A DNA stretch of 64,000 bases from NCBI GenBank assembly GCA_963777315.1, contig CAVZQC010000001.1, positions 32,001-96,000 on the forward strand, in the 5' to 3' direction. This DNA comes from Vulcanimicrobiota bacterium. Its GTDB lineage: Bacteria; Vulcanimicrobiota; Vulcanimicrobiia; Vulcanimicrobiales; Vulcanimicrobiaceae. How positions within the stretch are numbered: the first letter of the stretch is position 1; each line of letters begins with the position of its first letter. The position numbers and the translations under genes are program-made. The notes beneath the pieces are model-generated. The model had not been told where the DNA came from. It ran no database searches and worked only from the letters and a program-made list of their open reading frames with translations. Shown one piece after another: positions 1-64,000 of this stretch.

Positions 1-724
1 GCTCGAGTTGGGCGGATCGGATCCGTTCCTCGTGCTGGCCGATGCCGATCTGGAAACCGCAGTCGAATGCGCGGTCAAGGCGCGCTTTCAGAACAACGGG
101 CAGAGCTGCATTGCGGCAAAACGCTTCATCGTCGAAGATGCCGTCTACGATCGATTCGTGCGCCGCTTTTCAGAAGCTGCGGCGGAACAACGTCTGGGCG
201 ATCCGATGGACGAGCATACGCAAATCGGCCCGTGCGCCCGGCAGGATCTGCGCGAAGTTTTAGCTGCGCAAATCACGCAAACCGTCGTGGACGGCGGCCG
301 CATCACCGCGGGCGGGCATGCCGTCGAGGGCGCAGGGTACTTCTTCGCGCCCACGGTCGTTGCGGACGTGGGCCCGACCGCCGCGATGTTCCAAGAAGAA
401 ACCTTCGGGCCTGCCGCCGCGGTGATTCGCGCCGAGGATGAAGAGCATGCTTTGGACCTAGCCAACAATTCGACGTTCGGATTGGGCGCAAACGTGTGGA
501 CGCGCAGCGTGGAGCGCGCGCAGCGCCTTGCCGGCCTGCTCGAATCGGGGATGGTGTTCATCAACGGCATGGTCGCGAGCGATCCGCGCTTGCCGTTCGG
601 AGGAGTCAAACGCAGCGGCTACGGACGCGAACTTTCGATGTTCGGCATCCACGAGTTTGCGAACATTCAAACGGTGTGGGTGGGGCCGGAAAACGGCGCA
701 GTTTCTTCGCCGGCTTCAGAGTAA
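1..724 (+). CDS. NAD(P)-dependent aldehyde dehydrogenase (succinate-semialdehyde dehydrogenase-like), 5' truncated by window edge
   Basis: ALDH motifs LELGGSDP, FQNNGQSCIA (catalytic Cys), EETFGP, PFGGVKRSGYGRE. Confidence 0.9.
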   Translation, partial: LELGGSDPFLVLADADLETAVECAVKARFQNNGQSCIAAKRFIVEDAVYDRFVRRFSEAAAEQRLGDPMDEHTQIGPCARQDLREVLAAQITQTVVDGGRITAGGHAVEGAGYFFAPTVVADVGPTAAMFQEETFGPAAAVIRAEDEEHALDLANNSTFGLGANVWTRSVERAQRLAGLLESGMVFINGMVASDPRLPFGGVKRSGYGRELSMFGIHEFANIQTVWVGPENGAVSSPASE

Positions 725-764
725 CGCAGAAAAGGCAGCGGTTACGTAGAGATTCCCGTTCTTT

Positions 765-1898
765 CTACCGCGCAAGCGAAGCCGCAAATTCCTCAATCCT
801 CGAAACGCCTTCGGCGATGCTCTGCGTCGAAGACACCCACGTCAGTCGCAGCCAGTTCGCAAAGCACCCGCCGAACGCGACGCCGGGAATCGCGATGACG
901 TCGTACCGGTCGGCCAGGACGTGCGCCGCCTCCAGCGATTCGACGCCGTCCGGCAGCCGCACGCAAGCGTAGAAGCTTCCCTCAGGAACGATGTACCGCA
1001 GCCCGCTGCGCTGCAGCACGTCGAGCATTTGTTGCCGCTTGCGCGCGTACCACGCGGCGTGCTCCTGCAGCGCTCCCGGCGTGGTGAAAATGTGCAACGC
1101 GACTTGCTGTGCGAACGTGTCGGCACACGACGTCAGCCATGCGTGGACTTTGACCAGCGACGGGGCGATTTGCCCGGGCGTGATCGCCCAGCCCAAGCGC
1201 AGTCCAGTCAGCGCATTGCTCTTGCTCACGCTGTTCGTGACGATCGTGTAGGGGTAGTGCTCGGCGAAATGTCCCGCGCGCTCGATGAACGTCTGTTCGC
1301 GATAGATCTCGTCGTGCAGCACCCACACCGGCTCACCGCCGCGCTGCAGCAGCGCCTCGCCCAGCGCAAGGGCCGCCTCGCGGTCGACGACGCGGGCGGA
1401 TGGGTTGCACGGCGAACAGATTGCGATCATGCGCGTTGCGGGCGTCACCGCGTGCGCGATCCTCTCGGCGTCGAACGCGAAATCCTGCGCTTCATCCATC
1501 GCCACGCTGCGCACGCGCACGCTTTCGAGCGTCGCCATCTTCGCGTACGATGGAAATGCGGGTTCGACGACCAGCAATTCGTCTTTGGCCGGATCCAGCA
1601 CGGTCTTGATGACCGCGTACGTGGCCTCCTGGGAACCTGTGGTTATGCAGACGTTGTCCGCGCCGTCCAGATTCGGATACCGGTAATGCCGCGCAATCGC
1701 GCTGCGCAGCTTCGGATCGCCCGCGTTGACGGTGTACCGTAGCCCTCGTTCGTAAACGTATCGCATCCCGGCTTGGAGGTGCTCGTGATTGGGCATGAGC
1801 GACGGTTCGCCCAGACCAAGATCGATGGAACGCTCTTTGCGTTTGGCCGCGATCTCGCGAATCAGGGAACCTGAAATGTTGGAAAGAACCGGGTTCAT
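765..1898 (-). CDS. PLP-dependent aminotransferase class I/II (possible DapC)
   Basis: Likely start MNPVLSNI (ATG 1898) overlaps the dapD stop; motifs DLGLGEP, SPCNPS, DEIY, SVSKSNALTGLRLGW. Confidence 0.85.
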   Translation of the reverse strand: MNPVLSNISGSLIREIAAKRKERSIDLGLGEPSLMPNHEHLQAGMRYVYERGLRYTVNAGDPKLRSAIARHYRYPNLDGADNVCITTGSQEATYAVIKTVLDPAKDELLVVEPAFPSYAKMATLESVRVRSVAMDEAQDFAFDAERIAHAVTPATRMIAICSPCNPSARVVDREAALALGEALLQRGGEPVWVLHDEIYREQTFIERAGHFAEHYPYTIVTNSVSKSNALTGLRLGWAITPGQIAPSLVKVHAWLTSCADTFAQQVALHIFTTPGALQEHAAWYARKRQQMLDVLQRSGLRYIVPEGSFYACVRLPDGVESLEAAHVLADRYDVIAIPGVAFGGCFANWLRLTWVSSTQSIAEGVSRIEEFAASLAR

Positions 1899-2716
1899 AC
1901 TGCGATCTGATGCTCGCGTAGAGCGGCATTGAGCGACGTTTTGCGATCCGTCGATTCGCTGCGCGTTCCGACGATGAGCGCGCATGGAACGCCGTACGTA
2001 CCGGCTGAAAACGCCTTCGGCATCGTGCCGGGAATCATCACGCAGCGCTCGGGTACGCGTCCCTTCAAGATGACCGGCGCGTGGCCGCGCACGTCGACGA
2101 TCGAGGTGGCTGCGGTCAGCACGACGCCCGCACCGAGAACCGCCTCTCGTCCTACGCGCACGCCTTCGACTACCACGCAGCGCGATCCGATGAACGCCCC
2201 GTCTTCCACTATCACCGGCTGCGCTTGCACCGGTTCCAACACCCCGCCGATGCCGACGCCGCCGGAAAGATGCACGTTCTTTCCAATCTGCGCACACGAA
2301 CCGACGGTGGCCCACGTATCGACCATGCTGTTGTCGTCGACATACGCGCCGATGTTGACATAGCCCGGCATGAGGATGACGCCGCGTCCCAGGAAGCTGC
2401 CGTACCGCGCGACTCCGGGCGGCACGCAGCGCGCTCCGGATTCGGCATAGTTGGTCTTGGTTGGAATTTTGTCGTAAAACGCGATACCGCTCGAATCGCC
2501 CATGCGCCGCGTCTCGCATCGCGCGAAGTACATCAGAATCGCCTGCTTGATCCAGGGATGCGTCACCCAAATATCGCCGGCGGGCTCGCATACGCGCAAA
2601 CGCCCTTGGTCCAGCGCAGCGATCGCTTCGTCGATCGCGCGCCCGGCGCGTCCCCGTATCTCTTCGGGACGGTCGGCAAGCGCCTCGATCTCGCGCTGCA
2701 GTTGCCCGGCATCCAT
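1895..2716 (-). CDS. dapD: Tetrahydrodipicolinate N-succinyltransferase
   Basis: MDAGQLQ start; WIKQAILMYF, YDKIP, MVDTWATVGSCAQIGKNVHLSGGVGIGGVLEP, KTSLNAALR. Confidence 0.95.
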   Translation of the reverse strand: MDAGQLQREIEALADRPEEIRGRAGRAIDEAIAALDQGRLRVCEPAGDIWVTHPWIKQAILMYFARCETRRMGDSSGIAFYDKIPTKTNYAESGARCVPPGVARYGSFLGRGVILMPGYVNIGAYVDDNSMVDTWATVGSCAQIGKNVHLSGGVGIGGVLEPVQAQPVIVEDGAFIGSRCVVVEGVRVGREAVLGAGVVLTAATSIVDVRGHAPVILKGRVPERCVMIPGTMPKAFSAGTYGVPCALIVGTRSESTDRKTSLNAALREHQIAV

Positions 2717-2845
2717 GGTCGGCTGCTTTTTGGACGAACGCGGTCCGCGCCTTCGCGCGGCAACCGAGCATCCGCCCGCGAGTAATGGGTACAATGGAGG
2801 AACCCGCCTCATGGGGCGAGCGCTCACGCTTTTAAAGGAGTGGCC

Positions 2846-4846
2846 GTGCCGAACACGCGCGAGGACGAGCAACGTATCAACGCGATTCGCTTTCTTTCGG
2901 TTGACGCAGTTCAGAAGGCCAAGTCCGGGCATCCCGGCATGCCTCTGGGCGCGGCTGCGGCAGCGTACACGTTGTGGACCAAACACCTGCGCTTTAACCC
3001 CAAGGACCCGGCGTGGCTGGGGCGCGACCGTTTCATTCTGAGCGCCGGACACGCTTCGATGCTGCTGTACTCGCTGCTCTATTTGACCGGTTACGATCTC
3101 ACGCTGGACGATCTCAAAAACTTCCGCCAGCTCGGCAGCAAGACGCCCGGGCATCCCGAGGCGCATCACACGCCCGGTGTCGAGGTAACGACCGGACCGC
3201 TGGGCCAAGGATTCGCCAATGCAGTAGGCTTTGCCATTGCGCAGGCGCACTTGGCGCAAACGTACAACCGCGATCAAACCATCATCGACCACTTCACCTA
3301 CGTCATGTGCAGCGACGGCGACATGATGGAAGGCATCGCGTCCGAAGCCGCTTCGATGGCCGGCCACCTGCAACTGGGCAAACTGATCGCGCTGTACGAC
3401 GACAACAAGATTTCTCTCGCGGCAAAAACCGAAGTGACCTTTACCGAAGACGTCGTGGCGCGTTTTGAGGCGTACGGCTGGCACGTGCAGTTCATCGACG
3501 TCGATCGCGGCAACGACGTGGAAACGATCGACCGCGCCATCGCGGATGCAAAAAGCCAGACCGGTAGACCGTCGTTCATCGCAATTCGCAGCCACATCGG
3601 CTACGGCTCGCCCAAACAGGACTCATTCAAAGCGCACGGGGAACCGCTCGGGCCCGACGACGTCAAGGCCACCAAAGAAAACCTCGGATGGCCGGTGGAG
3701 CCGGATTTCTACGTCCCGGACGACGTGCTCGCGTTTTATCGGTCGTTCATCGAGCGCGGAGCGCAACTGCAGACCCGCTGGCAGCGCGCGTTCGATGAAT
3801 GGAAAGGCGAGAACGGACAGCTCGCCGCGCAGTTGGATCGCACGCTGGCAAACCGGCCGCCGTCGAACGTCCCTTGGCCTACGATACGCAAAGACAACGG
3901 CGACGACATCGCCACCCGCGAGGCCGGCGGCATGGTGATGAACGCGATTGCCGCGGCCGTGCCCGAACTCGTCGGCGGTTCGGCCGATCTGGATCCCTCG
4001 ACGAAAACCTACCTCAAAGATCAAGGCGATTTTCAACCCGATAATTACGGCGGGCGCAACATTCATTACGGCGTGCGCGAGCACGCGATGGGCGGCATCA
4101 ACAACGGCATCGCGCTGCACGGCGGCCTGCTGCCGTTCGGCGCGACCTTTTTGAACTTCTTGGACTACATGAAGGGCTCGGTGCGCCTGGCGGCCATCAA
4201 CAAGGTGCGCTGCTATTACGTCTTCACGCACGATTCGGTCTTTTTGGGCGAAGACGGGCCCACGCATCAACCGATCGAGCATCTCGCGCACATGCGCGCG
4301 CTCCCAAACCTGATGACGGTGCGCCCCGCCGACGCGCTCGAGACGCTCGCGGCTTGGAAGTTGATGATCGACGCCGGTGAGGGCCCCTGGGCGCTCGTAC
4401 TTTCCCGCCAGAAGCTGCCCTATCTGGGCGACCGCGATGCGGACGTCGCGCGCGGCGCGTACGTGCTGGCGGATACCGACGGCACGCCCGACCTGATCCT
4501 GATCGCGACCGGTTCGGAGGTGCACCTAGCGGTGCAAGCCGCCGCGCTGCTGGAAAACGGTGGAATGCACGCCCGCGTGGTATCGATGCCCTGCTGGGAG
4601 CTGTTTGCCGCGCAATCCGAGGAATACCGGCAGGCCGTCCTCCCCCCCGACGTCACCGCCCGGATGTCTATTGAAGCCGCCGCGACGTTTGGGTGGGAAC
4701 GCTGGATCGGCAACCGCGGATACGCGTACGGAATCGATCATTTCGGAACGTCGGCGCCGGCCGGCGCTATCGCCAAAGAGTACGGTTTTACTCCCGAGCA
4801 CATCGCGCAGGTCGCGCAAGAGCAATTCGCAACGGTACGGCGCTAG
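2846..4846 (+). CDS. tkt: Transketolase
   Basis: [49 protein letters not shown] at 2835-2840 precedes GTG 2846. Confidence 0.97.
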
Positions 4847-4854
4847 GAGAGAGA

Positions 4855-7716
4855 ATGGAAAATCAACTGCAACAACTGCTCGACGCGGGCCAAAGCGTCT
4901 GGCTCGACAATCTGCGTCGCGGGATGTTCGCCTCAGGCGAACTGCAGGCGCTAATCGACCGAGGCCTGCGCGGCATGACCTCAAATCCGACGATCTTCGA
5001 AAAAGCGATCGGAACGGGCAACGACTACGACGAGCAGCTGCGCTCGCTGCTGCGCAGCGAACGCGACGCCGGCACGCTCTTTTGGGATCTCGCGATCCAA
5101 GACATCCAAAGCGCCTGCGACCTGTTCGCGCCGGTGTACGAAAAGTCCGGTGGAAACGACGGGTTCGTCAGTCTGGAAGTATCGCCGCTGCTCGCGCGCG
5201 ACACGGCCGGTACCATTGCCATGGCCAAGGACCTTTGGAAGCGCGTGCAGCGCCCCAACCTGATGGTCAAGATTCCCGCGACCAACGAAGGCATTCCGGC
5301 CATCGAAGAGTGTATCGCCGAAGGCATCAACATCAACGTCACGCTGGTGTTTGCGGTCGAGTACTACGAGAGGGCTGCGCTTGCGTACATCCGCGGACTG
5401 CAGCGCCGCCTTGAAAAAGGCTTGCCGATAGACCGGATTAGGTCGGCCAACAGCGTGTTCGTCAGCCGTATCGACACGGCCATCGACAAGTTGCTGCAAG
5501 CCAAGATCGACAAAGGCGAAAAGCAGCTCGCGCAGCTGCTCGGCAAAGCCGGCATTGCAAATCTGAAGCTGACGTATCAGAAGTTTCAAGAACGCTTCGG
5601 TTCAACCGAATGGCAAGCCGTGCAGGCCAAAGGCGGCTGCATGCAGCGCCCGCTGTGGGCGTCGACGTCGACCAAAAACCCCAAGTACGACGACTTGATG
5701 TACGTCGAAACCGTCGTCGGCCGCCACACGATCAATACGATGCCGCCGCAAACGCTCGAAGCGCTCGCCGACCATGGAGAAATCCGGCCGGACACCGTGC
5801 TCGAAGATCTCGACGAAGCGCGCGCGACCCTGCGGGCATTGGCCGATGCCGGCATCTCGCTGTACGACGTCACGCATCAGCTGCAGGTCGAAGGCGTAAG
5901 CCTGTTCAGCGATTCGTTCGCGGCGCTGATGGGCGCGATCGTGTATAAGCAAAAGCAGCTCAGTCTGGGCGCGGAGCGCGTGGCGTTCTCCGGCGCGCTC
6001 CAAGACCAGAGCGACTGCGCCAAGGCGTACCGTTCCGCGCTCGACACGCTCGCGCAACGCGATTTCCTCAAAAAATTGTGGGCCAAAGACCCCGCGCTCT
6101 GGTCGACGGATCCCGCGCACGAAGAGATCGTCAAACACGCGCTGGGGTGGCTGGAGATTCCGCAGCATCTGCTCGACTCGGTTGCCAACCTGCAGAGCTT
6201 TGCCAAAGAAGCGGCCGCGGAATTTACGGACGTGGTCGTTTTGGGCATGGGGGGAAGCTCGCTCGCGCCGGACATCATGCGCCAAACGTTCGGGAAAATC
6301 GACGGCCGCCCGCAGCTGCACGTGCTCGATTCGACGGACCCGCAGCAAATTGCCGATCTGGAATCGCAGATCGACGTTTCGTCCACCTTGTTCATCGTCG
6401 CGAGCAAAAGCGGCACGACGACCGAGCCGGACGCATTTTATCGCTACTTCTGCGACCGCGTCTCCAAAGCGATTGGTGCGGACAAATGCGGGCGGCGGTT
6501 CGTCGCCATCACGGATCCGGGTACGCAGCTCGAAGCCGAAGCCAAAGAACACGGGTTCCGCGCGTGCTTTCTGAACGATCCGAACATCGGCGGACGCTAT
6601 TCCGCGCTGTCGTTTTTCGGCATGGTGCCTGCAGCGTTAGCGGGCTACGATATCAATTTGCTGCTCGACCGGGGCTTAGGCGCGATGGCTGCCAACGACA
6701 AAACGGTCGCGCCCAAAGATGCTCCCGGCGTAAGGTTCGGAGCCGCGATCGGCGGCCTGGCGCTCGCGGGGCGCAATAAACTGACGATCGTCACCCATCC
6801 TGCCGTCGAAGCTTTCGGAGCGTGGGCGGAACAGCTGATAGCCGAGTCCACCGGGAAAATGGGCAAAGGCATTCTCCCGGTCGAAGGCGAGCCGCTTGGC
6901 GATCCGAACGATTACGGCAACGACCGCGCGTTCGTTTACGTCGGCTCCAACCTGCCGCAGGCGCCTGCGCACGTCGAGGAAAAGCTGCGCGCGCTCGAAC
7001 AGGCGGGTCACCCGGTAATACGTCTTGCGATGAACGATGCGTACGACGTCGGCGAGCAGTTCTATCTGTGGGAGATCGCGACCGCGGCTGCCGGATCGCT
7101 CCTGCAGATCGATGCGTTCGATCAGCCCAACGTACAGGAATCCAAAGACAACACCAAGACGCTGCTGGCGCAATACGCGACCAAGGGCAGCTTCGATCAA
7201 CCCAAACCGGCGGTCCGGGGCGACGAACTGGACATTGCGTTCCTGTCCGGTAGCTCGGGGCTGCCGGCGCGCGATGCAGCCTCGGCGCTGGCCGGGCTAT
7301 TCGCCCAGGTTCGCGACGGCGACTATGTCGCATTTTGCGCGTACATCGAACGCAATGCCGAACACATCGCGCTGCTCGAGCAAATGCGGCTAAAAGTGCG
7401 CGACGCGCGCAAATGCGCGACCACCGTTGGATTCGGTCCGCGTTTCCTGCACTCAACCGGCCAAGAGCACAAGGGCGGCCCCGACACCGGCGTCTTCGTG
7501 CAGATCACCGCCGATCCGGCGTTCGATCTGCCGATTCCGGGGATGAACGTGGGGTTCCGCACGTTGATTGCAGCACAGGCGCTGGGAGATCTGCAGTCGC
7601 TCGACAAGCGTGGGCGGCGCGGCGTGCGCGTGCACGTCAAAGGCGATCTCGACAAAGGCTTGCACGCACTGAGCGGTGCGATCGACGACGCGTTAACGGC
7701 AAAGGCGCAAGCGTAA
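4855..7716 (+). CDS. tal-pgi: Bifunctional transaldolase / glucose-6-phosphate isomerase fusion
   Basis: N-half GMTSNPTIF, VKIPAT, QRPLWASTSTK; C-half GMGGSSL, SKSGTTTE, IGGRYS, QLIAESTGK, FDQPNVQESK; AGGAG upstream of ATG 4855. Confidence 0.93.
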   Translation: MENQLQQLLDAGQSVWLDNLRRGMFASGELQALIDRGLRGMTSNPTIFEKAIGTGNDYDEQLRSLLRSERDAGTLFWDLAIQDIQSACDLFAPVYEKSGGNDGFVSLEVSPLLARDTAGTIAMAKDLWKRVQRPNLMVKIPATNEGIPAIEECIAEGININVTLVFAVEYYERAALAYIRGLQRRLEKGLPIDRIRSANSVFVSRIDTAIDKLLQAKIDKGEKQLAQLLGKAGIANLKLTYQKFQERFGSTEWQAVQAKGGCMQRPLWASTSTKNPKYDDLMYVETVVGRHTINTMPPQTLEALADHGEIRPDTVLEDLDEARATLRALADAGISLYDVTHQLQVEGVSLFSDSFAALMGAIVYKQKQLSLGAERVAFSGALQDQSDCAKAYRSALDTLAQRDFLKKLWAKDPALWSTDPAHEEIVKHALGWLEIPQHLLDSVANLQSFAKEAAAEFTDVVVLGMGGSSLAPDIMRQTFGKIDGRPQLHVLDSTDPQQIADLESQIDVSSTLFIVASKSGTTTEPDAFYRYFCDRVSKAIGADKCGRRFVAITDPGTQLEAEAKEHGFRACFLNDPNIGGRYSALSFFGMVPAALAGYDINLLLDRGLGAMAANDKTVAPKDAPGVRFGAAIGGLALAGRNKLTIVTHPAVEAFGAWAEQLIAESTGKMGKGILPVEGEPLGDPNDYGNDRAFVYVGSNLPQAPAHVEEKLRALEQAGHPVIRLAMNDAYDVGEQFYLWEIATAAAGSLLQIDAFDQPNVQESKDNTKTLLAQYATKGSFDQPKPAVRGDELDIAFLSGSSGLPARDAASALAGLFAQVRDGDYVAFCAYIERNAEHIALLEQMRLKVRDARKCATTVGFGPRFLHSTGQEHKGGPDTGVFVQITADPAFDLPIPGMNVGFRTLIAAQALGDLQSLDKRGRRGVRVHVKGDLDKGLHALSGAIDDALTAKAQA

Positions 7717-8627
7717 TGCAGCTGGGGATGGTGGGACTGGGGCGCATGGGCGCCAGCATGGCGACGCGATTGATGCAGGACGGTCATCAGGTCGTCGTCT
7801 TCGACCGCGACGCGCAGGCCGTTGCGAGCGCGGCTTCGGGCGGCGCCGTGGCAAGCAGTTCGCTTTCCGAGCTGGTATCGAAACTCTCGGGGACGCCCAA
7901 AGTCGCGTGGAGCATGGTTCCCTCCGGCAAGCCGACCGATGAAACGATCGATCAACTTGCCGGGCTGCTGGGCAACGGCGACGTGATCGTCGACGGCGGA
8001 AACACCAACTGGAAGGACGGCCTGGCAGCGTACGAGCGCTGTAAATCGCGCGGCGTTTCGTTGGTCGATGCAGGAACCAGCGGCGGCGTTTGGGGCCTAA
8101 AGGAAGGCTATTGTCTGATGGTGGGCGGCGAAGACGCCGCGGTCAAAGCCTGCGAGCCCATTTTCCTGTCCCTGGCACCGGAAGGCGGTTACGCGCACGT
8201 CGGTCCGCCGGGTGCCGGACACTTCTCCAAGATGGTTCACAACGGCATCGAATACGGCATGCTGCAGGCCTACGGTGAAGGGTTCGAAATACTGCGCGCT
8301 TCGCAGTTTGGGTTCGACTTGCATCAACTCGCGTCGATATGGCGCTACGGAAGCGTGATCCGTTCCTGGATGCTCGATCTGGCGGTGCTGGCGTTTGCGG
8401 CAGATCCCGATTTACGAGACATCCGCGGATGGGTGGACGATACCGGAGAGGGACGCTGGACGGTTCAGGCGGCGATCGACGAGAACGTTCCCGCGCCGGC
8501 GATCACGCTGGCCCTGCTGGCGCGCTTTGCATCGCGCCAGGACGAATCGTATAGCGCCAAAGTCATCGCCGCGCTGCGAAACCAGTTCGGCGGCCACGCC
8601 GTCAAGGCGGAAACGACGGCAAAATGA
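7716..8627 (+). CDS. gnd: 6-phosphogluconate dehydrogenase, decarboxylating (short type)
   Basis: GMVGLGRMG, DGGN, GTSGG, KMVHNGIEYG, LRNQFGGH; TAATG overlap with tal-pgi. Confidence 0.95.
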   Translation: MQLGMVGLGRMGASMATRLMQDGHQVVVFDRDAQAVASAASGGAVASSSLSELVSKLSGTPKVAWSMVPSGKPTDETIDQLAGLLGNGDVIVDGGNTNWKDGLAAYERCKSRGVSLVDAGTSGGVWGLKEGYCLMVGGEDAAVKACEPIFLSLAPEGGYAHVGPPGAGHFSKMVHNGIEYGMLQAYGEGFEILRASQFGFDLHQLASIWRYGSVIRSWMLDLAVLAFAADPDLRDIRGWVDDTGEGRWTVQAAIDENVPAPAITLALLARFASRQDESYSAKVIAALRNQFGGHAVKAETTAK

Positions 8628-10183
8628 CGACGACTCCGGCGGCTGCAGGCAACGGCATCGCGCAAGCGGCGATCAATCCGCTTCGACAGGGCATCGAAAG
8701 CTCGCGCGTCAGCGAACCGTGCACGATCGTCTTCTTCGGGGCAAGCGGCGATTTGTTCAAGCGCATGCTCATGCCCGCGATCTACAACCTGCGCTTGGAC
8801 GATACGCTGCCGGCAAATTTCGGGTTGATCGGTTTTGCCCGCACGCCGTACACCGACCAGGAATTCCGTGACTACTGCCGGCAGTGCGTGGACGAGTTTT
8901 CGCGATCGGGTCCCGTCAAGGAATCCCTCTGGAACGATTTGGCCCAGCGGATCAGCTACATCACCGCGGATTTCGATGACACCGCTCATTTCGAGGCGCT
9001 GGGCAAACGTTTGGCCGAGTACGAAAAGCAATTCGGCGCGGGCGACAACCGGCTGTACTACTTGGCTACCCCGCCTTCGGTCTTTCCCAAGATCATCGCG
9101 CAGCTCAAACGCGCCAAACTCGATCCCGATCGCAACGCAAAGGGCTGGAGCCGCATAATCGTCGAGAAACCGTTCGGCACCGATTTGCCTTCCGCGCAAG
9201 CGCTGCAGACCGAAGTTGAAAAGGTCTTCAACGAAAGTCAGGTCTACCGCATCGATCACTACTTGGGCAAGGAAACGGTTCAGGACATCATGGCCCTGCG
9301 CTTTGCCAACACGATTTTCGAGCCGATCTGGAATCGCAACTACGTGCAGTCCGTGCAAATTACCGCCGCCGAAACACTGGGGGTCGAACGCCGCGGCGGC
9401 TATTACGAAAGCGCGGGGGCGTTGCGCGACATGATTCAGAATCACGTCATGAACCTGCTCGCGCTCGTGGCGATGGAGCCGCCGGCCGGCGCGGACGCCG
9501 ACGCGATCCGCAACGAAAAATACAAAGTGTTTTCCGCGATTGCAGCGCCGGCTCCCGAGGAAGTCTTCCAAATGAGCGTGCGCGGTCAGTATGGTGCAGG
9601 CTCGATCGGCGGACAAGCCGTGCCTGCATACCGTTCCGAGCCGGACGTTTCGCCCAATTCGAATACGGAAACGTACGCCGCTTTGCGCCTGCAGATCAAC
9701 AACTGGCGCTGGGCCGGGGTGCCGTTCTACCTGCGCAGCGGCAAACGGCTGGCGCGCAAGGTATCGGAGGTTGCGATCGCGTTCAGCCCGATTCCACACC
9801 GCCTGTTCGGCGAAAAGAGCGACACGATCGAACAGAACCTGCTGGTGATCAAAATCCAGCCGGAGGAAGGCATCTCGATCCGGTTCAACGCCAAGGTACC
9901 CGGCCAGAAAAATCATATCCGCGGCGTCACGATGGATTTCAACTACGGCACCGGTTTCGCGGTACAGTCTGCTCCGGCATACGAACGGCTCATCGCCGAC
10001 GCGATGCGCGGCGATGCGACGCTGTTCACGCGGTGGGATGCCGTCCAGCGAGCCTGGGAGATCGTCATGCCGATTTTGGAAGTGTGGCAGTCGATCAAGG
10101 ATCGTGCGTTTCCCAACTACGCCGCGGGCAGCGAAGGGCCCGACGCGGCTGCAGCGCTCAATGCCGGGTGGCGTCCGCTGTGA
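8624..10183 (+). CDS. zwf: Glucose-6-phosphate 1-dehydrogenase
   Basis: GASGDL, EKPFG, RIDHYLGKETV, WAGVPFYLRSGK. Confidence 0.97.
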   Translation: MTTTPAAAGNGIAQAAINPLRQGIESSRVSEPCTIVFFGASGDLFKRMLMPAIYNLRLDDTLPANFGLIGFARTPYTDQEFRDYCRQCVDEFSRSGPVKESLWNDLAQRISYITADFDDTAHFEALGKRLAEYEKQFGAGDNRLYYLATPPSVFPKIIAQLKRAKLDPDRNAKGWSRIIVEKPFGTDLPSAQALQTEVEKVFNESQVYRIDHYLGKETVQDIMALRFANTIFEPIWNRNYVQSVQITAAETLGVERRGGYYESAGALRDMIQNHVMNLLALVAMEPPAGADADAIRNEKYKVFSAIAAPAPEEVFQMSVRGQYGAGSIGGQAVPAYRSEPDVSPNSNTETYAALRLQINNWRWAGVPFYLRSGKRLARKVSEVAIAFSPIPHRLFGEKSDTIEQNLLVIKIQPEEGISIRFNAKVPGQKNHIRGVTMDFNYGTGFAVQSAPAYERLIADAMRGDATLFTRWDAVQRAWEIVMPILEVWQSIKDRAFPNYAAGSEGPDAAAALNAGWRPL

Positions 10184-11178
10184 GCGCCATCGACGTCGGC
10201 GAGCTGCTTGGCAAACTATCGCAGCATCGCGGCGAGCGGGCCGCCATCTCCACCGTTTCGCTGAACCTGGTCGCGTTCGTCGAGGACGATGCGCAGTTGC
10301 TCGAGCGAATCGCGCAGCGAATCGACGCTCTTGCCGAGCGGAACGTCTCGCGCACGATCCTTTTGACGTGCGACGAGCGTCCGCATTCGGCCAGCTCGCA
10401 CTCGAGCGAGGTCGACGACACGCTGATCACGCGTTCGGAGCAGATTCAACTTGCGGTCGGGCATTGCGCTTGCGAGGAGCTGCGTTCGGCGGTCCACGAG
10501 TTGCTCGTGCCCAGCGTGCGCACCGTGCTACTGTGGGCCGGCGCTCACTACGTCGACCGGCGCTTGTCCGCGCTGGCCGATTTGGCCGATACCGTCGTAC
10601 TCTTCAGTTCGGCAAGAGATCCCGGAACGGCCCGGCTGCAAGAAATCCTCAAGTTACAAGGCACCCACGTCGAGCCGAAGATCCACGACCTCGCGTTCAT
10701 GCGCCTGCTCTCGTGGCAAGACATCATCGCGCAGTTTTTCGACGACGCCGAGTTGGCTCAGGAACTGCCCCACCTCACCCACGTCGAGGTCGTGAGCGGA
10801 TCGGCAACGGAGGCGTATTATTTGGTGGGCTGGCTGGGCAGCCGGCTTTCTTGGCAGCCCTGCGGCGAGAACCAGTTTTGCAACGAGGATGGGGGCACGA
10901 TCTCTTTCGATTTACGCCAGCATGGCAGCCCGCTGCGCGTCTATGCGGTGCGCCTGCATTCGCACAACTGCGTTTTCGGCGCAGCGGTACGCGAGGACGC
11001 AGACGATCTGATCTGCGTAACCGTGGAGGGACGCAAGAGCCGGCCGCAGCGCTGCATGCCGCTGCACGATCTCGATATGGTATCGCTCATCGAGCGCGCC
11101 ATCTTCATGCCGCGCAACGATGAAGTATTTGCGGGAACGCTGCGCACGATCGACCGCCTTTTGGAGCTCGCTCGATGA
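10180..11178 (+). CDS. opcA: G6PD assembly/effector protein OpcA
   Basis: Between zwf and pgl with GTGA overlap; DLAFMRLLSWQDIIAQFFD and GWLGSRLSW motifs. Confidence 0.85.
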   Translation: MSAIDVGELLGKLSQHRGERAAISTVSLNLVAFVEDDAQLLERIAQRIDALAERNVSRTILLTCDERPHSASSHSSEVDDTLITRSEQIQLAVGHCACEELRSAVHELLVPSVRTVLLWAGAHYVDRRLSALADLADTVVLFSSARDPGTARLQEILKLQGTHVEPKIHDLAFMRLLSWQDIIAQFFDDAELAQELPHLTHVEVVSGSATEAYYLVGWLGSRLSWQPCGENQFCNEDGGTISFDLRQHGSPLRVYAVRLHSHNCVFGAAVREDADDLICVTVEGRKSRPQRCMPLHDLDMVSLIERAIFMPRNDEVFAGTLRTIDRLLELAR

Positions 11179-11916
11179 ACCAGGCTGCGGCCGACGTCCG
11201 CATTTACGAAACGCCCCAACTCCTGGCGCAAGCGCTCGCCGATGCGTTCGTCGACGACGCGCGCGGGGCGATCGAGCAGCGCGGAGACTTCTTTGTCGCG
11301 CTTGCCGGCGGAACGACGCCGAAGGCGGCATACACGCTGTTGGCGCAAGAACCGCGGCGAAGCCGCGTCGACTGGCACCGCGTGCAGGTCTTTTTCGGCG
11401 ACGAGCGCTGCGTGCCGCCCACCAGCGCAGAATCCAATTATCGAATGGCGAACGAGGCGTTTTTGCGCGCCGCCGCTATTCCCTCGAGCAACGTTCACCG
11501 CATGGAAGGCGACGACGATCCGGCGCTGGCCGCCTCCCGGTACGCAGCGGTGCTCCGCGAAACGCTGGGAGACCCTCCGGTTTTCGACACGATTTTTTTG
11601 GGAATGGGCGCGGACGGACATACCGCCTCGCTGTTTCCCGGTACGGATCCGCGAACGGACGAAGGCCGGCTGGTGCGAGCTCCCTACGTGCAGCAGCAAC
11701 GCAGCTTTCGCATAACGCTGACGCCCCTTGTCATCAATGCCGCGCGCCACGTTATCTTTGCAACCGAAGGCCCGCAAAAAGCTGCGGCGCTAGCGGCAGT
11801 CCGCGCCGGCCCGTACGATCCCACCGTCCATCCCGCGCAAATCGTCGCGCCGGTGGACGGACGTCTGAGCTGGTACGTCGATAGCGCCGCTGCCGCAGAG
11901 TCTGTCGCCTCGCTGA
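11175..11916 (+). CDS. pgl: 6-phosphogluconolactonase; apparent +1 frameshift near 11897, natural stop probably TGA 11914-11916
   Basis: LAGGTTP, FFGDERCVP, SNY, LGMGADGHTASLFP, RITLT; after WYVDSAAA the ORF runs ~250 nt into the next gene. Confidence 0.88.
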
Positions 11917-11934
11917 AGCGACTGTTACGGCAGC

Positions 11935-12732
11935 GTGCGCAAAGGCTGGTTCGCCGACGTGTCGCCGGTCGACGGCGCAGCTGCATTGAACGCCGTGTTT
12001 GCGGGCTATCTGGTACCGCTGCAATTCAGCCCCGAGCAACTGCGCCTGCACGCCGTTTACAACGACGTCGATCTCGCGCTTTCGCCGTTGTGGTCGGATC
12101 ATGCCGGCCGCGTGGTCGCCGCGGCGCTGCTGGCCGTGCGCGACCGGCGCGGATGGATCGGGGGTTTCGGCGTAGCGCCTGAATTCCGGCGCCGCGGATA
12201 TGCTCGCGAGCTGACGGAACAGCTGTTGGCCATTGCCCGCGAGCGCGATATGGAACGCATAACCCTCGAGGTGCTGTGCGAAAACGCGGCAGCGATAGCA
12301 GTATACCGGGACGCAGGGTTTGTCATCGAGCGACGGCTGCACTCGCTTCAAACGTGCAGCGAAGGGTCGCAAGCGACGCACGGATTTCGATTCGTCGAAC
12401 CCGAGCAGTTCATCGACGAGCCCGAAAACGTCTCGCCGTGCTGGCAGCGGGAATCCGCCAGTCTTCGCAACGGTGCGATATCCGGCGCCCTCGCCGACGA
12501 TGCAGGCTGCTACGCGCTGTTCCGGCACAATGCCTCGGCCGCGCAGGTGTTCAAACTTCGCGCCCGGGATGCACAAACGCTGACGGCCCTGACAAGTGCG
12601 CTTGCTCAGGGCCGCCGGTTTCAGAACGTTACGATTTTGAACGAGCCGGAAAACAGCCCGCTGGTTCGCTGCGCGCTCGAGGCGCGATGGCACGAACCAT
12701 TCGTGCAGTACGAGATGGTGCGCAGCGTCTAA
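11935..12732 (+). CDS. GNAT family N-acetyltransferase
   Basis: GVAPEFRRRGYA acetyl-CoA motif; LEVLCENAAAIAVYRDAGF. Confidence 0.85.
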   Translation: MRKGWFADVSPVDGAAALNAVFAGYLVPLQFSPEQLRLHAVYNDVDLALSPLWSDHAGRVVAAALLAVRDRRGWIGGFGVAPEFRRRGYARELTEQLLAIARERDMERITLEVLCENAAAIAVYRDAGFVIERRLHSLQTCSEGSQATHGFRFVEPEQFIDEPENVSPCWQRESASLRNGAISGALADDAGCYALFRHNASAAQVFKLRARDAQTLTALTSALAQGRRFQNVTILNEPENSPLVRCALEARWHEPFVQYEMVRSV

Positions 12733-12944
12733 AGAGCGTCGCGCGTCTCTCGCTTGGCCTTGTCGACGTCCGCTTTGGCATTTTCGGTAACTTCGCGCGC
12801 CATCGAACCGGCTTTTTCTCCGCCGGTCATGACGTCGCCGGTTTCGGTACGGCGCTCGTGCTCCACGCCGGCTTTGCCGCGATGGACGCCTTCTTTGACC
12901 GCGTCGCCCGCGTCCTTGATGGTTTTACGTATTTCATCCGTCAT
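12729..12944 (-). CDS. Small hydrophilic helical protein (CsbD/LEA-like, 71 aa)
   Basis: MTDEIRKTIKDAGDAVKEG...AKADVDKAKRETRDAL; charged, Ala-rich composition. Confidence 0.6.
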   Translation of the reverse strand: MTDEIRKTIKDAGDAVKEGVHRGKAGVEHERRTETGDVMTGGEKAGSMAREVTENAKADVDKAKRETRDAL

Positions 12945-13000
12945 AACAAGGCTGTTGTACCCATCCGCGCCCGGCAATAACCTGCGGCGGGGGCACACCA

Positions 13001-13141
13001 CTACGCAGGCGGTTCGCGTCGAGGTTTAAGGTTCCAGCGCTCGAGTTCGCGCATGTACAATATCGCGCTGCGCTCCTGCAGCTTCTGCTGAGAAAGCTTG
13101 GAAAGGCGCATGCGGACCAACGCGGATGGTTTGCTTTTCAT
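13001..13141 (-). CDS. 46-aa basic small ORF coupled to tolC (not in ORF track)
   Basis: ATGA overlap with tolC stop, AAGGAG ~10 nt upstream; MKSKPSALVRMRLSKLSQQKLQERSAILYMRELERWNLKPRREPPA. Confidence 0.5.
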   Translation of the reverse strand: MKSKPSALVRMRLSKLSQQKLQERSAILYMRELERWNLKPRREPPA

Positions 13142-14895
13142 CGTTTTGGCGCTCCTTCTCCGACCGTCTTGAGATTAACGTTGTTCGCCGTGAGGATGGT
13201 TCCGGTGGCACGTTGAAGTTCGACGACTGCTTTGTTGAGCGCCGTTTGCGCTTGCAGTTCTCGCCCACGATTGTCGGCCAATTCGATCTCGCGCTGCAGC
13301 ACCAAGAACGTCGTCGACTCACCGGCGCGAAACCGGCGCTGCTCGCTGGCGAGAATTTGCTGCGAGGCTCGACGGGCCGATCTCGCCGCAGCCAGCTGAG
13401 CCAATGCGCTTTGGTAGGTTTGCAGCGCATCGCGGACCTGGGCCGTAATGCTTTGAATCGTGGATGCTTCCTGAACCTGCGCTATGTGCTGCCGCTCGAT
13501 CGCCGTCGCCAAATCCGCTTTGGCAGCGTGATTGCCGACGGGAAACGAAACCAAAACGCCGGCGGCGTATACCGGAAACTTGTTGGAAAGCAAATTTTTG
13601 ATCGATTGCTCCAAGCCTCCGGTCAAGTACGAGGGGACCGGCGTCGTCGCGGTGGGCAGCGCAGGAATCTGCTGCGAGGGCGGCAGCGTTGGATTGACGG
13701 CAGCAATCAGCTGATCGATCGCAACGACCTGCTGCGCGCTGCTTTGAAGAAAGGCGCCGGGCGGTATGACTTGCCCGGCGAACCCGTTGCTCGTATATCC
13801 GAGCTGCAGATCGACCTGCGGCTTGAGCTGGTTTTGGGCGTACGCGACTTCCACTGCGGAGCTCTGCAACTGTTCGCGCAGCTGCGCGATCTCCGGACGA
13901 GTGCGCAGAGCCTGCGTCACGAGCGCGGCGAGCGAAGGCTGCGCCGGCAACTGCAGGGCCGGCGTGACCGGCACCAAATTCGCGCTCCATATCGGGTCGC
14001 TCGGATTGTCCGTCAGCTGCGACTTGAGCCGGTTCTGCAGGATCGCAACGTTTTGCAGCGCGGAAAAAACCTGCTGCTCGAACACAGCTATCTGCGAATT
14101 CACCTGCACCACGTCGATGGGTGCGCCCGCGCCCTTTTGCGCCAAGCGCACGTTGCTGTGCTGCTGCGCGATAGTGTCCTTGAGGCTGTCTTCCTGGATC
14201 GCAACGTTTCGCCAAGCTGCGACCAAGTCCCAATACGTGTTTTGGATCTGCGCAATGGTCGTGGACACCATCCCCAGCGTCTGAGCGTTCGTCGTCTGCA
14301 CGCCGATTTGCGCGAGCTGCAACTGGCGCGAGGCGGCCGTCAGCGCTCGGCCACGACCCAGCGGCTGAGTAAAATTGACCGAAAAGATCGTCGGATAATA
14401 GGGATCGAACGTGTTGATCGTGGTGTTGTCGTACGTTTGCTTGCCGGAAACGTTGACGCTGTACTGCTGGCCCGCGGGCAGAACGCCTTGAGCGCCTGCG
14501 GTCACCGAAGCGTTGCGCTGGACGATAGGACCGAAGTCCGGGCCGGCAAAGAACACGTTCTGCGGCGGCTCGGACGCATACTGATACTGCGGCTCGACCG
14601 ACAAGCGCACGTCGTATGCGCCTTTGGCGGCTTCGATTTGATATTGCGCGATGCGGCGGTTGGCTTGCGCGACGACGAGATCCGGATTGCGCGAAAGCGC
14701 CATGCCGACCGCGTTCTCCAGCGTGATTCCCACGAACGGCTGCTGCGTGACGCCGACGGCAGCCGGAGCTGCGGGCGAAACGTCCGGCGCAGCGTACCCG
14801 GGCCCCACCATCGGCACGGCGGGCAGCCGCGGAGAGGGCGCGGGTGAGGGGACGTTCGCAGTCGCGGCGGCAAGCACGAGCGCTGCGAGCATCAA
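13138..14895 (-). CDS. TolC family outer membrane efflux protein
   Basis: Signal peptide; ITLENAVGMALSRNPDL, YWDL, ALRTRPEI, RFRAGESTTFLVL repeats. Confidence 0.9.
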   Translation of the reverse strand: MMLAALVLAAATANVPSPAPSPRLPAVPMVGPGYAAPDVSPAAPAAVGVTQQPFVGITLENAVGMALSRNPDLVVAQANRRIAQYQIEAAKGAYDVRLSVEPQYQYASEPPQNVFFAGPDFGPIVQRNASVTAGAQGVLPAGQQYSVNVSGKQTYDNTTINTFDPYYPTIFSVNFTQPLGRGRALTAASRQLQLAQIGVQTTNAQTLGMVSTTIAQIQNTYWDLVAAWRNVAIQEDSLKDTIAQQHSNVRLAQKGAGAPIDVVQVNSQIAVFEQQVFSALQNVAILQNRLKSQLTDNPSDPIWSANLVPVTPALQLPAQPSLAALVTQALRTRPEIAQLREQLQSSAVEVAYAQNQLKPQVDLQLGYTSNGFAGQVIPPGAFLQSSAQQVVAIDQLIAAVNPTLPPSQQIPALPTATTPVPSYLTGGLEQSIKNLLSNKFPVYAAGVLVSFPVGNHAAKADLATAIERQHIAQVQEASTIQSITAQVRDALQTYQSALAQLAAARSARRASQQILASEQRRFRAGESTTFLVLQREIELADNRGRELQAQTALNKAVVELQRATGTILTANNVNLKTVGEGAPKR

Positions 14896-16151
14896 TGCAC
14901 TAAAACCGACGTCTCGACCGACATGCCCGGGCGCATCGGGTACTTCGCGAAATCCGTGCCGTCGTCGAACCCTATACGCACCGGAATGCGCTGGGTGACT
15001 TTGACGAAGTTGCCCGTTGAGTTCTGGGCCGGCACGAGCGCGTACGTGTTCTGCGAAGCCGGGTTGATCGAATCGACCGTACCGTGGAACGTCACGCCCT
15101 TATAAGCGTCGACGCGAATGTCGACCGGCTGTCCGGAGCGCATGTTCCCGACCTGCGTTTCCTTGTAGTTCGCGGTGATGAAGACGCGATTCGGAATCAA
15201 GGTCAGCAGCGTCATCCCCGCGCTGACCGTTTGCCCTACCTCCACGCTCTTTTCGCCGACGTAACCGCTTATCGACGAATGAATTTTGGTGTTGGCCAGA
15301 TTCTGCTGCGCGATCGCCAATGCGGCACGCTGCGCGGCGATCTGCGCGGGCGCCTGCGCCTGATTGAGTTTGCCTTGAGCGGCTTGGACGGCGCCTTGCG
15401 CCGCCGACGCTCCCGACTGCGCCGCCCCCACCTTTTGCTGCGCTGCGTTGAGGTTGGCGACCGCGACGTTGACGCTTTGAACGGCGGCCCGGTATTGCGC
15501 CTGCGCTTGCGCATCTTGCGCGCGTGCCGCATCGAGATCCGCGCGCGCGATGTCGCCGGTCTTCACCAGCGATGCGGTGCGATCCAAGTTGTCCTGCGCC
15601 TGCGCCACTGCTTGACGCGCTGCCGGGAGCGCGGCCTGTGCCTGAGCAACCTGCGCTTGCGCGGCGGCAACCCCCGATTGCGCGACCGGTACGTCGGCTT
15701 GGGCCGTCTGCGCTTGTCCTCGGGCTTGCGCGACGCCGCCCGTGCCCTGCGTGACGCCGGCGGACTGGTTTTCCAGGGCCAACTGCAGGTTGGCCCGGGC
15801 TTGATCGACTGCGGCGCGCTCGGTCGCGCTGTCCAAAACGATCAGCAGCTGTCCGCGCTTTACCGGCTGATTGGTGTCGACCAATATCGAATCGACGCGC
15901 TCGGCGATCTTGCTGGTCACGGCCACGGTGTTGGCATCGACTCGCGCGTCGTCGGTGGTTTGGTGCGCGCGAGCGTACGAGAAATACTTTACACCCCAAA
16001 TAACGATGGCGATTGCAACGATCGCTCCCAGTGCGAACAGCAGCGGACGAAAATTGCGCCGCGCCGGCGCTTGCTCTTCTAGGCGCTCGTCGCTTTCGTC
16101 CGGCGGGACGGTTTTCGCGTCGCCCTGCGTCTCGCGCTCTCGGGTTTCCAT
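14892..16151 (-). CDS. HlyD/EmrA family membrane fusion protein
   Basis: N-terminal TM, TDDARV, Ala/Gln coiled coil, ANYKETQ, QNSTGNFVKVTQRIPVRI. Confidence 0.92.
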   Translation of the reverse strand: METRERETQGDAKTVPPDESDERLEEQAPARRNFRPLLFALGAIVAIAIVIWGVKYFSYARAHQTTDDARVDANTVAVTSKIAERVDSILVDTNQPVKRGQLLIVLDSATERAAVDQARANLQLALENQSAGVTQGTGGVAQARGQAQTAQADVPVAQSGVAAAQAQVAQAQAALPAARQAVAQAQDNLDRTASLVKTGDIARADLDAARAQDAQAQAQYRAAVQSVNVAVANLNAAQQKVGAAQSGASAAQGAVQAAQGKLNQAQAPAQIAAQRAALAIAQQNLANTKIHSSISGYVGEKSVEVGQTVSAGMTLLTLIPNRVFITANYKETQVGNMRSGQPVDIRVDAYKGVTFHGTVDSINPASQNTYALVPAQNSTGNFVKVTQRIPVRIGFDDGTDFAKYPMRPGMSVETSVLVH

Positions 16152-16750
16152 TACTTGCCGCTCCTCACACCGTTCAAGAACACGCCGAGCTGAAAATCGA
16201 CGATTTCGTGCGTCGAATACTGGGTCTGCGGAAACTTTTTGCGCCCGATGACTTGCGCGAAAATCATTCCCATGAAAAAACGCGCCAGCAAAACCGGATC
16301 GCCGACCAACTCGCCGCTCTCCACGCGCCCGGCCATGAACTCCGCGACGATGTGCTTGATGGCCTCCGGCGCTCGCCACGCCGCATTGCCCACCGCACTG
16401 TCGGTTTCTTCTTCGGCCAGCGACATCACGATGAGATCGCGGACCTGCTCCATCCGGTCGGCCAGCGCCCAAGCGATCAGGCGAAGGTCGCCTTCGAGGT
16501 CGCCGGACAAGCTGGTCAGCAGCTCCTGAAGCTGCACCGTGGAGCAGTAGTGCACCGCACACGCCTCGATCGCGGCGGCTTTGTTGCCGAAGTGCCTGAA
16601 CAGCGTGGCCTCGTTCACGCCGGCCACTTCGGCTATTTCCCGAGTCGTCGTACCGCGACGGCCTTTTTTTGCGATCAACTGCCGAGTCGCGGCTAAAATG
16701 CGGGCACGTGTTTCTTCCGGGGAGCGGGCATGCGGTGGGGCCTGGAGCAC
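16151..16750 (-). CDS. TetR/AcrR family transcriptional regulator
   Basis: TRARILAATRQL...TTTREIAEVAGVNEATLFRHFGNK HTH; GTG start at 16750 is inferred. Confidence 0.9.
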   Translation of the reverse strand: MLQAPPHARSPEETRARILAATRQLIAKKGRRGTTTREIAEVAGVNEATLFRHFGNKAAAIEACAVHYCSTVQLQELLTSLSGDLEGDLRLIAWALADRMEQVRDLIVMSLAEEETDSAVGNAAWRAPEAIKHIVAEFMAGRVESGELVGDPVLLARFFMGMIFAQVIGRKKFPQTQYSTHEIVDFQLGVFLNGVRSGK

Positions 16751-16769
16751 GGAGCGAGCGATCCCTTCC

Positions 16770-16834
16770 GCAAGTGTGTACTTGCACGCAAAATCGTACC
16801 ATACTACCTTGCGTGATTGCAAGTACCTGCTTGC
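16770..16834 (-). promoter_or_regulatory. Two palindromic operators GCAAGT-N4-RCTTGC flanking a sigma70-type promoter of the tetR-hlyD-tolC operon
   Basis: GCAAGTgtgtACTTGC 16770-16785 and GCAAGTacctGCTTGC 16819-16834; minus-strand TTGCAA-18 nt-TACGAT between them. Confidence 0.7.
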
Positions 16835-16889
16835 GAGTCGCGAACGCGCTTCGGCGGGCTCCCTCGACGGCGCCCAGAAGCCTGCGCCT

Positions 16890-17678
16890 ATGATCACTGC
16901 CGAGGATTTGGCCGAACTGGCCGCGCGCTGCGGTCTTGCGCCGGTTTCGCTCGTCTTGGCCAGACTGGACCGGCTCGGCGGTCCGGCGCTGGCGGTCGAT
17001 CCCGAATGCTATTTGTATCCGGCAAGCATGCTCAAAACCCCGCTCGCACTAGCTGCGTACGCCTTGGTGGCAGACGGCGAACTGCACTTGGAAGCGCCGT
17101 ACGAAGTAACGCCGGCAAACATGACGACGAACGACAAAGACTCGCCGCTCGTGCCCGGGCATTCCGGTCCGTTGTACGAGTTGCTGGACTTGATGCTCAC
17201 GCGCTCGGACAACGTGGCCACCAACATGCTGTACGACATCGTCGGACGCGAACGAGCCACGGCGATCGTTCAAGAGCGTTTCGGTTTGCGGCAAACGGCG
17301 TTCTATCGCAAGCTGTCGGGCAGTTTGCCGCTGATTCACGATCCGGGATGGGACGGAGTGCATCGCAACGCGCACTCCGCGGGCGATGCGGGACGGCTTT
17401 TCGAAGCGATCGCGCGCGACGGCGTCCCGTTCGCACTCGCGCTGCGTCAAACGCTCGCGCGCCAGGAATGGAACGATAAATTGTCCGCCGGCCTGCGTTC
17501 CGGCGACCGCTTTGCACACAAAACCGGCGACACCGACGAGGTCACGCACGACGGCGGCATACTCGATACCGAACTGGGCGCATCGTACGTTCTCGTCGTC
17601 TACACGGGCATGGAATCGAACGACGCCAACAACGGAAAATTCGGGCCGTTCATGAGCGCGCTGCGCGCTTACCTGTAG
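16890..17678 (+). CDS. Class A beta-lactamase-like serine hydrolase, no signal peptide
   Basis: SxxK (ASMLK), SDN and HKTG motifs. Confidence 0.85.
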   Translation: MITAEDLAELAARCGLAPVSLVLARLDRLGGPALAVDPECYLYPASMLKTPLALAAYALVADGELHLEAPYEVTPANMTTNDKDSPLVPGHSGPLYELLDLMLTRSDNVATNMLYDIVGRERATAIVQERFGLRQTAFYRKLSGSLPLIHDPGWDGVHRNAHSAGDAGRLFEAIARDGVPFALALRQTLARQEWNDKLSAGLRSGDRFAHKTGDTDEVTHDGGILDTELGASYVLVVYTGMESNDANNGKFGPFMSALRAYL

Positions 17679-18022
17679 GAGTGACCGGTCGCGGCTTCGC
17701 GATACCCCTCGCGTCGAGCATCCGCGGGACACAGATACCGGCCGCGCTTGGTGCGACCGTAGTACGGATCTCCGGCCACGTGGTACACCTTGGTGCGTTC
17801 GTTGACCCAGACCGGCTGCGCGCCGCTGCAATCGACCGTGGTAGGTACCGGCGCAAGCGAAGCGGCCGGGATTGCTCCGCGCTGCTCGCGGCTCTCCGCG
17901 CGGCCGGGGAAAGACGCGACCGGCGCGGCCGAAACGACGCCGCCCGCTCGAGTCGATGCCTTCTGACCGCAGCCGATCGTAAGGAGCACGGCTGCGGCGC
18001 ATAGTGCGATGCGATAATTCAT
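17669..18022 (-). CDS. Hypothetical lipoprotein
   Basis: Lipobox-like LLTIGC; C-terminal VWVNERTKVYH...YYGRTKRGRYLC domain; start overlaps the upstream gene's stop. Confidence 0.65.
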   Translation of the reverse strand: MNYRIALCAAAVLLTIGCGQKASTRAGGVVSAAPVASFPGRAESREQRGAIPAASLAPVPTTVDCSGAQPVWVNERTKVYHVAGDPYYGRTKRGRYLCPADARREGYREAATGHSYR

Positions 18023-19305
18023 AAACGCAGGTTCGGCAGAGTGCGCGCGAGTGCTTTTCGCGCCTGTTCGGGCGCCGATTGCCCCGCGATGCGCACGCAG
18101 CGTGCCCCAACGTACGTCTCGAGAATCCACGCGTTTTCCGCCCGGTACACCAGCGCGTTCGCGGCCGGAGTCCACGGGTCCATGCCGGCTGCGTCCACCA
18201 CGACGTAGTCCGCGTATGTGCCGCGCCGAAGCTCGCCCGCGTCCACATCCAGCGCGGCAGCGCCTTGCGACGTGCCCAAAGCCAGCGCCGTCGATGCGCC
18301 CAAAGCGCTTCCGTCCCGCCGTGAAACCTTTTGGAGCAGCGAGGCCGCGCGCATTTCGTCGAGCAGCGAAGGTTTGACGTCGGCATCCGTGCCCAGCGCC
18401 ATTCGAACGCCGCGCGCCTGCAGGCCCGTCACATCGCAGATTCCGTCTCCTAGATACTGGTTGGTCGTCGGATTGTGCACGACGCGCGCGCCGGTTTGCG
18501 CAACGAGATCCTTTTCGGCGTCCGAGACGTAAATCGCATGAACGGCAATCGTGCGTTCGTTCAGCGCCTCCAGCTCGTGCAGCAGCGCGACCGGCGTCAG
18601 TCCGAACCGCACGAGCGTCTGCTCTGCTTCGTACTGCGCTTCGGCGACGTGAACGTGCATCATGCAGCGCGCGCCGGCAGCAAACTTCGCCGCCGCCGCG
18701 ATCATCTCGCCGGAGGCTGCGTGCAGCGAATGGGGCGCTACGCAAATCTGCACGCCGGGAAATTCGTCCATCAACTCGCGGGTGCGTGAGGCCGCCCGAT
18801 CGATAGACTCGCGGAACGCCGGCGGTGCGTAATCGGCGTCCATCCACGTGCGTGCAAACACCAGCCGAATGCCGGCATCGTGCGCGGCTCGAATCGCTTC
18901 GCGAGCGCTGTCGTTGCCGGCACCGTTGAGATAAAAAAACTCTGCCACGGTGGTGATGCCGCCTGCGAGCATTTCGTCAAAGGCGAGGCGGAAAGTCCAA
19001 TACACCTGCTCGGGCGTGAGCTGCGGAACGATTTTGTAGAGCGCTTCGCTGCGCCAGCGCTCGAAGGTGAGATCGTCGGCCCAGCCTCGCAGCAGAATTT
19101 GGTACGCGTGGCTGTGCCCGTTTACGAACCCCGGCGCAACGAGCACGCGGGTTCCATATTCTCGGACCGGCGCATCCGGAAAGCGTCCGCGTACGTCGTC
19201 GAAGGGGCCGGCGTCGGCAAAGCGTTCGCCTTCGATCGCGAGTGCGAAGTCGCTGCGCTCTTGTGAACCTACCAGCGCGCGCGCGCAGCGCACGATGGCG
19301 GTCAT
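18019..19305 (-). CDS. hutF: Amidohydrolase, probable formimidoylglutamate deiminase
   Basis: PGFVNGHSHAYQILLRG, EMLAGGITTVAEFFY, HVHVAE, LGDG, LGTD; coupled to hutI. Confidence 0.75.
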   Translation of the reverse strand: MTAIVRCARALVGSQERSDFALAIEGERFADAGPFDDVRGRFPDAPVREYGTRVLVAPGFVNGHSHAYQILLRGWADDLTFERWRSEALYKIVPQLTPEQVYWTFRLAFDEMLAGGITTVAEFFYLNGAGNDSAREAIRAAHDAGIRLVFARTWMDADYAPPAFRESIDRAASRTRELMDEFPGVQICVAPHSLHAASGEMIAAAAKFAAGARCMMHVHVAEAQYEAEQTLVRFGLTPVALLHELEALNERTIAVHAIYVSDAEKDLVAQTGARVVHNPTTNQYLGDGICDVTGLQARGVRMALGTDADVKPSLLDEMRAASLLQKVSRRDGSALGASTALALGTSQGAAALDVDAGELRRGTYADYVVVDAAGMDPWTPAANALVYRAENAWILETYVGARCVRIAGQSAPEQARKALARTLPNLRL

Positions 19306-20516
19306 GCGGCGCGAACTCCGTTTCTGAAGACGGCCGCTGCCAGATTGCCTCCGAACTGCCAGCCGAACTCGTGCGGCGAGCCGATGTCCAGCGCGACGAA
19401 GTCGGCGCGCGCGCCCGTTCGCAGCGTACCGGCGTCGCGCCGCAGCGAGCGCGCAGCGGAACGCGTAACGGCGAACAGCGCTTCGGGTGCGGACATGCCG
19501 AACATCCGGCGTCCGAAATATGCAACCGTTTGCAGATTGAAGCACGGCGACGTGCCGGGATTGTAATCGCTCGCCAGCGCGACGCTCCCGCCGCGGTCGA
19601 GCACTTCCCGCACCGGCGCTTGCTGCGGTAAAGCCAGATATTCTATCGTCGCGGGACACGCGACCAAGACGATGTCTGCCCGGACGATCGCCTGCACGTC
19701 GCTATCGCGCGCGTAGTTGCAGTGATCGACCGCATCGACTCGCAGTGCGGCGGCCATCTCCACGGCTCCACCCCACGACATCTCGTCGCAGTGCACGCGC
19801 AGCCGCATCCCGTTATCTCGCGCCGCCTGCAGGTAACGCTGCGTGTGAACGGGCGAAAAGAATCCCGGCTCGCAGAAGGCGTCCGCATACACTGCCCCGT
19901 GAGCTTTTGCAACCGGAATGCACTGATCGATCAGGTAATCCACGTAAGCGGCTTCATCGTTGAATTCGGGCGGCAGCGCGTGCGCTCCCAAAAACGTGGC
20001 GACGAGCTGCGGTAGGCGCTGCCGATCGCAATGCGTGCGAATCAGGTGCAGCAACTCCATTTCCCCCGGCTTGTGCAGGGCGTATCCGGTCTTGGTTTCC
20101 AGGGTCGTGGTGCCGTGCGCGAGCATCGTGGCAAGGCGCGCTTCAACGTGCTGCCAGAACGCCTGCGGATGCTCGAGCGCCTTGCGTGTCTGCTCGACGG
20201 TGTACAGCATCCCCAGCGGCGCCTTTTCGCCACGCTGCCTGGCGGCGAAGTCGGGCTCGCGATCGCCGGCGAACAGCGGGTGCGCGTGCGCATCGACCAA
20301 TCCCGGCACGATGGTGCAGTCCGCAAACTCGTGAAGGTCTTCTGCGCTGCGGTACTGCGCGGGCAGGTCGTCGACCGGACCGGTCCACGCGACGACGGCG
20401 TCTTCGCACACGACCGCCGCGTCGGCAACTGCACCCATGGCTTCGAACGTCACGCCGCATTGGGCGACGTCGAACGCATTCGGAACGACCGTTTTCGCTC
20501 TGGCTACAACCGCCAA
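19302..20516 (-). CDS. hutI: Imidazolonepropionase
   Basis: [52 protein letters not shown] start is inferred. Confidence 0.92.
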
Positions 20517-22159
20517 TCGATGCCTTTCGCATCGGCCGTTTCGATCGCGATGTCGTAGCCGGCATCGGCGTGCCGCACGACGCCCATGCCGCAATCCGTG
20601 GTCAGCACGCACTCCAGCCGTTCGCGCGCGTCGTCGGTCCCGTCGGCAACTACGACCATGCCGGCGTGCAGACTGTAACCGATGCCGACGCCGCCGCCGT
20701 GATGCACTGAAACCCAATGCGCGCCGGCGGCGGTATTGAGCAGCGCGTTGAGGATCGGCCAGTCCGCGATGGCGTCGCTTCCGTCTTTCATCGCCTCGGT
20801 CTCCCGGTACGGCGAGGCGACGCTGCCGGTATCGAGATGATCGCGGCCGATGACGATCGGCGCCTGCAATTCGCCGCTGCGTACCAGTTCGTTAAAGCGC
20901 AATCCCGCTTTGGCGCGGTCGCCGTAGCCCAGCCAGCAGATGCGCGCGGGCAACCCTTGAAACGACACGCGCTCTTGCGCGAGCCTGATCCAGCGGCACA
21001 GCCGTTCGTCGTGCGCAAATAGCTCGAGCAGTTCTTTGTCGCAGCGCGCGATGTCCGACGGATCGCCCGAGAGCGCGGCAAAACGAAACGGGCCGCTGCC
21101 TTTGCAAAAGAGCGGCCGAATAAACGCGGGAACGAAACCGGGAAAATCGAACGCACGCGCCACGCCGGCGCGCTGCGCCTGAGCGCGAATGTTGTTTCCG
21201 TAGTCGAAAACCACCGCGCCGGCATCCAAAAAGTCGAGCATTGCCGCAACGTGCTTTGCCACGGTCGCCAAACCACGCCGCTCGTATTCCTGCGGGTCGC
21301 TCTGCCGAAGACGCGCGGCTTGCTCCAGCGACAAATCCATCGGTACGTAGCCGTCTATCATGTCGTGCGCGGAAGTTTGGTCCGTCACGGCGTCGGGACG
21401 CAAACCCAGCTCGTACAGCGCCGGAAATTCCACGCCGGCGTTGCCTTCGTATCCGACCGACAACGCCTGCCCGTCGCGCCTTGCGCGTTCGGCCAAATCG
21501 AGCGCCTCCGGGCGAGAAGCCGCCACGACGTCGAGATAGCGCAGTTCGCACCGGCGCTGCAGGCGGGCGGGATCGACGTCGACGACCAGCGCCACGCCAT
21601 GGTTCATCGTGATTGCCAGCGGCTGCGCGCCGCCCATACCTCCGATGCCTGCGGTCAAGCACAGCCGGCCCTTGAGCGATCCACCGAAGTGCGCGCGCGC
21701 CAGTTCGGCAAATGTCTCGTACGTGCCCTGTACGATGCCTTGCGTGCCGATGTATATCCACGAGCCCGCAGTCATTTGACCGTACATCGTGAGCCCTTGC
21801 GCCTCCAGCTCGCGAAACGTCTTCCAGTCGGCCCATTTGGGGACGAGATTCGAATTCGCAATCAGCACCCGGGGCGCGCGCGCGTGCGTCTTCCACACGG
21901 CCACCGGCTTGCCGCTCTGCACGATCAGCGTCTCGTCACTGCCCAAACGTCTGAGGGTGCGAACGATCGCGTCGAATGCGCCCCACGAGCGCGCGGCTCG
22001 CCCGTTGCCCCCGTACACCACGAGATCGTCCGGACGCTCTGCGACCTGCGGATCCAGATTGTTCATCAGCATGCGCAATGCAGCTTCCTGGGGCCAGCCG
22101 CGGCATGAAATCTCGGTTCCGCGCGGAGCGCGCACGCACGGGCGTGCCGCCGTGCTCAC
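20504..22159 (-). CDS. hutU: Urocanate hydratase
   Basis: [52 protein letters not shown] overlap with hutH. Confidence 0.97.
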
Positions 22160-23703
22160 ACCAGCGCCTCGTCGATACTGCGTTCGGCGGCGTGCACCAT
22201 TGCGCCGGTCGCAATGAGTTCGCGCGCCGCGCTGATGTCGGCGCTCGACGATCGATCGTCGGTCCAGGGCGCGATGCGTTCGCGCGCGCAATCGTACGCC
22301 GCCTGCGTTCCCGTTCCCGAACGCAGTGGACGGCGAAAATCGGTGGCGACCAGCGCCCCGAGCAGCTCGCACGCGAGCGAGCCTTCAACGTTTTGCAGCA
22401 CGCGATCCAAGTTCACCGCCGCGGTCAGCCCCATGCTCACGTGATCTTCCTGGCCGGCGGAGGTCGGAATCGAGTCGACGCTGTTCGGCCACGCCAAGCC
22501 TTTGTTTTCCGATACCATCGCTGCCGACGTGTACTGGACGATCATCAGCCCGGATTGCAGCCCCGAACGCCCCGTCAAAAACAATGGCAAACCACGCTCT
22601 TCGGCGTTGAGCAGCAGATACAGCCGCCGTTCGCTGATGCCGGCCAACTCGGCCAGCGACATCTTGAGCAAATCGCACGCGAGCGCGATCGGCTGCCCGT
22701 GAAAATTTCCGCCGGTCAGAAATACGCCGTCTTCGGGAAACACCAGCGGATTGTCCGTAACGGATATCGCTTCGATTTCGATTACGCCCCGAGCGTGCGA
22801 TGCCGCGTCGCGGACCGCGCCGTGCACCACCGGAATGCAGCGGTACGAGTACGGATCCTGAACGCGGCCGCACTCGCGATGCGATTCGACGATCTGCGAT
22901 CCGTGCAGCAGCGCGCGAAGATTGTCCGCGACCCGGGACTGGCCGGGATGCGGGCGTAAATCGTTGATGCGCCGGTCGAACACCCGATCGGTTCCGAGAA
23001 ACGCCTCGAGCGACATCGCGCCGATGATGTCGGCAGCTGCCAGCAGCCGCTCCGCGCGCAGCAAGCACAGCGCCGCGATGCCGGTCATCACTTCGGTCCC
23101 GTTGACCAGGGCCAAGCCCTCTTTTGCGCCCAGCGTAATCGGCGTCAGGCCCGCGAGTTGCAGCGCCCGCGCGCTGCTCATGCGCTCGCCGCGATAGAAC
23201 GCTTCCCCCTCGCCGATCAACGTGAGCGTCATGTGCGCCAAGGGCGCCAGATCGCCGCTGGCGCCGACCGAACCCTGGCGCGGCACCAGCGGCGTTACGC
23301 CGCGATTGAGCAGTTCGGTCAGCAAATCCAGCGTGCTTTCGCGAATACCCGAATGGCCCGCAGCCAGCGAGCTCACCCGCAGCACTCCGGCGGCGCGTAC
23401 GAACTCACGCGGCAGCGGTTCGCCCGTTCCGGCCGCGTGGCTGCGCACCAGATTCAGCTGCAGCTGGGCGGCGTCTTTGGGATCTATCCGCACGTTCGCC
23501 AAGCGGCCGAATCCCGTCGTGATGCCGTATATCGCATCTCCCATGCCGAACTTCTCTTCGACCAGGCGCCGCGCGGCCGCCACGCGAGCACGCGCGGATT
23601 CCGTGACGCGGACGACCGCTCCATCTTCGGCGATCGCTCGAATCGCCTCGAGGGGCAGGTGCCGGCCGTCCAGGTCGACCGCCGGCAGCGCAGTTGCCGT
23701 CAT
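22156..23703 (-). CDS. hutH: Histidine ammonia-lyase
   Basis: [21 protein letters not shown] (MIO), [30 protein letters not shown]. Confidence 0.96.
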
Positions 23704-23737
23704 GCGTTCGTACTTCCGGCCAAGGCGTTTGCAGCCT

Positions 23738-24260
23738 TCAGAGCGAGCTCCAGTCGGCGCGCCGCGGCCTCGCGTACGGCGGTCCGCTCTGAATGACGAT
23801 CTCTTCGTGGTCGCGCAGCGGAATAGCACGCGGGTCGCGCGTCCACGCAGTGCCGTTGACCGTCGCGCGCAGCGCACGCCCGGCGCGAGCACGCACGCCG
23901 TCGGCCTGCCGATGGTTGAGTTCGCGGTCCCAAATGTCAAAGAACTGCCCGAGCGTAAACGTACGGTTCACCGGCGCTTCGATGTGAATGATTCCGTCGT
24001 CGTCGTGCGTGTGCACCCAGTATAAACAGCCGGCGCCGGCGGGTATGCCGACTTGAGCGGGAATATGGATCGCGCGTCCACGGTCGAACAGACTGAAGAT
24101 GCGTATGCACGTGCACCACCGCGCCTTCCGAGACGTCGCACCGGATGCCGTCGATGGCCAGGCCGGCCAGCATGTTCTGGGCGACGGCCGGCAGCGGCGC
24201 CGCGTTCGCAAGCAATGGTGCCGCCATGCACAGCGCAACGGCGGTTCGCAAATTCAACAT
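23738..24260 (-). CDS. Exported His-motif hypothetical protein; apparent +1 frameshift near 24095
   Basis: Signal peptide plus IDGIRCD...HVHTHL in one frame, continuing SLFD...CLYWVHTHDDDGIIHIEAP...TLGQFFDIW in another. Confidence 0.7.
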
Positions 24261-24270
24261 GGGACCTCGC

Positions 24271-24321
24271 GGTGGATACGGTGTGTATAACAGATAATTA
24301 TTGTGGAAACGCTGTGAGTAG
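24271..24321. promoter_or_regulatory. Cluster of four co-oriented DnaA-box-like 9-mers
   Basis: GGTGGATAC 24271, TGTGTATAA 24282 (exact match to TTWTNCACA), TGTGGAAAC 24302, TGTGAGTAG 24313; AT-rich spacer CAGATAATTAT. Confidence 0.55.
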
Positions 24322-24334
24322 CGATTGCGCCCTC

Positions 24335-24363
24335 TTGCTACGACTTTTGCGCGATGATACCAT
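24335..24363 (+). promoter_or_regulatory. Sigma70-type promoter
   Basis: TTGCTA-17 nt-TACCAT with extended -10 TG; no convincing + strand CDS downstream. Confidence 0.65.
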
Positions 24364-24368
24364 TCAAA

Positions 24369-24572
24369 AACTTCGATAAAACGAAGGGCGATGAACGTAT
24401 AGTCGCGATCGGACCATGTTGACGATGCAGTCGCAACGTCGGCGATCCGAGTGGGCCGATCGAACCGTCGAGCGGCGTCAGTAGGGCTTCTTCACCGGAG
24501 CCAAACAGGCGAAATCGATGCGTGAATACGTCGAAAGCCTCGGGCTCGTTCCGGGGCTTTCGTTTGCGTTTT
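24369..24572 (+). ncRNA. Candidate ~200-nt structured non-coding RNA, family unassigned
   Basis: Bounded by promoter and terminator; five stems found by eye, with G-U pairs that favour the + strand. Confidence 0.55.
24532..24572 (+). terminator. Intrinsic terminator, possibly also used by the convergent WYL gene
   Basis: CGAAAGCCTCGG / CCGGGGCTTTCG 12-bp stem followed by TTTGCGTTTT. Confidence 0.75.
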
Positions 24573-24580
24573 CGAACCTC

Positions 24581-25621
24581 TTATTTCGAGACCGGCAGTT
24601 CGTACTTGGCGGCGATTTGCGCGATCAGCATGCGAACGCGCGAGCGAACGTCTTCAGGCGCGATGACCTCGGCCTGCGCCCCCCATCCCAGCACCCAGCG
24701 CGCGAGTTCGTCCACGTCTGCGACGTTGTACGCGATCTCCACCGAACCGTCGGCGCGGCGTTCGACGGCGCGCTCGGCAACCACGCGCGCGGCGACGGCG
24801 GCTTTGGCGACGCGGGCCGCAAAACGAACGCGCACTTCGCTCGTTCGATCGCTGTGCAGTACGCCGCTGATCGAAGTCGAGGCGAAATCTGCGATGCTGA
24901 AGTCCGAGGGCTTGGTGTACGTTTGCCCGAGCACCGTCACGTCGGACATGCTGTCCACGGCAAACACGCGCTTGTCGCGGCGAGCGTGATCGTACGCGAC
25001 GCAATATACGCGGCCGCCGTTGACGATGAAGCCATAGGGGTCGGCATTTCGCTTGGAACGGTTGCCTTCTTTGTCCTGATACGTGAACGAGACGCAGCGC
25101 GTGCTGCGCTCGGCGGCGGAAAGCATTCCGAAGATGCGTTCCCCCTGTTCGTCCAAGGTGATCTCGCTCAGACGAAACGCGACGTTGGGGCGAGCCTGCA
25201 TGCGTTCTTTGGCGCCGCTTCCGCTCGAACCGACGATCTTTGCGGTGACTTCATCGACGTAGGTTCCGATCGCGCCGCCCAAACTCGCGCTGATGGCGCG
25301 CAGCGCCACCAAACCGAACAGTTCGCCCGAGCTCAGCTCCATACGCTTGAGGCTGTAGCCTTCGGAAAACCGGTACGTGTTCGTGCCGCGATCGAAGTAC
25401 CACGGGAAACCCGCTTCCGCCAGCACCGCCAGATACCGGCGTAGGCTTCGCGTGCTGGGACGGTGTTCGCCCTCGGAGATACGGTCTTTGAGCCGCTCGA
25501 ACGAAAAGCGCCCCTCGTCGATGGCGTTGAGAAGCCTGACGAGCAAGACGATTTTCGGCTCATTGGTACGTTCTACGGTAGGTCTCCCAAAGCTTGGAAA
25601 GTCTTGCCGTAATTGTGCCAC
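24581..25621 (-). CDS. HTH-WYL-WCX transcriptional regulator (PafBC/DriD-like architecture)
   Basis: wHTH STRSLRRYLAVLAEAGFP; WYL domain VSFTY...RNADPYGF...YCVAYD...RVFAVD; WCX ELARWVLGWGAQAEVIAPEDVR. Confidence 0.9.
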   Translation of the reverse strand: MAQLRQDFPSFGRPTVERTNEPKIVLLVRLLNAIDEGRFSFERLKDRISEGEHRPSTRSLRRYLAVLAEAGFPWYFDRGTNTYRFSEGYSLKRMELSSGELFGLVALRAISASLGGAIGTYVDEVTAKIVGSSGSGAKERMQARPNVAFRLSEITLDEQGERIFGMLSAAERSTRCVSFTYQDKEGNRSKRNADPYGFIVNGGRVYCVAYDHARRDKRVFAVDSMSDVTVLGQTYTKPSDFSIADFASTSISGVLHSDRTSEVRVRFAARVAKAAVAARVVAERAVERRADGSVEIAYNVADVDELARWVLGWGAQAEVIAPEDVRSRVRMLIAQIAAKYELPVSK

Positions 25622-25651
25622 TTGGATGGCTCGCCGGCCATCAAAGCGCTA

Positions 25652-27307
25652 TCAAAATCCGCTGCGGCCGGTGGGCTCGGGGACCGGGGAAGGCGATCCG
25701 GCCGGCACAGCCGGGGCCGGCACGGAGATCGGCTTGGGAAAACAGCCGTCGGGTGCAGACATCGGCGGTGTCGTGGGCAATGGCGGCGCCGGCGTCACGC
25801 CGACTTCGAGCGGATAATTGGAGCCGCCGTCGGTCATCGTTTGGACGACCATGCGGGACGCCGAACCTGCCGCCAGCGTTTGCGGAGGCCCGATTTGATA
25901 GGCCTGTGAAAGCCGCGCGCAGCCCAATTCGATCAGCGCTCCGTCGACCAGAAAACTGCTGCGCACGGGCCCTCCAAGGGGCCGCTCGTAGAGGTATGCG
26001 ATCGCCGGTGCCGCCGTGGGATTGCGCAGCTCGAACGTGAGCGTGCGCAGGACGCCGTACTCGCCGTAGTCATGACCCGATGAAGGCTGCGCCGCCGGCG
26101 GCGTTGCGGTTCCATACTCCAGACTTGCTTGCGGGCCGCCGACGCTGTACGAGACCACGTCGCTATCGGCGTAGCCGTTCAGATCGAACGTCCCGGTTCT
26201 GTGATGACCGTCGCCCGCAAGCCGAGGACCATCCAGGTACGCAGCTATCTGGGCATCGGATATTTCGGGCGCAACGGCTAGAACGGTCACGGCGACCGGG
26301 CCGCCGCTCAGGACGTTGATGCCGACGCTGCCGGCCGCGCCGTCTAAATGCTGCATCTCAAAGCGATCCGCGACGTAGGCCGTGCCGGGCTGCAGATCGG
26401 CTACGGCTCCTTGATTGCGCGGCTTGCGCACGAGAAAATCGCGCGAAACGTTGTGTCCCACGGTCATCACGTCGATGTTGGGACCGGCCGACGCGTCGAT
26501 GAGCTGCACGCTTGCAGGCGTCAGCGTGGCTTGGAGTACGACCAGTAAACGTCGCGGTTGCCCTACATTCTGATGATAGTAATACAGCCGCGCCGGTGCT
26601 CCGCTCGACACCTGCGCGCGGTAGAGCACGCCGTCGGCCAAAATTTTCTCGGGATCGTCGTCGTAAAACAGCAGTGCCGGAGCGAACCCGGGCACGTCGA
26701 GGTTTTGCAGGTTCACCGACACGGTCGTATCCACGTCGTAATAGAGATCGCCGCCCGCAATATGCACCCCAACCGGAACCGCCGCCGTCGCGCCGGGCGC
26801 GAACGAAGCCGGCAGCGTAAACGCCGGCGGCGTCAGGACCGCTCCGGGCTGCAGTTGAACGGCCTGCGTTACGGCTTTGGCGAGCTGCGTCTGCAGCCAG
26901 GCGGGATCGATTGGATTGCCGGTGACGCGAACCCAGACCGAGCTGGCGACGGCGCCGGCGTCGAGCGCTACGCGAATGGGCACCTGCACCGTCGCGCCCG
27001 TCGAGTCGGCGACGGTCAGGGTCGCTCTTCCCGTTTGGGCGGACGCAGTCACCGTTACGGTGCGAGCATTTTGATCGACTGCAGCCGTTACCAGCGCAGT
27101 GTCGAGCTGCGCGGAAATGCTTGCGTTTGCTCCGGTGACCGTGATGATTTGCGTTTGCGAAGGATGCAGATTGACCGCATTTGGTGCTGCTGCCAGCGGG
27201 GCTGGAGCCGGCGTGGTTGCAACCGGCGGTGACGGGGGCGCCGTGGCCTGCAGCAAGGCTGCCATGAACAATGCGGGATTCACACCAGGTAGTACTACGG
27301 CGTGCAA
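25652..27307 (-). CDS. Secreted hypothetical protein with a DUF3370-like C-terminal region (start uncertain)
   Basis: Pro/Ala-rich N-terminus, beta-rich segments, LFYDDDPE...GVLY...RLYYYHQN and GEYGV motifs. Confidence 0.6.
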   Translation of the reverse strand: MHAVVLPGVNPALFMAALLQATAPPSPPVATTPAPAPLAAAPNAVNLHPSQTQIITVTGANASISAQLDTALVTAAVDQNARTVTVTASAQTGRATLTVADSTGATVQVPIRVALDAGAVASSVWVRVTGNPIDPAWLQTQLAKAVTQAVQLQPGAVLTPPAFTLPASFAPGATAAVPVGVHIAGGDLYYDVDTTVSVNLQNLDVPGFAPALLFYDDDPEKILADGVLYRAQVSSGAPARLYYYHQNVGQPRRLLVVLQATLTPASVQLIDASAGPNIDVMTVGHNVSRDFLVRKPRNQGAVADLQPGTAYVADRFEMQHLDGAAGSVGINVLSGGPVAVTVLAVAPEISDAQIAAYLDGPRLAGDGHHRTGTFDLNGYADSDVVSYSVGGPQASLEYGTATPPAAQPSSGHDYGEYGVLRTLTFELRNPTAAPAIAYLYERPLGGPVRSSFLVDGALIELGCARLSQAYQIGPPQTLAAGSASRMVVQTMTDGGSNYPLEVGVTPAPPLPTTPPMSAPDGCFPKPISVPAPAVPAGSPSPVPEPTGRSGF

Positions 27308-27368
27308 CTATTCCCTAACGAACTGCTCCGCAGGAATATTCGGCGGCGTGGGCGGGCACGATATTCCC

Positions 27369-27614
27369 ATGAGCACCTGGCACGTTTGGGGCGATTACGT
27401 TCACACCAGGCCCGATCGCATCGGCGACGCTAAAGTCGTTGCCGGCAACGACAAAGCGGCCGAAAAGACCGCGCAAGCGAGCGGCTTCGATCTCGACAAA
27501 CGGATTCACAACGGTTTCGAACCGTGGGCGGCGACGTACGTGTCCGAAGAGGACGACGGACAGGAGTTTGCGTTCGCCAGCTATCCGATCGTCAAGGGGT
27601 GGAAGAAGCTTTAG
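27369..27614 (+). CDS. Small hypothetical protein (81 aa)
   Basis: MSTWHVWGDY...YPIVKGWKKL; protein-like composition filling the gap between two minus-strand genes. Confidence 0.6.
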   Translation: MSTWHVWGDYVHTRPDRIGDAKVVAGNDKAAEKTAQASGFDLDKRIHNGFEPWAATYVSEEDDGQEFAFASYPIVKGWKKL

Positions 27615-30528
27615 CCGAGAGAAACGGCGCTGCTTGCGCTTCCAAAGCTTTTGCGCGCTCTTCGAGCACGAAAAGAACTTGGTACTGCGACACCGTCGGC
27701 GCCGCGTCGGCTGAAGCTGCGGTCGCGCCCAGATACGACAGCTTGCCGTAGACCTGCTGAGGATAGCGCAGCGCGTCTTCGCTCTGCGTTACTTCGGGCT
27801 CGTAAATGCGATGCAGCAGGGCATCGGCTCGTGCCCCGGCGCGTCCGTTCTTGGCTTTTACTGCGTTGAGGCCGTCGATCGTCGAGGTGAGCCGGGCCAG
27901 ATCCGCCCGGACGCGCTGCAGGAAGGCCAGCTGCGCGCGCATGTCTTTCAGGCTCGCTCGAGAACGCGGGTCCGCGCGCACTTGCAGCGTACCCTCGCGC
28001 GTGATGCCGTTTTGCGTTACGCGTACGGTGTAGCTACCGGGCAACACCAGCGGACCGTTGAAGCCGCCTTCTCCCCACGGCGCGTAGTTTTTGACCGGGT
28101 GCAAATCTTCGTAACGCAGATCCCACCACACGCGGTTGATGCCTGCTGCGGGCTTTTTGACCGCGAGCGTGCGAACCGGTTGCGTTCCGTCCAGAATCTC
28201 AACGCGTACCGCGCTATCGGACGCCGCGTTTGTGACGTAGAAGTTGACGTCCGCGCCGTAGGTGGGATTCTCGCCGCCCCATGCCGAGGCGTTGAATCGG
28301 CCGATCCTATAGCGATAAGCCGGACGCAGCGTAAAGAGGTGCAGCGGTTGCTCGCCAACGCTTTGCGTGAGTTCCTGAAGCGGGTGAAGATCGTCGAGAA
28401 TCCACAGTGCGCGGCCGTGGGTTGCCACGATCAAGTCGTCGAAGCGCTTTTGCACTGTAAAGTCGTACACGGGCGCTACCGGAAGATTGGCGTTGAGCGC
28501 GATCCATCGTGCACCGTCGTCGTACGAGAGCCACAGCCCGGTTTCCGTGCCGGCGTACAGCATGCCGCGGCGCACCGGATCGGCGCGAATCATTCGGGCG
28601 TAGGAATCCTGCGGAAGCGTTGCCGCTATCGGGGTCCAGTGCGCGCCATAGTCCGCGGTCGTATACAGATGGGGCGCGCGGTCGCCGGATTTGTGATAGT
28701 CGACGGCCATGTACGCCGTCGCGGGATCGAACGGCGATGGGTCGACGTAATCGATGCGCCCCCATGAGCCGGCGGCGTCGTGCCGCATGGCCACAGGCGC
28801 GACGTTCGTCCAATGTCTGCCGCCGTCGCGCGTGAGCCACACCAGTCCATCGTCGGTGCCCACCCACAATTCGCCCGCACGCAGCGGCGATTCAGCGATG
28901 CAGAAAATCGTGTCGTAGTATTCGACGCTGGTGTTGTCGGGCGTCAAACCCCCGGAAAACCGTTCGAAGCGTTTGTCGTTGCGCGTAAGATCCGGACTGA
29001 TCGCGCGCCAACGCACGCCGCCGTCGTCCGTGGCAAAAACTTTGTTGCCGCCCATGTACAGCCGATGCGGATGCTCGGGAGAAATCGCAAGCGGAGAGGT
29101 CCACTGAAACCGGTAGCGCAGCTGCGCTGCGGGCCATCCCATAGCGTCCTCCGGCCACACGTCGATCTCGCGCGACTGCTCGCTGCGGCGATCGAACTGC
29201 GTGAGCGCTCCCTGGTATCCGTCGCCGTAGATGAGGTTGGAATTCGCGCCGTCAAAGACGATCCAGCCGCTTTCGCCTCCTCCGGCATCGAACCAATCGT
29301 TTTCGCTGATGCCGCCGTACGCCAAACTATTGCTGGGTCCGCATGCGCTCCCGGCGTCCTGCGTTTCGGCGCAGACCGTATAGGGCGTGCGATCGTCCGT
29401 ATCGACGTGGTATGCCTGCGCGAGGGGGATCGCCGCGTTCATCCACCCGTGAGGCGCCGCCGAGGTAAACTGTGAGCCGCCGTCGTCGCCCGCAATCATG
29501 CGCTGCGAATCGCGCGGATCGATCCATAACCAGTGATAATCACCGCCGCCCGTGCCGTGCAGCACTTCCGCGCGGGCGCCCCCGTCGGTCGAAAGCCACA
29601 TCTGCACCGACATGAAGTACACGCGATCGGCGTTTTGCGGATCGACGGTGAGCGAGCTGAAGTAGAATGGGCGCTGATCGATGCCGTGACTTTTGTTCAC
29701 CAACTTCCACGACTTGCCCGAATCCTCGCTGCGCCACAGCGTGCCTTCGTTCGATTCGATGAGCGCGTACACGCGCTTGGGATTGCTGGGCGCGAAGGCG
29801 ACCGCTATCCGGCCCATCATCGTCGCAGGAAGGCCCGCTCCCCGCAGTCGCGTCCACCGGTCGCCGCCGTCCGTCGACTCGTACAAGCCGTCGTCGACGC
29901 CGCCGCTGTTCAAATGATACGGCGTGCGCCAGCCTTCCCACATGCCGGCGATAAGGTGGTTTTTATCGGCCGAGTCGATCGCGACGCTCGACGCGCCGGT
30001 GCGCGCGTTCGCGTACAGCACCCGCTGCCACGTCTTGCCGCCGTCGAGCGTTCGATAGACGCCTCGCGTAACACCCGGCTTGTAAAAATCACCTGAAACG
30101 GCGACGAACACGCGTTGTGGATCGGTGGAATCGACTGCGATGCGCGCGACCGATCCGCTCGCATCCAAACCGGCGTGCTGCCACGTTTTGCCCGCGTCGA
30201 TCGACTTCCAGATGCCGTCGCCGAATGCGACGTCGTTGCGCAGGTTCGGTTCGCCCGTACCTGCGTACACCACGTTTGCGTTCGAGGGCGCGACGGCGAT
30301 CGCTCCGATCGAACTGACCGGTTTGCCGTTGAAGATCGATTGCCACGTAGCGCCGCCGTCGCTGGATTTGAACAAACCGCCCAAGCCGCCCGCATAATAC
30401 GTCCGCGGATCTCCCGCGACGCCGCTGACGGTGTCTATCCGGCCGGAGAGCGGACCGATGTTGCGGAAGTGCAGATTTGAAAACAGCGAAGGCGATATCG
30501 CCATCAGCGCAACGGCAATAAGACGCAT
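27592..30528 (-). CDS. VPS10/BNR-repeat beta-propeller protein (glycosyl hydrolase-like)
   Basis: FRNIGP..GR start, many SxDGGxTW Asp-boxes, ISPDLTRN, ATHGR, GINRVWWDLRY, PGSYTVR. Confidence 0.85.
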   Translation of the reverse strand: MRLIAVALMAISPSLFSNLHFRNIGPLSGRIDTVSGVAGDPRTYYAGGLGGLFKSSDGGATWQSIFNGKPVSSIGAIAVAPSNANVVYAGTGEPNLRNDVAFGDGIWKSIDAGKTWQHAGLDASGSVARIAVDSTDPQRVFVAVSGDFYKPGVTRGVYRTLDGGKTWQRVLYANARTGASSVAIDSADKNHLIAGMWEGWRTPYHLNSGGVDDGLYESTDGGDRWTRLRGAGLPATMMGRIAVAFAPSNPKRVYALIESNEGTLWRSEDSGKSWKLVNKSHGIDQRPFYFSSLTVDPQNADRVYFMSVQMWLSTDGGARAEVLHGTGGGDYHWLWIDPRDSQRMIAGDDGGSQFTSAAPHGWMNAAIPLAQAYHVDTDDRTPYTVCAETQDAGSACGPSNSLAYGGISENDWFDAGGGESGWIVFDGANSNLIYGDGYQGALTQFDRRSEQSREIDVWPEDAMGWPAAQLRYRFQWTSPLAISPEHPHRLYMGGNKVFATDDGGVRWRAISPDLTRNDKRFERFSGGLTPDNTSVEYYDTIFCIAESPLRAGELWVGTDDGLVWLTRDGGRHWTNVAPVAMRHDAAGSWGRIDYVDPSPFDPATAYMAVDYHKSGDRAPHLYTTADYGAHWTPIAATLPQDSYARMIRADPVRRGMLYAGTETGLWLSYDDGARWIALNANLPVAPVYDFTVQKRFDDLIVATHGRALWILDDLHPLQELTQSVGEQPLHLFTLRPAYRYRIGRFNASAWGGENPTYGADVNFYVTNAASDSAVRVEILDGTQPVRTLAVKKPAAGINRVWWDLRYEDLHPVKNYAPWGEGGFNGPLVLPGSYTVRVTQNGITREGTLQVRADPRSRASLKDMRAQLAFLQRVRADLARLTSTIDGLNAVKAKNGRAGARADALLHRIYEPEVTQSEDALRYPQQVYGKLSYLGATAASADAAPTVSQYQVLFVLEERAKALEAQAAPFLSAKASSTP

Positions 30529-30550
30529 GCCGAAAACGTTGTAAGCAGGT

Positions 30551-30680
30551 CGAGCGGTCCCTGCGTGTCAGCCTAGTGGCACGAGAATACCGGCCGAGCA
30601 ACTGCGCACGCGGAATATCGCAAAAGGCCGGCTTCCGGCGTTTTCGTACGCGAAATCACCGGCTGAACACGATGAGCTCG
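30551..30680 (+). other. Rod-like nested inverted-repeat structure (candidate RNA or miniature element)
   Basis: Six nested helices spanning the intergenic region between the VPS10 gene and clpC. Confidence 0.4.
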
Positions 30681-30693
30681 CGCCCGAAGATGA

Positions 30694-33192
30694 TTAGCTG
30701 GCTGCGTGCTCCGGCTCGCGCTGCGCCGGCGGCTCGATCCCCGGGATTTTGCTAAAGCGCAGCTTGTCGGGATTGTCCGGATCGACTTCGGCCAGGATGC
30801 GGTCGCCGGCGCCGAACGTGCCGCGCAGCATTTCCTCGGCGAGCTCGTCCTCGACTTCGCGCTGAATCGCTCGGCGAAGCGGCCGTGCGCCGTACTGCGG
30901 ATCCCAGCCTTTTTTGGCCAGCAGCGCCTTGGCGTCTTCGGCCACTTCCAGGTGCATCTCTTGCGCCTTGACTTCGCGCATGACTTTTTCCAGTTCCAGT
31001 CCCACGATCTGTTCGATCTGCGGGCGCGTGAGTTGATGGAACACGACGATTTCGTCCAAGCGATTGACGAACTCGGGGCGGAAGGTGTGCTTGACCTCGT
31101 CCAGCACTTTGTTCTTCATGCGTTCGTACTGGCGGGCTTCGTCTTCGTCGGTGTTTTTCTGCGTGCGGAAGCCGATGTCGGTGGTCGTCGTGATTCCCGT
31201 CGCGCCCACGTTGGACGTCATGATGATCACGGTATTTTTGAAGTCGACCTGGCGGCCCTGAGAATCGGTCAGTCGTCCGTCGTCGAGAACCTGCAGCAGC
31301 AAATTGAAGACGTCCGGATGCGCCTTCTCGACTTCGTCCAACAGAATGACGGCGTACGGACGCCGGCGCACGGCTTCGGTAAGCTGGCCGCCTTCTTCGT
31401 AGCCCACGTATCCGGGAGGCGCGCCGACCAGCCGCGATACGGCATATTTTTCCATGTACTCCGACATGTCGATGCGGATCATCGAATCGGAATCGTCGAA
31501 CAGAAACTCGGCCACGCTGCGCGCCACTTCGGTCTTGCCCACGCCGGTTGGGCCCAGGAACATAAAGGACCCGATGGGGCGGTTGGGGTTCTTCAGGCCC
31601 GCGCGCGAACGTCGAATCGCGCGCACGATCACGTTGATGGCTTCATCCTGGCCGACGATGCGCTTATGCAGCGAGTCTGCCATGTTGAGCAGTTTTTCGG
31701 TTTCGGCCTGTGCGAGTCGGCTGACCGGTATCTTGGTCCACGACGAAACGATATAAGCGACGTCTTCTTCGGTGACCTTGATGATCTTGTCGCTTTGCGC
31801 GCGCTGTTCTTGCCACTCTTGTTCCAAGCGGCCCTTTTCCAGACGCACTTTCTCTTCTTTGTCGCGCAGCGCGGCGGCCTTGTCGAACTCCTGCGCTTTG
31901 ACGACGGCTTCTTTTTCGGTGATGATCCGGCGCAGCTGCGACTCGATCTCGCGAACTTCGCGCGGGGGAAGCGTTGCCTGCAGCCGCACGCGCGAGGCAG
32001 CTTCGTCGATCAGGTCCACGGCCTTGTCCGGCAGAAAGCGATCGGTAATGTAGCGGTCGCCGAGTTTTGCGGCGGCCGCCAGGGCGTCGTCGGTGATTTG
32101 CACTTTGTGGTGCGCTTCATAGCGGTCGCGCAGGCCCTTGAGGATCTCGATCGTTTCTTCGACGGTCGGCTCGCCCACCAATACGGGCTGAAACCGGCGT
32201 TCCAGCGCGGAATCCTTTTCGATGTGCTTGCGAAACTCGTTGAGCGTCGTCGCGCCGATGCACTGCAGCTCGCCCCGCGCGAGCGCCGGCTTGATGATGT
32301 TGCTGGCGTCGATGGCGCCTTCGGCGGCGCCCGCGCCGACCAACGTGTGCAGCTCGTCGATGAACAGGATGATCTCACCGGCGGCCCCGCGGATTTCGTC
32401 CATGACGCGCTTCATGCGCTCCTCGAACTCACCGCGATATTTCGTGCCGGCAACCAATCCGGCCAAATCCAGCGTGATGACGCGCCGGTCGCGCAGCGGC
32501 TCCGGTATGTCGCCCTTGATTACGCGCTGCGCGAGCCCTTCGGCAATCGCCGTTTTTCCGACGCCCGGTTCACCGATGAGAGCCGGATTGTTTTTGGTGC
32601 GCCGCGAGAGGATTTGAATGACGCGTTCGATTTCACCGCTGCGGCCGATAACGGGATCGAGTTTGTTTTCACGCGCGAGTTGCGTGAGATCGCGGCCGTA
32701 CGCGTCGAGCGTGGGCGTCTTGCTCTTGCCCTTGGGTGCGGGCGGCTGGCCTTCGGCGCCCAGCAGCGAAGTGGTCTGCACGCGCACCTTGGCGGGATCG
32801 ACGCCCAAGTTCGTGAGGACGCGCGCGGCAACGCCTTCGCCTTCACGAATGAGACCGAGCAGCAAATGTTCGGTACCGATGTAATTGTGATTGAGCTGAC
32901 GCGCCTCTTCGAAGGCCAGTTCGATGACGCGCTTGGCGCGTGGAGTGAAGACCATTTCTTGCTGAACGGTCTGGCCGCCGCGCCCGACGATTGCCTCGAC
33001 TTCTTGGCGCACCTTTGCCAAATTGACGCCCAGCGTCTCGAGCACTTTGGCCGCCAGGCTTTCGCCTTCGGAAATGATGCCGAGCAGAATGTGCTCGGTC
33101 CCGATGTAGTTGTTACCGAGCCGCTGCGCCTCTTCTTGGGCGAGAACGATGCTTCGCCGTGCTCTTTCGGTGAACGGTTCCCACATTGACAT
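30694..33192 (-). CDS. clpC: ATP-dependent Clp protease ATP-binding subunit ClpC
   Basis: Two Clp-N repeats, GEPGVGKT and GPTGVGKT Walker A motifs, short UVR-type middle domain, IGF loop, GARPLRR. Confidence 0.96.
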
Positions 33193-33334
33193 GGTGCGGC
33201 TTTATAACTCCTTCGTTCCGTGCGCTGCTCGTCGCGTCATACTACACTACCGGTCTATACCCGATTCCGTTGCACGCTTGCCTACGAAAACCCGGTTCTT
33301 AGGTAATCGGTTACGAGCGCGCATTACTGACAGG

Positions 33335-33790
33335 CTAAAAGCTGAATCGCACGCCGATGAAGCCGGCGGTCGCTCCTGCCGCCTGGGTTTGCTTGTAAAG
33401 ACGCAGCTCTATCGAAGTGAACGGCGCCAGCGATTTTCCGGCGAACACCGTGAATACGGTTCCGGACGAGCGGTTGCTCGAAAGCGTGCCGATGCCCGCA
33501 CCGGCCCCCACGAAGGCGCCGCCGTATCCGCCGCCCGTAAAGCCGCGGATTTCGGCCGTTGCCGCGTAGCCGCCCGCGCCCGTCAGCGGTACGAGGAGCG
33601 AACCCTGCACTTCCAGGGGTACGGCCGGTATCGACGCCCCGGAGCTGACGATGGCGGCGGCGCCCCCCGTAGCCGGCGCGCTTTGGGTAAAGCCGCCGCC
33701 CGCAACCGAAACCGCAGCTCGAGTACTCAGCGGGCAGACTGCGACACCCAGGGCCGCTGTCGCGATTAGAGCCGAAACGGCACGCCTCAT
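33335..33790 (-). CDS. Small secreted protein, probable outer-membrane beta-barrel
   Basis: Signal peptide, Gly-rich amphipathic strands, C-terminal FIGVRFSF. Confidence 0.65.
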   Translation of the reverse strand: MRRAVSALIATAALGVAVCPLSTRAAVSVAGGGFTQSAPATGGAAAIVSSGASIPAVPLEVQGSLLVPLTGAGGYAATAEIRGFTGGGYGGAFVGAGAGIGTLSSNRSSGTVFTVFAGKSLAPFTSIELRLYKQTQAAGATAGFIGVRFSF

Positions 33791-33901
33791 GAGCAGGCTG
33801 TTCGCATACCGCGCCCGAGCGCCTTGCGCGCACCCGCGCCCCGGAATCCAAATCGCGCATCGCACGCGGGTGCGCAACGGCCGGGCGTGAATACCTGCAG
33901 C

Positions 33902-34213
33902 ATGCCGACCGTAGAACAAGTGCGCGAATCGCTTGCCGCCGTAAACGACCCCGAGCTCAACATTCCGATTTTAGATCTCGGCTTAGTGTACGACATCAGC
34001 GTGGAGGGCGAGAACGGCGAACACGTGACCGTAACGATGACGCTTACCTCGCCGATGTGTCCGGTGGGACCGCTCTTCAAACAATCCGTGGAAGACAATG
34101 TCAAGGCGATCGAAGGCGTAAAAACCGTCAAAGTGGATCTCACCTTTACGCCGGCATGGGACCCGCGCGAGATGGCCACCGAAGACGTCAAGGTACTGCT
34201 CGGCATTTGGTGA
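33902..34213 (+). CDS. DUF59 / SufT-PaaD-like Fe-S cluster assembly protein
   Basis: DPELNIPILDLGLVY, MTLTSPMCP, PAW. Confidence 0.92.
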   Translation: MPTVEQVRESLAAVNDPELNIPILDLGLVYDISVEGENGEHVTVTMTLTSPMCPVGPLFKQSVEDNVKAIEGVKTVKVDLTFTPAWDPREMATEDVKVLLGIW

Positions 34214-35709
34214 CGCGCCGGCTTGCGGCGCTTGCGATCGTTGCAATCCTGAGCGCCTGCAGCGCAAACGGCTCCGGAACGCCGCCGCTGCGATCCACGC
34301 CGACGCCTGCTCCGCCCCAAGTGCCACCATGGGCCGGCAACGTGCAGCGGATCAGCTCCGACCCGTTCACCAACGGGTCCAGCCAGCACGCAACCGAAGT
34401 CGAACCCAGTGCTGCGGCATTCGGCGCTACGGTAGTCACGGCGTTTCAAACGGGACGTTTTTTCGCAGCAGGAGCGTCCGACATCGGTGTGGCGACGTCG
34501 CTCGACGGCGGTGCGACATGGATACGCGGCGTTCTGGGAGGAACGACCACCTACGCATTGCCTTCGGGCCCGTACGACGGCATCACCGATCCCGCCGTTG
34601 CGTATGATGCGCGGCATGCAACGTGGCTGATTTCCGCGCTGCCGGTGCTGTCGAGCAACGCTCCGGTGCCCGCAGCGGTCGTCGCGCGATCCTCCGACGG
34701 CGTGACGTGGAGCAGCCCGGCGGCAATCACACCCGCCGACGAAACGATGAACGACAAAGACTGGATCGCGTGCGACGACCACGGCGCAAGCGATTTTTTC
34801 GGCAACTGCTACGTCGAGTGGGACAATTACGCCGGCCAAGGCGAGATTCTGATGAGCACCTCGACGGACGGAGGCCGTACTTGGAGCCGTCCCGCAACGC
34901 CGTCCAGGACGGTCGGCGGCATCGGCGGACAACCGCTCGTGCAGCCCGGCGGCACGGTGATCGTGCCCATCGACGATATCAATGCGCAGAAAGTACTGGC
35001 GTTCCGATCGGCCGACGGCGGTCAAACCTGGAGCGAGCCGATCGCCGTATCGGCAATCGCCGACCATGCTCAAGCCGCGAATCTTCGCAGCCTGCCGTTG
35101 GTTACGGCTGCCGCCGATGCAGCGGGCACGGTGTACGTCGTGTGGCAGGACTGCCGCTTTCGCGCCGGATGCGCCGCCGACGATCTCGTACTGTCGACGT
35201 CGGCGGACGGCCGGTCGTGGAGTGCGCCGGCACGCATTCCGATCGACGCCGTTACGTCCCAGGTCGATCATTTCATTCCCGGGCTCGGTATCGATCCCGC
35301 AACCGCGGGTTCCGGCGCGCACCTGGGCGTAACGTATTATTCGTACGCAAACACCGCCTGCGCTCCGTCGACGTGCCTGCTTTCGGCCGACTTCATCGCT
35401 TCAACCGACGGCGGCATTTCATGGGGCGCACCGCAGCTGCTGGCCGGTCCCATGAACGTTCAGTGGCTCGCGCAAACGCTGGACGGCGCAATGGTCGGCG
35501 ACTATATGGCGACGGCCTTTGACGGTTCTCGTCCGGTGAGCTTCGCGGCAATTGCGAATCCGTTCTCCGGCGGCAGATTTGACGAAGGACTCTACGCATC
35601 CAAGCCCGGCGTCATTACGGAGCAGTCCGCGTTGCGCCGCACGTCGATCGGCGAACGCCCCGTACCGGGCTTTCACTCCGATCATCCGCCGCGCCGAATT
35701 CACCCGTAG
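34210..35709 (+). CDS. Sialidase-like BNR-repeat lipoprotein
   Basis: Lipobox ILSAC, multiple SxDGGxTW boxes, DKDW, MVGDY; GTGA overlap. Confidence 0.8.
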   Translation: MTRRLAALAIVAILSACSANGSGTPPLRSTPTPAPPQVPPWAGNVQRISSDPFTNGSSQHATEVEPSAAAFGATVVTAFQTGRFFAAGASDIGVATSLDGGATWIRGVLGGTTTYALPSGPYDGITDPAVAYDARHATWLISALPVLSSNAPVPAAVVARSSDGVTWSSPAAITPADETMNDKDWIACDDHGASDFFGNCYVEWDNYAGQGEILMSTSTDGGRTWSRPATPSRTVGGIGGQPLVQPGGTVIVPIDDINAQKVLAFRSADGGQTWSEPIAVSAIADHAQAANLRSLPLVTAAADAAGTVYVVWQDCRFRAGCAADDLVLSTSADGRSWSAPARIPIDAVTSQVDHFIPGLGIDPATAGSGAHLGVTYYSYANTACAPSTCLLSADFIASTDGGISWGAPQLLAGPMNVQWLAQTLDGAMVGDYMATAFDGSRPVSFAAIANPFSGGRFDEGLYASKPGVITEQSALRRTSIGERPVPGFHSDHPPRRIHP

Positions 35710-35714
35710 ACCTC

Positions 35715-37142
35715 TTACTGCCGAATGAAGCGCAGATTCAAACCCGCCTGCCGGCCCATGTTGCCCACGCCGCCGAACGGAACCAGCGCGCCGACTTCGA
35801 TCCCGCTGCCGTTTTTGCGTCTAACGCGTACGTCGAAGGCGGCGCTGTATTGCGGACGGCCGAAGCCCGCAGCCTGCCCGTAATCGTGGGCGTATGCGAT
35901 CGAGGTAACCAGGTTGAACGCTTGGCTCGCGCGCCACGTCGCACCCCAGGTATACGTGCGATACGTCGACGGAAACGGCGGTGCGTCGTGCGAGAAGCCG
36001 GCGCCTGCGGTAAAGAGCAGTTTTGCCGTCACGGGGAAATTGCCCCACAGCGAAGCGTCGCTGGAAAGCGTCGCTCGCCCGTAGCTGTACAGCGACTCGC
36101 CCAAATCGCATGAACCGGTAATCGACGAAGCACCGATCCGCAGTGCGGCCGTGTCGACGTGCATTCCGGGCGTAAGCCGAAAGTCTTGGACGACGTTCCA
36201 ATCGCCGGGATGGATATCGTGTCCCAGATCGATCTGCAGCCGCAGCGATGCGGCGCGGCCCATCGCGCGCTGATTGCCCGAGAACAGCAAGTCGTCGCTG
36301 CGCGAGGCGTTGTACTGCGAGAACGAAAGCGACGAGTATCCGCGCCGGCCGCTGGAGGTCAAAGCGTAACGCGCCGCGTGCGCGCCGGGCAAATACGAGC
36401 CGGTCAGAGATTGCGAAAGATTTGCATTGAGCCGCTCGTACGCGGCCAAATCGTAGCGGCTTGCGTCCGCATCGAGCGTTTGCCCCAGCACAACGTATCC
36501 GCGATCGGTTCGAGCGTAGTGCTCTTCCAGCCCGGCTCCGGGACCTGCGTTGTAGCGATCGTAGCGCAGGCGGGCGAACTCGTACGCGTTGCGCGAGCTG
36601 CCGATCAGCACGGGCCATTCCAGCGCCGCCGACGGAACCGGCGAATAGCCGAAGTCTTTGGCGTTGGGCGCGGGGATGTAATACGTGTACGATGCGACCG
36701 GTGTGAGCGTGGAACCCGCCAGTACCTGCGCGTTGGTGAACGTAATGGTGGACGTCGGACGCAGTTCGACCTGCTGTCCCAGCGCCGTTGCATCGGACGT
36801 CGAGAGTTCCGGAACGATCGCGCCTGCGACGACGGCGCCGCGCTTGGCCGTGAAGTCGTAAACGTATCCGGTCGCGTTCAGCTGCCCGGAACCGGCGGAA
36901 ACCGTAACGTCCCCGGCTGCGAGCAAACGATTCGTGCGCAGTTCGTATTGCACGCGCGTCGCGGCGATCTGCATCGATTCCCACCGCACCGAAACGCCGC
37001 CGCTTGCGACGAGCAGGCTGCGATCGGAATGCAGCGCAATCTGCTGGGCGGTAATGACGACCGACGCAGGGAGCTGCGCAGCGCAAGCCGGTGCCGCCGG
37101 GATGACGGCGATCGCCAGAAACGCAGCAGCCGTCCGGATCAT
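35715..37142 (-). CDS. Exported protein with OstA/LptD-like N-terminus and probable beta-barrel
   Basis: Signal peptide; [10 protein letters not shown]...[10 protein letters not shown]...AAGDV jellyroll pattern; aromatic beta-rich remainder. Confidence 0.55.
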
Positions 37143-37198
37143 GCCGGCGCATTCGCCTCGCGCGGAACAATCTCCGTCGGTGCAGAAGCGGACCTGCG

Positions 37199-38752
37199 AT
37201 GAAAACGCACCAAGAACGGTACGCCGAGCTGCTGCGCCGACGGGAATCCGCGCAAGCCCCCGCAGGGGCGGCTTCGATTGACAAGCAGCATCAGCGCGGT
37301 AAGCGCACCGCGCGCGAGCGGCTCGACGCCTTGGTCGATCCCGGCTCGTTCATCGAGCTGGACCAATTTGCCGTGCATCGCGGCGGCGCGTTCGGCTTGG
37401 CCGACAAAGAGTTTCTGGGCGACGGCGTCGTGACGGGTCGCGCGAGTATCGACGGCCGCCAAGTGTTCCTCTTTTCACAGGACTTTACCGTTTTGGGCGG
37501 CTCGCTCGGTGAAGTGTTCGCCGAAAAGATCTGCAAGGTGATGGACCTTGCCGTTCGAACCGGCTCGCCGATGATCGGCATCAACGACTCGGGCGGCGCG
37601 CGCATTCAGGAGGGCGTGGTCAGTCTGGGCGGCTATGCCGAAATTTTTTGGCGCAACGTTCAGGCCAGCGGCGTCATCCCGCAAATCAGCTTGATTGCCG
37701 GACCATGCGCGGGGGGCGCGGTGTATTCACCGGCGATCACCGATTTCATCGTCATGACGGAAAACATCGCGCAGATGTTCATTACCGGCCCGGAGATCAT
37801 CAAGACCGTCACCGGCGAGGACGTCACGTTCGAACAGCTCGGAGGCGCCGCGACGCATGCGACCAAGAGCGGCGTGGCGCACCTGACCGCCGCCGACGAA
37901 GACGAAATGGCCGACATGGCCAAGGTTCTGCTCTCGTTCATTCCTCAAAACAACCTGGACGATCCCCCACGTTATGCGTGCGACGACGACCCGCAGCGGT
38001 TGATTCCCGAGCTCGACGAGATCGTGCCGGATTCGCCGAACAAACCGTACGACATGCACGAAGTCATCGTGCCCGTGGTCGACAACGGCGATTTTTTCGA
38101 AATCCAGCCGCTGTACGCCCAAAACATCATTACGGGCTTTGGGCGGGTGAACGGACGCAGCGTGGGAATCGTCGCTAATCAGCCGACGGTGCTCGCGGGG
38201 GTTCTCGACATAAAAAGCTCGATCAAAGCTGCGCGCTTCGTACGGTTTTGCGATGCGTTCAACATTCCGCTGATCACTTTCGTCGACGTTCCCGGCTTTT
38301 TGCCCGGCACCGATCAGGAATATGGCGGCATCATAACGCATGGAGCCAAACTGCTGTACGCGTTCGCCGAAGCCACGGTGCCGAAAATCACGGTCATCAC
38401 GCGAAAAGCATACGGCGGTGCGTACGACGTCATGGCCAGCAAACACATCCGCGCCGACGTAAACGTCGCCTGGCCCACGGCCGAAATCGCCGTCATGGGA
38501 GCAGAAGGCGCCGTCAAAACGATATTCCGGCGGGAAATCGCTTCGGCGCAAGACAAGAGCGCCAAAACCCAGGAGCTCATCGACATGTATACCGACCGCT
38601 TCGCCAACCCGTTCATTGCGGCTCAGCGCGGCTATATCGACGACATCGTCGAAGCGCGCATGACGCGACGCGTCGTCGCTAAGTCGCTCGACATGCTCGA
38701 CACCAAACGCGTCGAGCGCCCCAAGCGCAAACACGGAAATATTCCGCTATGA
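37199..38752 (+). CDS. pccB: Acyl-CoA (propionyl-CoA) carboxylase carboxyltransferase subunit
   Basis: [57 protein letters not shown]. Confidence 0.92.
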
Positions 38753-39438
38753 CTTCGCGTAAAGGATTCATCGCCGCCGGCTCGCTATTTGCGCTGACCG
38801 GCGCGCTTGCCGATGCCGCTTCGCCCATTGCGCATACAGCATCCGCGGCCGCGCACCCGGCGCTGCGGTTTTCGTTCGACCGCGCGCGGTTCGACGCGAT
38901 TCTGGCCAAACCGGCTCGGCACAAACAATGCTTCGGCGCCACCAAGATCGCCGCCGGCGACGTGCTCGAAGGTATGAACAATTCGATACGCGCCTACCGG
39001 GAATATATGGACGAAGGCCCGGGCTCTCTGCAGCCGGTCGCAGTCCTATATCACGGAGCGGCCATTGCGATGGGTTTGAGCGATACGGTATGGAACCGGC
39101 TGCTCATTCCCTCGCTGCCCAAGGCTCCGTCGCAGATCCGCGCGCAGTTCGGCGCGGTCAAAGCCGGCGCCGGCAACCCCTATTTACGATCCGCCGGTTC
39201 CGATCCCGACGACGTGAGCGTCGAACGGCTGGTCGGCAAGGGCGCTGCGTTCTTCATCTGCCATAACGCGCTCGTCGGTTTCAGCGACCTGGTCGCGTCG
39301 GCGCTGCGAATCCCGCTAGCCGCGGTTCACGCGCAACTACTCCAGGGGGTGGTTCCCGGGGCGCTGGCCGTACCCGCGGGCGTGATGGCGATCAATGCCT
39401 GTCAAGAAGCAAAATTTACGTACATTCAGTCTTCGTAG
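38749..39438 (+). CDS. Tat-like exported DsrE-like protein
   Basis: SRKGFI signal motif; [18 protein letters not shown]. Confidence 0.6.
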
Positions 39439-39661
39439 TATCGTCCCCGACGATGATGTAGCGTTCCACGAACTCGGACGGGTCGCTTACGAGCAGATCG
39501 AACTGCTCGGAGCATATGACTTGAGACTCGCGCCAATCCGCGCTCTCATACCGCGCCCGCAGTTCCGCATCCGCACAGATGCGGCCGAATAAATCGTTGT
39601 TGAGTTTGACCCAGTTGACTTTGAACCCATGCTCGTCGTGGGTGGGTGTGTCGCCGCGCAT
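39416..39661 (-). CDS. Small hypothetical protein
   Basis: AAGGAGG upstream of ATG 39661; protein-like composition. Confidence 0.6.
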   Translation of the reverse strand: MRGDTPTHDEHGFKVNWVKLNNDLFGRICADAELRARYESADWRESQVICSEQFDLLVSDPSEFVERYIIVGDDTTKTECT

Positions 39662-39741
39662 CGCTGCTTCCTCCTTGACCGACATGCTCAGTATCGGCCG
39701 CGAGCAGCGCGGGTTTTATCTCCGGCGGGTACACGGTACGC

Positions 39742-39927
39742 ATGAACAACGTCCGGTGCATAAACTTAGCGTGTGCCTGCCAAGTCGACAAAACAGCCGA
39801 TGCCTGCAGCCCCTACTGCCAAAAGCCTCCGGCCGAGCCTCGTGAGGACGTGTGCGGCTGCGGCCATCCGGCCTGCGAGCGCGAAATGCGCGAAGAGATC
39901 CGCTCGTCCGCAGCCTTCCCGCCCTAA
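39742..39927 (+). CDS. Bacterial metallothionein-like protein
   Basis: 61 aa with C-x4-C-x-C...C-x3-C...C-x-C-G-H-x2-C. Confidence 0.8.
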   Translation: MNNVRCINLACACQVDKTADACSPYCQKPPAEPREDVCGCGHPACEREMREEIRSSAAFPP

Positions 39928-39981
39928 CGGGCCGCCCGCTCGGCGAGAGGACGAGGGCGCCAATCTTGGTATGTAGGCCGA

Positions 39982-40761
39982 GTGGGGCTCTTAGAAGGAA
40001 AGACGGCGCTGGTCACCGGCGTTGCCAACCAGTGGTCTATTGCTACCGGCATTGCCCGGCAAATGCACGAGCACGGCGCGCAAATCGGCTTTACCTTCCA
40101 AGGAGACCGCGTCAAGGATCAGGTCGAGAAAATCGCCGCCGAGCTTGGCAGCGGTCCCGTCATCGAATGTGACGTTTCTTCGGACTCTTCGCTTGGCGCC
40201 ATGGCCGATCGCCTGGAAGAAGCGCTGGGCAGCATCGACGTTTTGGTGCACTCGATCGCCTTTGCCAATAAAGACGATCTGGCCGGTAAAGTGTACGACA
40301 CGACGCGAGCCGGCTTTGGTCTTTCCTTGGACGTTTCGGCCTACTCGCTGATCGCGCTGGTCAATGCGCTTGCGGACCGCATCAACGACGGCGGCTCGGT
40401 CATGGCCCTGACGTATCTAGGCGCAACGTCAATCGTGCCCAACTATAACCTCATGGGCATTGCCAAGGCGGCACTCGAAGCGTCGGTGCGCTATCTCGCG
40501 TTCGATTTGGGCGAGCGCGGAATTCGCGTGAACGCAATCTCCGCCGGTCCGATAAAGACGGCCAGCGCGCGCCAAGTCGCCGGGCTTTCCAAAATGCTCG
40601 ACGTCGTTGCGGCAACCGCGCCGCTCCGGCGCAACGTTACGACCGACGACGTTGGAAAGACCGCGGTCTATTTGGCGTCGGATCTTTCGCGCGCCGTTAC
40701 CGCGGACGTGCATTTCGTCGACGGCGGCTTTCACGCTATGGGGATGTACCCGCCTTCGTGA
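39982..40761 (+). CDS. fabI: Enoyl-ACP reductase
   Basis: GVANQWSIATGIA, HSIAFA, YNLMGIAKAALE, NAISAGPIKT. Confidence 0.95.
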   Translation: MGLLEGKTALVTGVANQWSIATGIARQMHEHGAQIGFTFQGDRVKDQVEKIAAELGSGPVIECDVSSDSSLGAMADRLEEALGSIDVLVHSIAFANKDDLAGKVYDTTRAGFGLSLDVSAYSLIALVNALADRINDGGSVMALTYLGATSIVPNYNLMGIAKAALEASVRYLAFDLGERGIRVNAISAGPIKTASARQVAGLSKMLDVVAATAPLRRNVTTDDVGKTAVYLASDLSRAVTADVHFVDGGFHAMGMYPPS

Positions 40762-40928
40762 CCGCAGAGGAACTTGCGGCGATCGCTGCAGCTCTCAATG
40801 CAACCGTTTCGGCATCGCGTTCGGCGCGAGCCGAGCCGGGAAAGGCATCCGCGTGGAAAACAGCGGCGCGGGAAGAGGCGTGCGCGCCGTTTGAAGGCAG
40901 GCAGGCCGATTGTTCGACAAGATCCTGA
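40758..40928 (+). CDS. Probable acyl-CoA carboxylase epsilon-like subunit (56 aa, not in ORF track)
   Basis: MTAEELAAIAAAL...SAWKTAAREEA; GTGA overlap with fabI; overlaps the biotin carboxylase start. Confidence 0.7.
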   Translation: MTAEELAAIAAALNATVSASRSARAEPGKASAWKTAAREEACAPFEGRQADCSTRS

Positions 40929-42676
40929 TTGCCAACCGCGGTGAGATCGCGGTGCGCATTCTGCGCACGGCGCGCGAAATGGGAATCCGCACCGTCGCAG
41001 TGTATTCCGAGATCGATCGCGACGCACTGCACGTTCGCATGGCCGACGAAGCCTATCTTCTCGGACCGGCGGCAGCTTCGCAGAGCTACTTGAATATCGC
41101 GCGATTGCTGGAAGCGGCCGCATCCTCGGGCGCGCAGGGCGTCCATCCCGGTTACGGGTTCCTTGCGGAAAACGCGGCGTTTGCACGCGATGTCGTCACC
41201 GCGGGTCTGGCGTGGATCGGTCCGCATCCCGCAGCTATCGAGGCCATGGGCGACAAAGTGCGCGCCCGTCAAGCGATGGTCGCGGCCGGCGTGCCCGTCG
41301 TGCCGGGCGGCACGCAGCCCATCGAGAACGAATCCCAAGCCGCGGCGGCGGCCGAGCGGTACGGGCTGCCCCTTGCGCTCAAAGCCTCGGGCGGCGGAGG
41401 CGGCAAAGGCTTAAAGGTAGCGCATGCGTTGTCGGAGTTGCCGTCGGCGCTGGCTACCGCGCGGCGCGAGGCCGTTGCGTATTTCAACAACGGCACCATA
41501 TACGCCGAACGCTATCTGGACAACCCCAAACACGTCGAGCTGCAGATATTGGCCGACAAGCACGGTACGGTGCTGCACGTCGGCGAGCGCGACTGCTCGC
41601 TGCAGCGCCGGCACCAAAAGCTCTGGGAAGAAGCTCCTGCAACGATTCCGCAAAGCGTGCGGGAAGGCATCCGTGAGGCCGGCATCCGCGCCGCCAAAGC
41701 GATCGGCTACGACAGCGTGGGCACGATAGAATGTTTGGTCAGCGGCGACGAGTTCTACTTTTTGGAAATGAACACGCGCATTCAGGTCGAGCACACGGTG
41801 ACCGAATGGATCGCGGGGATCGACCTGGTTCGCGAGCAGATCCGGGCCGCCGCGGGAGAACCGCTCGGGTACTCGCAGGACGACATCGCGTTTCGCGGCC
41901 ACGCAATCGAAGGCCGCGTCAACGCAGAGGATCCGGCGCAGCAGTTTCGGCCGGCCCCCGGGACGGTGACGACATACCGGGAACCCTCCGGTCCCGGCGT
42001 GCGAATCGATTCGGCCGCCTATCCGGGCTTTACCGTAACGCCCGACTACGATTCGATGATCGCCAAGCTCGTCGTATGGGCGCCGACGCGCGCTCGAGCC
42101 ATAGCCCGCATGCGCAGAGCGATCGACGAATACGAGATCGGAGGCGTGTCCACGACGCTGCCGCTTTTGCGCGCGTTGTGCGACGAGCAGACGGTGCTGG
42201 ACGCCACGTACGGAACGTCTACGCTCGAGCCGTTTGCCGCGGCACGTTTTCCGGCGGACTCACGCGAGCCGGAGGATGCTCGCGCACCGGCCGTCGCAAG
42301 CCGCGATGCTCAGCCCCCGGAAATACGGGTGGAGGTGAACGACAAACTCTACCGGGTGCGTTTGTTTGACCCGCCGTCAGGCAACGCCGCTTTGCCGCAC
42401 CATCGACCCGCGGCCCGCCGCATGGTGCAAAAGGACCGTTCGGTCACTGCGAGCGGCAACGACGTCGTTTCACCGATGCACGGCGTCGTCGTCGAGGTCT
42501 CGGTCAAGCAGGGAGACGCGATCGAACAAGGGCAGATCGTGGCTGTGATCGAGGCGATGAAAATGATGAATGAAGTTCGCGCTCATAAATCGGGAATCGC
42601 GGGCGCGATTCACGTCAAAGCCGGCGATACGGTCGAGGCGCATTCCTCGATCGCGACGATCCGAGCGCAGGTTTAA
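40910..42676 (+). CDS. Acetyl/propionyl-CoA carboxylase alpha subunit (biotin carboxylase plus carrier domain)
   Basis: [43 protein letters not shown]. Confidence 0.95.
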
Positions 42677-42686
42677 CGACCCTGCC

Positions 42687-44267
42687 ATGGCCCGTAGCAC
42701 AAACGGCAGCGGAATTCCAATCGAACCGGTCTACGACCGCGTGGAAGGCGCCTCGCATGCCGCTCACGAGCCCGGCACCTTTCCGTTTACGCGCGGCGTG
42801 CGCAAAGACATGTACCGCGGCAGGCTGTGGACGATGCGCCAGTATGCCGGTTTCGCGACCGCCACCCAGTCCAACGCGCGCTACCGCTATTTGCTCGAGC
42901 GCGGCACGACGGGTTTGTCCGTGGCTTTCGATTTGCCTACGCAGCTGGGTTACGATTCCGACGCTGCGGCCGCGCGCGGGGAAGTGGGCAAAGTCGGTGT
43001 CGCCATCGACGGCGTTGCGGACATGGAGACGCTGCTGGCCGACATCCCGCTCGAGCGCGTTACCATTTCCATGACGATCAACGCGCCCGCCTCCATAATT
43101 CTCTCCATGTACCTGGCCGTCGCGCGCCGGCGCGGCATCCCGTTCGAGCGGTTGGGCGGGACGGTGCAGAACGACGTGCTCAAAGAATACGTGGCGCGCG
43201 GCACCTATATTTACCCGCCCAAACCGTCGATGCGTTTGGTCACCGACGTGATGTCGTACTGCGCGGCGCACGTACCGCAGTGGAATACGATTTCGATATC
43301 GGGCTACCACATCCGCGAAGCCGGCTCGACGGCTCTGGAAGAACTCGCGTTTACCCTCTCCAACGCCAAAGCGTATCTGCACGCGGCGCGAGCCGCCGGG
43401 ATCGACGTGAACGCAGTTGCACCGCGCATCTCGTTTTTTTGGAACGCGCACAACGACGTGTTCGAGGAGATCGCGAAGTTTCGCGCGGCCCGGTATCTTT
43501 GGGCTCACATCACGCGCGACGAATTCGGCTGCACCGATCCGCGCGCGCAGATGCTGCGGTTTCACGCGCAAACGGCCGGCTCGACCCTCACCGCGCAGGA
43601 GCCCGACAACAACGTCGTGCGTGTAACGCTGCAGGCGCTGGCCGCCGTGCTGGGCGGCGCTCAATCCCTTCACACCAACGGCAAAGACGAGGCCTTGGCG
43701 CTTCCCACGGCCCAGGCGGCGAAGCTCGCGCTGCGCACGCAGCAGATAATCGCCTACGAGAGCGGCGTCGCCGACGTCGTCGACCCGCTGGCGGGCTCTT
43801 TTTACGTGGAATCGCTCACGAACGAGCTTATCGAGCGCGCGCGCGCGCTCATCGAACAAGTCGACGAGTTGGGCGGCAGCATTGCGGCGATCGAGAGCGG
43901 TTGGATGCAGGCGCGTATTGCCGACTCGGCCTATCGCGCGCAGCAGACGATCGAAAACGGCGAGCAGATCGTCGTGGGCGTCAACGCCTTTACCGATCCG
44001 CAGTCCGAGCAAACTGCCATCGCGCTCCAGCGCGTGGGGGAATCGGTGGAACGCGATCAGGTCTCCCGTCTGGCGGCTGCGCGCGCTTCGCGCGACGATG
44101 CGTTGACGGCCCAGCGCCTGGAGCGAGTGCGCGAGACGGCCCGAGCGGGGCGTAATCTGATGCCGTCCTTCATCGATGCCGTCGATGCGGGCGCCACCTT
44201 GGGGGAAGTCTGCGACGTTCTGCGCGACGTGTTCGGGGTCTATCGCGCGCCGCAAGCGATAGCCTGA
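42687..44267 (+). CDS. Methylmalonyl-CoA mutase substrate-binding subunit (no B12-binding domain)
   Basis: [49 protein letters not shown]; ends [14 protein letters not shown]. Confidence 0.93.
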
Positions 44268-44689
44268 TGGTGCTCGATCACGTAGCCATCGTCGTCAAGG
44301 ACTTGGAAGGCGCGATACGCCTGTACGCGACCACGCTCGGATTTCATCAAGCGTATCGGGAAACGATCTCCGAACAGGGCGTCGAGGCCGTCGGCATGCA
44401 GGCCGGGGAATCCATCGTCGAGCTGCTGCGCCCGTTGAACGAAGATTCGCCCATAGCGCGATACCGCGGCCAAGCGCAGACGAAACTGCATCACACGGCA
44501 TATCGCGTCGAAAACCTCGTAAGCGAGCTCGCGCGCCTAAAGAGTGCCGGCGTTCAGCTCATCGACGAGCGCCCGCGCAAAGGCGCGCACGGCAATACGA
44601 TTGCGTTCCTGCACCCAAAGAGCACGGGCGGCGTGCTGATCGAACTTTGCGAGCCTAGTATGGAACGCCGCTCTCGCGGCGTTGTTTGA
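44267..44689 (+). CDS. mce: Methylmalonyl-CoA epimerase
   Basis: LDHVAIVV, EQGV, LHHTAY, FLHPKSTGGVLIEL. Confidence 0.93.
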   Translation: MVLDHVAIVVKDLEGAIRLYATTLGFHQAYRETISEQGVEAVGMQAGESIVELLRPLNEDSPIARYRGQAQTKLHHTAYRVENLVSELARLKSAGVQLIDERPRKGAHGNTIAFLHPKSTGGVLIELCEPSMERRSRGVV

Positions 44690-45230
44690 GCGCCTCCATG
44701 TACCAAATGAACTCGTCGAAGAAGCGCGCGTTGCGATCGCGAAAACGGCTGTCCGTGGGCTCGCCGTCCGGAGTAAACGACTCGCCGACGTTGGGAATGG
44801 GCAGCAGCGACGGGATCGACGGCATGCCCAGTTCGGCCAAGGTCATGCGCAGCTGCATAGCGGCCCGCACGCCCCCGAAACGGCCGCCGGAGTAGCAGAC
44901 GATGCCTGACGGCCGCCAAAAGTATTCTTCCAGGAAATAATCCAGCAGGTTCTTGAGTGCCGGCGGAATGCCGTTGTTGTACTCGCCGCTCACAATGGCA
45001 AAGCCGTCGGCTCGGCGGTAGATTCCCGCCAGCTCTTCGAGCATTGCCGGCGCCTGCCCCGACGGATAATCGGAGTATTGCTTTTCCAATAGCGGCAAAC
45101 GGTATTCTACCGGATCGATCAGCGTGGCCGCGCATCCGCGGCGCTGCAATTCGTCCACGATGAATCGTGCTGCTTTGATCCCCTGGCGCTCGACCCGAAC
45201 CGAGCCGAATAGTACTGCTACTTCCAACAT
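44655..45230 (-). CDS. NADPH-dependent FMN reductase
   Basis: GSVR, EYNNGIPPALKNLLD, YSGGRFGGVRA. Confidence 0.9.
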   Translation of the reverse strand: MLEVAVLFGSVRVERQGIKAARFIVDELQRRGCAATLIDPVEYRLPLLEKQYSDYPSGQAPAMLEELAGIYRRADGFAIVSGEYNNGIPPALKNLLDYFLEEYFWRPSGIVCYSGGRFGGVRAAMQLRMTLAELGMPSIPSLLPIPNVGESFTPDGEPTDSRFRDRNARFFDEFIWYMEALKQRRESGVPY

Positions 45231-45241
45231 TTACGGTCTTG

Positions 45242-46168
45242 TTAAGGACCGCTGCCCGAAACCTCGCGCACCTCTTGCGCGAGCAGGTCCTCGTTGAGCG
45301 CCATCGCGGCGCACACGCCGCTGGCAGCGGCGAGCACCACTTGGTGAACGGACGTCACCGCATCTCCGGCCGCATAGCATCCCTGCACGTTCGTTCGCCC
45401 GCGTTCGTCGATTTCGATCTCGCCGTCCGCGCGCAAACGGCATCCCAACATTTCCACCAGCGGATATCGCGCCCGCAGCGGCGCGCACAAAAATGCCGCA
45501 TCACAACGCTCGGGTTCGCCTTGGTCGAAATAGACGCGCTCGAGCGCACGTCCTTCGCCGCGAAACGAAACTACCGTCGCGGAACGTACCGGAAGTTTCG
45601 TGGCGGCAAGCCAGCGCCTATCGTCGCTCGTGAGATCGTCGGTTCCCTGCGTGCATATCAGAATATCGTCGCTCCACTGGCGCAGCTCTTGCGCCAGCTC
45701 GACGGCTTTGCGGCCTTTCCCGACGATCGCCAGACGCTTTCCGCGCATTTCCCAACCGTCACAGTACGGACAGACGAACACGCTGGTTCCCCAGCGTTCC
45801 GCCAGGCCGGCAATGGCCGGAAGCGTGTCGTAAACGCCGGTCGCAAGCACGATGCGGCGGCCCGTGAATTGCTCGCCGCGCTCGTCGCGCGCCGTAAAGG
45901 CGGTTTCCTCGCGAGCGGCATGCACGATGCGCGTGCGCACGAAGCGCACCGAACGATAATTTTCGAGCTCCTGCCGTGCGGCGGCGAGCAAATCCTGCGG
46001 CGGCATGCCGTCGCGCGAAAGAAATCCGTGCATGCGATTTGCCACGGCGTTGCGCGGGCGCCCTTCATCGCACACCACGACTCTGCGGCACGACCGTCCC
46101 AGAATCAGCGCGGCGCTCAAGCCCGCGGCTCCTCCTCCCACCACGATTGCGTCGTACGGCTCATCCAT
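45242..46168 (-). CDS. Thioredoxin reductase-like FAD oxidoreductase
   Basis: GGGAAGLSAA, LATG, CPYCDGWE, YAAGD. Confidence 0.9.
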   Translation of the reverse strand: MDEPYDAIVVGGGAAGLSAALILGRSCRRVVVCDEGRPRNAVANRMHGFLSRDGMPPQDLLAAARQELENYRSVRFVRTRIVHAAREETAFTARDERGEQFTGRRIVLATGVYDTLPAIAGLAERWGTSVFVCPYCDGWEMRGKRLAIVGKGRKAVELAQELRQWSDDILICTQGTDDLTSDDRRWLAATKLPVRSATVVSFRGEGRALERVYFDQGEPERCDAAFLCAPLRARYPLVEMLGCRLRADGEIEIDERGRTNVQGCYAAGDAVTSVHQVVLAAASGVCAAMALNEDLLAQEVREVSGSGP

Positions 46169-46208
46169 AAAGGCAAAGTTACCCGCGTTTGCCGAAAATG
46201 CATTGCCG

Positions 46209-47129
46209 ATGCCTCGCAGGAGAAAGCGCAAGCGCCCCTTCAACGCTGCGCCGCTTCTGCTCGCGGCCTTGGTTTTGGCCGCACTGGTTGCGTGGGCGAT
46301 CTACCCTAGACCGCGACCGCATCGGCATTCCGCATCATCGCATGCGCGCGCCATAGCGACTCCGGTCGTCGCGCAGGCGTCACCCGTGCCGACTCCAGCG
46401 GCGCAAACCAGCGCGAGCGCGCCTTCGTCCCCCACAGCAGCGCCGGCGGCCTCGCCGACGCCCGGCGCTTTGGCCGGACAAGTCGCCATCATTATCGACG
46501 ATTGCGGTCAGTGGCCCCAGATCGAGCGCGGCTACATCGCGCTGCCGATTCCGCTCACGCTCTCGGTTCTGCCGCACGTCCGTTACACTGCAGAGATCGC
46601 GCGCGAAGCTGCCGATTCCGGCAAAGGCGTCATGCTGCACCTGCCGATGGAGCCGCTTTCCCACCTCGACCCCGGCCCGGGCGAAATCAGCACGGAGATG
46701 CCGGACGCCGCCATTACGCGGCAAACCCAAGACGACGTAGCGCAAGTTCCGCTCGCGCGGGGCGTCAACAACCACGAAGGCAGCCGGGCCAGCGCGGACG
46801 ATCGCGTCATGAAAGACGTCATGGCCGTCATCAAAGCGCACGGTCTGTTCTTCATCGACTCGCGCACCAACCCCGAAACGGTCGGCGCGCAGCAGGCGCA
46901 GGCAACTCAGGTTCCCAACGCCTCGCGCGACGTGTTTCTGGATAATCGAGCCGACGTTGCCTACACCGAGACGATGCTCGAACAGACTGCCGCCATAGCC
47001 AAGCGCAACGGCTCTGCGATCGCGATCGGGCATCCCAAGCCCACGACGCTGCAAGCGCTTCGCGCGATGTATCCGCGCATGCAGGCGCAGGGCGTGCGTT
47101 TCGTTTTGGCTTCGCAACTGGTGCGCTAG
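46209..47129 (+). CDS. Divergent polysaccharide deacetylase family protein, membrane-anchored
   Basis: AIIIDDCG, MLHLPMEP, NNHEGS, FIDSRT, RDVFLD, AIAIGHP. Confidence 0.9.
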   Translation: MPRRRKRKRPFNAAPLLLAALVLAALVAWAIYPRPRPHRHSASSHARAIATPVVAQASPVPTPAAQTSASAPSSPTAAPAASPTPGALAGQVAIIIDDCGQWPQIERGYIALPIPLTLSVLPHVRYTAEIAREAADSGKGVMLHLPMEPLSHLDPGPGEISTEMPDAAITRQTQDDVAQVPLARGVNNHEGSRASADDRVMKDVMAVIKAHGLFFIDSRTNPETVGAQQAQATQVPNASRDVFLDNRADVAYTETMLEQTAAIAKRNGSAIAIGHPKPTTLQALRAMYPRMQAQGVRFVLASQLVR

Positions 47130-48653
47130 TGCAAATCGGGTGCAAGAGCCGCATCTATCTCGGTCTCGAAGGTGCGGCTCCACGGCAGCGATATGTCGAT
47201 TGCGGCGATGTGGTATCCCGGATAGAGCTGCGGCAAAATCAATTGCGCGCGGTTCCACAACAGCGCGCGGTTCAAGGCGGCAATCGGCGCGGCTTGTTCG
47301 GGCAGCAAGTACGTGTGATCGGCGATTCCCGACGATTCAAGCGCGGCATTGAGCGCCGGCCGCACGTAGTCGTGAAATGCATAGTCGTCCACGATGCGGT
47401 TGAAGGTGAACTCTTTTTGCGCCAGCGCATCGTAGGTGCCGGCGCGCCTTCCCACGCCGGCGGCAACCGCCTGCGCAACCGCCGTTCCAACCGTATTCGC
47501 GTTCGTATTCCAGGATGCATAGGCGTCGAGCTTGCCGGCCTCGCCGGTTTGGAGCAGCCGCTGCGCGAAGAGCGCTTGATCCGCGTACGTGTTTTCCAGA
47601 AAGCTCGAGATCGGCAAAAGCGACGGATCGATGCGCGGCCTCGTCGCGCCCGATGCCGTCGAGCAAGGCGGAATCCAGAGCTGCGCCGGTGTCGGGAACG
47701 CGAACGTACAATTGAATGTCCGCCCGTGCCCGCGGAACTCTTCGGCCGCCGCACAGCGCGATGAGCCCGTCGATCGCAACGTCGATGGGCGCGTATTCCA
47801 GCGGATCGTTGAACGAGGCTCCCTCGGGAGTCGAGTAATCCACGGCAACGCGGGGCGTCCACGAAACGCTGCGCGCCAGCGCCTGCGCGACCATCGCCAT
47901 GCCGAGCTCGTCGGCTCCCGGTTCGATTGCAACTCTGTCGCCGACGTTCTGCTGCTGCACGGCAGACTGCAAAGCCCGTACGTCCTTCAAGTGCAGCCCA
48001 AACGGTCCGGCATCGTCCTGGCCCAGCACCAGCGTATCGATCGCGCCGCTTTGCGTCACGTCGATCTCGCGCAAATCCACGGCCAGGTTGCGCTCACGGG
48101 TATCGAGGTACGCCTGCAAGACGGGTTTCCCAATCAGATCGCGCAGATGCCGGGCTCGCTCCAGCTCGGAAGGCAGCGGCGGGTCGTGCAGGTTTGCGTA
48201 GTCTTGAAGATATTGCCACAGCGGATAAGGAGCAAAGAACTTCGCGGCCGGCCCGACATCCGGAATTCCGGTCGGGGCCAAACGCATGATCGTGCCGAAC
48301 GCGCCGATCCACGCGCGGGGATGCTGCCGGCGCAGCTGCGTGAATTCATTCAATCGAAAATATGCGTCGGAATAGGTGACGCCGGGCACGCGCGAGGCGA
48401 TCAAACCGCCGTACGCGAGCATGTCGGCGGATATGACGAATGCGTTCGAGCCGCGCGCCGATTGCGCGTTGAGCCACGCAATGATCCGGTCGGGTTTCCC
48501 GGCCAGCAGGTAGTTGCCCAGCAGGGGGCGCGGCGGTTCGACGACGGTTTGGCCCGCTATCCGCCCGAGCATTTGCGGAAGCTGGCGCGTCACGGGGCGA
48601 TCGTCGAGCGGAACGAAGGTGACGAGTGAAAAAATCAGCGCCGCAACATGCAT
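47126..48653 (-). CDS. DUF4127 family protein; apparent +1 frameshift near 47607
   Basis: PLDDRP, DMLAYGGLIASR, IMR, GQDD, PGADE in one frame; YASWNTNANTVG in the next. Confidence 0.8.
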
Positions 48654-48677
48654 CGAGTCGCGGCGCTTTTCGCGTCG

Positions 48678-48845
48678 TTACACCGTGGCGCCTCGTCCCC
48701 TCACAAGATTGACGAACAGCAGCACGACGGCGATCGCAAACAGAATCCAAATCCAGCCGGCTAAGAAATGCAGGATCAGTCCCGCTATCCAGATGGCAAA
48801 CAGGATCACGATGATGGTCCACAGGATTCCGGCGAGAGCGGCCAT
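48678..48845 (-). CDS. Small membrane protein (lmo0937/DUF5670-like)
   Basis: 55 aa, two hydrophobic helices LWTIIVILFAIW...; AAGGAGG RBS. Confidence 0.75.
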   Translation of the reverse strand: MAALAGILWTIIVILFAIWIAGLILHFLAGWIWILFAIAVVLLFVNLVRGRGATV

Positions 48846-48924
48846 TACTTTCCTCCTTCTGCGCACGCTGGTGCGCTAGTCGTAAGAGATATACCCAGCG
48901 CGCCCGGACTACGCTTCCGCGCGA

Positions 48925-49812
48925 TCATGCCTCCAAACTGCGCCGCAGCGAGCCCTCGTTTGCCGTCAGAAGCGCGCGCGCCGCGGCGGCATCGAGGTTT
49001 TTTGCGTTCATCACCACTGCGAGTTTCACGTTGCCTTCCGCCAAACGCAGCAGTTCGGCCGCCCGATGTTCGTTCGCGCGCGCGAGCTGCATGACCAGGC
49101 GAAGCGCGCGGCCGCGCAGTTTGGCATTCGTCGCGACGACGTCGACCATGAGATTGTCGTGGACTTTTCCCAGCCGCACCATCGTGGCGGTCGAAAGCGT
49201 ATTGAGAAAAATTTTCTGTGCGGTTCCGGCCTTCAATCGGGTCGAGCCCGTCAGCGGTTCGGGGCCGGTCCGCAGCACGACGCCCAAATCCGCCGCACGC
49301 ACCAGCGCGCTGTGCTCGCTGTTGGCCACGCCCAGCGTCCACGCGCCGGCCGCGCGGGCTGTTTCGATTGCGCCGATTACGAAGGGTGCACCGCCGCTCG
49401 CGCTCATTGCGACGACCGCATCGGCAGCACGTACGTGATCGCGCAGCTCGCGCTCGCCAGCGGCGCGATCGTCTTCGGCGCCTTCCACCGCGCGCGTGAG
49501 TGCGCCGATTCCGCCCGCGATGTGCGCGCATATCAGCTTCGGATCGGTGCCGAAAGTCGGCGGCATTTCCGAGGCGTCCAAGAATCCCAAACGTCCGCTG
49601 GTGCCGGCGCCCACGTAATGCAGACGGCCGCCGGCGCGCAGGCGCGCTGCAATCTCGTCGACCGCGCGCGCCAGCGAATCGCTTACCCTCAGCACGGCGT
49701 CGACTGCCGCTCGCTGCTCGCCGGCCAGCACCTGCACGAGCTGCGCAGTCGGCAATGCGTCCAAATCACGCGTTCGCGGATTCGCGTGCTCGGTTTGCGG
49801 CAAATCGTTCAT
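48925..49812 (-). CDS. murQ: N-acetylmuramic acid 6-phosphate etherase
   Basis: TEHANP, GAGTSGRLGFLDASEMPPTF, EGAED, GSTRLKAGTAQK, NLMVDV. Confidence 0.96.
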   Translation of the reverse strand: MNDLPQTEHANPRTRDLDALPTAQLVQVLAGEQRAAVDAVLRVSDSLARAVDEIAARLRAGGRLHYVGAGTSGRLGFLDASEMPPTFGTDPKLICAHIAGGIGALTRAVEGAEDDRAAGERELRDHVRAADAVVAMSASGGAPFVIGAIETARAAGAWTLGVANSEHSALVRAADLGVVLRTGPEPLTGSTRLKAGTAQKIFLNTLSTATMVRLGKVHDNLMVDVVATNAKLRGRALRLVMQLARANEHRAAELLRLAEGNVKLAVVMNAKNLDAAAARALLTANEGSLRRSLEA

Positions 49813-50711
49813 CGTGAAAGTTGCTCGGCCTGGGAAAGCGCGCCCACGTAGGGCTCCACGTCGCTTTTGAGTATCGGCATCGTGGGCAACTCGTGCGAAA
49901 GCCGCGTTTCCAGCAAGAACGTCAACAAGCTGTTCTCGCGCAGCAGACCGCCGGCCAGCACGACGGGGGCCGTACCCGATGCCAGTCCGGAACGCGCCGC
50001 CAGCGCTTTGACCAGATCCGCCAGCTCGAGCGCAGCCGTTTGCAGCAACTTGTGGGCGCTGCGCTCGCCCCGGTTTGCCGCCGCGATTGCAACCGGTGCA
50101 AGCCCTGCCAGCAGCGTAACCGGGTTTGGGCTTCCGTACACGAACGCCAAGACGTCCATGGACGATCGCGCTTGCAGATGCTTTGCGATCTCCTGCGCAA
50201 ATGTATCGAGCGGTCCGCGCCGATCGTAGGCACGCAGCAGCATGCGCACCGCAGCCGAACCGATGGCAAATCCGGACCCTTCGTCTCCGAGCAGGTAGCC
50301 GTATCCGCCCGCGCGATACGCGACGCCGCCGCACTCGGCGTACGCCGCCGAACCGGTTCCGGCTATAAGCACGAGCCCGTCGCCGGCGGGAACTGCAGCA
50401 CGCAGCGCAATGCCGCCGTCATCGCGCACCGCGACGCGCGTCCCGGCAAAACGTGCCTGCAGCGACTCCTCGAGCGCGCGCGCGATCTCTTCGCGGCCTG
50501 CGCCGGCGGCGCCGACGAAGATCGCTCGCGGACGAGCGCCTTGCACCGCTTGGGCGATCGCATCCCCAATGCTTTGCGCTGCCGATTCAACGCCGCCGGA
50601 ACTCGCATTGGCGGCGTTACCGCGATGCGTACGCACAATGACTCCGTCTTGGGCCGCGGCAGCAACGGTCGACGTGCCGCCCGCGTCCACGCCGACCACT
50701 AATCCCGGCAT
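49809..50711 (-). CDS. BadF/BadG family GlcNAc/MurNAc kinase
   Basis: GVDAGGTST, LIAGTGS, GGYGYLLGDEGSG; lies between anmK and murQ. Confidence 0.85.
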   Translation of the reverse strand: MPGLVVGVDAGGTSTVAAAAQDGVIVRTHRGNAANASSGGVESAAQSIGDAIAQAVQGARPRAIFVGAAGAGREEIARALEESLQARFAGTRVAVRDDGGIALRAAVPAGDGLVLIAGTGSAAYAECGGVAYRAGGYGYLLGDEGSGFAIGSAAVRMLLRAYDRRGPLDTFAQEIAKHLQARSSMDVLAFVYGSPNPVTLLAGLAPVAIAAANRGERSAHKLLQTAALELADLVKALAARSGLASGTAPVVLAGGLLRENSLLTFLLETRLSHELPTMPILKSDVEPYVGALSQAEQLSR

Positions 50712-51847
50712 TCCGCTTGCACTTTCTCCAACAGCGCGCGCAGATCGTACGGCGCGACCGCCCCCAGCAGAGCCGCGTGCGCAGCGCCGGTTGCGCTCGG
50801 TAAGTTCGCCGCTCGGCCGCGCAGCGTTTCGTATCCCAATATTGCGAACGCAATAGCTTCTTTGGCGTCGGCGTGAAGGCCCAGCGAGTCCGACGTTTCG
50901 ACCGTAAACGCACCCAGCCGTTCGCGCAAGCCGCGAACGATTGCAGGATTGCGCGCGCCCCCTCCGCTGACGATGATGCGCGCGCCGGCAGACGCGTTCC
51001 GGCGCACCGCGTCCGCGACGGTGCCGCACGTGAGCGCAACGAGCGTGGCAGCGCCGTTTTCGATGGAAAGGTTGCCCAGCGTGCGCTCGTGCGCGCGCAA
51101 GAATTGTTCGCCGAATTGCTCGCGGCCCGTCGTTTTCGGCGGCGGCAACGCGAAATACGGATCCTGCAGCAGCGCGTCCAAGACGGCGGAGTCGACGCTG
51201 CCGCGCAGCGCCAGTTCGCCGTTGCGGTCGTACGGCAAACTTCCGCGCGAGCGCAGCCGCACGAACGCGTCGAGCAGCATGTTGCCCGGTCCGCTGTCGA
51301 ACGCTCCAACGTCCGCAAGGCCTTCCCCGCGCGGCAGTACGGTCAAATTTGCGATGCCGCCGACGTTGACGGCGACGCGGTCCTCGTTCGTGCTGCGCAG
51401 CAATAGCGCGTCGGCGTAGGGCACCAGCGGAGCCCCGTGGCCGCCCGCGGCGCAATCCGCGCTGCGAAAATCATAGCAGACCGTGGCGCGCAAACGTTCG
51501 CGAATCACGAATGCATCACCCAGCTGCAGCGTGACGTGCGCGTTTCCATCGTGCCAGACCGTTTGTCCGTGCGAGGCGACGTAATCGATCTTCGTGTCGC
51601 GCGCGGCCTCGGCCGCCGCCGACGCGAACGCTTGTCCCAGCGCATGGTGCATGTGAGCGCAGCTTGCCGCACTTCCTGCATTGGGAGGCAGCAGCCGGTG
51701 CAATCGTTCGAGTAGCTGCGGTTGGAACGCAACGGTGACGAAGTTGAGCATTTCCACGTCGTACGTCGACCGGCGCGGCCGGACGTCGACCAGCGCGGCA
51801 TCCACGCCGTCCAGCGACGTTCCGCTCATCACGCCTACCGCAACCAC
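50699..51847 (-). CDS. anmK: Anhydro-N-acetylmuramic acid kinase
   Basis: GVMSGTSLDGVD, SHGQT, DFRSAD, GAPLVP, NVGGIAN, FDSGPGN, PKTTGREQF, KEAIAFA. Confidence 0.95.
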   Translation of the reverse strand: MVAVGVMSGTSLDGVDAALVDVRPRRSTYDVEMLNFVTVAFQPQLLERLHRLLPPNAGSAASCAHMHHALGQAFASAAAEAARDTKIDYVASHGQTVWHDGNAHVTLQLGDAFVIRERLRATVCYDFRSADCAAGGHGAPLVPYADALLLRSTNEDRVAVNVGGIANLTVLPRGEGLADVGAFDSGPGNMLLDAFVRLRSRGSLPYDRNGELALRGSVDSAVLDALLQDPYFALPPPKTTGREQFGEQFLRAHERTLGNLSIENGAATLVALTCGTVADAVRRNASAGARIIVSGGGARNPAIVRGLRERLGAFTVETSDSLGLHADAKEAIAFAILGYETLRGRAANLPSATGAAHAALLGAVAPYDLRALLEKVQAECRD

Positions 51848-51848
51848 G

Positions 51849-52880
51849 TCAACGGATATCTTCGACGACGGCGTCGTAGAAGGCGGCGCGCAGATCCCGG
51901 GTGTCGTTGCGCCCGAAGTACACGCTGTTGGTGAGCAGCACGCCGCTGCAGTCGCGGGCCGGATCGGCCCACACGCACGTTCCGACGAATCCGGTGTGCC
52001 CAAAGGCGTCCATCGAAAATCGCGGGCCGCACGAATTGAGATCCGTCGTTTTCAACGCCCATCCCAGGCCGCGCCGCAGGATCGGATCGGCGGCTTGTTC
52101 GCTTGTCGCGGCCCGCGCCAATTCATCGGACAGCATCGTGCCGCGCCCGCGCAGCGCAGACAGATACCATTCTGCAAGCCGCGCGACGTCGTTTGCGGTG
52201 CCGAAAAGCCCGGCGTGCCCGGCGACTCCGCCCATCAAAAAGGCCTTTTCATCGTGCACGACGCCCTGCACGCGTCCGCGCCAGCCGTCGTCTTCGGTCG
52301 CGGGAATCGATTGCGAAAGCGTTTGCGCCGGCCGGTACTCCACGCCGGGGGCAACTGCGCGCATCAAAGCGCTCAGCGAGCGCCCGTAGACGACTTGCAG
52401 CAATTCCCCCACCGCGATGAAACCCAGGTCGCTATACACGACGCGCTCGCCGGGTTTGCCGACGAGATCCCGCGCCAGCGCGTGCCGCGCGACGTCATGC
52501 TCGAGCAGCTGACGATAATCCGCGCCGGAGTTCATTCCCGAATTATGCGCGAGCAGCATGCGCAGCGTTATGGCTTCGTGCGCCGTATTCTTCCATTCTG
52601 CAAACCATTCGACGAGCGGCCGGTCGAGCGTAATTCGTTCCTCTTGCACCGCGATCAGGGCCAGCGTCGAGACGAAGAGTTTGGTGATTGAAGCCAGATC
52701 GAACAGCGTGTCCGCATAGACGGGACGCGCCCATCGGTCGGCGCGCGTTTGGCCGTACGCGCGTTCGAAACGCAGCCGGCCTGCGCATTCTATTCGCGCG
52801 ACCGCGCCCGTGAACGCGTGGCCGCAGGCGTCCGATATCACGCGCTCGACGTTTGCGAATTCGCGCGCAACCGCGAGCAT
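51849..52880 (-). CDS. Beta-lactamase-family serine hydrolase, probable AmiE-like muramoyl-L-Ala amidase
   Basis: FDLASITK, YSD, GVVHDE, GHAGLF, GHTGFVG; directly follows nagZ. Confidence 0.8.
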   Translation of the reverse strand: MLAVAREFANVERVISDACGHAFTGAVARIECAGRLRFERAYGQTRADRWARPVYADTLFDLASITKLFVSTLALIAVQEERITLDRPLVEWFAEWKNTAHEAITLRMLLAHNSGMNSGADYRQLLEHDVARHALARDLVGKPGERVVYSDLGFIAVGELLQVVYGRSLSALMRAVAPGVEYRPAQTLSQSIPATEDDGWRGRVQGVVHDEKAFLMGGVAGHAGLFGTANDVARLAEWYLSALRGRGTMLSDELARAATSEQAADPILRRGLGWALKTTDLNSCGPRFSMDAFGHTGFVGTCVWADPARDCSGVLLTNSVYFGRNDTRDLRAAFYDAVVEDIR

Positions 52881-54405
52881 CTACGCAGACCCTTGCAGTG
52901 CGTGCACGCCGCCGCCCAACGGAAACCGCCCAACCGTTGGATACCGGCCGAAGAGTACGTCGGAGAGGCCTTCCATGCTGGGCGCGTCGTCGCCGTACGT
53001 GCAGAGCACGGCCCTTGCCGCGGGAAATGCGAGCGCGTCGTACGGTTCGCGCACCGAAACGAGCATCGCGTCCGGAAACGCCTGCAGCAATCGTTCGACT
53101 GCGGCCGACTGTTTGGCGTAGATGTGCGCGCGCCGCATCAGCACGATGGGCCGCTTTCCCAGGCCGCGAATTCGAGCGATGGCCGCTTGCACTTGCGCGA
53201 GCTGGGGCTCGAGAGCAAGCGTGAACTGCGCGAGCGCAGCCGGCGCCTGCAGTCGGACATGGTCGGTATGCGCACCCTGCACGCCTTCGATCGTCGCTCC
53301 TTCGAAGCTGACCACGACGCTGCGCGCCGGATCGAGGCGCGCTTGTCCCCGCAGCACCGTTACGGCTCGCCGGCCGATCTCGCGTCCGATCCCGGGATGG
53401 GGCGCGTCTGCCTCCAGGGCCAGCGGACTTTGCAGACTCGCACGCAGAGCGGTAACGCGCTCGAAAGCTTCTTGCAGACGGACCCGCGGGAGATGGCCGC
53501 CCTGCACCGCCGCTTCGATCAGATCGATGCTCTGAGCCGCGATGTCCAAACTGCGGCTCACGAGCACGCAGTCCGCTCCGGCTCGCAGCGCCTGTACGGC
53601 GGCAAGAGCCGAGCCGATGCCCTTTGCGATTGCATCCATCTGCACGCAATCGGTAAAGCACACTCCGCGAAAACCCAATTCGTCCCGGAGCAGCTGGGTC
53701 AAAATACGCGGCGACGTCGTCGCGGGCCGCTCACGATCGAGCGCTGAAACGACGACGTGCGCGGTCATGATCGCTTCCGCCGAGGGCAACAGACCGGCGT
53801 AAGGCGCCAAATCTCGCGCGCGCAGTACGGCCGCATCGAGATCGATCACGGGCAAATCGACGTGCGAATCGATCGCGGTCGAACCGTGGCCGGGAAAATG
53901 CTTGAACGTCGGGACGACGCCTTGCGAACGCAGCCCGCCGGCGAACGCTCCGGCAAACTCTTGCACGCGCGAGGGATCGTCGCCGAAGGAACGCGCGCCG
54001 ATGACGGTGTTCGCCGGGAAAATCGCAAGGTCGAGCACCGGTGCGAAATCCACGTTGACCCCCGCCCGGCGCAGATCGAAGCCCATCCGTTCCCCCGCGC
54101 GGCGCGCCAGCGAGCTGATCGCCGGTTGCGGAAACCGCGAGCATTGCGGGGATCTCTTCAACGCCCTCGCGCAAACGCGCTACCCGGCCGCCCTCCTGAT
54201 CGATCGCGATAATCGGATTCGCGTACAGCGTGCGAATGCGGTCGGTCAAACGCCGCGTTTGCGCGAGCGACTCGACGTTTCGCCCGAACAAGATCAGCCC
54301 GGCAAGCGGCATTTCACGCAAACGGCGCTCGAGAGATTCGCCGATTGCCGTGCCGTCAAAACCGACGCACAGCACGCCGGCGGCCAGCGCGCGAACGCCG
54401 GTCAC
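52881..54405 (-). CDS. nagZ: Beta-N-acetylhexosaminidase (GH3); apparent +1 frameshift near 54114
   Basis: ILFGRN and DQEGGRV in one frame; FAPVLD, RSFG, KHFPGHG, DSH, TDCVQM in the next. Confidence 0.9.
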
Positions 54406-55361
54406 GATAGGGCCGTTCCCGTACGCCGATCGAATTTGCGAACGTAACGCGCGTCGAAAGCGACGGCGGTTCGAGCGCCGGGAGCCGGCAGCGGCTCTGA
54501 AGCGGGCGCCCGCGCCAGCAGATCGCCGCGTTCGGTGCGCACGCGCACGAAGACATCGGCACCCGTCGATTCGCTGCCCGTCACGACGCCGTGCAGCGAT
54601 CCGGTATCGTCTATTCGCACGCGCTCGGGCCGAATACCGAGAATTTCGCTCTCATGCTCGAGCAAGTTCATCGGCGGCGATCCGAAAAACCTGGCGATCT
54701 GTACGCTGGCCGGGCGATCGTAGACCTCTTGCGGCGCGCCGCACTGTACGATGCGTCCCTGCATCATGATCGCCAAGCGGTCGCCAATCGACAGCGCTTC
54801 GACGTGATCGTGTGTCACGTGAATGGCAGCTCCGCGGAAGGCGCTGCGGAATGCATTGAATCGCCGGCGCAGCTGCGCGCGCAGTTGCGGATCCAGATGC
54901 GCCAAAGGTTCGTCGAGCAGCAGCACTCGCGGTTCGCTCAGCACCGCTCGCGCCAGCGCGGCTCGCTGCCGTTCGCCTCCGGAAAGCCTGCCGGGACGCG
55001 CGTCGAGATGCGCCGCGATGTCCAACGCTGCGGCGATCTCACGCACGCGGCCGTCAATGCGGGCGGCGGGCGCCCGTCGCACTCGCAGCGCGAACGACAA
55101 ATTGTCGTATAGCGTCATGTGCGGGAAGAGCGAGTCGTCTTGAAAGACCACCGCGACGCGCCGGCGCTGCGGTGCAACATGCAGCAGATCGCACCCGTCG
55201 AGCTGTAGCGTGCCGGCATCGGCCTTTTCCAACCCGGCAATGACCCGCAGCAAGCTGGTCTTGCCGGCGCCGCTGGGGCCGAGCACGACAAGCGTTTCGT
55301 TGTCGGCCACGCTGAGCGAAACGCCGGCCAGACGGTGCCCCTTGTGCAGGGCGTCCGCCAC
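54402..55361 (-). CDS. ABC transporter ATP-binding protein (MalK/MsmX type); start uncertain
   Basis: GPSGAGKT, LSGGERQR, LLLDEPL, HVTHD, C-terminal GIRPE/TOBE region. Confidence 0.9.
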   Translation of the reverse strand: MADALHKGHRLAGVSLSVADNETLVVLGPSGAGKTSLLRVIAGLEKADAGTLQLDGCDLLHVAPQRRRVAVVFQDDSLFPHMTLYDNLSFALRVRRAPAARIDGRVREIAAALDIAAHLDARPGRLSGGERQRAALARAVLSEPRVLLLDEPLAHLDPQLRAQLRRRFNAFRSAFRGAAIHVTHDHVEALSIGDRLAIMMQGRIVQCGAPQEVYDRPASVQIARFFGSPPMNLLEHESEILGIRPERVRIDDTGSLHGVVTGSESTGADVFVRVRTERGDLLARAPASEPLPAPGARTAVAFDARYVRKFDRRTGTALS

Positions 55362-55377
55362 CAGCGCAGCTGCGCCG

Positions 55378-55728
55378 TTATTTGATGCGGATGATTTGAG
55401 CGACGAGGTGCCCCTCGCTTCGGCTGACGTCGACGGTGACGTGCATGCCTTTGCCCAGGTCGGCGAACGAAGCGAATCCTGAGCCACGAAAGACGCTCGT
55501 CGTGGGCGTTACCGCGACCGGCACGGAACCCCGCGCCGTTTTAACCACAATGCTGGCCATGCCGTAGTTGACTGCCACGACGGTGCCCGCGATGACGCCG
55601 TCGGCCTGGGCACGACCCTGCGCGTGGCCATGGTGGCCGGGCGGCGGATCGGCAAATGCCAAGGCCGCGCTCGCGGCCGCCAGGACCGCGGCGAGCATTG
55701 CCGTCTTGAGTGTTCGAAGTACAGCCAT
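55378..55728 (-). CDS. Small exported OB-fold-like (DUF5666-like) protein
   Basis: Signal peptide; GTVVAVN...DLGKGMHVTV...AQIIRI pattern. Confidence 0.6.
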   Translation of the reverse strand: MAVLRTLKTAMLAAVLAAASAALAFADPPPGHHGHAQGRAQADGVIAGTVVAVNYGMASIVVKTARGSVPVAVTPTTSVFRGSGFASFADLGKGMHVTVDVSRSEGHLVAQIIRIK

Positions 55729-55863
55729 GTCGTTAGAGTCAACGTGAATGTCCGGCTCGGCCGTTCCATTCGCCGCCAAAGGGCCTTCTCCATCGCCCAC
55801 TTCTGCGTCCTCGGCCGCGTACTGCCCTTGCGGCGCACAGGCTGCGCAAGAGACAGCGTGCGA

Positions 55864-56163
55864 TCATTGCAGCTCCCTATGGTATTCCTCGAGGGCGGTT
55901 TCCCGCTCGGCGCCGTTGGCTCGAGCTCGCTCTGCGAGCGATCGCAGACGAACGACGCTCGAATCGTCGGCGGATTTTCCCGCCATCACCAGACGCAGCG
56001 CGAACAGCGTAAGGTCGGGCGTTCGCGGGCCGAGCAGTTCAATGCCTTGGTAAAAAGGCGCGCAGCCCGGTACGGCCGAGCGCCGGTGCAACAGTTCGTC
56101 GATCACCTTGGCCTTCGAAGGTACGCCGTCGAGAAGATAGCGGTCCAATAAATCGAATTCCAT
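55864..56163 (-). CDS. Hypothetical protein (99 aa)
   Basis: MEFDLLDRYL...EEYHRELQ helical ORF filling the gap. Confidence 0.55.
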   Translation of the reverse strand: MEFDLLDRYLLDGVPSKAKVIDELLHRRSAVPGCAPFYQGIELLGPRTPDLTLFALRLVMAGKSADDSSVVRLRSLAERARANGAERETALEEYHRELQ

Positions 56164-56166
56164 GCT

Positions 56167-57648
56167 ATGAAGTTCGCCGTACGGGTTGCCTTGCTCTGCG
56201 TCTTCGGCGTGCTCCCGCTGGGGGCCGTCCCGGCGCCTTCGCTGTCCGCGGTTTTGACGCACATGCGCGCAGTGGACGGCGGACTGTACGGCGCCCATAT
56301 CGCGAGCACGACGCCGCGCGTAGTCGACGGCGAGCAAACTTTGCTGCGCGTCGACGTCCAAGGCTTGCGTTTCGTGCTCGAGCAATGCACCGGCGCGGTG
56401 TGCTTGGGGACGTACTTCGACGGGGAGCGGTTGTACTCGGTCAACATCAATGGCACCGCGCTGCCGCGCTCGCCGGCGCCCGAAGCGTATCTGCGCGCCT
56501 TGCGAATCGTCGGCACGCTGCAATTTCTCTCACCTGATTTTACCGCCGGCGGCGGCATCATCGACGACGGAGGCTGGACCAGCTTCAACGGACGCAAATG
56601 CAGGCGGGTCATCGTTTCCGACGATATCGCAACGCCGATGATCGTGTACGTCGATCCGCAAACTTGGCTAGTGGCCGGCGCGCAAGACGTCGACGGGAAC
56701 GCGACGTACGTGATGCGCGACTATCGCAAAGTCGGACGGTTCCAACTGCCGTTCGAGATCGACCGCAACGGTACGCCGCTCGAAAGCTATGAAACGCGCT
56801 CCGTCGCGCAAGGAGCGCTCGAAGAGCCGCACGGCATCGGCGCCGCGCGCAGTTCCGCGCCCGCCGCGGTGGCGTTGGACCCTCACAGTACGACGCCGCT
56901 GGCATCCTGCACCATCGCCGGCGTGAGCGCGCGTTGCCTGATCGATTCGGGAAACTCCGCGATGTCGATGAGTTTGGAATTGGCCGAGCAGCTCGGTTTA
57001 AAACCCGTCGGCATGCTGCGCGTGGCCGGCTTGGGAGATTATGCTACCGAGGTGGTGCGCGCGGGGCCGCTTGAAATGGGCAACGTACGCTTCGGCGACG
57101 CGGACTACATCGTCCTGAGCGATATCCATCGCTACGGCTACGACGTTGTCGTCGGTGCCGACGTCTTGGCGAGCATGCCCGTAACGATCGATTACACGCA
57201 CCATCAGCTGTTCTTCGGGGCCGGTAACGGCTCGGCGCATCCGCTCGAGCCGTCGCCCATCGGCACGACGGTTGCGCTGGATTTTGAAAACTTCGTTCCC
57301 GTCGTCAACGTGGCCCTGAACGATAGCCTCACTTCACTGGCGATCGACACGGGCGATCAGTCCAATATCAACCTGGCCTACCGCTATTACCAGCACCATC
57401 CCGATCTGTTCAAAGCGACCAAAATGGAAAGCGTCGGTGGAGTGGGCGGCAACAGCGTCGAGCTGCTCGGCGAGATCGCTTCGGTCCGCATCGGGACGTT
57501 AACGGCGCAGAACCAGCAAATCGGCACCACGAAGACCCTCAAAGGCACTGCAGACGGGCATCTGGGAGCGGGCTTTCTTTCGCAGTATCGCGTCGAACTG
57601 GACTACGCCCACGAGCGCATGCGCCTGTATCCCGCTAAACCATACTAG
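56167..57648 (+). CDS. Secreted aspartyl protease with two retropepsin-like domains
   Basis: Signal peptide; LIDSG...VVGADVL and AIDTG...HLGAGFL. Confidence 0.85.
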   Translation: MKFAVRVALLCVFGVLPLGAVPAPSLSAVLTHMRAVDGGLYGAHIASTTPRVVDGEQTLLRVDVQGLRFVLEQCTGAVCLGTYFDGERLYSVNINGTALPRSPAPEAYLRALRIVGTLQFLSPDFTAGGGIIDDGGWTSFNGRKCRRVIVSDDIATPMIVYVDPQTWLVAGAQDVDGNATYVMRDYRKVGRFQLPFEIDRNGTPLESYETRSVAQGALEEPHGIGAARSSAPAAVALDPHSTTPLASCTIAGVSARCLIDSGNSAMSMSLELAEQLGLKPVGMLRVAGLGDYATEVVRAGPLEMGNVRFGDADYIVLSDIHRYGYDVVVGADVLASMPVTIDYTHHQLFFGAGNGSAHPLEPSPIGTTVALDFENFVPVVNVALNDSLTSLAIDTGDQSNINLAYRYYQHHPDLFKATKMESVGGVGGNSVELLGEIASVRIGTLTAQNQQIGTTKTLKGTADGHLGAGFLSQYRVELDYAHERMRLYPAKPY

Positions 57649-57757
57649 GGAACCTCGTGTCCGTACGCGCAAAGCGGGCGGAGGAAACGCCTGCCTGTGG
57701 GATAACGCCCCTTCACCCGGCACTTGCCGGCAGCCACTTGTAGAAGGAGGCCTTATC

Positions 57758-58318
57758 ATGTTTTCCTGGTCCAAAGTTTTTGGGTCCGCGCTGGCGTGCG
57801 CGGCATTGATCGCCCCAAGCGCCGCCATCGCCCAGGTGGAGTCCACGCCGGTTCCGATTGGGGGCCGCCCGAACTTTTCCACGCAGCAGTTTTTGGTCGG
57901 TACGTGGTCTTGCAGCACGAAAAGCTCGCGGCGTCCGTCAGCCTATGCATCTACGTTGACGTACGCTATGGATCCGAGCGGCTGGTGGATGAACCAAAAA
58001 ACGGTCACTCCGGGCATGAAGTGGTTCCCGCGCGCGACCACGACGTACGACAAGGTCACGTACGACTCCATGGCCAAGCGCTGGGCCGACGTAACGTACG
58101 GTGATTTGGGCGCGTACGGCTTAGCAACCTCGCCCGGTCCAAACGGCAACACATGGGTTTGGCACGCCGAAGGCTTCGTGCCGGGAGGCGGCATCAAATC
58201 GCAGTCCGACGTCACGTTCACCAAGATCAGCCCCACGAAAACCGTTTCCACATCGTGGTTCACGGAAAACAGCGGGCGTAAGGTCAACGTCGCCACCACC
58301 TGTAACAAACACACCTAG
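57758..58318 (+). CDS. Secreted hypothetical protein
   Basis: AAGGAGG RBS, signal peptide, FLVGTWSC motif and C-terminal Cys. Confidence 0.75.
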   Translation: MFSWSKVFGSALACAALIAPSAAIAQVESTPVPIGGRPNFSTQQFLVGTWSCSTKSSRRPSAYASTLTYAMDPSGWWMNQKTVTPGMKWFPRATTTYDKVTYDSMAKRWADVTYGDLGAYGLATSPGPNGNTWVWHAEGFVPGGGIKSQSDVTFTKISPTKTVSTSWFTENSGRKVNVATTCNKHT

Positions 58319-58437
58319 CGGCGGTCAAACTCGCTCCCGGCGTACGTGCCGATCATCTCGTGCCACCGGCGCCGGGAGCTCGGTCGAGCGGGCTACGCAA
58401 CAGGGCTCGTTACTGCGGGCTGCGTAGTGAGCGGATC

Positions 58438-58779
58438 ATGTCTGATTTGGCCCAGCGTGAATGCGTGCCGTGCAAAGGCGGCGTTCCTCCACTCGACCGC
58501 GAGCAGTGCGAGGCGCTCTTGCAACGTTTGGGAGCGCAATGGAGCCTGCGCCGGAACGCGCACGACTATTTGGAAAAGACGTATGAGTTCCGCGACTTTC
58601 GACAAGCGCTCGCGTTCGTCAATCGCGTGGGCGCTCTGGCCGAAGCAGTGGGCCATCATCCGGACGTCTATTTAGCGTGGGGCCGCGTACGGCTGCAGAT
58701 TTGGACGCACAAGATTTCCGGGCTGGCTGAAAGCGACTTCGTCTTCGCCGCCAAGTGCGATCTCGAGCGCGATACGTGA
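58438..58779 (+). CDS. phhB: Pterin-4-alpha-carbinolamine dehydratase
   Basis: CVPCKGG, FRDFRQALAFVN, AEAVGHHPD, WTHKISGLAESDF. Confidence 0.93.
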   Translation: MSDLAQRECVPCKGGVPPLDREQCEALLQRLGAQWSLRRNAHDYLEKTYEFRDFRQALAFVNRVGALAEAVGHHPDVYLAWGRVRLQIWTHKISGLAESDFVFAAKCDLERDT

Positions 58780-59342
58780 AGTTGTCTGCGCGACAGGCTG
58801 CAGTCGCGGCCTGTCTGCTCGGCGCCTGGCCGTGTGCCGCGGGAGCCGACGTCCTTTCGATCCAGGGTTTGAAACCATGTACGGTGGTCGCAGTGCAGAT
58901 GATCGACAACGTCGATTCGTCCAGCGCGCAGCCGGGTGACTTCTTTCGCTTCGAGACGGTCAACGCGGTAACGGTCGCAAAGCGGATCGTCATTCCGGCG
59001 CGCACGATCGGCTACGGCATCGTCGCGGTTGCTTCATCGGCAGGCCGAGCCGGTCGTCCGGGGACGCTCGTGCTGGAACCTCGGTACCTCGATATGCCTG
59101 GTCACGAACATCTGGGCGTCGTGCTCGATCACGACGCGAGCGATCTCGAAAAGAACGGGAAAACCGGAAACATGCCCGGTTATCTGGGAGCCATTCCGGT
59201 GCCTGCGTTGGGCGCAGCGATCGGCATCTTCAACTATTTTCACCACGGCCAGAACATACTGGTGAAAAAAGGCACGATGTTTTCGATCTTTCCGGCCGAG
59301 GGTCCGCAAACCGAGCGCTGCCAGCAGGATCCGGATCTGTAG
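58776..59342 (+). CDS. Exported hypothetical protein
   Basis: GTGA overlap with phhB; signal peptide; VDSSSAQPGDFF...VIPART..G pattern. Confidence 0.65.
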   Translation: MKLSARQAAVAACLLGAWPCAAGADVLSIQGLKPCTVVAVQMIDNVDSSSAQPGDFFRFETVNAVTVAKRIVIPARTIGYGIVAVASSAGRAGRPGTLVLEPRYLDMPGHEHLGVVLDHDASDLEKNGKTGNMPGYLGAIPVPALGAAIGIFNYFHHGQNILVKKGTMFSIFPAEGPQTERCQQDPDL

Positions 59343-59351
59343 CTGCGGCAG

Positions 59352-61731
59352 CTACCGTTCGAACAGCGAACCGCCAATCGACTGACGGAACATGAACCGC
59401 ACGATGCGCGGCCCGATCGCGCCCGCATTCACGGGAGCGTACGCGCCGTTCGCCAGCGCGACCGGCAGCCCGGCAAAGCCGATCGGGAGCGCGTCTGCGT
59501 ACGCGCCGGTCAAGTTCTGCACTGAGAGCTGCAGTTTCGAGGCGTTGTTGAGCGAGAGTTCGAGGTTGGCATTGAGCTGCGCGAACGCGGGGCGCGCGTA
59601 CGGATTGTTTGCACCGAAATACAACGCGCCCAGCGACGTGCGCGAACCCCGCGGCCATTTGTAGCTCGAGCTCGGCATACCCTTGAGCGTACGGCACGCG
59701 CATGGGCGCGATGTCGTTCGCGCCGGGAACGAACGGCGAGCCTCCATTGACGTTCAAGCCGGGCGTGACGGCCAGATTCGTGCTCAGCGGATCCGACGCG
59801 CTGCCGTAAAAACCGGGCGGCACCGAGTCGACGTAGGTGCGCAGCAGCGACGCTTGCGCGATAAAGCCCAAGCCGACGCGCTTGAATTGCTGCACCGAGA
59901 ATTCGACGCCTTCATGCGTCATCGGCGGCGCATTTGCCCAGCGATACTGCCATACCGGACCTTGCGCGCTCGCGCTGTCGACGTACGCGCCGTGGACCGT
60001 CGTGCGATACACGTCGACGGACAGAGTCGACGTGCCGCCGTGCAAGCGATACTCCAAGCCCGCGTCATAGCCGAGCGATGTTTCGGGCGCGATGCCGGGA
60101 TTGGGCGCCTGCGCAACCACTCGCGCCGGCAACCCGACCGGCGTTTGCGCGGCAATCACATTGGACTGCGCTGCGGTAATCGCCGCCGGCGCAGCAGCGG
60201 CTCCGGTACCGGCGGAAACGCGCAGCGTTACGTCGGACCGCGGATGAAACGCAGCACCTGCACGCACGACGGGCGTAAAGGACGGCAACCACAAACCCGC
60301 TGCCGCCACCAGCAAGTCCGTCAAGGCGCCGACGCGCATTTGAGCGGAGGCGCGAAGCATCGCGGCGTTCGTATGCGCGCCTTGTGAAATGAACGGTTCT
60401 ACGAGCGTGTATCCATTGTGGTCGGAAAACTGCACCTGATACAGATTTCCTGCAACTTGACGGTCGTCTTGCAGCGAAAATCCGATCAGATCGTCGAGCG
60501 CGGACAGCCCGCTCCCGATGCCGGGAAACACGAACGGATCGAACGATCCGGTTCGCTGCAAGCGCATGCGGTATGCTTTGGCGGTGAGGTGATCGGCGCC
60601 CGCATCGGCGTGCAGCTCGAGCGAATACAAGCCCAGCCGATGCGTTTCTTGCGCGTCCGCCGAGTTTGCGAACGACGCGAACAGCGGACCATCGGAAAAT
60701 CCGCGCGCGACCGCCGTGCCGAGCGTGCCTTGGGAGCCCAGATACGTTACCGTCCCGCTCGCGGCAGGCGAGAATTGATAATGCGCCTTGAGCAGCTGCG
60801 CGCGCTGCAGCGCGGCTCCGGCCGCATCGACGTGCGGCACCGGGCCGGGGTTGCCGTCGATCGAAAGCATCGTAGCAAAGGAAAAACGGCCTCCCGGCGC
60901 CGTTCCGCCGTACGCCAGATCGGTGAACTGGCCGCCGCGGTCGTCGCCTTCTACTTCCAACAGTGCCTTGCGCGCAATGCCCGGTTCGGCCGTGCGCAAA
61001 TTGAGTGCTCCATCGATACCGTTCGCGATCGTCGTCTCCGCGCTTCCGTAACCCTTGACGACCTCGACGTCCTGTAACACGAACGACGGCACGTACGCCA
61101 GATCGAAGCTTCCGCTGCTGGGCAGCACGATGGGATTGCCGTCGATGAGCGTGGCGGTCTCCCAGGGCAGTCCGCCTCGAATCGTTCCGCTATATGGGCC
61201 CAACGGCTGGTCCGCGTTCAGCGAAGACGAACGCGCGACGATTGCGCCCGGCGTTTGATCCAGCACCGAGGCTAAAGCAGCTTGTCCCTGATCGCGATAC
61301 GCTTCGCGCGGAAACACCTTGAGGGCCGCGGGCGTGGTATTGAAGGGCAACCGTTCGCGCGCAACCACCGATCCGATGACCTTCAGGGACGCCGGTACGG
61401 GATCCATGGTCAGGTGCGCCAGCATCGCTCCGGCGCGGTCCGTGCGAACATCGCGCACGACCAGTGGCTCGTACTCTTGGCGGCTCAAATGCAGCACGTA
61501 CGCGCCTGCCGGAATGCGGCGAAAAACAAACCGGCCGCCCGCATCCGTGCTGCGCTCGACGTGAACGGGGCCGTCCAGAATCACGCGAACGCCGCCCAGC
61601 GGCGCGCCCGACCGTTCGTACACTCTTCCGGCGATCGTTGATTCGGCAGCGTTCACAGGTTGCGTTAAGGTAAGCGTGATACTGCCCACCAAGAACATAA
61701 CTCCCACGGCACTTCGAAGGAAGAACGACAT
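59352..61731 (-). CDS. TonB-dependent receptor; apparent +1 frameshift near 59667
   Basis: Signal peptide, carboxypeptidase-regulatory-like domain, plug (LDQTPG, IRGG, LIDG, VEVVKG), PETSLGYD; C-terminus VQNL...PRIVRFMF in another frame. Confidence 0.85.
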
Positions 61732-61738
61732 CGCGCTC

Positions 61739-64000
61739 ACGCGACATATAGTACGGCTTGCGCTCGTGATTCTCTTTGCCGCTGCCTTTCCGGCGCACGC
61801 GATCGCGCAAAGCGCAAGCGCAACCATTGCAGGCACGGTTCGCGACCGCGACGGCGCGCCGATTGCCGGTGCGACGGTCGAACTCAGCGGACCGGTACGG
61901 AGTACGCGGACTTCCGATTCGAAGGGCGCCTTCACGTTCGTAAATCTCGCGCCGGGCTCGTATTCGCTGACGGTCAACAAGGGCGGATACCAAGCCGGCG
62001 GTCTGGACGACGTCGTTCTGTCCGGTGCTTCGAGTGCTGCCGACGTAACGGTGACGCTGGAACCGGCGACCATGTCGAGCATTCGACAGATTGCGCACGT
62101 CGTGGCCAACGCGCGCGGCACGTTCAATTCCAGCTCCGCCGCGCAGACCTTCGTCTCAGGCGCGCAATTCAAAGATGCGGGCCAGGTGCAAATCAATCGC
62201 GTGCTCGACCGCGTTCCGGGGATCGTTTCGGCGCGCAGCGGCGGCACGAACGCGGCCGTTCCCGGAGCCATCATGTCGCCCAACGTGCGCGGCGCGTTGG
62301 ACTACGAGAAGGAAACGCTGCTCGATGGACACCCGCTGATCAACGGGCGTTTCGGCGACTATCCCATCATGTTCGTGAATTCGTTTTTGCTCGACGGCGT
62401 GGAGATCGCTCAGGGCCCGACCGCGAACGCCGCGCAAATCAACTACGGCATCGGTGGAACGATCAATTTTCGCACCGCGCAGCCCACGCGAACGCCGATG
62501 GGCGATCTGCTCGTCGGCACGGACGGGTATGGCGGAACGTATTCCAACGCGCGGTACTCCGGAACCAGCGCAAACGGCAAGTTCGCTTGGGTTGCGGACT
62601 ATGCCGCATACGGTACGCGCGGGCCGCTGGACGGCTATGCTTCGCAGGTAGCGTTGCCGGCCGGCAGCACGCTGGCCGGTTATGGAACGCTAGGCAATAC
62701 GACTTCGCAATTTCCGGTCAACGGCGCCAAGGGGCCGTACCCGCTGCCCAACGTGCGCGGCAATCCCGCCAACGCATACGCTACGCTGCTCGCCTGCTGC
62801 CAAACCGTCACCTCCTCATACCTCAATCACGGGGAGCTGGCAAAAGTGCGCTATGCATTTTCTACGGCAACGTCGGCGACGGTGACGTATTTAGGTCTGC
62901 AATCCCAATACGACGGGACGGCATCGAGCTTTACGCAGCTGTATTCGACTTTTGCGCCGGGCAGTGCTTATGCGGGCGGCGCAGGCGCTCCGCAGAGCGG
63001 ACAGCAGATTTTACTCAATGCCGCCACGCAGATTCCCGGGCGGCGGCTCATCGACAACGAACCGGTGATCGAAGCCGAGCTGCGTACGGCGCTTAGGGAA
63101 GACAGTCTGCTGGCGCGGTTTTACGGCGCCGCCCTGGACCGCTTTACGGTCAATCCGCTCGACAATCCGGCGGGAGCTTACACCACGGCTCCAATGACGC
63201 TGTACGGCACGGCGCCGGTCAACGACATCCCGACGACGTTCAACGGCGCGTCCGCAGCGGTCACGATTCCCGCCGCGTATTTTCAGCAAGGGGAAGTGGA
63301 CCAACTGCGAGGTGAATCGCTCCAGTACAATCACCCCATCGGCGTCAACTTGCTCACGTTCTCGTTCGACCGCACCACGTATCTGACCAACGCGTATCAA
63401 ACCACGGGCAGCGCGAGCTCCCCGGGCGGAAACGTGAGCGCGCCGATTCCGGCAGGCTCGCGCCAAGACTTCACGACGTATCTGCTGCGCGCGCTGTGGG
63501 AACTGGGGCCCAAGACCGAACTGACGGCGGCGAATTACTTCAACGTCTACCAAAGCCGCTTTACCACCGCGCGCAATCCCGACGGCACGTTTGTCTTTCA
63601 AACGGCCACGCGCGTTCACGACGATCCCCGCGTAGGGCTCTCCTATCATCCCGGTCCCGACGTTTCACTGCGCTTGACCGCGGGGTCGGCCGTCGCTCCG
63701 CCGTACGTGCAGCTCCTGGACGGATTGAGCCAAACGCCCGCGCAGGTGTATACTCCCGGCGCGACGTCCGTCACCATCGCGCAAAATTCGGGCGGTCTGC
63801 TTCCGGAAACGTCCTTCGGCTACGACGTCGGCGGGGATTGGCGTTTTCGCGACGGCGCGGTGCTGTCGGCAGACGCGTATCTCACCGAATTGCGCAACCA
63901 GTTCGTAGGAACGGTCACTCCGGCAGGCACGTTTACCCCGCCGGGATCTTCGAGTCCCATCCCGGTTTTCGTATCGACGAATGCGAATCTGGGCAGAGCG
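61739..64000 (+). CDS. TonB-dependent receptor, 3' truncated by window edge; start codon uncertain (not in ORF track)
   Basis: Frame reads RHIVRLALVILFAAAFPAHAIA-QSASATIAGTVRD, plug VLDRVPG, NVRG, LLDG, GGTINFRT, LPETSFGYD; the same frame is coding-like at the window end. Confidence 0.88.

What the first reader, a model, noticed from the sequence alone, without database searches (positions are those of the whole stretch)
24335..25621. Stand-alone ~200-nt structured RNA gene convergent with a WYL regulator
Seen: promoter TTGCTA-17-TACCAT (24335-24363, extended -10). Stems follow: CTTCG/CGAAG (24371/24382); a long stem CGATCGG/CCGATCG (24406/24456) enclosing GTTGACG/CGTCGGC (24418/24437); CCG/CGG; CGTC..GGCTTC/GGAGCC..GGCG (24476-24511); TCGATG/CGTCGA (24515/24529); and a 12-bp terminator with T-tract ending 9 nt from the WYL stop. 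G-U pairs favour the + strand, and only tiny ORFs lie fully inside (largest 22 aa, 24416-24484). It lacks tRNA, tmRNA, SRP and RNase P signatures. Known: WYL domains (PafBC, DriD) sense nucleic acids. Inference: an unassigned ncRNA that may form a module with the WYL protein. Landmarks GUUGA, GAUGC-AGUCGCA, CGAUCC, AGUAG and CAGGCGA recall, from memory only, the raiA motif RNA.
Basis: partly seen in the sequence, partly recalled or inferred. Interest (0 to 1): 0.85.

Follow-up and report, generated by a model that had tools for sequence, protein, structure and literature searches.

The report
New folded RNA behind DnaA boxes
A soil-bacterium genome carries a small, tightly folded RNA gene of an undescribed family, found across one bacterial order, whose promoter bears binding sites typical of the DNA-replication initiator and which usually sits next to an unusual regulator gene.

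Summary
The RNA gene is real: promoter 24335-24363, RNA about 24369-24570, terminator 24532-24572. It matches no Rfam 15 family and is not raiA. The genome has tmRNA, RNase P, SRP and a 6S-like gene elsewhere. Relatives show an order-wide family in Vulcanimicrobiota: 109 of 121 and 3 of 3 genomes in the order's two families, 0 of 26 in the class's third family, with 1-4 diverged copies each. Covariation supports two 5' hairpins and a pseudoknot between the second loop and the 3' end; the interior arms vary. New here: a phased, one-strand array of DnaA-box-like sites upstream (62 of 73 promoters, 0 of 73 reversed), also seen upstream of minC. A copy lies within 10 kb of the WYL gene in 68 of 72 genomes, but 46 of 123 copies are unlinked. 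That WYL lacks both arginines PafB needs for ssDNA binding (65 of 65 fragments). Best reading: a DnaA-controlled, trans-acting, protein-binding RNA; WYL as its partner is plausible (about 0.3) and unshown. Expression was not tested.

The parts
24271..24321 (+). Array of four DnaA-box-like 9-mers, same orientation, spaced 11, 20 and 11 bp: GGTGGATAC 24271, TGTGTATAA 24282 (exact TGTGNATAA), TGTGGAAAC 24302, TGTGAGTAG 24313
   Evidence: one of only 10 exact boxes in the 2.83-Mb genome
24335..24363 (+). sigma70-type promoter: TTGCTA, 17 nt, extended -10 TG-A-TACCAT
   Evidence: conserved columns; not called by the strict scan
24369..24570 (+). The RNA, about 200 nt with terminator; start inferred 6-7 nt after the -10 box
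   Evidence: ends inferred, not measured
24371..24386 (+). Hairpin P0, CUUCG/CGAAG, variable loop
   Evidence: UA to GC change on both sides in 14 of 38 rows at one pair
24388..24406 (+). Hairpin P1, GCGAU/GUCGC; its loop carries the 5' strand of the pseudoknot
24395..24400 (+). Pseudoknot 5' strand ACGUAU (pairs with 24526-24531)
24407..24461 (+). P2 arm: GAUCGG/CCGAUC, CCAU/GUGG, kink-turn-like loop (GUU bulge, tandem G-A/A-G at 24421-22 and 24449-50), GAU/AUC and a variable tip; absent in some copies
   Evidence: tandem GA in 39 of 75; kink-turn consensus is recalled
24466..24520 (+). P4 long-range stem CGUCG/CGAUG enclosing the P6/P5 arm
   Evidence: 24468-24518 mutual information z 10.5
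24476..24511 (+). P6/P5 arm: CGUC/GGCG, A-A mismatch, GU/AC, 2x2 purine loop, hairpin GGCUUC/GGAGCC
24526..24531 (+). Pseudoknot 3' strand AUACGU, directly before the terminator
24532..24572 (+). Intrinsic terminator, 13 pairs and U-rich tail
24581..25621 (-). Convergent WYL-WCX regulator of the DriD/PafBC type; RVFAVDS in place of RxFRxDR, so both PafB R211/R214-equivalent arginines are missing
   Evidence: PMC11804915 passages
23738..24260 (-). Divergent hypothetical gene, conserved neighbour; split over two frames near 24095 in this assembly, intact in three relatives

Best explanation
An independent, trans-acting structured RNA of a new family. Shown: its own conserved promoter and terminator; a conserved core of two 5' hairpins plus a pseudoknot that ties the second loop to the 3' end; exchangeable interior arms; 1-4 diverged copies per genome, each with its own promoter. 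Inferred (about 0.75): DnaA binds the phased box array just upstream of -35 and sets transcription, so RNA level follows replication-initiator state. The boxes do not overlap -35 or -10, which fits activation at low occupancy, as described for E. coli nrdAB. Inferred (about 0.7): the RNA acts through its fold, by binding a protein, and not by base-pairing to mRNAs or by coding, because the conserved bases lie in stems and the pseudoknot sequence changes freely while its pairing is kept. Inferred (about 0.3): the protein is the neighbouring WYL regulator, whose pocket has lost the ssDNA-binding arginines, so that the RNA is its ligand or decoy and passes replication status on to the WYL regulon.
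For: Family and range. Covariation: 89.1% of cells paired against 80.6% shuffled and at most 45.9% slid; 34 of 52 pairs change on both sides, 11 of them in the terminator; P0 and P1 over 38 diverse copies: 91.3%, 7 of 10 pairs; loop-tail pairing score 5.44 against 3.69 +/- 0.10 for shuffled tails, 94 copies; ACGUA/UACGU, ACGUG/CACGU, GCGAGAA/UUCUCGU, GACGGUA/UACCGUC. DnaA boxes: 62 of 73 promoters have a box with at most 1 mismatch on the forward strand, 0 of 73 on the reverse, expectation 0.004 per window. Exact boxes in this genome also lie at dnaA and, with the same 20/11 spacing, upstream of minC. WYL link: 68 of 72 genomes within 10 kb, 67 convergent; kept where the hut genes are not adjacent (L101, L080, L084, L103); same order-level range; arginines missing in 65 of 65 orthologue fragments while another WYL of this genome keeps RTFRVDR.
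Against: No transcript was seen and no binding was tested. 46 of 123 copies, in 43 genomes, are not within 10 kb of WYL and sit by nadA/nadB, OPT transporter, proline dehydrogenase, HIT or TonB-type genes. Nine of 81 WYL-bearing genomes had no strong RNA hit; one of them (G167) proved to have a diverged copy, the other eight gave none. In G013 the RNA and WYL lie about 312 kb apart on one contig. The divergent hypothetical gene is as constant a neighbour as WYL, so gene order alone may explain the linkage, and kin are not independent. Loss of the arginines could equally mean that this WYL binds no nucleic acid; PafBC was not activated by ssRNA (PMC11804915). Only 22 of 73 promoters have an exact box.
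Confidence: 0.5

Rival explanations
1. The RNA is real and DnaA-controlled but has nothing to do with WYL: it binds another protein or complex, and the two genes are neighbours only through conserved gene order in this order.
For: 46 of 123 copies unlinked; G013 separated; eight WYL genomes without a hit; the hypothetical gene on the other side is as constant.
Against: Linkage survives loss of the hut neighbours and insertions of other genes; tandem arrays of 3-4 copies stay within a few kb of WYL in genus g24; the RNA and this WYL subfamily share their range.
Confidence: 0.35
2. The upstream array is not a DnaA-regulated promoter element: it is read by the WYL protein or another factor, or it is a datA/DARS-like site that titrates DnaA and merely sits before the RNA.
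For: Boxes B and C are degenerate; the most invariant word is TTGTGG; copies are spread round the chromosome; datA and DARS are clusters of DnaA sites (PMC10532879 passages).
Against: Box A matches TGTGNATAA, the boxes at dnaA have the same sequence, the array keeps a fixed distance to -35 in most copies, including tandem ones, and the same array precedes minC. It is not oriC: dnaA and the GC-skew change are on another contig.
Confidence: 0.15
3. A catalytic RNA or a small-molecule-binding RNA working in trans.
For: Compact pseudoknotted fold with conserved non-canonical loops.
Against: Whole arms are deleted or replaced (L008, L085, L111, L119) and few unpaired bases are invariant across the order, which leaves little for an active site.
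Confidence: 0.07
4. A diverged raiA motif RNA.
Against: No RF03072 match. raiA is closed by a 5'-3' P1 stem, has its pseudoknot from the P3b loop and is single-copy in Bacillota and Actinomycetota (PMC12968392, PMC10861870). Here the 5' end is a local hairpin, the pseudoknot starts from the second hairpin and copies number 1-4.
Confidence: 0.04
5. A cis-acting leader (riboswitch or attenuator) or a small-peptide gene.
For: Many second copies lie directly upstream of an OPT transporter gene on the same strand; the P0 3' strand could pair with the terminator's 3' strand.
Against: The window copy and most WYL-linked copies end against a convergent gene; tandem copies have no gene between them; the 22-codon ORF is intact in 5 of 75.
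Confidence: 0.04

Closest known systems
raiA motif RNA (ModT; Rfam RF03072)
   Same: About 200 nt, own gene, pseudoknotted, optional peripheral arms, function unknown, thought to act in trans (PMC12968392 parts 1-3, PMC10861870 section 5).
   Different: No model match; no 5'-3' closing P1; different pseudoknot partners; multi-copy; another phylum.
6S RNA (RF00013)
   Same: Size and stand-alone sigma70 gene with terminator.
   Different: Branched and pseudoknotted, not a rod with a central bubble; this genome has a separate 6S-like gene at C2:535304-535482.
Bacterial Y RNAs (YrlA/YrlB) with Ro60
   Same: Tandem, diverged ncRNA genes near a nucleic-acid-stress regulator (recalled).
   Different: No TROVE gene in this genome and in only 2 of 80 family genomes; no 5'-3' Ro-binding stem.
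Protein-sequestering multi-copy sRNAs (CsrB/CsrC, RsmY/RsmZ)
   Same: Several independently transcribed paralogues per genome; proposed mode of action (recalled).
   Different: No repeated GGA loops in the alignments; a single pseudoknotted fold.
DnaA-regulated promoters (E. coli nrdAB, dnaA)
   Same: Several DnaA boxes upstream of a promoter (PMC8203912 passages).
   Different: The target is an ncRNA; the words 'sRNA' and 'noncoding' do not occur in that review.
WYL regulators DriD and PafBC
   Same: WYL + WCX architecture; best solved-structure hits at E 9e-16 to 3e-7.
   Different: Both arginines needed for ssDNA binding in PafB are replaced (A; S, N, G or A) throughout the subfamily.

Membership tests
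Any Rfam 15 family | Covariance-model score at or above the gathering threshold | tested here: not met
   0 hits in the window; best 9 bits against a threshold of 233; 10 homologous loci gave one unrelated 23-bit hit outside the RNA
raiA motif | Match to RF03072 | tested here: not met
   0 in own genome at E<=10; 0 of 151 phylum genomes (no control genome rang there, so that search has no positive control)
raiA motif | P1 closes the 5' and 3' ends, with GU and GGU bulges | tested here: not met
   The 5' end forms local hairpins P0 and P1 with covariation; no 5'-3' helix among conserved helices other than the loop pseudoknot
raiA motif | PK1 between the P3b loop and the PK-L linker; highly conserved core nucleotides | tested here: not met
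   The look-alike AGUCGCA loop is in 9 of 79 copies, in an arm that L008 and L085 lack
raiA motif | Single locus per genome; Bacillota and Actinomycetota | tested here: not met
   1-4 copies; Vulcanimicrobiota
6S RNA | Long rod with a central bubble; match to a 6S profile | tested here: not met
   a profile of six family 6S-like genes hits C2:535304-535482 and not the finding
6S RNA | Binds RNA polymerase holoenzyme | not testable with these tools
   needs a pull-down
tmRNA / RNase P RNA / SRP RNA | Family model match | tested here: not met
   Each has its own gene elsewhere in this genome: 118, 259 and 73.5 bits
Y RNA (YrlA/B) | Co-occurs with Ro60 (TROVE) | tested here: not met
DnaA-regulated gene | DnaA-box consensus upstream of the promoter, above chance and conserved | tested here: met
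   62 of 73 forward, 0 of 73 reverse, expectation 0.004; array conserved
DnaA-regulated gene | DnaA binds and changes transcription | not testable with these tools
   needs a footprint, ChIP or reporter
ssDNA-sensing WYL regulators (PafBC, DriD) | WYL + WCX domains | tested here: met
   PF13280 E 2e-17, PF25583 E 4e-15
ssDNA-sensing WYL regulators (PafBC, DriD) | Arginine pair equivalent to PafB R211/R214 | tested here: not met
   Counted from the WYL-motif tyrosine (PafB Y196): +8 R, +12 R, +15 A, +18 S; 65 of 65 fragments; DriD alignment RSWRLDR against RVFAVDS

The most novel reading that the evidence does not exclude
A three-part circuit of a new kind: the replication initiator DnaA drives a pseudoknotted RNA, which is the dedicated ligand of a WYL transcription factor that has traded ssDNA sensing for RNA sensing, so that an RNA messenger reports replication state to a transcriptional regulator, with gene copy number setting the dose.
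Probability: 0.2. Interest if true: 0.9.

Novelty: categorically new. Interest (0 to 1): 0.72.

Why it matters
New classes of structured bacterial RNA of this size are rare, and the known orphan ones (raiA, OLE) still lack a biochemical function. This one comes with two concrete handles: a DnaA-box promoter shared by linked and unlinked copies, and a neighbouring WYL protein with an altered ligand pocket. If DnaA control holds, it ties an ncRNA family to replication initiation; if WYL binding holds, it answers what non-ssDNA ligand a WYL regulator can have. 'Categorically new' is meant at the level of RNA family and regulatory setting: it failed every membership test run, but stand-alone structured RNAs are a known kind of molecule, and its range so far is one order.

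Tried and rejected
Expression: no RNA holder was listed, so no reads were laid; this is no evidence either way. A second pseudoknot GUUGAC/GUCAGU (24418/24482): 93% paired in 22 rows but with one change on both sides, only 37 of 66 and 44 of 65 at two central pairs in 75 rows, and exclusive with the kink-turn and P6; dropped, though it could be an alternative fold in one sublineage. A loop-E reading of the P6 loop: replaced by G-C and U-A pairs (69 of 72 G-C, 72 of 72 pairable). tRNA mimicry: the CGUCAGUNGG word recalls a D arm, but no conserved T-loop hairpin was found, and P0 covaries as a plain stem. oriC: dnaA and the skew change are on contig C2. Other phyla: 5 of 80 pattern loci (Pseudomonadota, Serratia, Opitutaceae, an archaeon, Actinomycetota) did not score; 0 of 121 genomes in the phylum of the Actinomycetota-labelled record; weak R2 hits in other families of the own phylum (E 1e-3 to 5e-6, those listed 60-90 nt long) were taken as box clusters and not examined. 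The divergent neighbour has no Pfam or NCBIfam family and only hypothetical clusters in the atlas. Earlier notes of this scan: none. Print: searches for Eremiobacterota, Vulcanimicrobi or WPS-2 with ncRNA terms, WYL with structured RNA, and DnaA boxes with ncRNA or sRNA listed no description of this RNA; only listings were read for these, apart from one paper.

Full report
1. Observation. The promoter, stems, terminator and convergent WYL gene are at the stated coordinates. The stretch 24369-24570 folds on the + strand with z -3.56 (0 of 200 shuffles as good) against z -1.90 on the - strand (8 of 200). Rfam 15 gives no hit at gathering thresholds in the window and only a 9-bit chance match in the region; ten homologous loci give nothing on the RNA. 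The strict promoter scan does not call the promoter, but its -35 and -10 positions are near-invariant in homologues.

2. The family. BLAST of the region hit 17 of 36 family genomes and 0 of 24 others, several with two or three tandem, diverged copies, each with its own promoter and terminator. A covariance model from 22 copies found 59 of 80 family genomes and 0 of 70 in other families. A promoter-plus-5'-core model from 38 diverse copies found 109 of 121 genomes in the family, 3 of 3 in the other family of the order and 0 of 26 in the third family of the class, with 1-4 matches per genome. These searches use strict filters and score only the best candidates, so misses mean 'not found'. The five that do not score come from other phyla. 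The window is therefore inferred to be from Vulcanimicrobiota. Nothing was found in 121 genomes of another phylum or convincingly in viral contigs.

3. Structure. On 22 copies, 89.1% of cells pair (80.6% shuffled, at most 45.9% slid) and 34 of 52 pairs change on both sides (that structure included the terminator and a second pseudoknot I later dropped). On 75 copies (7 weak, partial or duplicate rows of 82 left out) the top mutual-information pairs are the proposed helices. From 5' to 3': P0 (24371/24386), P1 (24388/24406), the P2 arm (24407/24461) with a kink-turn-like loop in 39 of 75 copies (consensus recalled), P4 (24466/24520) enclosing the P6/P5 arm (24476/24511), then six bases (24526-24531) that pair with the P1 loop (24395-24400), then the terminator. 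P0 and P1 covary across the order (91.3% paired, 7 of 10 pairs changed on both sides). The pseudoknot changes sequence by lineage yet keeps pairing: ACGUA/UACGU, ACGUG/CACGU, GCGAGAA/UUCUCGU, CGUGAGAA/UUCUCACG, GACGGUA/UACCGUC; mean score 5.44 over 94 copies against 3.69 +/- 0.10 for shuffled tails, and 86 of 94 score 4 or more. For 15 divergent copies the loop and tail were located with patterns written by eye, which can favour the result; three further divergent copies seen were not counted. Interior arms are dispensable or replaced (L008, L085, L111, L119). The 22-codon ORF is intact in 5 of 75.

4. Upstream of -35 lies a one-strand array of DnaA-box-like 9-mers (window 24271, 24282, 24302, 24313). 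A box within one mismatch of TGTGNATAA is present on the forward strand in 62 of 73 non-redundant promoters (exact in 22) and on the reverse strand in 0 of 73; the genome expectation is 0.004 per window. WYL-linked, tandem and dispersed copies all carry it. The genome has only 10 exact boxes: this one, two at dnaA, one in an array of the same spacing upstream of minC, one between genes that I read by eye as mutS and miaB, and five others. The E. coli box TTATCCACA and the dual control of nrdAB through three boxes are from PMC8203912 (passages). The locus is not oriC. DnaA binding is inferred, not shown.

5. The WYL link. Among 72 genomes with both a WYL orthologue and a strong RNA hit (E<=1e-7), a copy lies within 1 kb in 53, 3 kb in 66 and 10 kb in 68, convergent in 67; of the four exceptions three are fragmented assemblies and one (G013) is a true separation. 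Linkage persists where hut genes are not adjacent. The orthologue has the same range as the RNA: 78 of 80 and 2 of 2 in the order, none elsewhere in the phylum at E<=1e-30. Against: 46 of 123 copies in 43 genomes are unlinked, next to nadA/nadB, OPT transporter, proline dehydrogenase, HIT or TonB-type genes; eight WYL-bearing genomes have no hit, and in three of them (G031, G088, G143) WYL abuts the next gene directly; the hypothetical gene on the other side is as constant a neighbour; and kin are not independent. The protein is of the DriD/PafBC type. PafB needs R211 and R214 for ssDNA binding (PMC11804915 passages); the equivalent positions here are A and S, and neither is arginine in 65 of 65 orthologue fragments, whereas another WYL of this genome keeps RTFRVDR. 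This subfamily is thus unlikely to sense ssDNA in the PafB way; it may bind something else, or nothing. PafBC itself is not activated by ssRNA.

6. How it most likely works. Shown: a conserved transcription unit and fold, multi-copy, with a box array. Inferred: DnaA sets its level (about 0.75); it acts in trans through its fold on a protein (about 0.7), since conserved bases are in stems, pseudoknot sequence is free while pairing is kept, and most copies have no co-directional downstream gene; the partner is the neighbouring WYL (about 0.3). The rivals are a WYL-independent role (0.35), a non-DnaA or datA-like reading of the array (0.15), a catalytic or ligand-binding RNA (0.07), diverged raiA (0.04) and a cis-leader or peptide gene (0.04).

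7. Comparison. raiA: similar size and orphan status, but no model match, different topology (P1 closure and PK1 as described in PMC12968392, parts 1-3 of 6 read), single-copy and confined to two other phyla (PMC10861870, passages and section 5); the recalled landmarks lie mostly in a variable arm. tmRNA, RNase P and SRP have their own genes. 6S: Rfam misses it in this genome, but relatives have weak hits at separate loci and their profile finds a rod-shaped gene at C2:535304-535482, not the finding. Y RNA: Ro60 is missing here and in 78 of 80 family genomes searched.

8. Limits. No expression data (one search listed no RNA run). Model E-values are rough. Literature searches cover only open-licence papers; no supplements were read, so the raiA alignments and candidate-motif lists outside Rfam could bear on novelty. 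Unpublished genomes: G019 (L009), G021 (L016) and G028 (L010, L026) are rows in the alignments and counts; L010 is the example of a deleted P6 arm and the reference for the frameshift test; G205 counts and G048. No main conclusion depends on them alone.

9. Verdict. A real, previously unassigned RNA family of one bacterial order, with a covarying pseudoknot core and a conserved DnaA-box promoter; the WYL partnership is a testable lead. Interest 0.72.

Noticed in passing
window 23738-24260 (-): The hypothetical gene between hutH and the RNA is split over two frames near 24095; it is intact in L002, L003 and L004, so this is an assembly indel or a recent pseudogene.
   Followed up: yes
G000:C2:315664-315724 (L129): A DnaA-box array with the same 20/11 spacing lies upstream of minC, which suggests DnaA control of division-site selection in this lineage.
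   Followed up: partly
G000:C2:535304-535482 (-): A 6S-like RNA gene that Rfam RF00013 misses was found with a family profile at 116 bits; 6S is unusually diverged in this family (16 of 80 weak hits).
   Followed up: partly
window 24581-25621 (-) and orthologues: An order-wide WYL subfamily lacks both ssDNA-binding arginines (65 of 65 fragments); of interest apart from the RNA.
   Followed up: partly
L381:1521-2857, L380:341-1277, L383:1732-2856: Genus g24 has tandem arrays of 3-4 strongly diverged copies at about 330-570 bp spacing, each with box array, promoter and terminator.
   Followed up: partly
L066, L070, L071, L077, L083, L095, L097: Second copies often sit directly upstream of an OPT oligopeptide transporter gene, in several cases divergent from nadA/nadB.
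   Followed up: partly
G000:C1:138750-139103 (-): ARAGORN reports no tmRNA in this genome although Rfam finds one at 118 bits.
   Followed up: no
window 24418-24424 with 24476-24482: GUUGACG/CGUCAGU can pair in the sublineage near this genome and would exclude the kink-turn and P6; a possible alternative fold, unexplained.
   Followed up: partly
L090:3024-4818: The RNA and the WYL 3' part appear twice in inverted orientation near a contig end in G030, probably an assembly artefact.
   Followed up: no
window 18019-23706 (-): A histidine-utilisation cluster (hutH, hutU, hutI and an amidohydrolase) flanks the locus.
   Followed up: no
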